Positions 1 to 64,000 of a stretch of 64,000 nucleotides of DNA are shown here, piece after piece. The position numbers were made by a program, and so were the translations under genes. The stretch is from Tortispora ganteri (lineage: Eukaryota). The notes under the pieces are model-generated. The model searched no databases. It had not been told where the DNA came from and saw only the letters and a list, made by a program, of their open reading frames with translations. Every line of letters starts with the position of its first letter. The stretch's first letter is position 1. The stretch is taken from the NCBI GenBank assembly GCA_003707115.1, contig PPNB01000015.1, positions 124,001-188,000 on the forward strand, read 5' to 3'.

Positions 1-2493
1 TCATCTGTTCAATTAGGCAGTAATGTGTCTTCGGAAACGATTAGTATGCAGAGTCATTTGAATAGCTCCTCACCCGCTATTACGACTACGAACGTTTCTC
101 TTTCATCAAGTACTTATTACTCTTCTTCATCAAGCGTGATATCCAACTCTTTTTCTTCAATTGCTAGTTCTTCATCGAGTGCGTCTTCATCAATTACACT
201 ATCAAGTTCAGATATATCAAGCAGCAGTACCAGTTCGTCTTCAAGCGCATCATCGTCCAGCGCAACGCTTGAAGAAGATGTTTATAGAAGAATAACCGAC
301 GGAATGATGTTCAATATGATATCTACATCGGACTTCAATCCTGCGGATACATTAGGGACGGCACAGAATGTTGTACCCAAAGTCAACATGGTGTCTGACT
401 ATGCGACAACAGAGACCAATAAATTTTACGGTAACATGCTTGTGAACTTACAAGATTTTGGTATCTGGACTCACCCTTATAGCATTTATTATCTGAAAAA
501 CAATGCTGGCCTGGGTGTTATGTATCAAGATAGATCGCAGTATGTTTACAGTCCAGAGCTTACTGCAGTTGGAGCACATCGCTATTTTGCTGTTCCTATT
601 CGCGCTCCACAGCTTATATTCCAGGCGGTAGAAATATCTACTAGCGCAAGTCGATTTGTGCTCGAAAATCCCGCAATGATGTCAGTTGAATGTCATCTTG
701 TTAGCACAGCTGGTTCTAACCAAACAATGCAGCTATATGCGGTGCAAGGCATGGGATTGGCTACTACCAAGTATAAGAATACAACTCCCCGGGTAATTTC
801 TACATACGTGATAGAAAGTCTTACAGCTGGGCCTATTATCAACGGAACAATAAGTTCATATTATGTTAATGTTGATAATGGACCATCATCAAATTGGGTT
901 CTCTATGCTTTTATACCACCCGGAGCAACTGATGCGGGAGATCTCGTCCAATTGACTTTAATTGGGCAAGATATCCTTGCTTCCAAACAGTACGAAGAAG
1001 TTATTTTGCAGGTAGGAGTTATACCACCTGGAGGAGATGCAAGTGTGTACGACCAAGCTGCCGGATCATATGCCACTTGGGTGACAACATATGGAGAATA
1101 CGGAGGCGGAAGCGGTGTAGTGAAGTTGCAGTACTATGGCGAGAAGAATGAACGCCCTAATGTTCTGCAGTTTGCACTCCCTCATCATATGCAACTGTTT
1201 GATGCCGAAACAGAAGCACATGCAACTGCGCTGCAGCTATATTCCACGACCAAGGGACTTATGAGAGGTTATATTGGCAATGAACTCACCATGCGGAGTG
1301 TATTACCAAATCGCGGAAATATGTACTTTTTGCCAGGATCTTCATCTAGCGAATCGTCAATTGATCCACCAATTGTAAACTTACCTGCAGCGGTGAAAAA
1401 CCAGATTTCGCAGATCTTGCAAACAGAGACCGGGTTTGTTGATGATCCCGAAGAAATAGTAACGGATAATATTTATCAAGCATGTGCAACAGAAGTGAGC
1501 GTTTACTATGCAGGAAAATGTGTTGACAAGTATGCTTATCTAATGCTGGATGCGAAATTTGTGCTTCAAGATGATACATTAGCAAACAAGATTGCTGCTG
1601 GAGTAAAGAAAGTTTTAAATGGATGGATATCAAACACTATGATATCGCCATTGCGATATGAAACGGTGTACGGAGGTATAATAAATGGTGCAAATGTTGA
1701 TCAGCCTGGATTTGATTTCGGAAATGCCTATTACAATGACCATCAGTTCCATTACGGCTATTTTGTGCATGCAGCTGCCTGTCTAGGTCTTGTAGATCCA
1801 GATTGGGCTGCAGATACGACGAACCGACGATGGGTGGATGCGCTTGTAAGAGATTTCAGTAACCCGAATGAGGATGATACATTGTTTCCTGTATCGCGCT
1901 CATTCGATTGGTTCCATGGACATTCATGGGCTCAGGGACTTTTTGAGTCCGCCGATGGCAAAGATCAAGAATCTTCATCTGAAGACTATAATTCGGCACT
2001 TGGTCTTATGCTGTGGGGTATTATTACTGGTGATTCCGGCATGGAGCATCGGGCAGCTATGATGCTGGCAATGATGGAGAAGTCTTTTAACAGTTATTTC
2101 TTGTACGACAGCAGCAACACAGTTGAACCACCATCTTTTATTGCTAATAAAGTATCAGGAATCCTATTTGAAAACAAGATTGACCACGCTACATGGTTTG
2201 GAGATAAGATCGAGTATATTCAAGGAATTCACATGATACCGTTAACTCCTGCTAGTCAGTATGTGAGGAAATCAGCATTTGTTCAGCAAGAATGGGATGC
2301 ATGGTTTGTTCCAAATAACTATATTGATTCAGTGCAAAGTGGATGGACTGGAATTCTTTATCAGAACCTTGCTTTATATGATTCTGCTGCGTCATTTAAT
2401 TTCTTTTCCAACACGCCATACAACAGAAATTATATAGATCAAGGTTGTAGTTGGACACATTCATTGGTATGGGCTGCAATATTGAATCAATAA
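1..2493 (+). CDS. GH81 endo-1,3-beta-glucanase (Eng1/Dse4-like) with Ser/Thr-rich N-terminal region; 5'-partial
   Basis: Frame is open from base 1, so the true start is upstream of the window. Motifs TNKFYGNM, DFGNAYYNDHQFHYGY, RSFDWFHGHSWAQG, catalytic DGKDQESSSED and IQGIHMIPLTP. Confidence 0.92.
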   Translation, partial: SSVQLGSNVSSETISMQSHLNSSSPAITTTNVSLSSSTYYSSSSSVISNSFSSIASSSSSASSSITLSSSDISSSSTSSSSSASSSSATLEEDVYRRITDGMMFNMISTSDFNPADTLGTAQNVVPKVNMVSDYATTETNKFYGNMLVNLQDFGIWTHPYSIYYLKNNAGLGVMYQDRSQYVYSPELTAVGAHRYFAVPIRAPQLIFQAVEISTSASRFVLENPAMMSVECHLVSTAGSNQTMQLYAVQGMGLATTKYKNTTPRVISTYVIESLTAGPIINGTISSYYVNVDNGPSSNWVLYAFIPPGATDAGDLVQLTLIGQDILASKQYEEVILQVGVIPPGGDASVYDQAAGSYATWVTTYGEYGGGSGVVKLQYYGEKNERPNVLQFALPHHMQLFDAETEAHATALQLYSTTKGLMRGYIGNELTMRSVLPNRGNMYFLPGSSSSESSIDPPIVNLPAAVKNQISQILQTETGFVDDPEEIVTDNIYQACATEVSVYYAGKCVDKYAYLMLDAKFVLQDDTLANKIAAGVKKVLNGWISNTMISPLRYETVYGGIINGANVDQPGFDFGNAYYNDHQFHYGYFVHAAACLGLVDPDWAADTTNRRWVDALVRDFSNPNEDDTLFPVSRSFDWFHGHSWAQGLFESADGKDQESSSEDYNSALGLMLWGIITGDSGMEHRAAMMLAMMEKSFNSYFLYDSSNTVEPPSFIANKVSGILFENKIDHATWFGDKIEYIQGIHMIPLTPASQYVRKSAFVQQEWDAWFVPNNYIDSVQSGWTGILYQNLALYDSAASFNFFSNTPYNRNYIDQGCSWTHSLVWAAILNQ

Positions 2494-2612
2494 TAGAATA
2501 ATTATAATTGAGCTTTATTAATGAAATTACTATAAACGCCGTAAAGTGTATATAACTGAAGGAACATTGTATACCACCTCAATGAACTCTAATAGTAACC
2601 TTGTAATTAGAT

Positions 2613-4076
2613 ATGACTAAAATTGTAAAGAAGTCTCGACATGCTAATACTCCAATAAAAAAGACTACGAAAACGAAACAATCAAGTCGATCAAAAGTAA
2701 AAGAAGAGCCTAAACCTATATTATACCAGATTGTTGACAATTTGCCGACATCTTTAGAACCACCAGATTATGCGAAACTCGAGGAACCTGTTGAACTACC
2801 TTTAAAGACATTAAGTGAATTACTTATCAAATCACGTAAAACATGGATATCTGGAAGAATATTTAGTAAATATTGGTCACGAAGAATTGCAAGAGTGCGA
2901 AAAGTCATGCCTGGAGATGCTCATAGAGAGAAATTGTCAAAAATTTGTGAATGTACAATGAGTAATGGTATTCATTTGTATGATGTGAGAATATACATGC
3001 AACGTGATTTATATACGCAAGAGAATCCTCAAAGTGAACAAATTAATGAAAAAGATTCTAAAGAGGATAAATCGGAACCAATAGAAATCAAAGATACAAG
3101 CAAAGAACAACGAGATAAAGTACCTGAAAATGATGGTACAACCGAAAACCTGGAAGTATCATCCACAGAAGCTAAATCATCTGTAGCAAAAGCAGCAGTA
3201 CCAGTACAAGAGAAACCTAGTGAGTCTAACCCCGATCTAAGACCTGATAATCTAGAATTGATTGAATTGTTGAGGAGTCTGGCAAATGATGATCCTGTTC
3301 TAATGGAACGAATGCAGTCTCTAGCAGCAGGTAGATCATCTGCTGAAGAATTACAAGAGTTTCATGTATATTGCAGTGAATTAACTAAAGCTTTGGCTAA
3401 TCGCCATACAGATCCTTCAAATCAAATGCCTTTTCCAAGATTTTCAACGGTATTACATTCTCAACCTAAACATGGGTTAGAGTCGCTACCTCAACCGCCT
3501 AAAGCACCTACACCACCACCACCTAAAGCTCCAGATCCTTATGGTATGGTCTTTGAGTACAAAGAAAGTAGTGCTGATCGGTTCTTCTTCCCACGACATG
3601 CAATTATTGAAGGAGTATCAGCGACTGAAGCACGCGTGTCGTTTCTTGCCGTATACATCGAGATCTCGGACAGCGAAGCGAAAAAACTCGAAGAAAATAA
3701 GAAATTCGATTTAGACCTTAAGATTGAGAATCTCATTCAGAATAGGTTTAGCTTAAAATTGAATGATCCTGCAGGTCCAGGATCAAAAAAGAAATTTGGT
3801 TTGCTAGATGACATGTGTGATCGAGGCCCTAAGCAGCTGGAGAATTTTGCAGATATTCTTCAGTCACTCAAAGATGACCGAGAAGGATACTACATTCCAG
3901 TTACGTTCTCGTTAACAGACGTTAATGAAAAGGCTATTGAACAGTTAAAACTCGGCACATTTTCTCCAGAAAAGTCTGCTGAATTTATGGATTCGATATT
4001 CGATCGTTTCAAGCTTTTACCTATCTACCATCTCTGGATGAAAGTCAACCAAGCAGACCTTGAAGCCCTTGATTAA
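2613..4076 (+). CDS. SWC3: SWR1 complex subunit Swc3-like protein
   Basis: 487 aa. LIKSRKTWISGRIFSKYW, KICECTM..GIHLYDVRIY and VFEYKESSADRFFFPRHAIIE resemble Swc3 conserved blocks (recognised by eye). Confidence 0.65.
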   Translation: MTKIVKKSRHANTPIKKTTKTKQSSRSKVKEEPKPILYQIVDNLPTSLEPPDYAKLEEPVELPLKTLSELLIKSRKTWISGRIFSKYWSRRIARVRKVMPGDAHREKLSKICECTMSNGIHLYDVRIYMQRDLYTQENPQSEQINEKDSKEDKSEPIEIKDTSKEQRDKVPENDGTTENLEVSSTEAKSSVAKAAVPVQEKPSESNPDLRPDNLELIELLRSLANDDPVLMERMQSLAAGRSSAEELQEFHVYCSELTKALANRHTDPSNQMPFPRFSTVLHSQPKHGLESLPQPPKAPTPPPPKAPDPYGMVFEYKESSADRFFFPRHAIIEGVSATEARVSFLAVYIEISDSEAKKLEENKKFDLDLKIENLIQNRFSLKLNDPAGPGSKKKFGLLDDMCDRGPKQLENFADILQSLKDDREGYYIPVTFSLTDVNEKAIEQLKLGTFSPEKSAEFMDSIFDRFKLLPIYHLWMKVNQADLEALD

Positions 4077-4144
4077 ACAATCTCTTTATAGAGAAAAGTA
4101 TATATATATTTATACAAAATAGCACATCGACAGGATTGAAAGTT

Positions 4145-6259
4145 TCAGTCAGACACTTTATTCTGACATATGGGTTTCTGCTTTACTTTCTTTACCTTCT
4201 CGGCAAATCGTAAAGAAGATAATGTTTCTTGTTTATGAACAAGAGCGGGACTGATGTTAACCAAAACCAATGTCTTCGCCGATCCACCTAGAAAAAACTT
4301 CAGCAGATAAGTCAGTTTCGAGTTCCGGTAAGGAATATGCGCAGAGTTACCAGGAACAAGGGCATCAATAACATTGACAAATGCACTCAAGCTTTTGTTA
4401 ATACTTCCAGTCTCCCGCATTCTATTAGCTGAATCACACGACTGAATCGCTCTTTCTGACCCAGCCAAATCAGCCAGAGTTAAACAAGAACTAGTTTTGG
4501 CACCAGTTTTAGAATTAGAACCATTAAGATGGATCATAAATATGGCATGTGAACGAGAAGAGACTTGATTTGACTCGGTGGGCGCCATTGTCCTTCGTTT
4601 GATAGCATTTTCTAAAGCAGAGATCAACTCTGCAGGTGAGTTAAACTGTTTTGTGGTTAGATTCTTAACAGTTGTGACTTTGGATTTCTCATCATGTAAT
4701 ATATCATAACCTTTGTTAACTGGCAATTGTTTTTCCTTCACCATAAGGTCTCGAATGGCTTCGTTATACAGTTCGAGAAATTGACATTCAATCACGAACG
4801 CCCATCCACTGTCTTTCATACTCGAAATAATATCAAACAGATAGTTAGCAGTTTTTGGCATAATACTATTCTCTTGTGCAAGCATAGTATAAGTCTTACC
4901 TGAACCTGTTTGGCCATAAGCAAGAATGCAAACATTATATCCATCAACTGCACTGTGAATGAGCTGAGCAACTTCAGGGAAAATTGAGTCATTCCCACAG
5001 TCTGGAGTAAACACTTTGTCGTACTCAAATGATTTGTCTAAAGCTTTTCCATTTAGCTGTGAAACAACAAATGAACGTTGGTCTGGGTCGGGGACGTTAT
5101 AGGAAATAAGCTCGCTTTCATGTTGCGGAGGCCGTATACGGAGAAAAACACGCATATTTCCTTTGAGAGTCATATTCTCTTCCCTAAGGACACTTAAGGC
5201 TTTGTCCTTTTCTTGTATACATTTAACTAGATTGTCATTTTCGGCCTTGAACCTTGATAATTCGGTACTGGAATCTAGCAAGATCGGCTGCTGCTTCAGT
5301 TGCTTTTGGTGTACTGCCAACGTAGTTTGAAGTCTTTCAAGTTCCTGTTGGTAGCGCTCAATGTCTTCCTGACAGCCATTTAAAGCTTTGTTTTTCTCTC
5401 TTATAATTCTTCGGAGCGATTCAGTTTCATCAGAAAGCTTCTTCATTTCACGCTTTAATGAAGAGCAGTCTTTTTTAAGTTGCTCGTTTGTGTCCTTGAG
5501 GAGTTTGTTGTCATTGATAGCCTCTTGCAGTTTAGATTCTACTGGAGCAATTTCAGCGCTTTTAGCGTTCAATTGATCAATATACTTAGCCGTGACAGCT
5601 TCGAGTTCTTCACGACAATGCTGCAACGATAGATCAAGGGTTTCTTTTTCATTGCGTAACACAGATATAGTCGAGTTAGCCTGAATTTCACGATCAGCAT
5701 ACGACTCTTTTAATTTACGATGTTCCTCATCTCGCTGCTGGTATATTTCGTTCTTAAATTGAATGCGCGCTTCAAGTTCGCGTTCAAAGTATTTCTCGCG
5801 ATCTGCTATATGTTCAGCCTTCAACTTTTGTAACTGTTCCGAGTACTTTCTTTCAAGATCTGAACGTAGGTGATTTTGCGAAAGCTCATTTTCCTTTTCT
5901 TTGAAAGCAAGTGAAGCAGCAATGCTCTGATTTTTTTTTCTCAGATCTTCGATTTCGGCTTTAGATGAGGCTAACATAGACGATGTCGATTCCAATTCTG
6001 TTTGCAGACGTTTAATGTGTGAATTTTGGCTTTCTAGTATATTTGAAATATATGAAGGATTATCAAGCAAAAGTTCCTCAAGATTTTCAAGGCGTAAACG
6101 GAGATCCCATTTAGGATTGTTGTGTGGGTCTTTCACCACTTGCGTGGATGATTTAAGAGAATTCAAAGTATTCTCAGATACAGCACGCAGGACTGAAGTA
6201 GAAGTGGGATCTTTAAAATGCGAATTTTTCATATTTCCATTACTCATATTTTTGTTCAT
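4145..6259 (-). CDS. KAR3: Kinesin-14 (C-terminal motor) Kar3-like
   Basis: Long coiled coil, then neck LKGNMRVFLRIRP, P-loop GQTGSGKT, SSRSH, DLAGSER and HIPYRNSKLT. First ATG is at 6259 (the ORF track starts at a TTG). Confidence 0.88.
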   Translation of the reverse strand: MNKNMSNGNMKNSHFKDPTSTSVLRAVSENTLNSLKSSTQVVKDPHNNPKWDLRLRLENLEELLLDNPSYISNILESQNSHIKRLQTELESTSSMLASSKAEIEDLRKKNQSIAASLAFKEKENELSQNHLRSDLERKYSEQLQKLKAEHIADREKYFERELEARIQFKNEIYQQRDEEHRKLKESYADREIQANSTISVLRNEKETLDLSLQHCREELEAVTAKYIDQLNAKSAEIAPVESKLQEAINDNKLLKDTNEQLKKDCSSLKREMKKLSDETESLRRIIREKNKALNGCQEDIERYQQELERLQTTLAVHQKQLKQQPILLDSSTELSRFKAENDNLVKCIQEKDKALSVLREENMTLKGNMRVFLRIRPPQHESELISYNVPDPDQRSFVVSQLNGKALDKSFEYDKVFTPDCGNDSIFPEVAQLIHSAVDGYNVCILAYGQTGSGKTYTMLAQENSIMPKTANYLFDIISSMKDSGWAFVIECQFLELYNEAIRDLMVKEKQLPVNKGYDILHDEKSKVTTVKNLTTKQFNSPAELISALENAIKRRTMAPTESNQVSSRSHAIFMIHLNGSNSKTGAKTSSCLTLADLAGSERAIQSCDSANRMRETGSINKSLSAFVNVIDALVPGNSAHIPYRNSKLTYLLKFFLGGSAKTLVLVNISPALVHKQETLSSLRFAEKVKKVKQKPICQNKVSD

Positions 6260-6889
6260 TTTTCTGATCAAATCGGAGCAATGGATCGCGATTAAGTACT
6301 TGAATAACGTGATGATAGGTAGATGTAGATTGTATACTGTATGAATATTTTTGTTTGTTGTATGTATGTCCCAAAAGGGAAACGCCTATTCCATATACCG
6401 TTACAACCGCTGTGTACCAGGTACATTAATTTATGTAATTATTATAGATAGTAAAATACACAAAACATATTGCTATATAATATTTCTAATAGTAGTGAGA
6501 AATATAATCTTAACTCATCTACAGATAAACTGCTAGAGATGTTTTTGTATTAATACCAGGCAATCATAAGACTGCTGAAACCTAAATAGCCGCAAATCAC
6601 GAACCCTTTGAGCAGTACTTACACCACTAACTGCCACCCACTTCTTCCTCAGAAATTTGTTGCTTTAATCTTAGAGATTGTGGTTTTACAGTTCGCTCTG
6701 AAACTTTACTAAGGTCGAAGTTTTAGGAAGTTCGATCTGTTTAATTATTTTAGTTTTCTGCTTATTCAAATTCTCGATCAGTAGCCTAGACTTAAAGCAA
6801 GACATCAGACTTGCAAGAAACTATAGAACTTCACTCTGAACAGCTTAACGACATTTTCTACTTAAAATTGGAAATATTAATTTTCTTGT

Positions 6890-8458
6890 ATGAAGCAAAG
6901 TGGTGGCTTTTTGCTGACAGATTTGCCCCCTGAGGTCATTCACTCTATAGTGTCTTACATTGACGATTCAAATGACTTATTTCACACTATGTTAACATGC
7001 AAAGCGTTGACTGCGCCATGCATTAGAGAACTATGGACTAACCCTCTATTATCAACATACGATGACCTTCAGGGTATTGTTAAAATACTGCATTCAGATC
7101 ACTGCATTATGCCTTATCATAAGATTATACGAAGGCTTAAGTTGGATCGTCTTGGTAAGGAGATCAGCGAAGAGGATCTAATTAAAATTGCTAAATGCAC
7201 TACTTTAGACTATGTTCATATGCCGTTATGTCAGAATATTAAGGGCTATGGGCTTCAATGCTTATTAGTTAGAAATAGCAAAATTAGCCATCTTGATCTC
7301 ACAGACGGAATGAATATTAAATCAGAATCACTATCTTACATTGGTCGATGTACTGAACTGCTAACACTCACATTGACCAGATGCATTAACCTAGATGATA
7401 ATACATTGCTCAAAATTGTTAGTCAGTGCCCAAATTTGCGTCGACTTGATGTGAAAGGTTGTGATTTGATTACTTGGAGAGTTATTGAAGCTGTGACTCG
7501 TCTATGCCCTCTTCTTAAGTCGTTTTCTTTCGGAAATATTCAATTCTCTCTGCCAGCAGAACTGCTCGAAATTATTCTACTGAGGCTCACATCACTTCGT
7601 GAATTAAATCTTTCTTTGATCCGCAGTTTGTCAAATCATACATTATCAAACTTACCGGTTGGCATCACATTCAGAAAGCTTCGTATAATAGATTTCAGTG
7701 GATGTTCAGACTTGTCGGATCAGGGCGTGTTACATATTGTGCAATCAGCGCCCTGCTTGAGTCGTGTTTCACTTGGGAAATGTAATCTTACTGACAAAGG
7801 GTTGTCTTATTTGAGTAAACTAGCCTCTGAACTGCATTTAATATCTTTAGCACACTGCACTGCTATCACCGACGAAGGTGTAAATATGCTTGTCCGTTCT
7901 TGCACTCGCATAAGATACCTTGATTTTACATCTTGCAACCAGTTAACCGACAATTGTGTGCGTAGCATATCTGAGCTGCCTAAACTGCGGAGGCTGGGGC
8001 TAGTGAGGTGCGGTCGTATTACCGACACTTCATTGTACTTCTTACGTCGCAGGACGTTCGCTGAGAATACTTTGGAAAGACTCCACCTTTCATATTGTGA
8101 ACGCCTCAGCATACATGGTTTACTTGAGCTTCTTAACTGCGCACCAAGACTACGACATATCAGTCTAACTGGAATTCCGGCTTTCATGCGAAGGGACATA
8201 ATTAAGTTCTCGCGAACGTCTTTAGACGGTTTGACACAACACCAGAGACAAATGTTTTGCGTGATTATCGGTGAAGAGGTGAAAGCTTTAAGAAACTATT
8301 TGCAGACTATATCAATGCCCACTGGTTCATTTGGAATATCATTTGAGAATGATGTGGAGATGTTCCCACCATTTGCTCCTAACAATTTCCAAGGCGCTTT
8401 AGCTGATGAACAAGAAAGCGACCAGGCTGAAGGTATCAGATTGCAATTGCTTTATTGA
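6890..8458 (+). CDS. GRR1: F-box/leucine-rich-repeat protein, Grr1-like SCF substrate adaptor
   Basis: N-terminal F-box (LPPEVIHSIVSY), many cysteine-containing LRRs, and Grr1-type C-terminal LRRs (LPKLRRLGLVRC, LERLHLSYC, HISLTGIPAF, QHQRQMFCV). Confidence 0.8.
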   Translation: MKQSGGFLLTDLPPEVIHSIVSYIDDSNDLFHTMLTCKALTAPCIRELWTNPLLSTYDDLQGIVKILHSDHCIMPYHKIIRRLKLDRLGKEISEEDLIKIAKCTTLDYVHMPLCQNIKGYGLQCLLVRNSKISHLDLTDGMNIKSESLSYIGRCTELLTLTLTRCINLDDNTLLKIVSQCPNLRRLDVKGCDLITWRVIEAVTRLCPLLKSFSFGNIQFSLPAELLEIILLRLTSLRELNLSLIRSLSNHTLSNLPVGITFRKLRIIDFSGCSDLSDQGVLHIVQSAPCLSRVSLGKCNLTDKGLSYLSKLASELHLISLAHCTAITDEGVNMLVRSCTRIRYLDFTSCNQLTDNCVRSISELPKLRRLGLVRCGRITDTSLYFLRRRTFAENTLERLHLSYCERLSIHGLLELLNCAPRLRHISLTGIPAFMRRDIIKFSRTSLDGLTQHQRQMFCVIIGEEVKALRNYLQTISMPTGSFGISFENDVEMFPPFAPNNFQGALADEQESDQAEGIRLQLLY

Positions 8459-8699
8459 GATCAAAAGATTTATTTATTTTATATCAATGACAATTTCTTA
8501 ATGGCATTAAGGGCGCTATTATTTCGGCGATTCTGATTGCCATTTTCTTGCTTATACTAATTTACCCTGCCATACAAGCCACCGATTTGAATCTGTCTTC
8601 ACAACCACTGAACACACTACAGACAAAACAACAACTGAAAAACAAATAATAACTAGCTGTTTATCTCGCTAGGGATTTTGTAAATTGCATGCATATAAT

Positions 8700-11630
8700 A
8701 TGAAAAACTATGAATTGGGGCACCCCCAACCACAATTTGCGGGTACGGCCCGGAAGAATAGATACAGAAGTTCGTCACTCATTCATGATAGATTTAATAT
8801 CGATACTAGCATTACAGATAGCCTTAGTCGATTGCTTGCTAAAATTTACAGTCAATGGGGATTTTTAAAATCAGAATCATTTAATCCTATTCAGATAGCC
8901 TTGGAGTTAGGAGATTCTTCTTCTGTGGGGCGTGCGCATGAACTTCCTGCTCTACGAAAAGCAGCTTCTGAGCTAGAAAAGGCTCTTGGTTGGACAGTAG
9001 AACAGAACTATCAAGAATTTAGTAACGCCATTACGAATTATCACAGTATGCTTGCAGCTGTGGAATCTAGTCGAGCTGAATTAGCAGAGATTAAGAACCT
9101 AATAAAAACTGCTGACGCCCTTAGTGAATATCCTATTCGTGACTTGGAAGCATTGCAGCAATCTTCGTTAAACCTTTCAAAGTACCTTGCACAGCTAGAC
9201 AGCTTAGCCGATTTGAAAGCTAGACCAGAGCGTATTGACCAATACATAACCTTGAAACGATACTTGAAAGCAGCAACAACTATACGCGAAACTCTTCGAG
9301 CTATTGAATCTCATGGTTCTGCACTGACACCAGCACTCAGAGATATTCGATCACAAGTTTTGAAACAAGAAGACATATTATCCGAAATAATGAATGACGA
9401 ACTAGCTAATCTCATATATCTGAAAAATCGCACACTCGATAGCTACTGGCAGGAGCTTAAGCGACCAATATCTGACGGCCAGTTAAATATTGATGCTGAT
9501 AGTATCATATCTCGTGTACGTTCTGAACAATCTGCATCTGAATCAGACTTGTGTAAGTACATGGTGTTTCTATTACTATCTACATATCGCCTGAAAAATA
9601 ACATCACTGTTGCTATCGATTATGTTTACAGACGAGCAGGCCTTGAATTCTATAAACAACTCCAGCAAATCATCTCAGATTCTAAGAAACTGCATAAAAT
9701 TGGAGACACAATACCAAGAAAACCCGATTTAGATCATAATTGGACGCGCGATCCTTTGTCTGAAAATATTGTCAGAATGCTTACGAGCGAAGTCGCCGCA
9801 AAGTATGCTGGTTTGATTCGAGCTCAAGTAGCTCTTTCCGTTCTTGCACCTGCAGTATCTTCTGCACTAGGTGGTGCTAAAATTTCGTATGACATTACCG
9901 GAGTATGGAATATCATGGAGAGCTATCTTTCTCGATTTATTTCTCAGTATTTAGGCATCCAAATATCTGAAAAATCTAGATCTTTGGTAAAGAGACCTAA
10001 CAAATCCGCAAAAGGCAAAAGTATGGTTTCTAACACTGATATTTTCTTATTTTCAGATTGCTCCTCCGATGATCCACTTTTTGGAGGCATTAAGGCTGCA
10101 CTAAAGGATATCATACCTGGTGTGGCTAATATTGACTTCAGTGCGACAGAATCTTTGGTGTTAGCCATTAAGGATGTTAATGCACAAGAGTTTGATGTTA
10201 TTGTTGCGCCTAGCGTATTTAATATGAAACCATTATTAGATGGATTGCTTTTATTTTCAAGTAACTGCAAACTAATAACTGCACGTTACTCTGCGATTGC
10301 GTCTGGAAATTATTTGGAACGTTTTCTTAATAGTCAATACTTCCCTTATTTGGAGAGCACAGTCCAGCTAGTTTATGGGGAAAAGGCGCATGCGCCTTCC
10401 AACTCGAAGTGCAGTACAAATTGGGAGAAAATTGCTAAATTTCCAATAACTACTGGTGCGGTATTGGCAGCTGAATGGATGGAAAAGTTTTGGATGGCAC
10501 AGGAACCTACTTTAGGAGTGTTTATGGTTAATGTGAATCCTTTAGTGATGGTTCTCGAAGAGTTCTTACTAGCAAATCGAAATACCTTTGATGAAATAAC
10601 TAATGGATCACGAGATGTTCTTTCACAATCTAGCAAAGGGCGAGAGCAGAGTTCAATGAAAATTGCTCGAATTTGGGCCAAGGATACCAAATATTTAAAT
10701 ATAATGACTAATAAGCTGCGTGCTATTTGTGGTAATCAGTCAGTCAATGTGGAGGATACGAACATTGAAGATTTTGAACAGATTCAATATGCTTTGACTG
10801 AGTCCACAGAAATTCAACAAAGTCAATTGCTTTCTATGGAATCATTTTCCTCCATGGCAATATTATATACCAGTTCTAACTGGTTACTGGAGAAACTGGA
10901 GAACTTATGCATAGAAGCTGAGCGAACGATACGCATAAAACTGGCAGTTTCAAGGAATAAAGATGAAGAGAAGTCTTCAGAGCGACCCAATTTTTCTATT
11001 TTGCGGAGCATCCGAGATGATTTGCGTTCATTTGCTATTGAATGTTTGTTTGTTTTACGATGTGATCTGCGTGCACGTTCTTTGTATTATCTTACACAAT
11101 CTGTGGTGGACAGTAGTTATAACGTCCAACCAGGGCAAGAAGACCGCGATATTTACATCGGTTTACTGGATAACGATATTGTGAGTTTTGATGAGGTTTT
11201 GCAAAAGAGTATTCCATGGCATGAGCGATCATTTGTGAAAGCTGGTTTGCACTCGCTTATGGACAATATGATTGTTAGATCTTCGAAGAAGATTGATGTG
11301 ATTAATGGCACAGGGGTCCGAAAAATATACAGTAACATAGTTTCGTTGCAGCAGACATTAAAATTTGTGGTGAATACTCCTGCCGATATTGTGTTTGTTC
11401 GATCTACGGCTTATTTTAAGCTATTTACTTTATCGCCTGCGGATCTGCTGGAGAAATTAAAGACGGAGAAATTAGCGTATACGTACGAGGAGTTGAAGAC
11501 GTTAATTGAACTGATGTATAGTCATACTATCTATCAGTTTGCAGCAGTAGGCGGCAGTGAGGTGATTGCGGCGAGAACGAGCCTGAATGATCATCTCATT
11601 CAGTTACAGGAGACGGTAGGGTTTGAGTGA
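8700..11630 (+). CDS. SEC8: Exocyst subunit Sec8
   Basis: N-terminal W.FL.SE.FNPIQIALEL.DSSSVGRAH, V..NYQEF.NAI..YH and C-terminal NI.SLQQ.LK. First ATG is at 8700. Confidence 0.88.
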   Translation: MKNYELGHPQPQFAGTARKNRYRSSSLIHDRFNIDTSITDSLSRLLAKIYSQWGFLKSESFNPIQIALELGDSSSVGRAHELPALRKAASELEKALGWTVEQNYQEFSNAITNYHSMLAAVESSRAELAEIKNLIKTADALSEYPIRDLEALQQSSLNLSKYLAQLDSLADLKARPERIDQYITLKRYLKAATTIRETLRAIESHGSALTPALRDIRSQVLKQEDILSEIMNDELANLIYLKNRTLDSYWQELKRPISDGQLNIDADSIISRVRSEQSASESDLCKYMVFLLLSTYRLKNNITVAIDYVYRRAGLEFYKQLQQIISDSKKLHKIGDTIPRKPDLDHNWTRDPLSENIVRMLTSEVAAKYAGLIRAQVALSVLAPAVSSALGGAKISYDITGVWNIMESYLSRFISQYLGIQISEKSRSLVKRPNKSAKGKSMVSNTDIFLFSDCSSDDPLFGGIKAALKDIIPGVANIDFSATESLVLAIKDVNAQEFDVIVAPSVFNMKPLLDGLLLFSSNCKLITARYSAIASGNYLERFLNSQYFPYLESTVQLVYGEKAHAPSNSKCSTNWEKIAKFPITTGAVLAAEWMEKFWMAQEPTLGVFMVNVNPLVMVLEEFLLANRNTFDEITNGSRDVLSQSSKGREQSSMKIARIWAKDTKYLNIMTNKLRAICGNQSVNVEDTNIEDFEQIQYALTESTEIQQSQLLSMESFSSMAILYTSSNWLLEKLENLCIEAERTIRIKLAVSRNKDEEKSSERPNFSILRSIRDDLRSFAIECLFVLRCDLRARSLYYLTQSVVDSSYNVQPGQEDRDIYIGLLDNDIVSFDEVLQKSIPWHERSFVKAGLHSLMDNMIVRSSKKIDVINGTGVRKIYSNIVSLQQTLKFVVNTPADIVFVRSTAYFKLFTLSPADLLEKLKTEKLAYTYEELKTLIELMYSHTIYQFAAVGGSEVIAARTSLNDHLIQLQETVGFE

Positions 11631-11743
11631 TATCGACGCAGTAATTATATAATTGTACGATGGTTAAGAGTAGAAACAATAATATGTATGATGCTAGAAG
11701 ATGATATTGTTTATACGAAATGAGAGTGATGATGCACTTAAGC

Positions 11744-12391
11744 CTAGATGCTGAAAACAGCTAAGAGTGCAACTGTGGAGACAATGAGTCCGACCAATGA
11801 AGGAGCAGAGGTCATAGCAGCACCAGTAGAAGAGGGAGAAGCGGACGCAGAGGATGAGGAAGAGGTGGAAGAAGTGGATGTAGTGGACGAATGGGCAGAA
11901 GTAGAGGAGTGCTCAGAGGAAGAGTGATCGGAAGAGTGCGCCGCAGACGAAGATGAAGAGTCTGCGGACGAGGGTTCGGAGGAAGAAGGCTCAGAAGAAG
12001 AAGTTGTAGAAGAAGAAGTTTCAGAAGAAGAAGGCTCAGAAGAAGTTTCAGAAGAAGGCTCAGAAGAAGAAGATTCAGAAGTGAAAGATGACGCAGGAGC
12101 CGAGGAAGACGAAGAAGCGACGGAAAGGTCAACGGTTTGTCCACCTACAGTGGAGCATTGGGAAACGAAATAATCAGCTGCGTCGGCCTGGTCATCACTT
12201 GGGCAATGTTGTTGGATGCAGCTGCTGAAGTCAGAGCCGGCAGAGCATATGCAAGAAAAATCGCTATTGCCACTACAAGAATTTTCTTTAGAGACAGAAG
12301 TTACACACCAAAGGACACAAGCCATGGGGTTATCGGCCTTGACCGATACAATCGACAAAAAGAGAGCAAGAATGAAAGAATAAGAACGCAT
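11744..12391 (-). CDS. CFEM-domain GPI-anchored cell wall protein (Ccw14/Ssr1-like)
   Basis: Signal peptide, 8-Cys CFEM pattern (PMACVLWC...C....D.SCIC...CIQQHCP...C), Ser-rich stalk and hydrophobic GPI-signal tail after STGAA. Confidence 0.88.
   Translation of the reverse strand: MRSYSFILALFLSIVSVKADNPMACVLWCVTSVSKENSCSGNSDFSCICSAGSDFSSCIQQHCPSDDQADAADYFVSQCSTVGGQTVDLSVASSSSSAPASSFTSESSSSEPSSETSSEPSSSETSSSTTSSSEPSSSEPSSADSSSSSAAHSSDHSSSEHSSTSAHSSTTSTSSTSSSSSASASPSSTGAAMTSAPSLVGLIVSTVALLAVFSI
11971..12080. repeat. Degenerate coding minisatellite (SSSEP/SSSET units) in the CFEM protein stalk
   Basis: Repeated agaagaaggctc / agaagaagtttc units are visible on the + strand. Confidence 0.7.
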
Positions 12392-13021
12392 TATGTACAG
12401 TGTATTTGTATATGCAAAAGAGCGTAAATCAATAAAGAGCTAGAATAGCAACAATACGCGTAACTAAATAAACAATGTAGTGAAAGGTTGGAAAAAAAAA
12501 GTGAAGATTCTGAATGTAACGGAGATGTAGAGGTTTTCCGTTAGTTTCTTTTCGCGCGCCCTTACCACACCCAATCGGGCAACTTAAAAAAGTTTATTTT
12601 ATTTATGTTGCAGCCACAATCGCGAGGGAATTACCTTCAGCCATTTATACTAAATAGAGAGATAAAGAAACAAGGAAACAAACAATAAAATAAAAAAAAA
12701 ATCAAATGCAATTATATAAGTTTTAAATAAACAGAGAAGAAACTCCGCAGGGCCGGCTAGCAGTAGAATAAAGGGCGTAACAGCATGCAAGTAATATGAA
12801 TCATACCTCGGCCAAAGTTAACGTTTTGATGACTTTAAGTTTAATAGTGATATTCGGTTTGGTCCAGAACGTCGTTCTTCGAACTAGGCAAGATGTGATT
12901 GTGATTGTGCGAGCGCGATTGAAATCAAACAAATTATAGTGTGATTGTTAGTATTTGAAACGCAAATAAGTCAGAAATTGAACGCAAAGCTCATGTCTGG
13001 TGAGTGGAGTCAATGTGCAGA

Positions 13022-13885
13022 CTAATAGTACTTGCCGTTGTACGGCTGGTTCGTATACGGACCTTGTGCATACACAATAGGCCGATCTTCACTTCCAAAA
13101 GACTGAGATCGCTTTCGAGTAGATGCACAACAGCATATGCTTATGAACCAACATATAGTACCGATAAACATGATTCCTGTAGCAACCCATGTGACAATCA
13201 AGTTCTGAGTGTTTACAGCAGCCGTTAAACCAAACTGTTCGGTGTACTTGTTAACTTCACTTTGGATCACGTTAGCAACAAATGTAGCTAATGCAGACGC
13301 GATTATCATGCAGATAGTAGCAGCAGTAGCGACTATGCTGACACAGCAAAGGCCAAATCGTGACGCGTGAGAGCAAAAGCTGCAAATGAAGGTGATAACA
13401 GATAACCCAAACGCGGCACAGTAGAATGAGAACATTGCCTTGCTTGCCGTAGTATACGTATCAAGTACAGTCTGTACTTCGTTGTATACGCTGTCATCTG
13501 TTTGTAAAAGCGTAGTGACCAATGAACTGGTGGTATCGCCGAGCACGTTTTCTAGCGATAAAGCAAAAGCGGGAACTGGGTCCGTGCAGTTTATAATAGT
13601 TGACTCCTGTTCGATACAGTAACCCCATAATCCGACATTAATAGTTCCGTTAAGTCGCGTTAAGTCGAAAGCACTCAGAGCTAACTTAATGAATTCTTGT
13701 ATTTCTTCTGACGTTTCTGATGACAAACCATACAAATCTGACGTATCAAAACTATATACATAGTATTGATTCAGTACAGCCATGTTTTTAATCGAGCCAA
13801 AGAATGGGAAAACGAGCAGTACGATCGCAACTGCAGTGAGCAAAGTGGGGAACATCAATATGCATAGTTTCTTGATGGCGCTCAT
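13022..13885 (-). CDS. SUR7/PalI-family tetraspan membrane protein
   Basis: One N-terminal TM, extracellular loop with claudin-like GLWGYC...C motif, three further TMs and a Cys-rich juxtamembrane tail. Confidence 0.82.
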   Translation of the reverse strand: MSAIKKLCILMFPTLLTAVAIVLLVFPFFGSIKNMAVLNQYYVYSFDTSDLYGLSSETSEEIQEFIKLALSAFDLTRLNGTINVGLWGYCIEQESTIINCTDPVPAFALSLENVLGDTTSSLVTTLLQTDDSVYNEVQTVLDTYTTASKAMFSFYCAAFGLSVITFICSFCSHASRFGLCCVSIVATAATICMIIASALATFVANVIQSEVNKYTEQFGLTAAVNTQNLIVTWVATGIMFIGTICWFISICCCASTRKRSQSFGSEDRPIVYAQGPYTNQPYNGKYY

Positions 13886-14448
13886 TGTGAATGTAGAATA
13901 ATGCTAGTCGAATGACAAGTGAAGACGTTTCAGACGTTAAAGTGAGGGCAAAAATCCTGTGGTTGGTTGTAAATGCCAAACCAAAAAAAGGGGGTAAAAA
14001 TAAAGGATGCTAAACTTGAGAAAGAAAAAGGTTGGAATTCTACCTCAAATCTGTGAAAAAATGTTAGCTTTGATTAAGTAAAAAAATGAAAAATGCGATA
14101 AACTGAGAAATAGTATTAAATATGAATATATTCGTAAATATAGTATAAAAGCCTCTATATATATCGTCAAAATCGATCGCGTATTTGGGTTACATACAAC
14201 CCAGCCTTGTTACTATTTTTAGCCAAACTTTAACTTACTACCACGAAATTACATGTAGCCAATCATGAACTGCACACAGTGGACGGATGATGAACATAAT
14301 AACCTGTTACTATTGGCTATAATAGGTACCTTAAACCTTATGAGATAAAACGGGTCGATACCAAGACTCCGGATCATCAGTAAAATCAGTTTACTTAAAA
14401 TATATAGACTAATAACTAAGCCACAATGTTGAACGTGCGCATGTCGGA

Positions 14449-17400
14449 CTAATCATAATACCTCACAATAATGATTGGAATTGCCTTTCTAATAGAAGAT
14501 GCTGTTTCTGCTACTGCGCCTTCGGAGACGCAATGGTCATCGCTGTCTGACGAGAAGCAGAATGCCAGGTTCTCCTGTGTTTTATTTGTGACCGTTGATT
14601 GAGAGTCGTCTCTATATTTTAAATCGGATGTTGCAACGTTCACAGTTTCAGCTACTGGCAAAAAGGAGTCACGACGCTTCTTGAAGGTGACTGCGGTAAA
14701 TTGTTCAAGCCTTGATTCACTCGTTGTTTCGTTATAGGTATTTGTGCTGAATTGGTGCTCCAGTACTGATATAGGTATATGTGATTGATGCAGATATTCA
14801 ATGTTATGACTCATTTGAGGTATTGGTATTCCTGCTAGGGTATCCAGTATAAGAATTTGCGATTTGTTTCCGCTAAGTTTCATTAGATTCTTTTCGGGTA
14901 TTAATTGTCTATTTTGATCATGAATTGAATTGTACTTCTTGGCATACGCGACTGCAAACTTCTTAAATTTACCAAATGGAACTTTGGAATTCAATTCTAT
15001 AAGTCTGCTAGTCAAAAGTCGATGCTTTTCCACAATTTTGGCGTGAAGGTTCAGTGATATATCTTTGCTTAAAGCAACTAGATTGGTAAAAAGCCGATGA
15101 GCTTCATGCAAAGCACCGAAAGGATTTAAAATTGCAATTGCTGTGTTCCAAAGCATAATAGTAATGCGTTCTGCCCGGGATATGTCCAATAACCTCATAC
15201 ATTCTTGCAAATAATGTTCAATTGCATGGTCGTATGTATTGCGTAGCCGTTTAATTCCTCCTTCAGAAGACTGACTGATCACATGCAATACAAGTCCATT
15301 TAGAGAAGAATTATCATTAGAGTTCTCCATGTAATGAGAGCGGACAACAGAAGAAATAACCGCCTCATTTAATTCCAAGGAGCCTGGGTAGACCAAAAGC
15401 ACAGAAAGTATGAAGTCGACATATATTGTATTGACACTCATGGTTTCAATAAAATTGGTGATTCGAGTTTTGGCCTTTTTCCAACTTTGTGTCTTCAGAA
15501 GCGCCTCAATTTCGATAACAGTTAATAAGTGAGACATCTCAACAACAATAGTTGCAATTTGTTTATTCGTTATATAACTCGACGCTGTTATAAGATCATT
15601 TTTGCGCGTTAATTGTGCGTTTAAGCGCAATAGAGTGTTATAATCTAAGATATCGCTGCTGCATGTCTCGAGTTCCATAAACTCTTGAAGGGTTTTTAAT
15701 TGAAGCGCCGAATAATTCATGGCCTCCATTAAAAATGAATCATTGATAAAGACACAGTCAATATGGAATCTTAGATTCCATATGAGTTCGATTGTCAAAT
15801 ATTTTGCAAAGGAGAATGAAAATGGTATTGCTTGTAATGCAGCCTGTACGATATTTCCCATAGCTTTAGAATATAGAAATGAGATCTCGTACTTGTGAGC
15901 ATGCAAGGCCAATTTTTGAACCAATATTTTGAAAGCTCTTATCATTTGCTTCGAGCTCATTGGTACAGAAACAAAAGATTTTAACTTGCAAGATTGTAAA
16001 AGCATTGTTGTAAGTGCATATGCGTAAGGTAAGAAGTTGTATGAGCATCTATCATCCGAGAGGAGTATGTTTATAGTACGTTCAAGTGTAAGCATAGCTA
16101 CTTCATCACTTTCGTACTTAACTGCATCATTAAATATCTCCAAAAATCTCTCGATAGAGCAATCTTGGATTGTCAGTAACATATATTCATATGCTTTCAA
16201 TGCCATTAACCCATCATTGATTCTGCAGACAAGGTTCATATATAGTGCTTGAGATTGAGTATGACTTAGCAGTAAATTTTCGTATTCTAAAGCTATTGAA
16301 CGGGCTTGATCGGTTTTGTTGTTTTCAATTGCCATTTCTATTCGAGCGCAAACAACTTCGCGTAGATCAGGGATATGCAACAGTCCTTTAAATGAAAGGC
16401 AATAAGCCGCATATAAAAGCCGTGCAATTTGGTAGTTTTGGTTATGTCTTTCTCTTAAAGCACAATGCCGTAAAATTTCGCGGCATTTAGTGATTGTGCT
16501 AGATTTTAATATATTTTTGTAGGTTCCGCGGTATATTGCAGCAAAGAGGTCGAGCAAAGTACAGACATGTGTTTCAGTTAAATTTTTGATGCTTGAGAAT
16601 GCTTCAAAAAATATTAGCATGCAATAATTAAGAATATGGATGTTTAGAGGAATAATTTGGTCAATAGCTAGAATTGACAGAACTTCACAGCATTCCGCAT
16701 GAGTGATAATAGAAGTAGCGGATTTTATAAGGGTCAAAGACTCTGAGCAGTAAAACTCTTCATTCTCTGTAGATTGATCAATAAGTTGAATTGTTCTGAC
16801 AATCTGTGGGTATATTATTTTATGATTTCGATTGTGGTATAAGTAGAATTTGAGTTCTACAGCCTGATAGCTGAATGTACTTCTTAAAGAATGTGATTTT
16901 CTCAGAAAGAACTGAAATTCTGTAGAATTCTCAATTAAAAGGCATGCAAGTCCATACCATATAGGAAGTTGTAAATGACTAAGTTTGCTTCGCGAATGCG
17001 GTTCGAGGTCATCGTATGTTAGAAGCATAAGGTGATATGCAAAGCAGTAAGGTACATGTGATACACGTAAATCTTCAGTAGCGACTTGTTGCGCTAAAGC
17101 GACAAGAGCTCCAATAGTATAAGCCAAATATGATGGATTTAGTGGATTGAGTACTAAATCCAAGAGTATTTTAGGCAACTTACGATCAGTTTGCAGTCTA
17201 TAAGCCAAAGTTGTAATGAAACTTTTGTAAGAAGATATTGGTTTCTTTAAAAATGTGCTAACCACAGAGTCATTTGAATCAAAAAGGCCAATTATATTTG
17301 TTAATAGCCATTCCGTGTAAACATGGTCAGCAGTTTCTGTGCATTTGCATATCCCTAATAAGCCGAACAGGAATAATCGCGTACTCACGGTACCAGTAGA

Positions 17401-17697
17401 GCTAGATTGTACGGAGCATTTTAGTCTTTGAGCGACAAATCCAATACGATACCAGTTAGCACCTGCGACATTGATAAGAATAGATTCAATAGATATTCCG
17501 AAACTTTGGTCACAAATTTCAAGAATTTGTGTTTTTGTGCAGTCATTTACATTATAGTTCGATGGTAAAGCTCTTTCTAAGTGCACCAATGCATCATAAA
17601 CAGTTTCAGGATGAGCCTCAATGCATTCCCTTTTTTTTAAAGCACAATTAGCATTATCTAAACATCTAAATAAAACTGCAGAATTAAAATCCTCCAT
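14449..17697 (-). CDS. SPO22: Large alpha-helical/TPR-like protein; probable highly diverged meiotic Spo22/Zip4 (TEX11)
   Basis: 1082-aa uninterrupted ORF. The segment ILRHCALRERHNQNYQIARLLY...AIENNKTDQARSIALEYE...SQALYMNLVCRINDGLMALKAY follows the helical/TPR pattern of the central Zip4/TEX11 block, and MLWNTAI matches its C-terminal W-N-x-A motif. Pattern-level similarity only. Confidence 0.5.
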   Translation of the reverse strand: MEDFNSAVLFRCLDNANCALKKRECIEAHPETVYDALVHLERALPSNYNVNDCTKTQILEICDQSFGISIESILINVAGANWYRIGFVAQRLKCSVQSSSTGTVSTRLFLFGLLGICKCTETADHVYTEWLLTNIIGLFDSNDSVVSTFLKKPISSYKSFITTLAYRLQTDRKLPKILLDLVLNPLNPSYLAYTIGALVALAQQVATEDLRVSHVPYCFAYHLMLLTYDDLEPHSRSKLSHLQLPIWYGLACLLIENSTEFQFFLRKSHSLRSTFSYQAVELKFYLYHNRNHKIIYPQIVRTIQLIDQSTENEEFYCSESLTLIKSATSIITHAECCEVLSILAIDQIIPLNIHILNYCMLIFFEAFSSIKNLTETHVCTLLDLFAAIYRGTYKNILKSSTITKCREILRHCALRERHNQNYQIARLLYAAYCLSFKGLLHIPDLREVVCARIEMAIENNKTDQARSIALEYENLLLSHTQSQALYMNLVCRINDGLMALKAYEYMLLTIQDCSIERFLEIFNDAVKYESDEVAMLTLERTINILLSDDRCSYNFLPYAYALTTMLLQSCKLKSFVSVPMSSKQMIRAFKILVQKLALHAHKYEISFLYSKAMGNIVQAALQAIPFSFSFAKYLTIELIWNLRFHIDCVFINDSFLMEAMNYSALQLKTLQEFMELETCSSDILDYNTLLRLNAQLTRKNDLITASSYITNKQIATIVVEMSHLLTVIEIEALLKTQSWKKAKTRITNFIETMSVNTIYVDFILSVLLVYPGSLELNEAVISSVVRSHYMENSNDNSSLNGLVLHVISQSSEGGIKRLRNTYDHAIEHYLQECMRLLDISRAERITIMLWNTAIAILNPFGALHEAHRLFTNLVALSKDISLNLHAKIVEKHRLLTSRLIELNSKVPFGKFKKFAVAYAKKYNSIHDQNRQLIPEKNLMKLSGNKSQILILDTLAGIPIPQMSHNIEYLHQSHIPISVLEHQFSTNTYNETTSESRLEQFTAVTFKKRRDSFLPVAETVNVATSDLKYRDDSQSTVTNKTQENLAFCFSSDSDDHCVSEGAVAETASSIRKAIPIIIVRYYD

Positions 17698-17827
17698 GAA
17701 CCGTGTAGCATTAAGAATTTTGGGTGGAGTTGTAATAAATATAAGTGCTTAGTAGGTCCATACAATTAAGCTTTTTATAGCATCTAAGCATTAATGTGCA
17801 TGTGACAATTTCGTTACTTAAACTAAC

Positions 17828-19039
17828 ATGAAAACTCCTAGATCTATTAAAGCAGCATTAGCTGCATATTTAACGGCATACTCTATATATGTTGGACCTT
17901 CACTTTTTATGCAGATTGCTAAATCAATATATAGCCGTAAACCTCTTAAAGCACAGACTCTTCTTTTAAAGGAATCTGAACCACGTAGGTTCCCGGCATT
18001 CTGCGCGTACCTCGTCTTGCTAATTCTTTCGTTCGACTCCGCGCTTAAAGGCACTATTAAAAATAAAACAACTAGAAGTAGATTATCTGCATTTATTGGT
18101 GCATATGCTGCCACGAATTTGTTCTCTTACTTAAATAGACACAATCGCAAAGCACTATCTCTACTATCTTCAGTCACTTCTGTTCGATCGCTTGACGCGA
18201 TTTTAGTAAAAAACGTTATCGGCATCTCCAAAACAAAATTATCGAACTACTATTCACTTATATTTATTTTATCATGCTGGAGGATTATGTACTGCTGGTT
18301 TTACTACCCGGCAAAGCTCCCTGGATATTACAACCAATGGATCACCAGAATGGCCGATACAGATTCTCGTCTTTTAGAAGCGCTTAAACGTCTTCATTTT
18401 GGATCACTTAAGTACGGCTTTGAATCTGGATCTTCTGAAGATCTTCAGGATTATGCAGAATCTTTACAACTTCCAAGGGACGCAGGAAACCCTGCAAAAG
18501 TTGTCCCTATTCCATGTTCACTCATTCATCATAACATTTCACCCTCCTGTGAAATACACAGCCTTTATCGCTGGTACAAGCTATTTGTCTCTGCTATGTC
18601 TATATACTTGCCTCTTCATGTTTTTTTGCGACTGAGACGTAAGGGGCCATCTGCAATTACGTACGCTTTTATTGATGCTACACGCTCTTCATCATTCCTG
18701 GCTATTTTCACCGCCAGCATATGGTACACTGTCTGTTTTTGTCGCACACACCTAACAAAAGCCTTCAAGTTGCCACCTGGATATACTGACGTGACTATTG
18801 GTCCTCTTATCGGATGTCTAGTTTGCGGATTCAGTATATTCCTAGAAAAACCATCACGAAGATCAGACCTAGCGCTCTTCGTCGCCCCGTTTGCACTCCG
18901 TTCGTTCATTCCTTCTTCACCAAATTTAGATGCACTACAAAGTTCGCTAGGCTTCTCTTATATGATCACAGCTGCGCGTGAAAACCCCGAAAGTGTCCGT
19001 CTGGGGAAACTTATTAATCGTCTTTTTGGATCTACGTGA
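17828..19039 (+). CDS. TMEM135-like (peroxisomal/mitochondrial) membrane protein
   Basis: IMYCWFYYPAKLP.YY..WI..MA, IPC.LIH....SC..H, IYLPLH, RSSSFLA and LEKPSRR.DLALFV.P..L motifs. Confidence 0.8.
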   Translation: MKTPRSIKAALAAYLTAYSIYVGPSLFMQIAKSIYSRKPLKAQTLLLKESEPRRFPAFCAYLVLLILSFDSALKGTIKNKTTRSRLSAFIGAYAATNLFSYLNRHNRKALSLLSSVTSVRSLDAILVKNVIGISKTKLSNYYSLIFILSCWRIMYCWFYYPAKLPGYYNQWITRMADTDSRLLEALKRLHFGSLKYGFESGSSEDLQDYAESLQLPRDAGNPAKVVPIPCSLIHHNISPSCEIHSLYRWYKLFVSAMSIYLPLHVFLRLRRKGPSAITYAFIDATRSSSFLAIFTASIWYTVCFCRTHLTKAFKLPPGYTDVTIGPLIGCLVCGFSIFLEKPSRRSDLALFVAPFALRSFIPSSPNLDALQSSLGFSYMITAARENPESVRLGKLINRLFGST

Positions 19040-19198
19040 ACCTGCAAAATTTATAACAATAAACTTCCTTTTTTGACGATACCTGCCGCTAAAGATTTCC
19101 ATTCACTTAAACCTTTTTTATTTATCTTTATTTATTGATTCAAGAAAATAAAAACTGTACTATTTAGGAACAGTAAATCGTTTAAATAGAGCCACATA

Positions 19199-22100
19199 TT
19201 ACATAACATTGGAACTCGCTGCCATAGCTCGACTTACCTCAAGGAGCCTTTTAACTCCGACCATCCATTGTCCACATTCTTCCATGTGCTCCGTCTGAAT
19301 GCCAATCTGTATAGCTAAGGCCGAATCATAATCGTGTGCCTGCAACTTCGAAATAAGTCCATTCAGTTCGTTTACTAGTCCTTCACTTAATTCAGAATTG
19401 TTCAAGTGATCAAAAAGAATGTTCAAGCGCCGCTGCGCATCTTTCACAGCACGTGCATGCTGAGGAGGTACGATAGTGACAACTCGTTCCATTTCTCGGC
19501 TTAACACTTCATATATATTAACAGAAGAAGGCGGAATATGTGTCCTGTCGCCACGCGGGTGTTTGGGGACAGCTGACACGGTAGGCTGTCGCAGTCTGGG
19601 TGCATGAGCTTCTGATCTCGCCGGGGATGGTGGCTGAGCAGGGAACGGTTCTATGCCACCTCCCGGTACCGAAGAACTGGATAAATCTGGAGTGTACAAC
19701 GCAGAAGGCGTTCGCGATACTGGCGCCGGTACCGCGGGCGGCGGGCGGGGAACACCAACTGCAGGATTCACAGTCGCATTAGTAGGAGGCGGTGGTGAAA
19801 GTACTGGAGGTGGAGCGTATGCGTTAGACAGGGGAGCCGTGCTTCCATTAGATGGTCCCAGGGATGATGAGTCTATAGCATTGCTCGCAACATTGCCATA
19901 TCCATTAGCACGTTGCGGAGGACGCGGTAAAGGAGGTTGCTGCTGTTGCTGCGATTGATCAGGAACAATGCCGTCTCCCATTCCGAGTCCAATATTGGTC
20001 GCAACTGAAGACACTCTACTTAATGATGCTCCTTTAGGGGGTGGTGGGATCACATTCATAGAACTCTGCCTGCTGATAGACTGGAATCCTGACAGTGAAG
20101 GAGATTGAGCAGCTACCGCATTATTCTGCATAAGCTGCTGGCCTGGGAAAGGCGAAGCTGTGGGCGCTGTGCTCTGAGAAGCAGGAGCTCGTCGAGAGCT
20201 CGGTAGCGTGTGCGCAGGTGGTAAATCGTTCCATGCTCCAGTATCCTGAGGATAAACAAAGTGAGACTTAGGTGGGGGAGCCACATGCGACTCAACTTCG
20301 TGTTTATGCTGAATAGCAGACTGCACAGATTCAGGCATTCCAACAACAGTATGGCTAGGAGTAGGAATCATTGGACGGTTGGCTGAGCGGTTCACAATAG
20401 ACTGAGGATCGGGAACGGAGGGTGCATTCTGACCGGGGGTTCTGGAAGAGGTATAATTATTGTAAGGAGGAGCATAGGTCGACTGACCAGGAGCTGAAAA
20501 AGAAGCAGTTGATGGTAAAGGTTCATTCGGCCTCGAGCGCGAGCCGTATGGAGATCCATACATAGAATTGTAAGGAGTAGTGGATCGAGAAATCTGGCTA
20601 GCAGCAGTTCTAGCCGGTACCGCTTTTTCAGTAAGCTTAGTAATTCTTTCACGTTCGAATTTTGCTTCGGGATAGTTTGCAGGAATCCAGACCGCAAATT
20701 TTGTTGCTAGATCGCCATGTCCAAATTCAGCCGCGATATCTGCATACTCAATAGCTACTGCATAAAGGTTGCGCAGCTTATAGGATTCTGCTTCCTTAGA
20801 ACTACTATTAAGATCGGGATCTTGAAACTTAACAGCATCCATAAATATGACCACTTTCTCAAGTAGTTCTTGCAATACCTTGACATGAATATCAAATGCA
20901 CTAGACGAGTCATATGAAGTTGAGTGAAGTAGTATGTCTTCCTTTTCTTTCATTTCTTCTAGCCAAATATCTACCACCCTATCTAAACAGTTTCCAGATA
21001 GATAGCAGATTAAGGCATTCCTTCTATTCTCATCACCCAACCTGGTAGATTCACGTGCGGAATTCAACCTATCACCGAGAACAGATACAAGTTCTTTAAA
21101 TTTGTCACCGGAGTGACTAACAATAACCGCAAGGATATCCTTCCAATGGTATAAATCAGCCTCACGTACTAGATCCGCAAGATCATTGTAAGAAATACCA
21201 TATAATATCCGAGCGTGAGGACTAGAGCCGATGTATTTATCAAAGTAAGCTTTGGATGCTTTTTTCTGGCATTTATCTCCACCCAAATTAGCAATAGCAA
21301 AAGCATCAGTCAGCATATCATTCTCCAGACATAAATCGACAGCGTCTTCGTACATACCGCTAATGATATACTTTGTAATGGTAGTAATGTGTTCCGGATT
21401 TGCAAGAGGAAACATATCAAATGATCCGAAATGAATATTAGATAGAGCCGGTGCAACAGAAGCACCAGAAATGCTTGTTCGATTCAAATCAGCTGGAAAT
21501 GTACCGGAATTTACTTCAGGTGTTTGCGTAGACATTTGGAGGAAAAAGTCGCCCCCGTTGGAATCCAGGGAATGGCGTACAGAAGTAGGGCCAGGAGCTT
21601 TTAAAGACTCGACAGGCATATCTGATTCAACAATAGCCGACTCGGATGATGCAGTAGCGCCGTTAACTTTAGAAACAGGTTTGTCGTATCCGATGTATTC
21701 CAATACATCAAATTTAGAGCCAAGTTCCAACATGGGCTTAAGCATCTGCCACTCAAAGGCCTCAGGATTTTCAGCAATGCGATTATCAATAACCGCGTTC
21801 ATGTCTTTGTTTTCCATAGCAGATTTGAAGGTGGAAAAACTAGATTCCAGTTCATTACTGCAAGAATATTTGCTGATTTTGACAACCGATTTTCCGGTGG
21901 TCTTGTCGGTAAAAACGCATGGAAGTTTACCCCCGAATCCGAAAGTAGCAGAAACTGGTCTTTTAAGCCACTTAGGAGGTTGAGTAAGGGAGTACTCCTT
22001 CACAGTACTCACAGGAGCACTTGAGGAAATACCCTGCCAAAAATCGTTCTCAGATTGCTGAATTGCGGCAGAGTCATCAGCCTTGGAGGAAAGATTTTGG

Positions 22101-23107
22101 AGCGACCTAACAGAAATGCTACCCTGATATGATGCAGTAGCAAATGTATTTGGATTAACAGGATTCCAAGCAACCTGAAATTCCCAATTGCCAGTAGGAG
22201 AATATTCGCCAAGCATTTGGGCTGTTATTGGGTTCCAAATAATTGTGCGATCGTCCATACCACAAGAAATTAGAAGAGATGGGTCCTGTTTACACCATTG
22301 GGCTGAAAGAACACCTTTAGTGTGACCTTTGAGAGTATGCTCAGGAGAGGTAGCATTACGCAAATCCCATATACATAAGTCACCAGCAGAGTCACTTGCG
22401 CATCCAGTTAGCAGTTTGGTAGAAGATGTAGGGTTCCAACTGACAGCTGCAATAGCACCTCTGGCAGCTGCTCCTGCGACTTGAATACGCAAAATTTCGC
22501 GCTTTTGGCGTAAGTCAAAAATTGATGCAAAGCCAGTAGAGCTTCCTGTTGCCAGTACTGGTGCATGCATTGAATTCCAGGCGGCGGATTCAATAGTATC
22601 CAGTCCTATAGATTGAACGGATGGTTTTATGGGGGTATCAAGATGGTTTAAATCCCAAATAAAAATCTCATCCTTAGCTGCACCAGACACAAATAAGTTG
22701 TGGTCAAGTAGGTTAAAGTCTATAGATTTGACTGGGCCTGAGTGAGCTGCAAGAGAAGTAATGAGACTCTGGCTACCCATTCCATTGACAATTCTAGCAC
22801 CATCCCAAAGGCCTATTTGACCTGTTTCAAGAGCACCAAGTAAGATTCCTTGAGGATTGGATGGTAGAGCCGGAGACCATTGCAAAGCGGAGAACTGAGA
22901 ATCACAAGGCACTGAAGTTACTGGTGTGACATCATCAGAACTAAAGGCTTTTACTAAGGATTCAATATTCCAAAGATCGATTGATGGGGTAGAAGTAAAA
23001 TTTGAATCTATCACACCGGCTTTTGAGGCGGTTGCAATATATTGCGGGTCCGAAGAAGGAGACCATGCAAAGGCACCGAGACGCGGTATCGGTGCAAACC
23101 GTGTCAT
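19199..23107 (-). CDS. SEC31: COPII outer coat subunit Sec31
   Basis: N-terminal WD40 propeller (FAWSP, WDLRN), PKWLKRPVSATFGFGGK, ACE1 helical region, Pro-rich region and C-terminal RLNILFDHLNN...WMVGVKRL. Confidence 0.96.
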   Translation of the reverse strand: MTRFAPIPRLGAFAWSPSSDPQYIATASKAGVIDSNFTSTPSIDLWNIESLVKAFSSDDVTPVTSVPCDSQFSALQWSPALPSNPQGILLGALETGQIGLWDGARIVNGMGSQSLITSLAAHSGPVKSIDFNLLDHNLFVSGAAKDEIFIWDLNHLDTPIKPSVQSIGLDTIESAAWNSMHAPVLATGSSTGFASIFDLRQKREILRIQVAGAAARGAIAAVSWNPTSSTKLLTGCASDSAGDLCIWDLRNATSPEHTLKGHTKGVLSAQWCKQDPSLLISCGMDDRTIIWNPITAQMLGEYSPTGNWEFQVAWNPVNPNTFATASYQGSISVRSLQNLSSKADDSAAIQQSENDFWQGISSSAPVSTVKEYSLTQPPKWLKRPVSATFGFGGKLPCVFTDKTTGKSVVKISKYSCSNELESSFSTFKSAMENKDMNAVIDNRIAENPEAFEWQMLKPMLELGSKFDVLEYIGYDKPVSKVNGATASSESAIVESDMPVESLKAPGPTSVRHSLDSNGGDFFLQMSTQTPEVNSGTFPADLNRTSISGASVAPALSNIHFGSFDMFPLANPEHITTITKYIISGMYEDAVDLCLENDMLTDAFAIANLGGDKCQKKASKAYFDKYIGSSPHARILYGISYNDLADLVREADLYHWKDILAVIVSHSGDKFKELVSVLGDRLNSARESTRLGDENRRNALICYLSGNCLDRVVDIWLEEMKEKEDILLHSTSYDSSSAFDIHVKVLQELLEKVVIFMDAVKFQDPDLNSSSKEAESYKLRNLYAVAIEYADIAAEFGHGDLATKFAVWIPANYPEAKFERERITKLTEKAVPARTAASQISRSTTPYNSMYGSPYGSRSRPNEPLPSTASFSAPGQSTYAPPYNNYTSSRTPGQNAPSVPDPQSIVNRSANRPMIPTPSHTVVGMPESVQSAIQHKHEVESHVAPPPKSHFVYPQDTGAWNDLPPAHTLPSSRRAPASQSTAPTASPFPGQQLMQNNAVAAQSPSLSGFQSISRQSSMNVIPPPPKGASLSRVSSVATNIGLGMGDGIVPDQSQQQQQPPLPRPPQRANGYGNVASNAIDSSSLGPSNGSTAPLSNAYAPPPVLSPPPPTNATVNPAVGVPRPPPAVPAPVSRTPSALYTPDLSSSSVPGGGIEPFPAQPPSPARSEAHAPRLRQPTVSAVPKHPRGDRTHIPPSSVNIYEVLSREMERVVTIVPPQHARAVKDAQRRLNILFDHLNNSELSEGLVNELNGLISKLQAHDYDSALAIQIGIQTEHMEECGQWMVGVKRLLEVSRAMAASSNVM

Positions 23108-23294
23108 GTTGAAGAAATGCGAGATACTAAAACCACGAAAAAAACAGTAAAATCAAACACTGTAATTATCTTACTTTTTATATTCGGAAAAAGTCTTGTT
23201 TGAAGTCTCAATTTTTGAAACCTGACACCGTTGACTAGGAACTGAGGTGAAAGGAGTTTTCTAATGGGCTCTCGAGTTTGCCTGTTGCTGGGTT

Positions 23295-23304
23295 GTCACG
23301 TGAT
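23295..23304. promoter_or_regulatory. RTCACGTG E-box (Cbf1-type bHLH site) upstream of SEC31
   Basis: GTCACGTGAT lies about 190 nt upstream of the SEC31 ATG. The same motif recurs at 30594 and 57535. Confidence 0.4.
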
Positions 23305-23480
23305 AGAAAGGGGGTTTAGAAATATGAAGGACACGTAGCACTACCTTAATAGCTGTTTTTTTGACAATCTACGTCAATTTTACTGTTATAATGTAATTTA
23401 ATTGTAAAATTTCATTTATCCATGTTTGTAGCAAATTTACCACTACGACGGTGAGATGTTATGTTTCAGAGCTCAGACCG

Positions 23481-24833
23481 CTATACTACCTGAGCGCGGT
23501 ATGCAAATGGGCTTCCTGCAGTATCGAAACAGTTCGAGTCCCTAGCTAACCGCATACGCATCTTAATTGCTGCTGGTGCAGTATGAGGTGCTTTTTGTAT
23601 CCTGTTAGGCGAGCTCAGCCTTACTGTTGTTGATCTGACAGGAGTTGTGTAGCCTACAGTCGGGGTAAACTGCGGCGGATTGGGAATCGCAAAGTCGAAC
23701 GACAATCGCTTCATTCTATTATGCGATTCAGGAGACCTGCGTAGGCTGAAGTATGTATCTGAATGGTTCAATAAAGAAGCCAAAGGGATGTGGTATGTGG
23801 ATCTTACCGGCGAGTCCATCCTTGGTAAAAGAATCGGGGTACAGAATGGCGCATAAGGTGGCTCCAAGGTCGGAATTTTTGCTTTCTTCGGTGTCCGAGG
23901 ACACTTCGGTTTCCGTGCTTTAGTTAACAGTGGTTGTCTTTGAAGTAAATCTGCTACCCAATTATCACAGTCCGCTATAACGTGATAATCTATGACATCT
24001 TTCCATGCCGAGTGTGACACGGTTCCAACGTTAACAAGGATCACCACACCTCCACGTTCATGAACCTTTTTAGCTGCAGCACGTACTAGCTGCTTTATTC
24101 CCTTGACTTTCAGCGAAGTACCGGCGATTATAAGACAATCAGGCCTTGATTTTATGTCGTTTGCGGCGCAATTGCCTATTTCTGATCCGTGCGGATGGTC
24201 TTCCCCATAAAGAACTATATCTGGGCGTAGTACGCCCACCCCCAGGGTTCTTTTCCCTGCCTGTTCTCGTTCACATGCTCTTACTGCACAACTTGGACAC
24301 AATGGTAGTTCATTACTATAAATGCTTTCGAGATGCGAGGCCGTCCAGCTGAACTGTTCAAAACAGGACATGCATTTTAGTGTATGAATATCACCGTGTA
24401 ATTGCACCACATCACTTTCCTTTGTAGTACCAATTGTGAGACCAATTTGTGATTCCAAGCCGTCAATATTCTGTGTGTAGCATCTTAAGAGTCTTCCCGA
24501 ATCCTTCAACTGTCTAACAAACTGGTGTGTGGGGGTTGGACAAGCTTCTAGCATGCAACTTCTCATATTGGCAATAAAAGTAAAAAATGCCTGGGTAGTA
24601 CGCGGACTATTGAATATGATCGCATCAAAGAAATCTTTGCCTTTGAGTTTCATATCGCTGAACTGGTTCTGCGCTAAAGAGTAGTAGCCGGATGCTGATC
24701 GAAAGTCCGGGATCCCAGCATTGCAAGATATTCCAGCGCCAGTAACTAAAACTACTTTCTTTGATTTAGCTATACTAGCAGAAATCTGCGATAGATCGTC
24801 CTCATATCCGCTTTCTAGTCGGACTTGCTTCAT
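23481..24833 (-). CDS. HST3: NAD-dependent deacetylase, Hst3/Hst4 class sirtuin
   Basis: TGAGISCNAGIPDFRS, YTQNIDGLE, QLHG, Zn-binding CxxC..CxxC, RPDIVLYGE and GTSLK. Forkhead-type GTAAACA at 24891 upstream fits HST3-like regulation. Confidence 0.82.
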   Translation of the reverse strand: MKQVRLESGYEDDLSQISASIAKSKKVVLVTGAGISCNAGIPDFRSASGYYSLAQNQFSDMKLKGKDFFDAIIFNSPRTTQAFFTFIANMRSCMLEACPTPTHQFVRQLKDSGRLLRCYTQNIDGLESQIGLTIGTTKESDVVQLHGDIHTLKCMSCFEQFSWTASHLESIYSNELPLCPSCAVRACEREQAGKRTLGVGVLRPDIVLYGEDHPHGSEIGNCAANDIKSRPDCLIIAGTSLKVKGIKQLVRAAAKKVHERGGVVILVNVGTVSHSAWKDVIDYHVIADCDNWVADLLQRQPLLTKARKPKCPRTPKKAKIPTLEPPYAPFCTPILLPRMDSPVRSTYHIPLASLLNHSDTYFSLRRSPESHNRMKRLSFDFAIPNPPQFTPTVGYTTPVRSTTVRLSSPNRIQKAPHTAPAAIKMRMRLARDSNCFDTAGSPFAYRAQVV

Positions 24834-25103
24834 AGTTGTGTATGTATAGGTTTAGAATGGTAAACCAATTACTATCCCAAAGCGGCAGGTGTAAACAGTC
24901 AAAAGCGTACGTTTTCAACCAATTACAAATGTTGATTATGGTTGTCATAACAACACTTTTTGAAGGTTCATTCATTTGAACCTTTACTGCTTCGTACGAA
25001 CAACCAATTCTTGTTCAGAAAACGTCATTGAAAAAGTTCTTCGCGCCTTAATTGTGCTGTATCACATTGTCTTTTTTTTTTTTACTTAGTCTTTTAGTGA
25101 TAG

Positions 25104-26501
<1,398 letters not shown>

Positions 26502-26546
26502 TTTATGGCTATCAACTCAAGTTTTTAGTATAGTACAGTACGTATT

Positions 26547-29500
26547 TCATGCTCCTACAGACACAGATAATGAAGCATCCTGACTCATGGATACATCTTC
26601 ATCGGCTTCTTCCTTTTCGACAGCCTGATCTTCATCTTGCATGCAAACATCTTCATCCATTGCCATTTCATTTTGTTGTTCTGATTCTGTATCCAGTTTT
26701 ACGTTTTCAGTTTCATTGTTTTGGCGAGAATGAGCGGCTGGGATGTCGTCAAGCATTTCAGCATCAGCTTTCGCATCCTCAAACTCTAGTTCACTGTCGC
26801 CGTCGTCACTCGTTTGACTTGCGTTGTCTAAATTAGTTATATGTTCAGAGACAACAAGCTGCTTGTCTTCATTTAGCTCTGCCTTTTCCTCTTGGTGCTC
26901 GATCATCGATTTTGCAGTATCCTCAGCATCCTCAGCATCCTTTTCGACTTCCATTGGCTTCAAATCGCACGATTCATTATCAAATACCCTTGGGTTCTCC
27001 TTGTAATGCCTCACATCCTCGTTTTCAGGAGCAATGCATTCAGCAGTGAATATGATTCTTTCCCATTCGTGTTTTTGACATTCTGCAAGCCTGGACAAAA
27101 GCCTTTCGATTAATTGCTTAACTTGTGACTCTTTCAGAGACATACTCCTCACAAGGATTTGTATAATGTTTTTAAACTTTTCAAGATCAAGAGATTCTTC
27201 TGCACATAGGATAGAAAATGTGTCAACAAAAGCATTATAAAGAGCATTATCTTTCGCTGCAAATTCAGTAAAGAAAGTAGTAGCTAATTCCGATATTGAC
27301 TTATCGTCATTGACAAGACACTTAGCAATATGCCCCAATTGACCCTTAACTTTCAATTGACCCACTAAGATCAGGAAAGAAAGTGTAGTCAAACACGTGC
27401 GTCGAACCATAACGTTTGAATCCTCCAAGCAGTTATATAAGTAGCTAGTATTGGCTTCAATAAGACCATTGAAGCTCACTGCCAAATCACCTAGCCCAAT
27501 TACTATATTTGAGCGAATAACAGGGTCTTTAGAATTCTGGAGAATGGTCAATAACAATGGAAGATTATCTTCACAGTACTTCCCTGACACACACATAAAC
27601 TTGGTCATTGTCAGAGTTGCAACGCTTTGCAGCTTCGCATTCCTATAGGTAAGGTTGCGTGAGCAAATTCGACTAACCATTGGAGCAAATCGCGCCAGGA
27701 GTGAACGCGAACCGTAGAGTAATTCTTTTTCACGAACTATATTCATGGTATCTGAAATATCATCTTCAATCGGGGCAACAGCTCTGTCGAGATCGTCGGC
27801 AGCAGCAGCGGCAGAAGCTGATGAAGCTGAAGCGGTTGTAGAACGTGCTTTTTCCTGCGATTTCAATCTTTTATATGTCTTTTCGCAAAACTCCATGTAA
27901 ACTATTTGCTCAATGGCAACTTGGCCAACGAGAAATATTAGTTGACAGAGTTTATCAACAGAATCTTGTTCTGATGATTCGTCTTCAGAGAATACTTCCG
28001 ATGTAAGCTGCCTTATAGCATGTGTGCAGATAACATCAGGGTGGTCAGCTAAATGATATATTGATTTAACTGCTGCTTCGCATGCTCCATACCAGTCCGT
28101 GCTAGAACTATAAGTGAGAAGAACGGCTACAATTCGAGCAATAAGATCATGGTCAGTCGGTAATCGAATCAAATCATCCGGCGTAACTCTGTTAGCAGAC
28201 GGAATCACCATATGGCGTAGCGCTATACAAGTGTATTTTGCCAGTACGGGGTCTTCTCTTCCGTAAGAGCCAAGCCCAATATTGGTCAATTGTGCTAGAC
28301 GATCAGTTACAATCCTGTTGTCGGAGGCAGCCATCATTCCTAATATAATGATTGCACCTCGTCGCTGACTGTGACTCATGCGCCCTTGCAAGCTGTATAT
28401 ATCCCAGAGCGAGGTTATCACTCCATACGTAAAAATATTTTTCTTCATAGCCAATGTAATCAGTTTCTCTAGGGAAGCTAACTCTGCAAGTGAAGAACCA
28501 TAAGTAAGAGTAATAAGCGATCTAGCTACTTCGAGATCTTTCTCACGATGAGTAGCATTAGAAGATCTTGGAGTGAAAAACAAAATAGTATAGAATTCAA
28601 GTAGTCTAGCCTGCACGGAGGTTGTATTTGCCCCTGATTCATCATCAGATAGCTTTACCCAGACTAGATGTATCATTTGCCGTATTCCGGCTGCCGCTCC
28701 ATAGATTTGGTAAGTTTCAGCAGTAACAAAAAAGTCCATTGCATCTACCACTTCACCTTTCCGTTTTGAGTCGAGCAGATGTAATGCGATAGAACATGCA
28801 TCTTCCATTAAGGAAATAAAATCTAACGTTTCACTGTAATACTCCTGCATATGTCTCAGTTTTTGAAGAGTTAAAAACTTTTCCTTCAAATTATCATCAA
28901 TTTCTATCTCTTTTTCATCAACTGCGGATCCGGTTGCATCCAATAGTTCATTTCTCACTGGTGTAACATGGTCATCATGTACATGTTCCGCTGGTGCAGC
29001 GGGCAAAATATCTGACAATTGAGATTCATCAGCTTCTTGCAGAGTTTCAAGCCTGCCTTTCTTTTGAGGAGCAGGTGTAACCGGCTCAATGATTTTTTTT
29101 AAGCTCAGTTCTGATTCTAGTTTGGCAATAGCTTGGATAGTATTCTCAAGCCTAGTGGACCACTCGTTCCTATTCAAAGTTTGACCATGAATTACGCCAT
29201 ATGGATGATTTTTTAACAAACTTGTCAATGCCGCCATAGCTTTCCGTCGTACCAGAAAAGATTTGTCTTCAAGTCTTTGTTTTAGAAGCAAAGCTACAGT
29301 TAAAAACTTCTCACGGAAGCAAGACCTCTCTGCCATGATTGCTAGGAGTCCCTGAAGAGCTGCTTTCCTGCATAATCCGTTCATATCATTCGCATGCACG
29401 ATGAGAACAGCAAATAATGAATCCATGGTCGGCTGAGGGTCAGTTGTAAACTCTTCCCTATGCTTCGAAACATAGAGCAGAAGATTTCCAGTGGCAGTTA

Positions 29501-30497
29501 GGATGGCAGACCTGATTTGAGCATTTTCGCTATTCAATAATACGTTCTGCTGCTCTCCAGCATCCGGATCACCTGTAAATTTAACAAATTGTCTAAGGAA
29601 TGACCTGGGGACATATTCCGACAAATATACTATAAATTCTGCAATGTTCTTAGGGGTCTTTGAATCGGTAGCGGAATAGTGATCATCTTTTATCTGTTTT
29701 ACCATTTCATCAATTAAGGCAGAAGACTCATACTCAACAGCAAAAATCTGAACAAGCTCAGCGACATATCTAGAAACATTCTCGTATAAGCGTACTGCTG
29801 AGATAAGTGGAACCACAGAGTATGAAACGTAATTATGGTTTTTCATGATAATGCAGAGCAGTTTAATGATTGGCAAACGAACTTGAGAATCAAGACATCT
29901 GCGATCATCTTGGTAAAAAGCTATGCAAATGTTGTGAAACAAGCCAACAAAATCTTTATACTCCAGTGAGGAGTCGAAAAGGACGGAGAGTTGTAATTGG
30001 AACAGAGCGGTCAGCGGGAAAATGACAGAAAGCAATCTATCCGTACCGAGAAGCTCGCGTTGTTTAGTTTTTGCATCTTTTGTTCTGGCAGACTCTTTTG
30101 CAGCTGACGGGGTATATGTGAGAGTAGAAGCACAAATCAGATAGGCAATAAAGCCGACTCTTTCGAGTAGTTCGCGGTTAATGGAGCGTGATTCTTCGTC
30201 TTTAGAAGCAATAGCAGTACTCAAATTGGTAGATAAGGATGAAATAACAGAGCCAACACTGTCAGCAAACTCGTTTAATCTCCAACGGTTGTGTCTATCA
30301 GCCTTCGAAAGATCAGTAAGTGATATATTGATCAAAATATTGAATGTTTCTTGATCATTGAAGAGCGTATGATCTTCGGCGATTCGAGCAGAAAGATCCG
30401 GCACTAACTCGTCCAACGAGCTCTGAAGCTGATCACCACCTAAATCACCACTTTCGTATAGCTGACAGTATGTTTTTAACTGAAAAGGTTCATCCAT
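26547..30497 (-). CDS. YCS4: Condensin HEAT subunit Ycs4/Cnd1 (CAP-D2)
   Basis: RLEDKS.LVRRKA, HPYG..HG..L, EKELLYG..SLLARF.P, KFMCVS..YCE.NLPLL and IRSNIVIGLGD, plus an acidic tail. Start taken at MDEPF (30497); an upstream in-frame ATG exists at 30581. Confidence 0.93.
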   Translation of the reverse strand: MDEPFQLKTYCQLYESGDLGGDQLQSSLDELVPDLSARIAEDHTLFNDQETFNILINISLTDLSKADRHNRWRLNEFADSVGSVISSLSTNLSTAIASKDEESRSINRELLERVGFIAYLICASTLTYTPSAAKESARTKDAKTKQRELLGTDRLLSVIFPLTALFQLQLSVLFDSSLEYKDFVGLFHNICIAFYQDDRRCLDSQVRLPIIKLLCIIMKNHNYVSYSVVPLISAVRLYENVSRYVAELVQIFAVEYESSALIDEMVKQIKDDHYSATDSKTPKNIAEFIVYLSEYVPRSFLRQFVKFTGDPDAGEQQNVLLNSENAQIRSAILTATGNLLLYVSKHREEFTTDPQPTMDSLFAVLIVHANDMNGLCRKAALQGLLAIMAERSCFREKFLTVALLLKQRLEDKSFLVRRKAMAALTSLLKNHPYGVIHGQTLNRNEWSTRLENTIQAIAKLESELSLKKIIEPVTPAPQKKGRLETLQEADESQLSDILPAAPAEHVHDDHVTPVRNELLDATGSAVDEKEIEIDDNLKEKFLTLQKLRHMQEYYSETLDFISLMEDACSIALHLLDSKRKGEVVDAMDFFVTAETYQIYGAAAGIRQMIHLVWVKLSDDESGANTTSVQARLLEFYTILFFTPRSSNATHREKDLEVARSLITLTYGSSLAELASLEKLITLAMKKNIFTYGVITSLWDIYSLQGRMSHSQRRGAIIILGMMAASDNRIVTDRLAQLTNIGLGSYGREDPVLAKYTCIALRHMVIPSANRVTPDDLIRLPTDHDLIARIVAVLLTYSSSTDWYGACEAAVKSIYHLADHPDVICTHAIRQLTSEVFSEDESSEQDSVDKLCQLIFLVGQVAIEQIVYMEFCEKTYKRLKSQEKARSTTASASSASAAAAADDLDRAVAPIEDDISDTMNIVREKELLYGSRSLLARFAPMVSRICSRNLTYRNAKLQSVATLTMTKFMCVSGKYCEDNLPLLLTILQNSKDPVIRSNIVIGLGDLAVSFNGLIEANTSYLYNCLEDSNVMVRRTCLTTLSFLILVGQLKVKGQLGHIAKCLVNDDKSISELATTFFTEFAAKDNALYNAFVDTFSILCAEESLDLEKFKNIIQILVRSMSLKESQVKQLIERLLSRLAECQKHEWERIIFTAECIAPENEDVRHYKENPRVFDNESCDLKPMEVEKDAEDAEDTAKSMIEHQEEKAELNEDKQLVVSEHITNLDNASQTSDDGDSELEFEDAKADAEMLDDIPAAHSRQNNETENVKLDTESEQQNEMAMDEDVCMQDEDQAVEKEEADEDVSMSQDASLSVSVGA

Positions 30498-30550
30498 AGC
30501 GAAGTGTATGTGTAAAAAAGGGAAATACGAATATGTGTAATCAGTAGGCT

Positions 30551-30631
30551 TGTTTACATATATGAAGGTGGGTGTTTGCATAGCAACGGTTTAATCACGT
30601 GATCTACGTGTTTGTGTAACGCTGTGACGCG
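30551..30631. promoter_or_regulatory. Compact divergent YCS4/CDC7 promoter with forkhead, E-box and MCB-core motifs
   Basis: TGTTTAC (30551), palindromic ATCACGTGAT (30594-30603) and ACGCG (30627). Confidence 0.4.
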
Positions 30632-30676
30632 GATGTAGCTACCTAAGGTCTAAACACTATCCACTAAATTCCAAAC

Positions 30677-32026
30677 ATGTATTGTCTGCAGACAATGCCT
30701 CCTAACTCGCCAAGTGCGCGGAGAGAGGTTAAACGAAGTCTTGAAGATAAAGAGAATGATTCTATGAGCAAAATGGCACGATTCGAAGAGGCCATTGAAC
30801 GTAAGAAGAGGGTCAATACGCTGAGTGAGGAAGAAGGTGGTGGTTCAGATGACAGTGACGAAGATGACGAATTACTGGACGAAGAACAGCGTCTAGAAAT
30901 AAAACAATTTAATGAAGCATTTCCGTCATTGTCTGAACATTATAAAGTTGTTGAAAAAATAGGTGACGGAGCATTTAGCAGTGTTTACAAAGCGATCGAT
31001 TTGAAGTACAATAGTTATCAAAATAGATGGGACACGAACAAAAAGTTGTCCTTAGAAGAGGCAGCGAATAGAGAGTCTGGAAGTTCTCGGAAGCATTATG
31101 TTGCAATCAAGAGAATATATACAACTGTTAGTATACAAAGGATCTTGAACGAATTGAACACAATGAGAAGTCTGTCATTCAGCCGTCGAGTCATTCCTCT
31201 TATAACCGCTATGCGATATCAAGACGAGATATTAGCAGTGGTTCCTTACTATAAAACAGTTTACTTTAGGTCTATATACCGCAAAATGACTTTTGATGAT
31301 ATACGATTCTATATGAAAAATCTTTTTCTTGGTTTGGCTGACATTCATCATTTAGGAATCATTCACAGAGATATCAAACCAGCTAACTTTTTGTATAATA
31401 TCGAGACTAGGAAAGGTGTCGTCCTAGATTTCGGCCTTGCTGAGACAGAACAAAAAAATGCATTGTGCCCCTGCAGAATGCCAGGCACTTCCGCTCGTAT
31501 TAAAGAAGCGTTGACAAGAAAGCCCATCAAAGGATTCCCCAAGGAAGATTATAGGCCAAGCCGCCGAGCTAATCGCGGTGGTACTAGAGGATACAGAGCA
31601 CCTGAAGTTCTTCTGAAATGCGGCAATCAAACTACTAAGCTGGATATTTGGGGTGCGGGTATGATTTTATTAGCGTACCTATGCCGAAGATACCCTGTAA
31701 TGCGGTCGCTTGACGACGTGGACGGATTGATCGAAATGGCTACGTTGTTTGGAAAGCGGCGCATGCAGGCATGTGCCGCCTTACATGGCTCTATTCTTGA
31801 ACTGGAACTACCCACAGTGAAAGATACCACTACTAGTTTCAGTTCATTCATAAAATGGTGCCTGCAGGACGAGTCGGAAGAAGACGATCCCATGCGCTGC
31901 AGCGATGAGGAGCTTACGTTAGGTCTTGACTTTGTCTCTAAGTGCCTTGAACTTGATTTTCGAAGACGAATTAGTGCTAAAGAGGCATTAAAACATCCTT
32001 TCCTTGCTGATGTTGAAGTGCCTTGA
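30677..32026 (+). CDS. CDC7: Cdc7/Hsk1 DDK protein kinase
   Basis: KIGDGAFSSVYKA, VAIKRIY, HRDIKPANFL, DFGLAE, kinase insert ending RRANRGGTRGYRAPEVLLKCGNQTTKLDIW. Confidence 0.93.
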   Translation: MYCLQTMPPNSPSARREVKRSLEDKENDSMSKMARFEEAIERKKRVNTLSEEEGGGSDDSDEDDELLDEEQRLEIKQFNEAFPSLSEHYKVVEKIGDGAFSSVYKAIDLKYNSYQNRWDTNKKLSLEEAANRESGSSRKHYVAIKRIYTTVSIQRILNELNTMRSLSFSRRVIPLITAMRYQDEILAVVPYYKTVYFRSIYRKMTFDDIRFYMKNLFLGLADIHHLGIIHRDIKPANFLYNIETRKGVVLDFGLAETEQKNALCPCRMPGTSARIKEALTRKPIKGFPKEDYRPSRRANRGGTRGYRAPEVLLKCGNQTTKLDIWGAGMILLAYLCRRYPVMRSLDDVDGLIEMATLFGKRRMQACAALHGSILELELPTVKDTTTSFSSFIKWCLQDESEEDDPMRCSDEELTLGLDFVSKCLELDFRRRISAKEALKHPFLADVEVP

Positions 32027-32128
32027 GGCAAAAAAACCACAATTGCATGTTACTTCATGGAGCCAGCTATCCCGTGCTACTACCTATGCTTAACCCACCC
32101 TTTCACACGCACTCACCATACCCTAACG

Positions 32129-32728
32129 ATGGAGGATCGAATACAACATTTAAGCAGCAATATAGATCCAGAGGTATGTACGTTTTTGAACTCAGCTTTG
32201 CAACGATTATCTAACATTGAGAAGAAATATATAGACAGGATTATCAGAGAGAGGATCAAGGAGTCAATGTACTGGAAAGCTGACTGTTTTGGCTTGAGTG
32301 CGGCTACGCTATGCGACAAAGCTGTACACTTAAAATACATTGGAGGCCAATTAGATAACCAAAAGCCTTCAGAATTTTTGTGTTTGCTACTAAAATTACA
32401 ACAAATATCTCCCCAGACTGACATAATTTTAGAATATATCAATCAACCGCACTTCAAGTATCTCACAGCCCTTGCGTGTATGTACGTGAGGCTGAATTGG
32501 CCTTCTGTAGCAATTTACAAGACACTTGAGCCGCTACTAGGCGATTACAGAAAGCTAAGATTTTACGACCATTCTGGTGTGAGGTTGAGTTATATTGATG
32601 AGTTTATTGACATTTTGTTAACCCGCGAAAGGGTGTGCGATGTGACTCTTCCCCGACTTGTAAGAAGATCGGTATTGCAGGCAAATGGTGAAATAGAACC
32701 TAGAGTTTCACCATTAAAAAATAATTAA
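32129..32728 (+). CDS. PRP38: Pre-mRNA splicing factor Prp38; exons 32129-32173 and 32225-32728
   Basis: IIRERIKESMYWK..CFGL, P..FLCLLLKLQQI.P, FKYL.ALA..YVRL and LEPLL.DYRKLR. Removing a 51-nt intron (GTATGT...CTAAC...AAG) gives DPEKYIDRIIR, matching the spacing of the conserved NPQ.L.EKIIR motif. Confidence 0.88.
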   Translation: MEDRIQHLSSNIDPEVCTFLNSALQRLSNIEKKYIDRIIRERIKESMYWKADCFGLSAATLCDKAVHLKYIGGQLDNQKPSEFLCLLLKLQQISPQTDIILEYINQPHFKYLTALACMYVRLNWPSVAIYKTLEPLLGDYRKLRFYDHSGVRLSYIDEFIDILLTRERVCDVTLPRLVRRSVLQANGEIEPRVSPLKNN

Positions 32729-32753
32729 TGATATATAGAGAAACAGCTATTAA

Positions 32754-33101
32754 TTATAGTTCGACCACTGTAGATTCTTGGATTTGTTCTTTAGATGGTC
32801 GTTTCTTGATATTCGAAGGTCCAGGCCAGGCTCCCCAAATTAGACCTGCTCTTTGAAGGATTCTACTAACAGTATTGGAAGGCTGTGCACCAACGCCTAT
32901 CCAATATTCAGCACGATTAAAATCTAGGTGAATTTCTTTCACTGGTAAGTCTAACGACTCAGTCTTAAACGGACGAGGATTGTATGTTCCGATAACTTCT
33001 ATGGGTTTCTTATCCCTGCCAGTTTTTTGATTCGCCACTACAATATTATAAATGGGTTCTTTCTTTCTGCCAAATCTTGATAATCGAATCCGCACAACCA
33101 T
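32754..33101 (-). CDS. MRPS16: Mitochondrial ribosomal protein bS16m
   Basis: VRIRLSRFGRKKEPIYNIVVAN, RDKKPIEVIGTYNP and YWIGVGAQPS. Confidence 0.95.
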   Translation of the reverse strand: MVVRIRLSRFGRKKEPIYNIVVANQKTGRDKKPIEVIGTYNPRPFKTESLDLPVKEIHLDFNRAEYWIGVGAQPSNTVSRILQRAGLIWGAWPGPSNIKKRPSKEQIQESTVVEL

Positions 33102-33301
33102 CTTTTTCTTAACTTGATTCGTTTCTTTCCTGGTATAATCAAAAAGTTTGCGTTTGATAGTGGTTATTCGGGAACCTCATTTTAATCTCTGAAACCTTAA
33201 TTTTTCTGTTCTAATCTGATAAGTCTTTCGATTACCATTTTCTGTTCTTGCTTAGCTAAACGATACAGAACCGTAATTCTCGTGCTATAATTATACGCAT
33301 A

Positions 33302-34933
33302 ATGACTTCCAATCATGCAAATTCATCAGAAACTGATCCATTGCTTTCCGATAGCTCTGAAGATCCTGAACCTTTTGACGCCTTGAGACTTCATCTACCG
33401 TGGTACAAACGGCCTAGCCCTCTATTTATGGCATTCCCTATGCTTCTTACTATCATAGGGTTAACTATGACAATGCCTGCAGCAGTAAATGTTATTCTCA
33501 GTTTGGCTTGTCGAGCTCACTATAAAAACCAGAAGCTATCTATGGACTTCACTTCGCCCCTTCCCGCTATAGTCGATCCGATCTGCCAAGTACCCGAAGT
33601 GCATAAGATGGCATCTTTAATAAATCTTACACTTCTTACTACTCACAGTATTATTGGAATTGGCTTTATATCTTTGGTATCTTACTTTGCTGACAAGTAT
33701 GGACGTCGTCCTGCTTTGGTCTACTCTTTCTGTTGTTTCGTCATCAACCCTGCAATGATGTGTGCTGTTTGCTACTTTCCAGAAACTCTTGGTCTACCTG
33801 GTGTCTTGGCAGCATTGATCATTTCTGCTTTTTCTGGCGGAATTCAAGGAATGTTCACGGTCGGAAGCTCTTATGTGGCCGACTGCACCTCAAAGCATAC
33901 TAGAGCACATGGGTTTGGGTATATTCATGGCGCAGTATTCGCAGCTCTTGCAATCGGTCCTTTTTGCGCCGGTTTCGCCTTAAGGGCAACCCAAATTCTT
34001 GCTGTTCCTTTTTTGATTTCTACGTTTCTGTTTATTACTGCTACGTTATTTGTGCTGCTTGCGCTTCCCGAGAGCTCTACTCCCGAACAACGCAAGCAGG
34101 CAACTGATAGGTCTCAAGACATGTGGACTAAATCTACTGAGAAATACGGAAAAATTGGTGCAGTATTGGAAAAATACAACGTTGTGAGACTTATACAAAA
34201 TGAGGTTTCTCATCTTACAGGCAAAGCGAGGTTCAACATGATCCTCTTGATAGTTATCCTATCCATTTCTGAACTATTCGTTGCCGGTTTTAGCTCTGTC
34301 GTCGTTTTGTTCTTGGAGTACATGTATCATTGGACTACTGAACAAACAAGCTACTTTATTTCAGGAGCGGGTCTTTTTAGGTCTATTGGTATATTCACTA
34401 TTTATCCGCTGATTTTGAAAGCGCTGCGCATGTGCTTTAAGCCTCTTCAACCCAAAATAGGGATGGACACAGTTGATCGCATTATTATTGTATTCACCTG
34501 TGGATTTCAAGCCATTGGACTCATTTTACCTCCGTTGCTCCCCACAGCTACTGATTTCACTGTTGTATACTTTGTTTTCTGCGTATTATGTTCTCCGCTG
34601 AGTCCTGTGATGCGTGCGGGACTTACCAAGTTCACTTCTCATGGCCGTGTGGCTAGTCTTCTGGCGGCAATCTCTGCTCTTAATAGTGTTCTAGCGATTA
34701 TTGGACAAATTATGTTTCAGGTTATATATGCAGTGACAGTATCCTCTGAGCCTCGCATGATCTACTTCTCAGGAGGCGTTCTGTTCATTGTAGCTTTTTC
34801 TCTTTCTTTATTCATCAAAGAGACGCATGAGGACGGTGACGTGGACTATTTTACGGCAGAAAGGAATCACAGAGAAAGTATCAGTCGTTCACTTCATCAA
34901 TCTACGACGAATTTGCGGGAAGGTGATGTATAG
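33302..34933 (+). CDS. MFS transporter (SLC46/tetracycline-efflux-like, YJL163C-type)
   Basis: About 12 hydrophobic segments, motif A-like ADKYGRR, SYVADCT..TRA and N-terminal ETDPLL dileucine sorting motif. Confidence 0.85.
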   Translation: MTSNHANSSETDPLLSDSSEDPEPFDALRLHLPWYKRPSPLFMAFPMLLTIIGLTMTMPAAVNVILSLACRAHYKNQKLSMDFTSPLPAIVDPICQVPEVHKMASLINLTLLTTHSIIGIGFISLVSYFADKYGRRPALVYSFCCFVINPAMMCAVCYFPETLGLPGVLAALIISAFSGGIQGMFTVGSSYVADCTSKHTRAHGFGYIHGAVFAALAIGPFCAGFALRATQILAVPFLISTFLFITATLFVLLALPESSTPEQRKQATDRSQDMWTKSTEKYGKIGAVLEKYNVVRLIQNEVSHLTGKARFNMILLIVILSISELFVAGFSSVVVLFLEYMYHWTTEQTSYFISGAGLFRSIGIFTIYPLILKALRMCFKPLQPKIGMDTVDRIIIVFTCGFQAIGLILPPLLPTATDFTVVYFVFCVLCSPLSPVMRAGLTKFTSHGRVASLLAAISALNSVLAIIGQIMFQVIYAVTVSSEPRMIYFSGGVLFIVAFSLSLFIKETHEDGDVDYFTAERNHRESISRSLHQSTTNLREGDV

Positions 34934-35021
34934 TCTTAACATTGAAGGTTACTTGGATTATCAATGAGAGGGGAAATTTAGCAGGAACTGTGTAATGTTA
35001 TCAGTATTTTATTTACTCTTA

Positions 35022-35869
35022 TTAGATGCGCGAGTCTGTGTATTCGACTATTTGGTCAGATCCCTCGTAATTCGGTACGTTGAATCCCCATTCTTTAGCT
35101 AGTTTCTGGGATATAAATCTACCTCCGAGAAAATGGCGACCTTTGAAGTACTCCGATGCAGGTTTAGGCGCGGTGAGCGAGACAAGTACGCTAGGATGAA
35201 ATTTACTACCAAGATCACCCTCTGAAGGGGGACCCTTATTCACGTCCCATGAAGAAGGAATATCAACACTGGTTATCGGCAGCTTGGAGGACTCGAAGAG
35301 ATCAATGGTGGATCGGAAAGGATCACGAATAGGTGGTTTGAAAGAAAATCCGAACAGAGCATCCACAATTTGATCGACTTTACCTTCTGCAATCTCTTTT
35401 TCGGGTTCTTCAGTAAACGGGATCTCGAAATTCTCCAATTGCTTAACTAGTCGATTGTATAAGTCCGATCTGGATCGCTTAGGATAGTAGATCACAGGAG
35501 AGTAACCGAACAAGTACAAATGCCGAGCACATACAAGCCCGTCGCCTCCATTATTTCCAGGACCAGCAGCTATTAGAACATTTTTGTAATCATTAGGAGG
35601 ATAGCACCGCCTAATTGCACAGGCAACAGATAAACCGGCAAGTTCCATCTATGTAGGGGGGTTGGTTGTTAGTACGGTATAATTAATGATCTCCACTAAT
35701 GGTTCACTTACAAGTTGATCTATAGAGTACGCACCGTCTGACATCAAATACTTATCAAGCGCAGATGCCTTTTCGGCTGATAATGTCTATTATGTTAATT
35801 TTGTCCCCATTTTGAGTCATTACTAGCAATATTATCACGTACATTAACCAATTTTCGAATTGAGGTCAT
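35022..35869 (-). CDS. NNR1: NAD(P)HX epimerase (YjeF_N); exons 35869-35843, 35786-35712, 35648-35022 (242 aa)
   Basis: Spliced N-terminus MTSIRKLVN|TLSAEKASALDKYLMSDGAYSIDQL|MELAGLSVA; motifs GPGNNGGDG, VDALFGFSF, SVDIPS.W and SLTAPK. Introns: GTACGT..TTAAC..TAG (56 nt) and GTAAGT..TACTAAC..TAG (63 nt). Confidence 0.93.
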
Positions 35870-36639
35870 GATGATTAAATCGAAAATAGAGTTCTAAAGT
35901 GTTACTACTTCCTTATACTCATCTCAGAAACTTCTCGATCAGTAACCATACCTTTCAATCGGGCTCAACAGTATATCATAAACGTTTAACCAATAATATA
36001 TTTATCGATCTCCTTAATTTGTATACAAATATTGTTAGACAGCTGTCGCATTTTGCTAATGAAAGTAATATAATAGAATGCGCTTATATCATTGCTATAG
36101 CAACCTAATTAAGTTTAAGCGCGTCCTTTCTTAGCCGGTCTACGACCTCTCTTTAGAGGGTTTCACGTTTCCACTTCTCCTTGAAACCCCCCCTTTAAGT
36201 GCGCACTATCTGATCATCAGCCAGCTTATACGCTAGATATTGTGCTTTAGCTAGTCTTGATTTGCATTTAAATTTAAGCTTCACGAGTTTCCTGGTTTTA
36301 CAAACATTCTAGACTCTCGTATAATTGACAAGTGCATCCCTTGAACTACCAGGTTCCCTTATACTGTTATTGTCGTGTACTGAGTCAAGTGTACGTATTA
36401 TTGCCCCGTGTTTCTCACACTCCATTACAATTTAGAGGCAGCCGTAGACTTAACTTACTTATTATCTTTTTTGGATCTTATAGCTTTAAGAATTTTTTGG
36501 TTCTGTCTCATCTACAGAAGTAATACCCTCATCTTTTTACTTTCTACATATACATCATATCTTTCCCCTATAAGCGAATACCCTCACGCTTGAAAACACA
36601 TACAGTTTTTGGACTTAATAAAAAGAATACTTACTCACA

Positions 36640-37797
36640 ATGTCTATAGATATGTCAGCTGTTATACGCCGAAAGAAAATGGTTAAAAGAGGCGTTTCTT
36701 TCACGTTGATGGTCGTTGGTGCCTCAGGAACTGGCCGCACCACATTCGTTAATACCCTTTGCGGCAAAAAAGCTCTGGATCATATGGAGCACGAAGACCC
36801 GGCAAATGCTCACCTTGATCCTAGTATTTCTATCACTCCGGTGAGCGTTGACTTGGACGATTCTGATGGCTCCCGTGTCTCTCTGACGATTGTCGACACC
36901 CCAGGCTTCGGCGACAACGTCAATAACGAGCCGTGCTTCAATGAAATTCTTGGCTATCTTGAGCGACAATACGATGATATTCTTAGTGAAGAGACTAGAA
37001 TTCGTCGTAACCCTCGTTTCCGCGACAATCGTGTCCATTGCTTGCTATATTTTATCACACCCACAGGCCACGGTCTCCGGGAACTTGATATTGAGTTAAT
37101 GAAACGTCTCTCGCCTCGCGTGAACGTCATTCCAGTTATCGGTAAAGCTGATTCTTTCACTCCTTCTGAACTTGCTGATATGAAACGTCTTGTCATGGAA
37201 GACATTGAACACTACAAAATTCCTATCTACAATTTCCCTTATGATGTCGAAGAGGACGATCTCGAAACCATCGAAGAAAACTCTTCGCTCAGAAGCATGC
37301 TTCCTTTTGCTATTGTTGGAAGTGAAGAATTCTTCGATGTTAATGGCAAAAAAATTCGAGGACGTCAGTATCCTTGGGGAGTCGTCGAAGTCGAAAATTC
37401 TATCCACTCTGATTTCTTAACCTTGAAGTCAGCAATTCTTGGCTCTCATTTAATTGATCTTAAAGAAATCACTCACGATTTCTTATACGAAAATTATCGT
37501 ACTGAATGTCTCTCCAAACGAATTGATGGTTCTGGCCCTAAATCTGCTTATAGCGGTACTCCAAACGAATCAATTGGCGCCAAAGAAGAAGAACTTCTCA
37601 GAGAGTCTGCCAAACTGCAAGAATACGAAAATAAAATGCAGAGTGTTTTGGAAGACCAAAGAAAGCAATTGTTTTCACGTGACTCAGAATTAGACGATAT
37701 TGAATCTCGTCTTCGTGAGCAACGCATTGCTGATGATGCCTCATATGAGAAATACCGGGATAATGGTTCCTCATCAAATGGTGATAGCTCTCATTAA
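36640..37797 (+). CDS. CDC11: Septin Cdc11
   Basis: Polybasic RRKKMVKRG, Cdc11-type P-loop GASGTGRTT, DTPGFG, GKADS, GRQYPWG and YENYRTE; C-terminal coiled coil. Confidence 0.93.
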   Translation: MSIDMSAVIRRKKMVKRGVSFTLMVVGASGTGRTTFVNTLCGKKALDHMEHEDPANAHLDPSISITPVSVDLDDSDGSRVSLTIVDTPGFGDNVNNEPCFNEILGYLERQYDDILSEETRIRRNPRFRDNRVHCLLYFITPTGHGLRELDIELMKRLSPRVNVIPVIGKADSFTPSELADMKRLVMEDIEHYKIPIYNFPYDVEEDDLETIEENSSLRSMLPFAIVGSEEFFDVNGKKIRGRQYPWGVVEVENSIHSDFLTLKSAILGSHLIDLKEITHDFLYENYRTECLSKRIDGSGPKSAYSGTPNESIGAKEEELLRESAKLQEYENKMQSVLEDQRKQLFSRDSELDDIESRLREQRIADDASYEKYRDNGSSSNGDSSH

Positions 37798-37995
37798 CTT
37801 ACATGCTAGTTTATAATTTAAAGGGAATGAAATGAATTTTACAATAAATGATCTGCTTTTTTTTTCTGATATATCAGATTATGTAATTCTAATCTTTTTA
37901 TTCTAAGCGTATAGAAAATAATGTTCCAGTATATATGATTATGTAAAATATACAACGTGCTGGCATTACACACCTGTAATAGAAATAAACGACAG

Positions 37996-40662
37996 TCATT
38001 GGTAATGCTCCAGACCGCTCAATTGAGCATTGAGCAATTTATCACCGAAGTTTGGCTTTCTATAGTGAGGAAAATGATCATGAATTTTCCGAACATATGG
38101 CTTGCTGTTCACAGAAGACTCAGAACTGCATTTGACTTGTCCATCCGCTAAACTGATGACAGACATAGTGGAACATAAGGAAGCGTCAGACTGCGGCAAT
38201 GTACCGCCAATTTCAGGGCTTGTTTTCTTTCCATTTTCATTTATGGTACCCGAAGGAATATTTATAGGCTTGCTGTGTCCAGCTATAGGGCTTTCCTTCA
38301 CAGATTCACCACCATCAGAAGGAGAAACACATGAAAAGTCATCAGCATTCATGCCTAACGAACTCTCACCATATAACAGAACGTTGTCCAAATTGAACGC
38401 AGGAGACGCAGCCACAGGCGACAGATTGACAGACGACTTTAAGACAGGAGAAGGGCGTATTGATCCAGCATCCGGAGGAGAAGTAAGATTATCTGGAAGA
38501 ATAGATCTTGGTACTGCCTCGGCAGGGTCTGGGCAGCAGGTGTCAACCCCTTGTATCCAACTAGATTCCAAAATGTCAGGAAGGATTATTCTTTTCGCGG
38601 GATCAATTTGTAACATCCGCCATAACAAGCGTCTGCAGGGAAGAGGAGTAAGTCTGTTAAGAAACTTGATGTTTGTAGGCAGTTCAGCATCTCTAACAGA
38701 TATATTATAGTTAGGGTGTTTGGCGTAAAAGGTCTGAGTAGCATCATAGAAGTCCCTGTACCGGTTGCAACAGTCTTCGTCGGCCTTTATAAAAGGATTT
38801 CCACCATAGAACATACAAATGTACACAATAGCACAAGACCATATATCAAGTTTTCTTGCATCATAAGAAGTACCGGCTTTCTTTGCAAGGAAAACTTCAG
38901 GCGATATATAAGGCTCAGAACCGCAAAGGCCTTTAGATAATCTGCAGGTACCACGAGGATCGCAGTTGCACTTCTGAATAACATCGGCAACGCCAAAATC
39001 AGTAATTTTAAGAGTGCCATCCTCTTTTAGCAGAAGGTTCTCAGGCTTTATATCACGGTGTGCAATACCGTAACAATGCAGATAGTTAACACCCATCAAC
39101 AGCTGCTTAAACAAACAATTTCTTTCAACAGCACCCATAAGGGGTTGTAAGGGGTTAGAATTGAACTGTTTTAGCAGGCCGAACAAATCGCCTCCACCGC
39201 AACACTCCATCACATGGCACCATCTACCATTTGAATTGTAAACCAAATCCAGAGTTTCGACTATGTTCGGATGATGTAAAGATTTTGAGACCATATATTC
39301 CGCCGCAAGTTTTGCATGATACTCTGTGGCATTTTCAGCTTCTGCACGTTTTCTAAACTCTTTCACAGCCACTGTTTGATGCGTAGTATTATTGACAGCA
39401 ATCAGGACCACGGCAGTAGCACCTTGGCCAATCTCTTTTGCTTTGCCAATGCGCTTTGACAAATGGTAGTTAGCACTGAGAGGTTCCGTAGGGCCTTGGA
39501 AGCCTTCAGGAAGTTGTAGATTGGGATTGAGGGCCTTGGATTTTGAACCGATACCGACATCTGCTGGTCGTGTTATTCCAATGCTCACATATGCAGCATC
39601 ATTTTTATCATTCATAGATTGTGCACGTGTAGGCCTGGTGAAGCGATATATAGAGCTGGTGCGCTCAATTTGATGTCCGCGAGGGTACGGGCCTGAACTT
39701 TCAAAAGACGTATTCTCAGCAATCATAGTCGATGAAGCACTAGAACCTGATGCAAAACCAGAATCTCTTCCGACTTGACTAGTTGAAGCACTGAATGAAG
39801 GTCTTGAATATGGAATAGTTCTGCCGCCTGAGGCATTTTCGTTAGACAGTGACTGAGGATTCACAAAGGCAGCAGAACTATCAGTAGGTACACCAACGGT
39901 AGCAGATTCTGAATTATTGCTATCTGACGGTACAAGAACCTCGGCGGATGGTTTTGGATCAATCTGGTGTGATGACGCGCGGATGGGTGTTGATACAGCT
40001 CTACCACGATTCAAGAGCTGTTTGGGTTGCGGTGGGGCAGTTGAAGCTTTGACAGAAGAGGAGCTTGCAGATTTATCAAGAGTCGATTCGGATGCCTGAT
40101 TCTGGTTAGGCGAGTGAAGACCCAGATGAGTTGCTTTTGATATAAAACGGGCAAATCTGCCGGATTTGGTGCGCACAGGAACAGATTCAAGGTTGCCAGG
40201 GGATGTTGGAGATCTTCGGGGCAAAGTTGGTTTAGGAGAAGTTGGAGACTGCTTTGTTCTCGACCTAGTTGATGGCTCAGCAGCAGGGTCATAAGGAAGC
40301 AGCATGGAAGAATGAGAAGCGGGAGTTGACGGAGCTGATGCAATTGAGGTAACGCTTGAGCTAGCGTTGTGATGCGAAGATGTATAGAAGGAGTCAGAAG
40401 CAGCCGGATTACGATTCGGTATTTGCAGAGACATCGGCCAAAGCAAGGCACCATGATCCGAAGGCATAGAAGTAATCTCGGATACAGCAGCAGTTGTGCG
40501 CGGAGATGTCACGGAATGGAAGGTGGAGGCCGGAGCGTTAGTAGCCTGTAATTTTGGAGCGAGCTGGATATTGTTTTCATCTTCCTCTTCTTCTTCAGGG
40601 ATAGCCTGTATAACATTATCTCTTGTTGAGGATGCGATAGAGGCGGTTGATACGGAAGTCAT
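37996..40662 (-). CDS. HAL/NPR-family Ser/Thr kinase (Ptk2/Hrk1/Npr1-like, transporter regulator)
   Basis: Long Ser/Pro-rich N-terminus; IGQGATAVV, AVKEFR, HPNIVET, HRDIKPENLL, KITDFG, GLCGSEPYISPE and YDARKLDIWSCA. First ATG is at 40662. Confidence 0.88.
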   Translation of the reverse strand: MTSVSTASIASSTRDNVIQAIPEEEEEDENNIQLAPKLQATNAPASTFHSVTSPRTTAAVSEITSMPSDHGALLWPMSLQIPNRNPAASDSFYTSSHHNASSSVTSIASAPSTPASHSSMLLPYDPAAEPSTRSRTKQSPTSPKPTLPRRSPTSPGNLESVPVRTKSGRFARFISKATHLGLHSPNQNQASESTLDKSASSSSVKASTAPPQPKQLLNRGRAVSTPIRASSHQIDPKPSAEVLVPSDSNNSESATVGVPTDSSAAFVNPQSLSNENASGGRTIPYSRPSFSASTSQVGRDSGFASGSSASSTMIAENTSFESSGPYPRGHQIERTSSIYRFTRPTRAQSMNDKNDAAYVSIGITRPADVGIGSKSKALNPNLQLPEGFQGPTEPLSANYHLSKRIGKAKEIGQGATAVVLIAVNNTTHQTVAVKEFRKRAEAENATEYHAKLAAEYMVSKSLHHPNIVETLDLVYNSNGRWCHVMECCGGGDLFGLLKQFNSNPLQPLMGAVERNCLFKQLLMGVNYLHCYGIAHRDIKPENLLLKEDGTLKITDFGVADVIQKCNCDPRGTCRLSKGLCGSEPYISPEVFLAKKAGTSYDARKLDIWSCAIVYICMFYGGNPFIKADEDCCNRYRDFYDATQTFYAKHPNYNISVRDAELPTNIKFLNRLTPLPCRRLLWRMLQIDPAKRIILPDILESSWIQGVDTCCPDPAEAVPRSILPDNLTSPPDAGSIRPSPVLKSSVNLSPVAASPAFNLDNVLLYGESSLGMNADDFSCVSPSDGGESVKESPIAGHSKPINIPSGTINENGKKTSPEIGGTLPQSDASLCSTMSVISLADGQVKCSSESSVNSKPYVRKIHDHFPHYRKPNFGDKLLNAQLSGLEHYQ

Positions 40663-40720
40663 TGCGGAAACCAGATAGGAAGGACGAGACAAGTTCAAAG
40701 TGTCAAGATAAATAAGAGGT

Positions 40721-40729
40721 CTAAGTCAT
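40721..40729 (-). other. Minimal uORF (ATG ACT TAG) in the kinase leader
   Basis: The only minus-strand ATG between 40663 and about 41546; it ends 58 nt upstream of the main ATG. Confidence 0.5.
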
Positions 40730-41956
40730 ATAACCCTCAAACTAAAAGAAGCGAGGTAGAGGAGGTAAGAGCGGGGGAAAAATATCAGTTTTCTGAATTC
40801 CTGAATAGATATACCACGTAGAGCGATGTAATGGCCGCTATTGATCGCGCGGTTTATACGCTTTAGCAAGATAGAGGGGAAGTATGGAAAAGAGTAGCGA
40901 CTGAAGGAAAATCAGACAAAGAAATAAAACGGACACACCAACTTATTGTAGACGGTGATTTTATTAGCCCTCAAACGGGATAAAAACAGGGATATAGGAC
41001 GCAAAAAGGGGGCTCTGTCTATGAACTGTAGATGTTATTAGCTGGTAAAGCACCCTTATAGTTAGTTTGCTTTGGGGCAATAAACCTGGGGAACACCCGC
41101 TGAGGCTGGTTCGAGCAAATTCCGCAGTGGCAAGTACAAAAAGCACTAATAAAACAGTTTAAATTATCAAAAATGGACTGCAAAATGTATTGATATTTTG
41201 GTAGGTATTGGTAAATAGCAGGAAAACTATTAGAGTCCACTCTGGTGGAAATTAATCGATGTGGCTTTCCGGCTTCGTGGTGGGCTAAATATCGAGGGTC
41301 GATGATGTCTCCACTTTTAGACCAATAACCGCGTAGGGAGGGGGGAATCCGAGATATGAGGGTGCAGAGAACTATAGGTTTGATCTCGATTTACTATTAT
41401 TCAACAATTTGACACAGAAATACACAAGATATTTGTTCTGCGCAAATAATCAATATCGGAGGCAAAATTATATGTAATTCTAGAATATTGTTAGCTGCAC
41501 CTATACCTTTTGGACCGGTCCGGAGAACGACTAATATCTAATTGCGCATACTTAGAGTTTTAAACATAATAATAACCGCATATGATTGGTCGGTATTTAA
41601 ATGTTTAGGGTTTAAAATAGCATTGTCTAACTGTAATGAGAAAAACGTGATGCATATCAAATAATCTAATATAGTAATTATACAGGTTCACATAAACTGT
41701 TATCACAGAATAAAACATCAAGAGCAATGCGTGTACGATCTGTTTAAATCATTCGCACTAATCTATAGTACATTAACTTCATCAATTGCGCAAGTTTAGC
41801 TCATATAGAGCTATCGTGTTGTTTTATCTTTCATCTCATGATCAAAGCCACAGTTTCTCCGTGTAGTTATTTTTTCGTTCTTTTTCAAAAAATCATAATT
41901 ATTGCATGCACATGTAGTAGTAGTATAACAATAATCACATGAATGTAAAAGAGTGA

Positions 41957-43897
41957 TCAGATTTCTGATTCCCTGCCATTCGCAAGTCCAAACACACGAT
42001 TACCACCTTTCCATTCTCTCCAGCCATCGAAATCAATTAGAGCTTGCATACAGCCCCACTCAGAAATCTTTCTGGCTAGCCAAGTAAACGATACTGGTTT
42101 TGTCAAGAAATCATTGCAGCCTGCGGCCAATGCTTCTTCTTTGTCGCTTTGAAGCGATGATGCAGTCAAAGCAACAATAATAACAGGACTTCTGAAAACA
42201 TCACGATCAAGGCGATCTTCGCTAGGAATATCTGCTTCTTTGGTAGCTGTGAACACATCAGGTTTCAAAGCAGAATCAAATGTGGATTCAAACGGCAATA
42301 AATTACCCTTGCTGCCCATAATGGCACCGGTTAAACTTTGTCCTACATTGTTAACTTGCTCAAGCCTTCGAATTTCTTTCGCTGCATCGATGCCGGACAT
42401 CACTGGTAACTGAATATCCATCAAAATCAAGTGGAAACCTCCACAGCGCCATTTCTCAACAGCTTCCTTGCCATCGGACGCAGAAGAGTACTTAATTCCT
42501 CGTTTACTTAGAAATGCTTCAAGAATTTTGCGATTAACAACGTTGTCCTCAACAATCAGAACATTAATAGGCGGGACAACATCATCCAGTAGAGAATCAC
42601 GTGTAGGGTAAATATTATCAGTAACTTTCTCAGCGGTACTGTATGTTAATATCATAGAAGGATCAGTGTAGTAAAGGTCATCAAATTCTTCAGATAGAAT
42701 ATCAATTTCAGATTGTCGCTTGGTTGTTTGGTATTGCGGAGCTAAAATTATACCACCTTCTTCAACAAAAGAACCAGAAAAGTTGACCGTGCTGGTGTGG
42801 TTAGGATCAGAAAACAATGGATCAAAGGTACCAACGTCATAATCATTGTTAGGGCTGTTTAATTGATCAAATTGTTCAAATTGTAAGTCTTCGTCGGAAG
42901 TTCTGCGACCAGTTTCTGACGTACCAGTATCTGGGTCTCTAGAAGATTGAGAAGGTTCGCTTAAGGACATTGAATACAGAAGCACAGGTAACGTTTCTTC
43001 TTGGTTATCGCCCAGAGCGGAGTGCTGCCGCCGTAACTCCGGTGAAGGTCTGAGATTCATTGAATTCGTAATAACCCTGGAAATAGTAAGATCAGCTTCT
43101 GTAGAATCAAGACCTAGTCCGGGCATGTTATCATCGCTGTCGATCACAGCACTCTCCTGCTGGTAAAAGTTATCAGCATATTCCAAATCAAACTGACCTG
43201 AACGAGATCGAGTGGATTTCGATCTTGGTTTGCGTCCAAAAGTGTCTGAAGTTCGTCTGGTATGTACGGGTTCGATATTTCCCATTCTGAACGTGGGAGA
43301 AGCTGTTCGGAGCGGATGATTGAAGCTATGCGGATGCGTGTAATGAGAAACATGGTGAGAAGATGCATTATTATGACGACTTGGAGAAACGGCAGTGTTT
43401 GGAGCGGAAATGCGAGGTGAACGAGGAGAAGCCAATGAAAGATTATAATCAGAATGACGTTTTTGGTGAGAATGTGAATGCGATCGCGTCGATGGGCCGT
43501 TGTTGTTTGAAGAAGTAGATGAAGTTCTAGAAAGAACAGTGTTGACAGATTCTATCTCAGAAGGGATGGTATAATCGGAAGAGTAAGGACGATTGGAGTA
43601 AGTAGGAGATTCAATTATGAAGGCATCTTTCATGCCCATTCCATCTGGGTATTCCTGTTCTATCACAGACGATATTGTTTCATCAGGTTCAAGAACTCTT
43701 GTGTAAGAAGTGTCGCTTCTTGGTTTGCAGCGGACAAGCAAGTCAGGCGGATCGCAGGAATGAGCGATTGCAGCTTGGAACTTGGAATAAGCGGCGGACT
43801 TCAGATCGTCGACTATTGAGGCCTCGTCTAGTAGTACAGTGGTAGCGACGCCTCCGGGTCGTCGCACCCATATTCTCCTGTTCGGAGAGTCCGGCAT
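41957..43897 (-). CDS. SSK1: Response regulator Ssk1/Mcs4 (HOG pathway)
   Basis: N-terminal RRIWVRRPG domain; receiver domain PPINVLIVEDN, ILMDIQLPVMSG (phospho-Asp), VALTAS, AAGCNDFLTKPV and EWGCMQALIDFDGW. Confidence 0.95.
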   Translation of the reverse strand: MPDSPNRRIWVRRPGGVATTVLLDEASIVDDLKSAAYSKFQAAIAHSCDPPDLLVRCKPRSDTSYTRVLEPDETISSVIEQEYPDGMGMKDAFIIESPTYSNRPYSSDYTIPSEIESVNTVLSRTSSTSSNNNGPSTRSHSHSHQKRHSDYNLSLASPRSPRISAPNTAVSPSRHNNASSHHVSHYTHPHSFNHPLRTASPTFRMGNIEPVHTRRTSDTFGRKPRSKSTRSRSGQFDLEYADNFYQQESAVIDSDDNMPGLGLDSTEADLTISRVITNSMNLRPSPELRRQHSALGDNQEETLPVLLYSMSLSEPSQSSRDPDTGTSETGRRTSDEDLQFEQFDQLNSPNNDYDVGTFDPLFSDPNHTSTVNFSGSFVEEGGIILAPQYQTTKRQSEIDILSEEFDDLYYTDPSMILTYSTAEKVTDNIYPTRDSLLDDVVPPINVLIVEDNVVNRKILEAFLSKRGIKYSSASDGKEAVEKWRCGGFHLILMDIQLPVMSGIDAAKEIRRLEQVNNVGQSLTGAIMGSKGNLLPFESTFDSALKPDVFTATKEADIPSEDRLDRDVFRSPVIIVALTASSLQSDKEEALAAGCNDFLTKPVSFTWLARKISEWGCMQALIDFDGWREWKGGNRVFGLANGRESEI

Positions 43898-45813
43898 TTT
43901 TTTTATTTTTTAAGAAGTGTGTGACGTGGATGTACAGTAGGTCAGGGGAAAGTTTCAAGAGTGCGGCGAACCAAGGAAGGGCGCAGGGCGGTCTTTAAAA
44001 TGTGAAAAATTAGGTGATTATCAAAAGCACTGGATGGCTAGCAGAAGTACCTATAATCTGATCTAATTCAACTAACGTACACAGTAAACACTGTTTGGCA
44101 GTGCGAGAGTGTTAGGGTATAAAGTGCGCCAAACAGGGAGGTGACCAGGACCGGCCGGAAAGGGGTGGCCGATGTGCAAGTTCTGCGTAAACGGCTCAGG
44201 GGTAAACAGACCTCTCAAGCAAGTCAACGTTGTACAAACTTCAAAAAGTCGATCGTTGAATTATCTGATATATTTAGATATATATATCAAACAAAAAATA
44301 TAGAGGAAGTATAGGAAGACAAGAGGGGAGTGTTGGAAAAATTGCGGATGTAATAAAGGTTTTTGAGTGTATTATGTTATAGACCCGCGCCGCCTTTTGG
44401 CCTGGGAGATCACAATGTCAGAAAGCTTAACCTTGCGCTAACTGATTAATACTCAAATATAGAACGAAAACTGTAAATCAGCTTGTTTTTAGAGTTTTAG
44501 CCGACAGTTCCATCTATCGGAAATATATGTCTTGAACCAGTAAGGCAATATAGCAGGCGGCTCCTAAATCTACAAGGCGGAGACGCCGCAAGGTTAGTCG
44601 CTAGCAAGCGATGGCCAACCCACAGGCCGATCCACCAATTACTGAAAATGTTTGCAATGTCTATAGTGGCCAATCTCGAGATACATAAGACTTCATTGCC
44701 GCTAAAGTCAACATGAGGCCACAATTGATATTAACTAAGAAACAACATTAATGCACCCAATTACCGGGTTTGCGCGATCAATAGAGTTCGCAAGAAGATT
44801 CCTCTGGTTCCTGAGTGTATCGTAAGTGGTCTAATGTTTAGTTAGCCGATTACAACAGGTCAAGCACAGCGCTTAAATAGTAGCTTCAATAAGTGACTAA
44901 ACTGCGATAAACTGCGTCATTGTGTTGGTTTTCAATTTTTTGGGCTTCTATTAGACAATAAACTGCGAATGGTAGTTACAGACATATTAAGAGAAAAGTG
45001 GAAATCACATGTTAATATCAGTTAGATACACTTTCGAAAAAAGACTTTTACCAGAACAGTAATAACTGAAAAGCTAAAATAACGCCCGCCAATCGCAATC
45101 AGTAATCCAGCCAGGTAAGTATCTTTTTTAGGAAAGTACAGTTTGTAGTTACGAGGTTTTAATTAATCAGGATAATGAACGACGGTAACAGTAAACTAGT
45201 CATGGCTCTCGCATAATGTGAGTACAGTTTTAAGGCTTATTGAAAAAGAGAACGATAATAACTTTCGATCGACCAATCGCTAATTGATATTCGTTAACTA
45301 AATTAGGAAAACAGATTGTGTGATAAAACTGCACATCATTATTTTATTCATAACTCAATCGGTTAATAAACGTTATCTAATCCAGAGTTGCAGTTTTTCG
45401 TCATCCTACTTTTTTCTTAGCTTTTGATTACGTGGTGGGTGTAATCGATTCAAAATTTACATAGGTCAAATAGGCGCTGAAATCTTAGCAATGATTTTAT
45501 AGTGTTATAACAGCGATATTAACCAACCGCCCTTCCGACAAGAGTGCGAGCCTTGGCGTACCACGCATCCCCGCTTTTTTCAGTTTGATTTCAGAATTTC
45601 TACGTAAGCTTTTTAATTGTTTAATGTGCCACCTTTAGTTCATTAGATATTCGGAAAAATCATATATATAATGTCATTCGTTATTGATTTGTGTTGCACA
45701 CGTGATGGTAGGATAGCACAATATACACCCACATTATAAAAGTCTAAGTAGCTCGATCGATCGAGCGATATCGGATAGCATTTACCGTACACATCCAAAA
45801 ACAGAGATAACTG

Positions 45814-45856
45814 GGAATAATTCTGGAATGATTCTGGAATAATTCTGGAATAATTC
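45814..45856. repeat. 11-bp tandem repeat (GGAATAATTCT) x ~4
   Basis: GGAATAATTCT GGAATGATTCT GGAATAATTCT GGAATAATTC read directly from the sequence. Confidence 0.9.
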
Positions 45857-46434
45857 ATTTCCCTTTTTTTCTACGGGGACCATCAGAGACTTGCCAATCA
45901 ATCACCTTTAATTTAAGGCGGAATTTGAAAGCATAATCGCAAAAGAATACACTGGTTGGTTCATATCGATTTGATCCTCAGGCTGAATGCCATAAACAGA
46001 GCTTAAAACTAGTGATTCTTGTTTGTGAAGTTTGGCCGACAGCATACATTTTCTAGTAGCCATCTCTTATTAGCTTATCAGTTCATTATCTCAATATTGC
46101 CGTCAAACATGCCGCCGGAAATGCTTTCGGGCAAACTATCAGCCAACCCTCCGCCTTAGCCGCTGTCAATTATACTAACTGTGGTCTCGGATCACGCGAC
46201 GAGTATGCACACACTTTAGCCGCCACACTTTAGCCGTATATTTACAATAAAGCATGGATGCGCGCAATCATAAGCGCCTTGACAGATCGAAAACGCTAAT
46301 TTCTTTATATCTTATTAGCTGCCATTGTACGAATAGCTAGTTCAAACTGGTCTTTTAACCCTAAGTCCTCTAACCACCCAACCCAACCCAACCACACCCT
46401 CTGAGGGGCCTAAATTTTTATAGCGTAGCCAATC

Positions 46435-47565
46435 ATGTTAAAAAGACAGCTTTTAAATGTCGCTAGATCAAGTCTAACTGCTAGAAATAAGTCGACAATA
46501 GTGAAAGCACCTTCTGAGTCTGTATCAAGGGAGCTGCTGGAGTCTAATGCCGCTGAGAACAAGTCAGCAGCACAGAAACAAGAACCCACCGTGGATGATA
46601 TAACTGCAGCTATAAAGTTCACGCAAGCGCAAGCCTTATTGCTCACATCAGAAGAGGTTGGGCGTAGTGTCTTTTCTAATGAAGAGATAATTTTGCGGAG
46701 TAATGAAACTTCAAAAACCGACGAGTCCTTATTCGCTAAAGATCTCAAAAAGAGTTCGCGAGATGAACCATTTACCGAATACGAACTTAATGCACGCACA
46801 AATCGTTTCTTAGAATTATTCGGAGACATGGGCTCTAGCATCCCAGAACGATTCTCATACAAGTCTCAGAATACTGATCCGCTACCTCTTGGTCAGATTA
46901 CAATATCGCATCTTCTTGCGGCCGGTACACATCTAGGCAACAACACGGAAATATTTAAGAAATCGATGCAACCGTTTATTCGCGGTGAACGAGCGGGCTT
47001 GTACATAATAGACCTAGAGAAAACTTTGACACAGCTTCGCAGAGCTGCTGGAGTCGTCAGGGATGTTGCTCAAGCAGGAGGTCTAGTCGTTTTTGTAAAT
47101 AGTGATGAGTTGACCCGACCGCATGTCGCAAAGGCAGCTTCTTTATCTAGGTCTCCTGTCATATCGGATCGTTGGATACCAGGTACGCTGACTAATCCGC
47201 GTGTATTCCAAGGAATGCAAAATGTTGTCAAATTAAGTATGAGCGACGCTGTATTGTCCACGCTCTCGTCTACCGAACATCCCGCTAAACCTGATGTGGT
47301 CATCTTCTTCAACACTATCAATAACAAGACTGCCTTACGCGAATGTGCCTCAATGAATGTCCCTACTATTGGAATTGTTGATACTGATTGCGATCCTGGT
47401 TTAGTGACTTATCCTATTCCTGCTAACGACGACTCGGTACGAGCCATCCAACTTATTGCTGGTGCTCTAGGGAAAGCTGCTCAGGAAGGCGTTGAGCAGC
47501 GTTTAAGCAATTACAGACTTCTAGTAGACCCAGAAGCTGATGAACCACAACAAATCTCTTATTAA
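46435..47565 (+). CDS. MRP4: Mitochondrial ribosomal protein uS2m
   Basis: Basic presequence; LLAAGTHLG, YIIDLEKT, RWIPGTLTN and PTIGIVDTDCDP..VTYPIPANDDS. Confidence 0.93.
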   Translation: MLKRQLLNVARSSLTARNKSTIVKAPSESVSRELLESNAAENKSAAQKQEPTVDDITAAIKFTQAQALLLTSEEVGRSVFSNEEIILRSNETSKTDESLFAKDLKKSSRDEPFTEYELNARTNRFLELFGDMGSSIPERFSYKSQNTDPLPLGQITISHLLAAGTHLGNNTEIFKKSMQPFIRGERAGLYIIDLEKTLTQLRRAAGVVRDVAQAGGLVVFVNSDELTRPHVAKAASLSRSPVISDRWIPGTLTNPRVFQGMQNVVKLSMSDAVLSTLSSTEHPAKPDVVIFFNTINNKTALRECASMNVPTIGIVDTDCDPGLVTYPIPANDDSVRAIQLIAGALGKAAQEGVEQRLSNYRLLVDPEADEPQQISY

Positions 47566-47578
47566 GTGGTTCTGATCC

Positions 47579-48193
47579 TTATGATACTATTTTCTCAAAT
47601 TCGCTATACAACAACGAAGCCTTGGCACCTTTGTATCTTACTAGCTTAATCCCCAATGTAGGCCATTCCTTGGGGTTGCCACCAAACCCAGCTTTTCGTA
47701 CTAGATGCTGCAGTGTCTCATCCTTAGTCCAATTATAAGTTGAAGCTACGTCAGGTAAGAACGTAGCTGAGAGCCTGCGGCCATTATAGTTGAAATATAT
47801 CTGAATACCGTTCTCCCCGACGATCCAATCCAACGGATCATTGGCATCCTCGAAATCTGTCAACAGAGTAACAGAAACCTTTAGTGAAGGTAATTCTAAT
47901 TCTGAAATAGGAGGAAACCTATGATCCCTTAATGCAGCAATCAAAGCATACTCTCTGAGTCCCTGCTCAATAGGCAGATCTGAAAATGTGCCTATACATC
48001 CACGCAAATCATCACCAGGCATAGTATCGTAAGTGACAAATAATGGGCTTTCTTTCACGTTCGAAGAAACTTCGTACCCTTTCTGTGCACAAAGTTGTGT
48101 AATTTCAGAAAGCGATCTAGGTTTCTTCTTTGAGTTACTAATCTCACACTTCAATACCTCAAACACGTAAGCGCAATGTGCCACCGTCGCCAT
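47579..48193 (-). CDS. AMMECR1-domain protein (YOR289W-like)
   Basis: PLFVT, LRGCIGTF, AALRDHRFPPI and SATFLPDVA. ATG at 48193 (MATVAHC). Confidence 0.92.
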   Translation of the reverse strand: MATVAHCAYVFEVLKCEISNSKKKPRSLSEITQLCAQKGYEVSSNVKESPLFVTYDTMPGDDLRGCIGTFSDLPIEQGLREYALIAALRDHRFPPISELELPSLKVSVTLLTDFEDANDPLDWIVGENGIQIYFNYNGRRLSATFLPDVASTYNWTKDETLQHLVRKAGFGGNPKEWPTLGIKLVRYKGAKASLLYSEFEKIVS

Positions 48194-48580
48194 TATCGAA
48201 AGGTGAATAAAGTGACAACCGCCTTTTTGGGACCACAATCAACGGCGCAAAGTCGGCACACGCCTCAGTGTGTACATTTTTGTCATTTTTTATTGGTTCA
48301 TATTAATTCATTAAACGTTCATTACACTTTGACATATTAATTTTTATTTCAATCCATAAAAAATCACTGTCAGACTGGTGCAAACGGATCTGTGTATACA
48401 TATATCAAATAAACTTTAATAGCCGCACTATTGTGGAAGTCATTACAAAAACACGCTGTCCACCCCGAACCAGCACCCTGTCCTTTCCTTCATTGTGCAC
48501 AACGCGGCAGTATCATTTAAATAGTATCTCCAATTACGAAACAAGTGAAAGAATATAGAGGTCAAATTATTGAAATCACT

Positions 48581-50044
48581 ATGTGGTTCTTCTCTGCGTT
48601 AGTGTTGTTGGTGTTGAGCTGCCTGACGCACGCTGATTTTACGGCAAGCGATCCTAACTTATCATCAGGAAATTATGATGCGGCGATAAATGCATTTAAT
48701 GAAGCTCTGAAGCGAAATCCTGATGATTATATGACATTATACAAGCGTTCGATAGCGTATATGTATTTAGGCAAACGCTCGGCAGCTTTTAACGATCTGA
48801 ACACTGTCATCAAACTCGCGCCTTCATATGAACCTGCTAGAATACAGAGAGCTCAGAATTTCATACAAAGAGGTGACTGGGAACGAGCGCAAGAAGACTA
48901 TTCTGCAGTTGGACATGATATTTCTGAATTAAAAGAATTAATGAATATCGAAGCATCTATCAACGAAGCCATTAAAAATATGGATTGGAGCTCCTGTATA
49001 GACTTGTCTTCGCGGCTCATAGACTCTTCCCCGTATTCTGCAAGAGCCCGTGATTTACGGTCATTCTGCTATTTGAAACTAAACGAGTTACAACCTGCAG
49101 TCGTTGATTTAACGAATGCCGTTAACTTGGAACCTACAGATCTCTCGCGCATTGCATCTCTCGCGTCTCTTGTCTACTACTATCAGGGCGATTACAATCA
49201 GTTTTTGAGGACGATTCAGAAATGTACAAGATTTGATCCTGACTTTGAAGAATGCAAATCATTGTTCAAATCTATTAAGGCTCTAAATAAGGATTTGGAA
49301 AAGCATGTAGGTCTCGCTACAGGAGCTGAACCGAAATTTATCGATAACCTCGCACACAAACTTCGAGATATTGGTGAAAAAATGTCGGTTCCTGATTTGG
49401 TATCAAAGAGCTATCTTTTAGAAAGATTGTACACTGATAAGTGTACTAAACTTTGCGACAAGCATCAATATGCTGAAGCTAAATCGTTCTGTCAGTCAGC
49501 TCTGATTTATGCCCCGAGACTTGACACTGCTCATGTTTGTATCGCAGAGGCACTTGCTGAAGCTGATTGTTTTGATGAAGCAATAAAACTTTTAGAGCAA
49601 GAAGAAAAAGAAAACCCGTATCATGAGCCTATAACTAAAAAGCTTGAGGATTTGAAGAGACGAAAAAACCAGCCGAAGCCGAAAAATTATTACAAAATTC
49701 TGGGTGTTGCTAAGAATGCTGACGAAAAAGAGATAAAAAGTGCGTATCGTGCTATGACAAAGAAGTTCCATCCTGATAAAAGGCCTGCGGATATGAGTAT
49801 CGAGGAAGCTGAAGCTAAAATGGCTGAGATTAACTTGGCTTATGAGGTTTTATCTGACCCAGAACAACGAAAACAACATGACATGGGTATAGACCCGCAG
49901 AATCCTGGAGGTGGGCCGCATCAGCAACACCAGCAGCCATTTAACCCTTTCCAAGGTGGTCAACCGTTCGGCCAGAATATTAAATTCAACTTCAACGGCA
50001 GACCTGGTGGCGCCCAGTTTCATCAACGAAGACGTGGCCGATAA
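48581..50044 (+). CDS. JEM1: ER DnaJ/TPR co-chaperone (P58IPK/DNAJC3, Jem1-type)
   Basis: Signal peptide from ATG 48581, multiple TPRs, and a C-terminal J domain (YYKILGV, HPDK, INLAYEVLSDPE.R). Confidence 0.8.
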   Translation: MWFFSALVLLVLSCLTHADFTASDPNLSSGNYDAAINAFNEALKRNPDDYMTLYKRSIAYMYLGKRSAAFNDLNTVIKLAPSYEPARIQRAQNFIQRGDWERAQEDYSAVGHDISELKELMNIEASINEAIKNMDWSSCIDLSSRLIDSSPYSARARDLRSFCYLKLNELQPAVVDLTNAVNLEPTDLSRIASLASLVYYYQGDYNQFLRTIQKCTRFDPDFEECKSLFKSIKALNKDLEKHVGLATGAEPKFIDNLAHKLRDIGEKMSVPDLVSKSYLLERLYTDKCTKLCDKHQYAEAKSFCQSALIYAPRLDTAHVCIAEALAEADCFDEAIKLLEQEEKENPYHEPITKKLEDLKRRKNQPKPKNYYKILGVAKNADEKEIKSAYRAMTKKFHPDKRPADMSIEEAEAKMAEINLAYEVLSDPEQRKQHDMGIDPQNPGGGPHQQHQQPFNPFQGGQPFGQNIKFNFNGRPGGAQFHQRRRGR

Positions 50045-50113
50045 GCTGCTCACTTAACAAGAAATTGAGGGATCTGTACGATGATAACTAAAATGGATCA
50101 TACATATTGGTTA

Positions 50114-52123
50114 TTAAGTAATCTTAAGGAGCTTTAAGAGCTCGGGTATACTGACAGGTTTCTCTGGCAAAGTTGAGTAAAGCAGGCTATAAAGGCGGTT
50201 TCGCCTCATCGGCACATATTTACCAAAACCAAACAGCTTAATCACCTGAAATGACATATAATACACTTTCATTATCTCCCATAGGGCAATGTACTGACGA
50301 AACATGCTTGATACTTCAAGAGGTTTGGACTCCATAGAAATGTAAATGACAGTGCCTTCTCCAGTTTTCACCTTGGACGCATCCGCTGGCAATATGTTAA
50401 ACTTCAGACCTCCAGGAAGCCTTTTAGAATCTTTGATCCTAAGCATAAGCGCAAACAAGGGGAAATGATTGCAAAACGCCAGAGAAAGTTCCAGCAAGGC
50501 GTTGACCGATATGATGATTATCCTAGAAATCGCGAACGCTACGTAGAAAACAAAGACTGTTAACCAGAGAAACCCTAGGACAATGAAGAGCAATGTTCCT
50601 GCCAGTTGCTGGTCAAGGTCGTAGTCACAAGAGTCAATTCTGTTTCTTAAGATGTTTCTGCGCTTGCCTCTGAATAGATGAAATAGAGAGATTAAAGTAT
50701 TAGTATGCACGTGATAGAAGCGAGCGGAAGAAACAAAGTAAGAGTATACATGCAATGTAAAAAGCGAAACAAGATCAGATATCAATGACAATGAGAATGT
50801 CAAGCCTAAGTATCCAGAGTATCCAACAATAGTAACAATTAGGGGTGCATATCCAATTAAGAACTTCAAAAACTGTGCATTTGCATCATTAATCCAGAGA
50901 CACAATTCGCCAAAGAACTCAGCAAGCTGTATATTGAGCTTTATGCCCGCAGGAGCATCCATAAGCCAGACAATTAGGTTTCTTGGTAATTTTATCAAAA
51001 GGCTGTTAACAGTGATGGTGATCCAGGCCACAATTGCTTCTTTGTTATTCAGTACAAGAGCACCAAATCCCGAGCCAATGATCACATCATTAGTGATTAG
51101 CCACAAAGTGTTATAAAAGCGAATATAGTCAGGCTGAAAATCTTGGAGACTTCTCCAGGATTTATTTTTCGTTGAAATGGCAACATATTGAGACGGCAAA
51201 TAGCAGAGTTGCTGTAAACGTAGATCGAGCTGCATTGCAGTTGCTGAAATCTCTTTTAAAGATGAGTAAGAGGAAGAAACTCGGTACTCCAGAATAGCAA
51301 ATAAGATTTCGAAGGAGCACCTTAGCAGAAGGAATGAAGGAACTATTATTAGTTTAAAAAGGAATGTGAGAAAAACAATGAAGCAGGACCATAGTGTAGA
51401 TAAAAGAAAGGTAAATTCTGGACGAGATAGTATAGATGAATTGGCAGGAGAAGCTGTAGCGGATGTCAATACCTGGTCGACCTCATGAGCGCAATTAATC
51501 TGTAAAACGAAGACGTCTAGAGAAGTTTCTTGGACAGTGAGAGCACGAGTTGGTGCATGTGGGAGAATAAGATCACTTAGAAGAGCTTGGCGTGCACGAT
51601 GTTCAATTATTGATTTCTCGTAATTGTGGTATATGACTGGCACAGACTGTCTGCCGGGAAGCTCTAGTTGTATAGGATCTATTGAGAAAAACTGAAGACG
51701 GCGAGGATTAGGACGGGAATATAAAAACACATGATAGATGAAGTTTAAGGCAGTTTCGGGTGTGTGAGAGTGAAACAATGGTCGCGATTGTGTTGGAAGA
51801 GAGACTTGAAGAAGATGTTTCTTGTTAGGGAGGTTAAGACGCGATATGTCTTGGTGTGTAGAGACGTCTAGCAAGCCGAGTACTGAGAGCTTAGAATTAC
51901 CACATGCGGCATATAATTCGCGTAAAGATTTCTTTGCGGATGTGAGATGGGCAGGATTGTCTCCGGAGAGAAGTAAGGGCATTAAAGCAGCGGCGCGATC
52001 TATGTGTAGGGCCGACACTATGAGGTAGTCATCGTGGTTAGTTTTCCAACCAATGAGAAGACGTGGAGTGTTTGAAGCAGGGATATTTACAGGCCAAAAT
52101 ACTCGTGAAAGAGTTTGCTGCAT
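50114..52123 (-). CDS. GPI1: GPI-GlcNAc transferase subunit Gpi1 (PIG-Q)
   Basis: N-terminal RVFWP, QLDLRLQQ.CY.P, YIRFYNTLWL..NDVIIG, WLM.APAGIKLN..LA.F and SLFHLFRGKRRNILRNRIDS..YDLDQ. Confidence 0.96.
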   Translation of the reverse strand: MQQTLSRVFWPVNIPASNTPRLLIGWKTNHDDYLIVSALHIDRAAALMPLLLSGDNPAHLTSAKKSLRELYAACGNSKLSVLGLLDVSTHQDISRLNLPNKKHLLQVSLPTQSRPLFHSHTPETALNFIYHVFLYSRPNPRRLQFFSIDPIQLELPGRQSVPVIYHNYEKSIIEHRARQALLSDLILPHAPTRALTVQETSLDVFVLQINCAHEVDQVLTSATASPANSSILSRPEFTFLLSTLWSCFIVFLTFLFKLIIVPSFLLLRCSFEILFAILEYRVSSSYSSLKEISATAMQLDLRLQQLCYLPSQYVAISTKNKSWRSLQDFQPDYIRFYNTLWLITNDVIIGSGFGALVLNNKEAIVAWITITVNSLLIKLPRNLIVWLMDAPAGIKLNIQLAEFFGELCLWINDANAQFLKFLIGYAPLIVTIVGYSGYLGLTFSLSLISDLVSLFTLHVYSYFVSSARFYHVHTNTLISLFHLFRGKRRNILRNRIDSCDYDLDQQLAGTLLFIVLGFLWLTVFVFYVAFAISRIIIISVNALLELSLAFCNHFPLFALMLRIKDSKRLPGGLKFNILPADASKVKTGEGTVIYISMESKPLEVSSMFRQYIALWEIMKVYYMSFQVIKLFGFGKYVPMRRNRLYSLLYSTLPEKPVSIPELLKLLKIT

Positions 52124-52383
52124 TAGAAGCTTCCTCTACGGCGGAGTTGTTCCTTGGCGGATATAGTTGGGTGCACTATTGGTTTCGAATCAACTTCTTT
52201 TATGGATAGACTATAGATGAATGCGAGTAATATTGCGAGAGCGGCAAGCAGGGCAAGCAATGCGTACACAATGTTCAAAAAGAAAGAAATTTTCCAAAGA
52301 CACAGCAAGTCAGTTTGCAATTTGTAAATGTCGATGTGAAAATATACGAAAGGCAGTGCTGCTAGAAGAAGATAAAAAAGCAT
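52123..52383 (-). CDS. 86-aa hydrophobic microprotein of unknown function; stop overlaps the GPI1 start (TAATG)
   Basis: ATG-initiated ORF with two hydrophobic segments and a basic tail ending LRRRGSF. It fills the space between the bL35m gene and GPI1 and has no internal ATG in any frame. Confidence 0.62.
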   Translation of the reverse strand: MLFYLLLAALPFVYFHIDIYKLQTDLLCLWKISFFLNIVYALLALLAALAILLAFIYSLSIKEVDSKPIVHPTISAKEQLRRRGSF

Positions 52384-52523
52384 ACAAAGTGTACGTTGGG
52401 TAAGAGGTGGGAGAGGAGGGTAGTATAGTGTGGTATTTCCTCTTTCTTTTTCAGGGAAGGGAAAGGGGAAGGATAAGTTATATACAAGGGTGCGAGGAAA
52501 CTACAACGGTATCTATAGCGCAA

Positions 52524-52822
52524 TTAACTGAACGGCATGAGTCGTTTAACGCGCTGAGTGAGCTTTCCATGCGATTTACTTGTTGTTAGGACAATTTTGG
52601 ACAGTCTCTGTTTAGTATTGTGACGGAGACCTGTGAGATTGTGGTTTGAGTAGGCTTTGTTCTAGTTAGTGTTAGAAAGAGTTCCTTACTGGACCAACAA
52701 GCTGTACTTACCCTTTTATATTCACCTGTAGCTATTTTCTTAAATCTTTTTGCTGCACCATGGTGTGTTTTTATTCCTGCAGCCTGTTGTACCGGCTTTA
52801 ACAGGGCAATATGTCTGAGCAT
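52524..52822 (-). CDS. Mitochondrial ribosomal protein bL35m; exons 52822-52712 and 52661-52524 (82 aa)
   Basis: IKTHHGAAKRFKK...YKR|NKAYSNHN...KRLMPFS after removing a 50-nt intron GTAAGT...ACTAACTAG. The ORF track reads through the intron in error. Confidence 0.88.
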
Positions 52823-52955
52823 ATTGAGAGGGAGAGAGAGGTTTAAAGGTAAATGGAGTTAATTTCTTTCTACAAAAAAGGTGGGCTGAGGGTGCCGGAT
52901 TCTACGAAGAGTAAAGGGCAAAGATTAAGGAAACATTTATATACATTTATTTAAA

Positions 52956-53370
<415 letters not shown>

Positions 53371-53523
53371 TTATCACATTTTTAACCTGAAAATCTTCAT
53401 CTGCTTTTTTTTATCGCCTATTGAATTGTTGTGCCATTTAGACGTACATTTGCGATCTTTTTCTTAAATATTCATTTCAAAATAAGAGCCTTTCGCAATA
53501 ATCTGCTACTTGGTCTGCGATTA

Positions 53524-55746
53524 ATGTCTGAACACAAAATCGCCGACTTGACCAAGTCACTGACCTCTATAGTCAGATTATCCAATTCGCTCGCAAATAA
53601 AGATGTATCATTTTTAAAATCCGTTGATCCTTCTATATCCGAAAGAATATCTGATGTTGAAAATAGTTTAACTAGTATTATAGACTCCGTCGCTTTAAAA
53701 TCCGGTTCAACACCTCTGAAATCTTCTAAGTCTTTACTAGACTCCTATTCCAGACTTTCCGATTCCGTAGAGTTTGCGCTAGAACGAACTGCCGGTGCTA
53801 TTCGCGATACTAAACGTGGATTTCATACAAAACAGGGCTCAACTGTTAAAATTCATCTTGAAGAATTCTCCGCTTCTGAGCCGCAATCCAACTCGAGAAT
53901 GCCGCTCTCGCTCAACATCGATAAACCACAAAATGCTTTCAAACGCAAACCTGATAACTTCTCAATGAATCCGTTTAAACCAATACTTACTTCAAAACCA
54001 CATGCGAAAATCCCGCTACATAAGTCCCTAGAGCCACGAACTGATTTGGCAGAATATGGCGACAGACTGTCATACGAGAATCCCTACAAAGTCGAAATAG
54101 AGCAGTATCCTTTCCCGGATCAGATATTTGAAAAGGCACCCCCTATATCTCCGAAACCCTGGGGCTCTAATCCTGCCATATGGATTGATACCCCTGAACA
54201 ACTTAATGACCTGGTAGATGAATTGTCCGCATTGAAAGAGATCGCCGTAGATCTCGAACATCACAGTGTGCGCTCTTTTTACGGTTTTGTGTGTTTAATG
54301 CAAGTCAGTTCCCGCGAAAAAGACTGGCTTATTGACACAATAGCGTTATATGATCACATGGAAGTCCTTAATAATGTTTTTACTAACCCTCAAATTTTGA
54401 AAGTATTCCACGGCGCACAATCTGATATATCTTGGCTCCAGCAACATTTTGGTCTCTACGTTGTGTCTCTTTTTGACACACAGATTGCTGCTAAAGCGCT
54501 TAACCTGGAAAAAATGGGACTCGCATATCTGCTCGAGAAGTATTGCCGCTTTGTAACTTCAAAGAAATACCAGCTCGCCGATTGGCGACAGAGACCTCTC
54601 TCTCCTTCCATGTTGGCGTATGCGCAATCTGATACACATTTTTTACTTTATATCTACGACAACCTTCGCAATGCTTTGATAGATTCATCTTCAGACTTGT
54701 TAAGTGATGTCATCAGAAGCTGTAGAAACCGCTCAGCTACTCATTACGAAAAGCCCTTTGACCGTGCTGAATTAGGCGAAGGAACTGCTGGATGGAAGAA
54801 TATCCTTTCGAAGAACAGATTGACGGGAAAGCAGGATATTGCAGCAGTAAAAGCCCTTTGTATATGGAGAGACAGGATAGCTCGCACTTACGATGAAAGT
54901 CACCATCATGTGTTACCTAATTACATTCTCGTTAGGCTGGCTATGAAACTTCCTACAACTTCTGCTGCTGTCTTGAAGATAGTACATAAAGTTTCAACAT
55001 ATCTCGAAGATAATGCTGCTGAGATTGCGTCACTGCTAAAAGACGTGCTTGACGGAAAATCAGACTCAATTGATGTAGTAGAGATGCATAGCAGATCTCC
55101 CGTGGCTTTGGATACTAATGCTCAAAGTTATTCCAAAGGCCAAGATATTTCTGCCATTGATATAGCGAGGTCTAATGAACTCTATACTCTAACTTCTAGA
55201 GGCTCTCAAAAGCCAAAGAATCAGTTTTGGGAGGCTTCAGGAAAGACTCCCAAAATTACGGCCACAGCAGATTATGAGATCGCACTTGATGCTCCTTCTA
55301 ATACTACCCCTAAGAGGATTTTCCGAACATCATACAATCTTACAAACGATGCTACTGACACTATAGGGCCTTCAGACTCTTCTGTTGTTAAGGATGAAGC
55401 TCCTAGTGCTATTGATACTATAAGATCTGCAGACTCTTCTGCTGTTAATGATGAAGCTCCTAGTGCTATTGAAAATGATATGATTGTTCTCAAACCTTCT
55501 AAAAGGTCGGCGAAAAAGAGAGCGAAGAAGACTCAGTCAACAGGCGACGACGCTATTGACTTCTCTTCAGAACCTGGATCTTCTATTTTACACCCAAAAA
55601 AGAATGTCAAATCACCGGCTGGCGCACATAAGGAATTCAATCCTTATGGCAATATTAATGCTCCAAAAGGACACAAGCAAAAATCGGCGTCTGCACCACG
55701 CGCTGGAAAGAGCGCTACTTTCAGGAAGCATAGAAAAAACGTTTAA
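53524..55746 (+). CDS. RRP6: Nuclear exosome exoribonuclease Rrp6
   Basis: PMC2NT N-terminus, DEDDy exonuclease (IAVDLEHH, KVFHGA, YQLADWR.RPL, YA.SDTHFLL), HRDC (WRDRIAR..DES) and basic tail. ATG at 53524. Confidence 0.96.
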   Translation: MSEHKIADLTKSLTSIVRLSNSLANKDVSFLKSVDPSISERISDVENSLTSIIDSVALKSGSTPLKSSKSLLDSYSRLSDSVEFALERTAGAIRDTKRGFHTKQGSTVKIHLEEFSASEPQSNSRMPLSLNIDKPQNAFKRKPDNFSMNPFKPILTSKPHAKIPLHKSLEPRTDLAEYGDRLSYENPYKVEIEQYPFPDQIFEKAPPISPKPWGSNPAIWIDTPEQLNDLVDELSALKEIAVDLEHHSVRSFYGFVCLMQVSSREKDWLIDTIALYDHMEVLNNVFTNPQILKVFHGAQSDISWLQQHFGLYVVSLFDTQIAAKALNLEKMGLAYLLEKYCRFVTSKKYQLADWRQRPLSPSMLAYAQSDTHFLLYIYDNLRNALIDSSSDLLSDVIRSCRNRSATHYEKPFDRAELGEGTAGWKNILSKNRLTGKQDIAAVKALCIWRDRIARTYDESHHHVLPNYILVRLAMKLPTTSAAVLKIVHKVSTYLEDNAAEIASLLKDVLDGKSDSIDVVEMHSRSPVALDTNAQSYSKGQDISAIDIARSNELYTLTSRGSQKPKNQFWEASGKTPKITATADYEIALDAPSNTTPKRIFRTSYNLTNDATDTIGPSDSSVVKDEAPSAIDTIRSADSSAVNDEAPSAIENDMIVLKPSKRSAKKRAKKTQSTGDDAIDFSSEPGSSILHPKKNVKSPAGAHKEFNPYGNINAPKGHKQKSASAPRAGKSATFRKHRKNV
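55357..55470 (+). repeat. 57-bp (19-codon) tandem duplication in the Rrp6 C-terminal region
   Basis: DTIGPSDSSVVKDEAPSAI / DTIRSADSSAVNDEAPSAI. Confidence 0.9.
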
Positions 55747-55863
55747 CGACTTCATTAAGCTTTTCACTAATATCTTTTATAGATATATATTATGCTATCT
55801 TATATTTTAAGGCATAGACTATGAAGTAATTATATTCGTAATGCAAAATGATGATCTTTGATT

Positions 55864-56949
55864 CTACGGGTGGAAAACTATACGGCCTTCCACCTTTCCT
55901 TTAGCCATAGCTTCCATATACTTAGGAGCCTCTTCGAGAGGAACGACAGTGTACTTTGGCTTCATGAGTCCAAGCTGACAGAGTCTCAAACATTCAGCAA
56001 GTTCGTTAGAAGTTCCCCAGAAAGATCCCTGGATTCTGACTTCGCGAAGGGCGAGATCGGTAAGATTAAAAGACAATTGAGGGTTAGCAAGGCCAACAGG
56101 TACAATTGTACCACGGGACGCCACATGTTTCTGGGCCAGACTGAATGTAGACTGAATTCCAACGATGTCCAGTACGATATCGACGTTAAGAGGATCATCA
56201 GGTAGAGATTCAAGTACCTCATCAGCGCCTGCAGCTTTACCGGCATCGCGAGCAGAAGGTTTCAAGTCAGATGCGTATACATAAGAGCCAAATGTTTTAG
56301 CGAGTTTTACTGCATTGAGTCCCAGGCCTCCAAGACCAAGGATTAGCACTCTAGTGCTGTTTGAGGCTCCTGCTTGCTTGAGTGCGCGGTAAGGAGTTAA
56401 CACAGCATCAGTGCAGCTAGCAGCTGCCTCAGCTGTAACTCCTTCAGGCACTTTGACGATCGATCGGATGTTAGGAATGCGTATGTACTTCTGGTAACCT
56501 CCATCAAGACCAAGACCGAACCATTGGCCTGTTTTGGCGACATTAGTGCAATCGTTGTCGAAGCCATCGCGACATAATTTGCAGATACCACAAGGGTTAG
56601 GACCATGCACTGCGTACAAATCACCTTTTTCAAATCCGGTCACATCTTCACCAATTTCGTGAATTGTGCCAACAATTTCATGACCCATTACGAATTGTCC
56701 AGGTAAAGGGATTCCGCCGTCGAGCACGTGCAGATCAGAATGGCATAAGCCTGCGGCTTTGATCTCAAGAACTACCTCACTTCTACCTGGTTTTGGAATA
56801 GGTATTTCGGTACGAACTAGATTTTCATGACCTGGTTTGTAAAGGAATCCTGTTTGCATGGCCTTGGACGAATACGACTTGTTTAGAAGACTAATTGATG
56901 AAGTTCGTCTAATTTGATACTTGACTAGCGGTTTCAGAACTCTTAACAT
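55864..56949 (-). CDS. Zn-dependent medium-chain secondary alcohol dehydrogenase/carbonyl reductase with N-terminal presequence
   Basis: GLCHSDLH, GHE, structural Zn CGICKLC...C, TDAVLTPY, GLGGLG, and an Asp at the end of the Rossmann beta-B strand (NAD preference). LALREVRIQGSFWGT is typical of yeast secondary ADHs such as Candida parapsilosis SADH/CPCR2. Confidence 0.9.
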   Translation of the reverse strand: MLRVLKPLVKYQIRRTSSISLLNKSYSSKAMQTGFLYKPGHENLVRTEIPIPKPGRSEVVLEIKAAGLCHSDLHVLDGGIPLPGQFVMGHEIVGTIHEIGEDVTGFEKGDLYAVHGPNPCGICKLCRDGFDNDCTNVAKTGQWFGLGLDGGYQKYIRIPNIRSIVKVPEGVTAEAAASCTDAVLTPYRALKQAGASNSTRVLILGLGGLGLNAVKLAKTFGSYVYASDLKPSARDAGKAAGADEVLESLPDDPLNVDIVLDIVGIQSTFSLAQKHVASRGTIVPVGLANPQLSFNLTDLALREVRIQGSFWGTSNELAECLRLCQLGLMKPKYTVVPLEEAPKYMEAMAKGKVEGRIVFHP

Positions 56950-57705
56950 TAGAAGAGTTTTCTACCAAAAGTTACTGCAGATATGAACATCTATTTGAGA
57001 TTTTTCTTTTTGGCTTTTTGCCTCTATTTATATTCATTGGTAAAAAGCCGTCTCCGCTGCATAGTTAAAGTGGTCTTATCTGTCAACTATAAGGTTATAT
57101 CACTCATTCGGCATCTGGTCACTCAGCATAAGTAATCCATCCTGAACAAGATGGATAACCTGTCAAAATTAATAAGAAAAGGGCAATTAAGTCAATAATA
57201 TCCTATAAAATATTTATAATTTATTTTCCCTGCCCAATTAGCGTTGTGGTAGCCACAATGACAACATATTCAATTTCGTGCAAGCGGAACCTCGGGCTTC
57301 AAGCCAACTCAAAAGTTCAATAAAGTTTAACGGTAACATTACCTAAAACTCATTTTCTATCGCCAATGCTGATAATAGTCTCATCATACTCGAACCAAAG
57401 ACAGTTTCATACTAAACTAAAGACTATCGTTATTTCCTTAGAAAACAATAAAACCCGTAACCTATTAGAATATTAGTGGTCCAGGTCCCTATGCTTTTTT
57501 TCTGGAACCCTTCTCTCGTTTAGATTTGTTATATATCACGTGCCAATACATTTGCCTATTATAGAAGTCCCAACTACACCAAGTCTGTAAACCAATAAGA
57601 ACTCATGAACCGCTTCCGATCGCTCTTCTATTGTATCCCGTATATTGTCTAATCTCCACTTTTACCCCTCCCCTCCTCGTTTGATCACACCGCGCTTAGA
57701 TTAAC

Positions 57706-58080
57706 ATGTCTGCACCTATTGAAATTGACTCAAAACAACTTATGCGATCACGCAGGCTTTCCTCTGCGCCTGAATCACCTATCAACCTGCCGCGATCCTG
57801 CAACAGCAATGTGTCATCGTATTCCTATCTGTCTCCAGCAATGAGAGAAGAAAAGTACCATGCATCTGAAGTATTCTCACCAGTGTTTGGCGGACCGTCC
57901 GTGAGCTTAGTTTTGAGTAGTTCACAAGGTTTTGACTGGGATACCGCTGCTTTTCCTGGCCATAACCACTCTGTACTCGGATCGATCAATTCCATTTTGT
58001 ACTCTTCACATAGCCGCACTACCCATGATCCTGACAATATCTATCTGACGCCTGAAGATATCGATATATTCCCCTCTTGA
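57706..58080 (+). CDS. 124-aa Ser-rich fungal protein of unknown function (SQGFxW motif, acidic C-terminal DIFP)
   Basis: ATG with A at -3 after a pyrimidine-rich tract; RRLSS motif, LSSSQGFDWD block and C-terminal IYLTPEDIDIFPS; converges on the RasGAP gene with a 138-nt gap. Confidence 0.6.
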   Translation: MSAPIEIDSKQLMRSRRLSSAPESPINLPRSCNSNVSSYSYLSPAMREEKYHASEVFSPVFGGPSVSLVLSSSQGFDWDTAAFPGHNHSVLGSINSILYSSHSRTTHDPDNIYLTPEDIDIFPS

Positions 58081-58218
58081 AGCATCAGATACATCTACTA
58101 TATGTCTACATTCTTAGTGCACTCATGTCAGACTTAACTGATATTCATCTACAGTTTTCCCCTAGCATCCATTTATGTACAACGCAATTTAGTGCACATT
58201 TGTTATATAAATCAATTT

Positions 58219-60441
58219 TTAGAATAGTCTAGCTTGAATAGTTTTTACTATCCCTTCACTACTCAGAGAAAGCGGTCCCATTTCTATTGTTGAAGTGCCA
58301 TCTCGAATCATGTTCGTTAGATCGTCAACGGAACATCGTAACGTATTCAACACTGTAGGACGCCACGTACCTTGTACTAAGGTAATTTGTACCCTTCCAG
58401 CGCCAGATTGTCCTAGAATTAATCTAAGATCCGATTTGACGTTCTTACAGTTATCAATGATTTGATAGCGTTCCATCTCGCGCGGTCCTAGCTTTATTAT
58501 CTGCCTTTTTTTCCTTGACTCTTGTTCTCCAGCTCCCCTTTTGAAAAGAGTACTCAACATTTTAGTTCCACTCTTACTGCTGTCTGTTTCATCTTTATCT
58601 TCACACATAGTGAGGCTTTGCAGGTACAAATGGAACGCCTCTCTTTGGCTTCTCAAGTACACCGCACGTTCGTCTGTTGCTTTTTTGATTTGCTTAAGCT
58701 CTTCTAGTTCTTCCTTGTTTCTCCGTAAAAGCTCTCCTAGATGTTTCAGCTCGTCATATACTTCGGTCGCAAGCAGTTCCTGCTCGTGTGTACTCATTCC
58801 AGATATGATACTCGAAACAGCGGATCCAATACTGGCTATAGAGTCATCATTTGAAGCAGATGCCATATCAGTAAGTTTTACGATATCGATTGGATTTTTT
58901 CGAGAAACAGTTTGAGTAGGAAACAAACGGAATAGCTGGACTAGCATATTCTTTGCCCTCAGAAATAGTAAGTCATGAGACTCATCCTTGTCTTCTGAAT
59001 CAGGCAATGTTTGATTTATTCCTGCAACATAGGTATCCCAAACAGTGAACAGCTCAAGTGTTGTAATATAGTTCTCTTCCTTTATTCGACGCGCAGGCGG
59101 TTCTCCTAAGCTCTCTATAAGTTGTCGAAGATGATGATGAGTTGAGTCCGACTTCATCTTATCCAAATATTTGGCGACCAGGGCATGAGTTTCATAAATT
59201 TCATTAATTGTTATCTGAATTTCAAGGTCTTTCCTTGTGAGTGCTTCAAACTGTTCGCTAGTGAGCTCTTCTGTAAAATCCGGAACGTCACAAACTTGTC
59301 GTAAAAATTTGCCCAGTCTAGGCTTGTTCTCATTAATAAATGTGGTGAATACTGCCATGTATTCTTCCTTATGTGACATGCTTTGATTCACAAGCATCTG
59401 CATAATTTTTGCAATAAGTGTCAGCTGTTTACGTCCCTTAGGCGTAGGTGGAATCTCAAATATGTCATAGGCTTCTGGAGTGACAATTGCGGGGTTGATG
59501 AATCGTAGGAAGAAAAATCCGCCAATCAAAGAAGATACTTGCTCTTCAGAAGCATTAGAGAACCTCCTACGCGCTAGTATACGAATCTGTTTGCATATCC
59601 AGCGTAATCCAAAAGGGATCTGATCGACGTGTGACAGTAATATTTCAGAGATTGCTTTCACGCTTTCGCACGTAGCATCAGCGCGCGCTTTTGTTAGCTT
59701 ATCTTTCTCCTCAGGTGTATCCGGTTGCTGTGTATCACTGAATACAGACGATTTATCTTGCATAGCCTCAATAATATTAGTAAGTGGATCGTGCAATATT
59801 GCTTTTAGATAGCTTTTGCCAGGACCACGACAGGTATACGCAGTCATCATTCGGGAAACAGGGGTATTTGATCTCAATAGTGAGGAATACTCTGTACAAG
59901 AATCAAACTGATGTGCAAGAACAATCTGAAACATTTGCAGCAGTAAATGCTCTTCTCTTTTATCGTGTTGATTGCCATATAATGTGAACATGACCAGTTC
60001 CAGAAAAAAATCTCGTTCGGCAGGAGATATCAATTCACATAGCTCAGCGAGATGTTTCGGCTGCATTTGAAGAACATAAAATAAATTACAATAAAGCTCA
60101 AAGGCGTTTCGATCTTGAAGACTTCCTTCAGGAAAAGCGATCCCATCGTCTAGTCTACTCAGAAGTTCATCTTTCTCCGCACTAGTTAGTTTGTTTTGTA
60201 TAGCAGACCCAATCCGTGATTCTAGGTACCTAATATCTTTTTCTAAAAAGAAATTCCGCTTCGATTCAGCAGAAATAGCACATTTAAGTGATCTGATTTC
60301 GGTTTGACTGACAGCTAGTTCATCAGATATGTGGATCTCAGAGTCTGGATAGTTCGATGATACTTTAGACTCAAGAGACTTAAAGGATATACGAGTAGTA
60401 TCTGATATTCTACTCGAATGTATTCCTGTACCAGCAATCAT
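58219..60441 (-). CDS. Ras GTPase-activating protein, Gap1/Sar1 type (RasGAP + RasGAP_C)
   Basis: SKRNFFLEKDIRYLESRI, FTLYGNQ...REEHLLL.MFQ, arginine finger LLRSNTPVSRMM, IPFGLRWICKQIR and GGFFFLRFINPAIVTP. Confidence 0.9.
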   Translation of the reverse strand: MIAGTGIHSSRISDTTRISFKSLESKVSSNYPDSEIHISDELAVSQTEIRSLKCAISAESKRNFFLEKDIRYLESRIGSAIQNKLTSAEKDELLSRLDDGIAFPEGSLQDRNAFELYCNLFYVLQMQPKHLAELCELISPAERDFFLELVMFTLYGNQHDKREEHLLLQMFQIVLAHQFDSCTEYSSLLRSNTPVSRMMTAYTCRGPGKSYLKAILHDPLTNIIEAMQDKSSVFSDTQQPDTPEEKDKLTKARADATCESVKAISEILLSHVDQIPFGLRWICKQIRILARRRFSNASEEQVSSLIGGFFFLRFINPAIVTPEAYDIFEIPPTPKGRKQLTLIAKIMQMLVNQSMSHKEEYMAVFTTFINENKPRLGKFLRQVCDVPDFTEELTSEQFEALTRKDLEIQITINEIYETHALVAKYLDKMKSDSTHHHLRQLIESLGEPPARRIKEENYITTLELFTVWDTYVAGINQTLPDSEDKDESHDLLFLRAKNMLVQLFRLFPTQTVSRKNPIDIVKLTDMASASNDDSIASIGSAVSSIISGMSTHEQELLATEVYDELKHLGELLRRNKEELEELKQIKKATDERAVYLRSQREAFHLYLQSLTMCEDKDETDSSKSGTKMLSTLFKRGAGEQESRKKRQIIKLGPREMERYQIIDNCKNVKSDLRLILGQSGAGRVQITLVQGTWRPTVLNTLRCSVDDLTNMIRDGTSTIEMGPLSLSSEGIVKTIQARLF

Positions 60442-61025
60442 TAGTCCTCTTAGTTACTTGACAGTTAATTGAGGTACAATGCAATTATTACGTCAATGCC
60501 TTCAAGCAGTCAGCAATACTCAACCAGCCCCGGAACGTTTCACAGAATCAACCTTCTACCTATCAACAATTTGTCAATGTTGCTTCTTTTTTCTTATTTA
60601 CACCTCGTAAATGTATAGTAACAATAACTGTAAATGGCCTGCTTTAAAAAAGAAAAACTAATATATATATTGATCTCGTATGGGCTTAAAGCAGAGACCG
60701 TGAATCTGCACATTTAGATCGGTTACATGTATACCCTAACCTGATATTACATGCTATTTCATTGTTGAGCCAAAATGTTTCTTTTTGTTGCTTGAATTGG
60801 CTAGATCTGCAGTACATTTATTCATAGTTACGTAAATATACATGTAAATTTATTGATTTGGTTATTATTGTTTCGCAGCATATGTGGTGGAGGTTACTTC
60901 CTGTCTGGTCAGACGAGTCATCGCGACTCGCGCTCCTCCACTTATGTCGTTTTCCACACATATGCAACATTCGTATACGCTGAAGTTCGAAAAATGAGTG
61001 GTCTTGGTCAACCATTCGTATTAAG

Positions 61026-62636
61026 TCATAAACTTATCTGAATTGCCTGTACTACTTCATGTGGAGCATTAAGGGCTTTCCGCTTAGAAGCACTAAGATC
61101 ACCCGATGGGGTGGCTGGTACAGCAGAGCTAAAGTCAAACATAGCAGATATTTCATCAGGTATTACAGCACTCATGACCTTCTGAGCAATGGAAGATTCA
61201 ATACTGTTGTTCTGAGATCCTTTGTCTATATTTTTAGCATTGAAGTCAAATATAGACTGTGAAGACGGAAGTGAAGGTTCGGAAGAGATAGCATTTCTGG
61301 AAAGAGCGCTAGGTCCTCCAAAATGAAATCCATTTGAGTCAGTACCTTTAGCAGGAGCTAAAGGTCTAGATGGAGAAATCTCTATTGACGTCTCTTGCGG
61401 TTGATTGAACACGAACGGGTTCGGTTTAGCAGGCTCAGGTTTAGAAAAGGCTTCAGAATTATTCATCTGAATATCAGTCTCGGCACTAATAGACAGCCGC
61501 AAACTAGAGCTCTTGGTTGGTCTGTATTTTTCTGACACCAAGGGCATTTTCGGAGAATCGCTACCATCTTTAGAAGTATCATGAATCTGGTTCAGAGGAG
61601 CAGGCGAAAAGGTACCTTTATTATCAGGGCGTGCTTTAGAAATTATGGATAACAGTGGAACAGGTTGTTCCTCTTCTTGAGGTTGCTTAGGAGATTCATC
61701 TTCAGCTTTAGTTGTATGCGCGCTTTTAGGAACAATATCGACCTCTACATAAGGATTCTCATCAGGCTCGATGTCCATTCCAGAGGTATCGCTTAAGCCT
61801 TCTTTTGTGCCTTCTTCAGCGTCTTCTTTAGACTCAGTGAGTAATGAGATTAGAGTAGTGGCGGTTCGGGAAAGTAATTTCTGCGTGCCTGCTTCCTTCT
61901 GAGAACTGCTGTGATTTTCGGTAACTTCTGGACCTGAAAAAGAGTCGCTGGTCATAGCAGAAGATAAAGCCGAACTTTTGAAAGGAGTAGAGAGCGAAGG
62001 AAACGACGCTTTAGGCGTGACAATTCCAGCACTGAATCGACTCTTAGGTTTGACAATATCTTTGTATTTTGGAGTGTATTTAGGTACAGTTACAGGACTG
62101 TTTCCTAGTGCTGAATGAATATTTGTAGATGTGTTGGATGCTTCAGTGTGTTGCATTGTAACCGGTGTGCGAATGTCTTCAGCGAGATGTTCATTAGAAA
62201 TAACGCTCGGATACGTTATTGCACTGGTTGGCGTATAAGGATTAGCAATAGGCGTTCCTAAAGTAGGAATTCCAGTCGCTTGTCGGATTAAAGACATTAC
62301 TCCTTCAGTTTCGATATCAGTTAGGGGTCTATCGCCGTTCTCACGAAAAAATTCCGCCAACTTTTGCGATGGAGAACCTGAAGAGCTTCGCCTAGACGGA
62401 GAAAAATAATCACTACTAATTCCGCTTTTCTTTACAGGAGTATGTACGTCCTCAGTTTCCTCAGATTTAGATTCTGCATTGGATATCCATTTAGCGGGCG
62501 TTAACAGGGCCTTTACTCTCGACATTAAACCACCATGTGATCTTCTCGGAACAGGGGTATTTTGACCAGGCTTGCTTGAATAAGGTGTAAATCCCGATCC
62601 AGGTCCTTGCCTCCGTTGAGAAGGAATTTTTGGCAT
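61026..62636 (-). CDS. NUP60: Nuclear basket nucleoporin Nup60-like
   Basis: N-terminal PY motif plus amphipathic helix GLMSRVKALL; helical region LAEFFRENGDRPLTDIETEGVMSL; LSRTATTLISLL, Y.P.KSSSLR and FxF motifs (FVF, FHF, FDF). Confidence 0.78.
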   Translation of the reverse strand: MPKIPSQRRQGPGSGFTPYSSKPGQNTPVPRRSHGGLMSRVKALLTPAKWISNAESKSEETEDVHTPVKKSGISSDYFSPSRRSSSGSPSQKLAEFFRENGDRPLTDIETEGVMSLIRQATGIPTLGTPIANPYTPTSAITYPSVISNEHLAEDIRTPVTMQHTEASNTSTNIHSALGNSPVTVPKYTPKYKDIVKPKSRFSAGIVTPKASFPSLSTPFKSSALSSAMTSDSFSGPEVTENHSSSQKEAGTQKLLSRTATTLISLLTESKEDAEEGTKEGLSDTSGMDIEPDENPYVEVDIVPKSAHTTKAEDESPKQPQEEEQPVPLLSIISKARPDNKGTFSPAPLNQIHDTSKDGSDSPKMPLVSEKYRPTKSSSLRLSISAETDIQMNNSEAFSKPEPAKPNPFVFNQPQETSIEISPSRPLAPAKGTDSNGFHFGGPSALSRNAISSEPSLPSSQSIFDFNAKNIDKGSQNNSIESSIAQKVMSAVIPDEISAMFDFSSAVPATPSGDLSASKRKALNAPHEVVQAIQISL

Positions 62637-62789
62637 CTCGAACTAACAAATGTAGATGAAAGTGTCCAACTATATGAAGTCCATTAAAAATACGCACAAA
62701 ATGTGATATGATGTAGGTTTGTTATTGAATTAGAACTTAGCTTTTGTTTTGGCTTTATTTAGTTTTAGCAACATATTAAAGTTGTATCA

Positions 62790-62863
62790 GGGCATGTGGC
62801 GCAGTTGGTAGTCGCGCCAGTTTTGCATACTGGAGGTCTCCGGTTCAAACCCGGACTTGTCCA
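62790..62863 (+). tRNA. tRNA-Ala(UGC)
   Basis: Acceptor GGGCATG/CTTGTCC with G3:U70; anticodon arm CCAGT-TTTGCAT-ACTGG (TGC at 62824-62826); T arm TCCGG-TTCAAAC-CCGGA; A73; intronless. Confidence 0.92.
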
Positions 62864-62865
62864 AA

Positions 62866-62880
62866 TTTTTTTTTTTTTTT
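62866..62880 (+). terminator. RNA polymerase III oligo-T terminator
   Basis: T15 run starting 3 nt after the tRNA. Confidence 0.85.
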
Positions 62881-63004
62881 GGCTGATTCATTTCTTTGTT
62901 TATTATATGTGAGAAAAGAAACGTGTTTAATATTTTTATAACAGTAATAATAGAAACTGCACATGTCATATCATGCTAAATTTATACGTATACTAGATAG
63001 CAAA

Positions 63005-64000
63005 TCATGTAGAAAAACTGAATGCTGATCGACACAACGGACATGTAGAGTTATTAGATGATTTGAACCATTTGTATAAGCAAATAGCATGGAACTTATG
63101 CTTGCAGGTAACGCATCGCTTGTTTGGCAAACTGAGGTCTTGCTGTAGAACCATATAGCAAATAGCACACTCTTCAACACCTTCAAAATGTAAGGATATG
63201 TTCCTCTTGAACAATATAAGTGAATCAGAAATCGAGCTGTTTTGCGTATTAACAATAGCTTGTGAGGCAAGTATCCAAGCCCTCCATTGCTTTTCCTTCA
63301 CCGCGAGCCTTTTCGATCCAGATATAGTCATCTCTTGTAAAGGGTAAGCACCTGGAAGTGTCACTTTAATTTCCATATTCTGCTCGTCGATACTGAACTC
63401 AGCCAGTACCTCACGTACAGTTTTCAGCATTTTAACTTTCATGGATATTTGACCGGAATTGAACTCTGAAGATGCTTGTTTGATCTTAGCGTATTCCGCA
63501 TCGAGTATGCTGTCAGAGAAAAACTTCTCTGTAAAGCTGAGCACAGCATCACGCAGTTGTCTGTTATTCAATTCTCTCCACCAGTATTTAGCTTCAGACG
63601 GACAATAAATCAAGCATTTATAATAAAGGCGTAATATACTTCCTATGAAGCCATCTTTTATGTCCAATTCGTCGACAATACTACTGATTAACGGCAAGTC
63701 CTTGGTAGAGTTTAGAATGTTCAAGCGTGACACGGCAAAATTGAGCATATTTGCAATATACCCAGTACCTTTTAGACTATTCAATAAGTCATTGCGTATC
63801 TTGTAGGTGGTTGATTCAAAATGATCAAATATGAGGTGGAAAGCACCTACATATGATATTTCTTCGTAAGAAGGTTCCTTCTCCGATTCCATAATTTGTG
63901 GTGCTTGCGTTACAAAGGAAACAAGTTCAACAGGAAGCTCAACACTAACGCTTTGGTCCGATTGCAAAGCTGCTTCAATTGCTATGGCTTCCCTATCTCG
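63005..64000 (-). CDS. RKR1: Ribosome quality-control E3 ligase Rkr1/Ltn1 (listerin), C-terminal part; 5'-partial
   Basis: RWD domain (IDEQ.MEI...LP..YPL, WRAW) and RING FEGVEECAICY...LP.K.C.TCKHKFH..CLYKWF.SS..STCPLCR. Frame is open to the window end. Confidence 0.95.
   Translation of the reverse strand, partial: RDREAIAIEAALQSDQSVSVELPVELVSFVTQAPQIMESEKEPSYEEISYVGAFHLIFDHFESTTYKIRNDLLNSLKGTGYIANMLNFAVSRLNILNSTKDLPLISSIVDELDIKDGFIGSILRLYYKCLIYCPSEAKYWWRELNNRQLRDAVLSFTEKFFSDSILDAEYAKIKQASSEFNSGQISMKVKMLKTVREVLAEFSIDEQNMEIKVTLPGAYPLQEMTISGSKRLAVKEKQWRAWILASQAIVNTQNSSISDSLILFKRNISLHFEGVEECAICYMVLQQDLSLPNKRCVTCKHKFHAICLYKWFKSSNNSTCPLCRSAFSFST

Follow-up and report, generated by a model that had tools for sequence, protein, structure and literature searches.

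The GPI-GlcNAc transferase, which acts in the first step of GPI-anchor synthesis, includes small proteins with two hydrophobic segments, such as Eri1/PIG-Y, Gpi19/PIG-P and DPM2, and these small subunits are conserved across fungi; Pfam holds family models for PIG-Y, PIG-P and DPM2. Eri1 is a subunit of the enzyme that binds Ras2 (10.1101/2024.02.28.582498), and human PIGY is carried on a bicistronic PYURF-PIGY transcript (PMC13303939). Of the two conserved ORFs at the human locus, the one for the small subunit comes second. Neighboring ORFs may also be coupled in translation. Some viruses, a fungal hypovirus among them, use UAAUG overlaps to couple termination to reinitiation (PMC10275272, PMC2699510), and the long-ORF cases documented in the first of these sources depend on RNA structure upstream of the junction that can base-pair to 18S rRNA (PMC10275272). 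Finally, the intergenic DNA of budding yeasts is described as often encoding potential transmembrane (TM) segments, above the expectation from shuffled sequence, with a mean of 2,283 unannotated TM-forming ORFs of at least 150 nt per genome (Tassios et al. 2023, PMC10063215), and TM proto-genes are reported to arise from T-rich intergenic ORFs (PMC7005711; Vakirlis et al. 2020).

We analyzed a 64,000-nt stretch of the Tortispora ganteri genome (contig PPNB01000015.1, positions 124,001 to 188,000; hereafter the window), in which an 86-codon ORF lies directly upstream of GPI1. Its features and those of its surroundings are shown in Table 1. Judged from its sequence, this upstream reading frame is on balance probably a proto-gene-type orphan. 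That it is a young or accidental frame is more likely than that it encodes a new subunit of the GPI-anchor enzyme, a preference that follows from the lack of relatives and from how common most of its seemingly special features are in this genome.

Table 1. Features of the GPI1 upstream region of T. ganteri (positions in the window)
Feature	Position	Strand	Remarks
GPI1 (Gpi1/PIG-Q, GPI-GlcNAc transferase subunit)	50114..52123	minus	669 aa, no intron; Pfam PF05024, E 2.6e-90
TAATG stop/start overlap of the ORF and GPI1	52121..52125	minus	read from sequence
86-codon ORF	52123..52383	minus	ATG 52383-52381, TAA 52125-52123; 86-aa product
In-frame TAG, five codons 5' of the GPI1 ATG	52136..52138	minus	bars N-terminal extension
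Two CT-rich tracts with an A-rich stretch between them	52492-52453 and 52420-52398	minus	end 14 nt before ATG 52383
TATATAA	52478..52484	minus	40 nt past the predicted mL35 stop, 101 nt before ATG 52383
mL35-like gene (mitochondrial ribosomal protein L35), upstream neighbor	52524..52822	minus	50-nt intron, GTAAGT 52711 .. CTAAC .. TAG 52662

The start of GPI1 is well defined. Its product shares 93% identity with T. caseinolytica CANCADRAFT_1492 across 669 aa, and the latter starts at the identical position (MQQ.LSRVFWP), and the consensus of 44 aligned fungal Gpi1 proteins likewise begins a few residues before RVFWP. These comparisons and the in-frame TAG agree in supporting the proposal, made earlier from the sequence alone, that ATG 52123 is the natural start. 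We rejected the ORF as an N-terminal exon or frameshifted extension of GPI1, given the upstream TAG, the conserved start, and the lack of a protein match of any length to the ORF. A search for Gpi1 homologs gave 655 matches at E≤1e-20 among 8000 scored candidates; no PDB chain matched at E≤0.001, and a metagenome scan with Gpi1 returned 29 pattern matches, none of which was confirmed by tblastn.

The minus-strand ORF itself, and the single nucleotide it was said to share with GPI1, were borne out: the A at 52123 is both the last base of the ORF's TAA and the first base of the GPI1 ATG (52123-52121), and the stop and restart codons are only nucleotides apart (52125-52121), the spacing seen in TURBS-type sites. 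The product has hydrophobic segments at about residues 2–20 and 26–61 and a polar, net-positive tail ending in RRRGSF; the end reads ..QLRRRGSF, in agreement with the RRRGS of the sequence-only reading. That reading was also correct in calling the context of the upstream ATG weak, as it is TGT-ATG with T at -3, whereas gene starts in the window have A at this position in 20 of 33 cases and T in five. A repeat scan found no tandem repeats inside the ORF, and Rfam and tRNA scans of 52000–52600 gave no match; the sole match in the whole window is a tRNA-Ala at 62790–62863. A 60-aa plus-strand ORF at 52221–52403 was considered as an opposite-strand gene and set aside, as it matches no Pfam family and has a low codon score.

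Searches for relatives of the ORF product were uniformly negative. No homologs were found in 5.8 billion clustered proteins (none among 5301 candidates; 47–151 aa, E≤1) or among 1.84 billion representatives of any length, no Pfam family matched at E≤0.1 or at E≤10, and the best PDB chain (E 5.3) is a chance-level match to an unrelated protein. The atlas recognition score of 1669 is under the 2300 attained by 91 of 100 known-family proteins. We found no ORF homolog upstream of GPI1 or elsewhere in annotated fungi, and no annotated counterpart in T. caseinolytica, although the T. caseinolytica annotation could have overlooked an 86-codon ORF within the leader of a larger gene. As a positive control, a 124-aa ORF at 57706–58080 that has no Pfam match recovered its annotated T. 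caseinolytica ortholog at 92% identity; genus-specific orphans thus occur in the window.

These results bear directly on the suggestion that Gpi1 and the microprotein are made bicistronically and that the microprotein serves the GPI-GlcNAc transferase as a subunit or regulator missed by annotation, with a role like that of Eri1/PIG-Y or DPM2. The ORF adjoins GPI1, its product resembles Eri1/PIG-Y, Gpi19/PIG-P and DPM2 in being small with two hydrophobic segments, and both the human bicistronic precedent and the binding of Ras2 by Eri1 speak for the idea. The product, however, matches none of those proteins by profile, sequence or PDB search, and the conservation across fungi that characterizes the small subunits is not seen (0 homologs). 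The human locus is similar in that a GPI-GnT gene and a second small ORF lie together, but in T. ganteri it is the large Gpi1 that the GPI-GnT gene encodes, the small ORF is the upstream one, and this small ORF has no relatives. Adjacency alone is a weak argument in a genome so compact, and the TAATG junction is a frequent start context here. A complex prediction for Gpi1 and the ORF product, made without controls, scored 0.00 and 0.00 where the mark was 0.34, and carries no weight either way. We therefore regard a new transferase subunit or regulator as very improbable. A more specific version, in which the first cistron of the GPI1 mRNA encodes a two-TM microprotein peculiar to Tortispora that acts at the ER with the transferase, either as an Eri1/PIG-Y analogue or as an mRNA recruiter, seems to us most unlikely as well. 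In the recruiter form, the nascent hydrophobic peptide would draw the GPI1 mRNA to the ER membrane ahead of the emergence of the first TM segment of Gpi1, which comes after about residue 235.

Most of the features that singled out the ORF are commonplace in this genome. Between the two starts there is no ATG in any frame, where about 4.5 would be expected against the whole-window background (P about 0.014–0.029). The reported absence of ATGs is thus confirmed and is rare relative to the window as a whole, but it is ordinary among gene upstream regions: an ATG-free stretch of at least 245 nt is present upstream of 11 of 32 genes, and one of at least 258 nt upstream of eight, GPI1 counted. Similarly, a stop codon overlaps the start ATG at eight of the 33 window genes (seven TAATG and one TGATG), and the ADH-like gene at 55864–56949 is preceded by a 13-codon uORF with the identical ending CTTCTAATG. 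The overlap had been taken as a sign of coupling, and the tight spacing as leaving no room for a separate GPI1 promoter; neither argument, nor that from the ATG-free stretch, discriminates in this genome. At 86 codons the ORF exceeds every other of the roughly 100 upstream-ATG ORFs found in the window (the next are 57, 55, 48, 45 and 44 codons), and its length is consistent with the geometric tail of that distribution. When the spacer was shuffled preserving dinucleotides, an ORF of at least 86 codons arose in 0.96% of cases and one ending at the junction in 0.08%. The window has 15 other non-gene ATG ORFs of at least 86 aa, every one overlapping real genes.

A related possibility is that translation of the ORF and its termination exactly on the GPI1 AUG are what matter, through coupling or regulated reinitiation, with the peptide itself irrelevant. 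The lack of any AUG between the two starts would suit such a role, and the junction is like the UAAUG or AUGA reinitiation sites of caliciviruses, influenza B virus and hypovirus CHV1 in that the stop and start codons overlap and lie in different frames. The 18S-complementary motif of termination-reinitiation is UGGGA. Unlike these viruses, the ORF has neither this motif nor a stable structure upstream: none of the 55 TGGGA matches in the window falls on the minus strand, the sense strand here, within 52124–52383, and the 161 nt around the junction (52260–52100) show no more folding stability than shuffled versions, 149 of 200 of which fold equally well or better (z +0.71). The TAATG pentanucleotide is also present at 7 of 33 ordinary gene starts. 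With UGGGA missing from the ORF and RNA structure at the level of shuffles, viral-type termination-reinitiation at GPI1 has no support in the sequence, and a dedicated regulatory uORF is, in our view, improbable, albeit not to the degree of a transferase subunit.

The coding properties of the ORF are more equivocal, and one of them is striking. The best 19-residue Kyte-Doolittle mean is 2.98, with two hydrophobic stretches in the profile, a value unmatched among the 220 open frames of at least 60 codons in the window, genes included (the next non-gene frame reaches 2.53). Stop-free shuffles attain it in 0–0.2% of cases, even with composition fixed in 30–60 nt blocks, and the remaining two frames, with maxima of 1.05 and 1.17, are not hydrophobic. 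The hydrophobicity of the ORF frame is thus extreme (P about 0.001–0.005). Thymine makes up 34% of the ORF (88 of 257 interior bases), 51% of its first 45 nt and 46% of second codon positions, and G follows the coding-like order of position 1 > position 3 > position 2. Ranked by codon log-likelihood, the ORF is at the 12.5th percentile when set against real 86-codon segments and at the 83rd when set against spurious ORFs; for the synonymous-codon score the corresponding percentiles are the 37th and 86th. Both measures are neutral. A single-sequence AlphaFold2 model shows a continuous helix over residues 2–64 (mean pLDDT 82) and is uninformative on topology.

It is from these data that the strongest alternative arises, namely that the ORF encodes a selected, Tortispora-restricted small membrane protein that has two TM segments and keeps its basic tail in the cytosol, the 5'-proximal cistron of a transcript from a TATA/CT-tract promoter. 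GPI1 would then be expressed either by leaky scanning on the same mRNA or from a start site that lies within the ORF, and the function need not concern GPI synthesis. The frame-confined hydrophobicity, the coding-like position-specific composition and a synonymous-codon score closer to real genes than to spurious ORFs all argue for it, as do the existence of genus-specific orphans in the window and the promoter geometry described below. Set against these are the missing counterpart in T. caseinolytica or elsewhere, despite recovery of the control orphan, the neutral codon log-likelihood, the low atlas score, the weak start context, and a zero gap to GPI1 that is unusual for an independent gene; moreover, TM-forming intergenic ORFs are reported as frequent in budding yeasts (PMC10063215). 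We view this alternative as possible but doubtful.

The region upstream of the ORF looks like the start of a gene. The neighboring mL35-like gene was identified through exon 1 (Pfam Ribosomal_L35p, E 1.2e-5, under the gathering score); exon 2, which alone matches no Pfam family, and the intron come from reading the DNA itself, with TAA 52526-52524 as the probable stop. With that stop, the mL35-GPI1 spacer, which contains the ORF, is 400 nt. TATATAA could be the TATA box of a transcript starting near the ORF or an efficiency element for the mL35 3' end. The best 40-nt window of the CT-rich region is 82.5% pyrimidine, and the CT score of ATG 52383 (1.04) is reached by one of 379 other intergenic ATGs and two of 33 gene ATGs. 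The gap between CT tract and ATG, 14 nt for the ORF, is 0 for L35, 5 for an Mdm35-like gene and 12 for the 124-aa orphan, so that the TATATAA/CT-tract layout resembles that of real small genes and is otherwise found at one of 379 intergenic ATGs. A tandem GGGAAG array lies within the CT tract at 52454–52472. By inspection, a 5'UTR intron beginning at the ATG-containing GTATGC was dismissed as improbable, since no CTAAC-type branch point like that of the L35 intron lies near a 3' AG.

Whether the two ORFs share an mRNA, with GPI1 reached by leaky scanning or reinitiation as first proposed, can be addressed indirectly. The gene-start-like sequence upstream of ATG 52383 indirectly favors a common transcript. 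The leader-length trend disfavors it: sense-strand ATG depletion across window genes fades past about 150 nt upstream, which suggests that leaders are usually shorter than the required 260 nt. Of the earlier interpretation, the shared mRNA has some indirect support and the transferase role none. If the ORF is a proto-gene-type frame, ATG 52383 probably lies on the GPI1 leader; somewhat less probably, though quite possibly, the GPI1 start site is downstream of this ATG and the ORF is untranscribed promoter DNA. On either option, the peptide would be neither a conserved protein nor a subunit of the GPI-GlcNAc transferase.

We propose the following account of the proto-gene-type frame. The ORF would be T-rich DNA between the GPI1 promoter elements and start codon in which one frame is open by chance. 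Transcription would begin in or just past the CT-rich tract downstream of TATATAA, and the first AUG would then be that at 52383, in its weak context. Ribosomes bypassing it would scan 258 AUG-free nt and initiate at GPI1 by leaky scanning; those initiating there would make the 86-aa peptide, very hydrophobic if translated, and mostly not restart. With so little restart, the ORF would be at most a brake on GPI1 translation. A weak-context first AUG followed by AUG-free sequence to the main start recalls leaky-scanning yeast uORFs, although 86 codons is very long for these, a 260-nt leader would exceed the ~150-nt depletion range, and the presence of the AUG on the mRNA is presumed.

The resemblance to the 'TM-first' proto-genes of budding yeasts is close: the ORF is unannotated, intergenic and T-rich, with TM-like segments by hydropathy, and homologs outside its lineage were not found. 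It differs in being longer than most of them, in having hydrophobicity above composition-matched shuffles, and in its position, with promoter-like elements directly on one side and an essential-pathway gene directly on the other. The extreme in-frame hydrophobicity and the gene-start-like upstream sequence are unusual, and both count against the proto-gene interpretation; the coding-like position-specific composition also weighs against it.

The control comparisons show that TAATG junctions and long ATG-free leaders are no sign of translational coupling in this genome. If the ORF product truly worked with Gpi1, the first step of GPI-anchor synthesis would gain a further subunit or regulator, and the locus would provide a rare cellular bicistronic mRNA in yeast; were the two-TM microprotein reading true, a young membrane peptide would have been recruited to an ancient enzyme in a budding yeast. 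As it stands, the locus is a clean example of T-rich promoter-proximal DNA giving rise to a long, very hydrophobic frame in a compact yeast genome, and the ORF, once sister-species sequence and ribosome profiling can be added, would be useful in work on how membrane proteins arise de novo.

The small ORF lying directly upstream of GPI1, the gene for the Gpi1/PIG-Q subunit of the GPI-GlcNAc transferase (GPI-GnT), ends on the GPI1 start codon as claimed in the sequence-only reading, with the final A of its TAA doubling as the A of the GPI1 ATG. Tortispora is a basal budding yeast, and the closest database relative of the GPI1 product is Gpi1 of Tortispora caseinolytica NRRL Y-17796, with 93% identity over all 669 residues. 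The natural start proposed for GPI1 is likewise borne out: both proteins begin with MQQ, the consensus of 44 aligned fungal Gpi1 proteins starts a few residues ahead of RVFWP, and an in-frame TAG lies five codons 5' of the ATG. Because of this consensus and the TAG, the predicted GPI1 start is sound, and the small ORF is ruled out as a lost N-terminal piece of GPI1.

The upstream neighbour of GPI1 is a mitochondrial ribosomal protein L35-like gene, interrupted by a 50-nt intron. Its first exon gives a weak Pfam match and exon 2, searched alone, gives none; the intron and stop were read from the sequence. A 400-nt spacer separates the inferred L35 stop from GPI1, and the ORF lies inside it.

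Coordinates of the ORF, its surroundings and other loci in the window
Feature	Position	Strand	Remarks
Small ORF	52383-52123	minus	86 codons; TAA at 52125-52123; read from sequence
TAATG junction	52125-52121	minus	
GPI1	52123-50114	minus	669 aa; Pfam Gpi1, E 2.6e-90
L35-like gene, stop	52526-52524		
ADH-like gene	55864-56949		
uORF of ADH-like gene	56950-56990	minus	13 codons
Orphan ORF	57706-58080	plus	124 aa; no Pfam family
Response-regulator-domain gene	41957-43897	minus	
Stretch upstream of that gene	43898-46434		2.5 kb; no ORF recognised by Pfam
Spacer	40663-41956		1.3 kb; no recognised gene
Stop-to-stop open frame within that spacer	41022-41390	minus	123 codons; no long ATG ORF, no Pfam match
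Protein-kinase gene stop to first ATG of PRP38-family ORF	32026-32057	plus	30 nt only; PRP38 Pfam match starts at residue 66 of the frame, so true start or intron may differ
Long ORF	14449-17697	minus	1082 aa; no Pfam family at E≤1e-5
Long ORF	61026-62636	minus	536 aa; no Pfam family at E≤1e-5

The other 32 definable genes of the window, with support from Pfam, served as controls. The ATG-free stretch ahead of GPI1 had been singled out as unexpected and is indeed rare relative to the whole window (∼4.5 ATGs expected, P about 0.014-0.029), although nothing unusual for DNA ahead of genes in the window, the nearest upstream ATG being at least 245 nt away in 11 of 32 genes and at least 258 nt away in 8 of 32, GPI1 included. 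Nor is the TAATG junction special: a stop overlaps the start ATG in 8 of 33 genes (seven TAATG, one TGATG), and the ATG uORF of the ADH-like gene ends in an identical CTTCTAATG stop/start overlap. Besides the small ORF there are 15 non-gene ATG ORFs of at least 86 aa in the window, every one overlapping a real gene. For 31 genes the 300 nt ahead of the start were examined, and of the ∼100 ATG ORFs found there it is the longest (the next are 57, 55, 48, 45 and 44 codons), and its length falls on their geometric tail. Dinucleotide shuffles of the spacer yield a sense ORF of at least 86 codons in 0.96% of cases; in 0.08% such an ORF stops at the junction. Across the some thousands of spacers of a genome, these rates still permit a few such ORFs by chance.

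A single mRNA for both proteins, as was proposed, needs a leader of 260 nt. Ahead of the 31 gene starts for which a spacer could be defined, the nearest 100 nt contain 0.6 sense-strand ATGs per 100 nt versus 2.0 for CAT; this depletion is strong only in that interval and gone beyond 150 nt, which suggests that typical leaders in the window are 150 nt or less and thus shorter than the model needs. The argument that no room is left for a GPI1 promoter presupposes that the ORF is a gene. An A occupies position -3 in 20 of 33 gene starts. Elsewhere, the response-regulator-domain gene has no upstream ATG for 616 nt and has a CT tract and TATATA ∼390-404 nt upstream, which could point to an unrecognised gene, an intron in the 5'UTR or a long leader.

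When viruses couple a stop to a start at UAAUG, an upstream 18S-pairing structure is required (PMC10275272); a hypovirus example is described in PMC2699510. The RNA fold of the junction region is no better than that of shuffles (z +0.71). UGGGA, a motif for viral-type coupling, is absent from the sense strand of the ORF. The precedents invoked for a new GPI-GnT subunit are real: PMC13303939 counts PYURF-PIGY among the bicistronic transcripts characterised in humans, and Eri1 is described in 10.1101/2024.02.28.582498 as the GPI-GnT subunit that meets Ras2. Adjacency and size are all that was found to connect the ORF with either, and we consider it very improbable that its product belongs to GPI-GnT.

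Searches with the ORF product returned no Pfam family even at E 10, no match at E≤1 among 5301 word-sharing candidates (47-151 aa) from 5.8 billion clustered proteins, no match at E≤0.001 among 1.84 billion representatives of any length, and a chance-level best match in the PDB (E 5.3). In a language-model atlas the product scored 1669 for recognition, below the 2300 reached by 91 of 100 known-family proteins, and the clusters returned were bacterial, hypothetical and low-scoring (0.84); the tool itself warns that this does not tell real genes from others. The 124-aa orphan ORF, searched as a positive control, found a single relative among the 5.8 billion clustered proteins, the annotated T. 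caseinolytica CANCADRAFT_30911 (124 aa, 92% identity), and looks like a genus-restricted orphan gene. The sister-species annotation therefore includes genus-specific small orphans, and it holds no protein like the 86-aa product. This control has a weakness: annotation more readily overlooks an 86-codon ORF situated in a larger gene's leader.

Kyte-Doolittle hydropathy, computed by script, reaches a best 19-residue mean of 2.98 in the ORF, equalled by no other among 220 open frames of at least 60 codons, genes included; the runner-up non-gene frame in the window reaches 2.53. This value is attained by 0 to 0.2% of stop-free shuffles, even with 30-60 nt block composition kept, and the overall mean of 0.97 by 0.1-0.5%. 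The two alternative frames of the stretch are not hydrophobic. T makes up 46% of codon position 2, and G is ordered in a coding-like way (position 1 > 3 > 2). Codon log-likelihood falls at the 12.5th percentile of 471 real segments and the 83rd of 72 spurious ORFs, and synonymous usage at the 37th percentile of real segments and the 86th of 42 spurious ORFs; such codon-based measures do not decide between a real and a spurious ORF.

The neighbourhood of the ORF's ATG resembles a gene start. The ATG is preceded by TATATAA at a distance of 101 nt and by CT-rich tracts that stop 14 nt short of it; in the window L35, the Mdm35-like gene and the 124-aa orphan also have strong CT tracts, ending 0, 5 and 12 nt ahead of their respective starts. 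The CT score of the ORF's ATG is equalled by one of 379 other intergenic ATGs and two of 33 gene ATGs. The TATATA, 40 nt past the L35 stop, could instead be an L35 3'-end signal of the kind found among yeast terminator elements. In Aspergillus, the core promoter includes pyrimidine-rich sequence lying between TATA box and start sites (PMC9703631). We retain both this setting and the extreme hydropathy as support for a real genus-specific membrane microprotein, a candidate that we regard as possible yet doubtful; this and our other likelihoods are judgements, not computed values.

Hypothetical products of budding-yeast intergenic DNA often form transmembrane (TM) segments, more than shuffles predict, with a mean of 2,283 unannotated TM-forming ORFs of at least 150 nt per genome, and a TM segment in 35.5% of unannotated ORFs of at least 300 nt (PMC10063215). 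T-rich non-genic DNA is proposed as a source of 'TM-first' proto-genes (PMC7005711). Given this background rate and proposal, a long promoter-adjacent hydrophobic ORF is a known kind of object. On balance we lean towards an orphan or proto-gene ORF whose protein has no maintained function; on a transcript, the ORF would simply be a uORF bypassed by leaky scanning.
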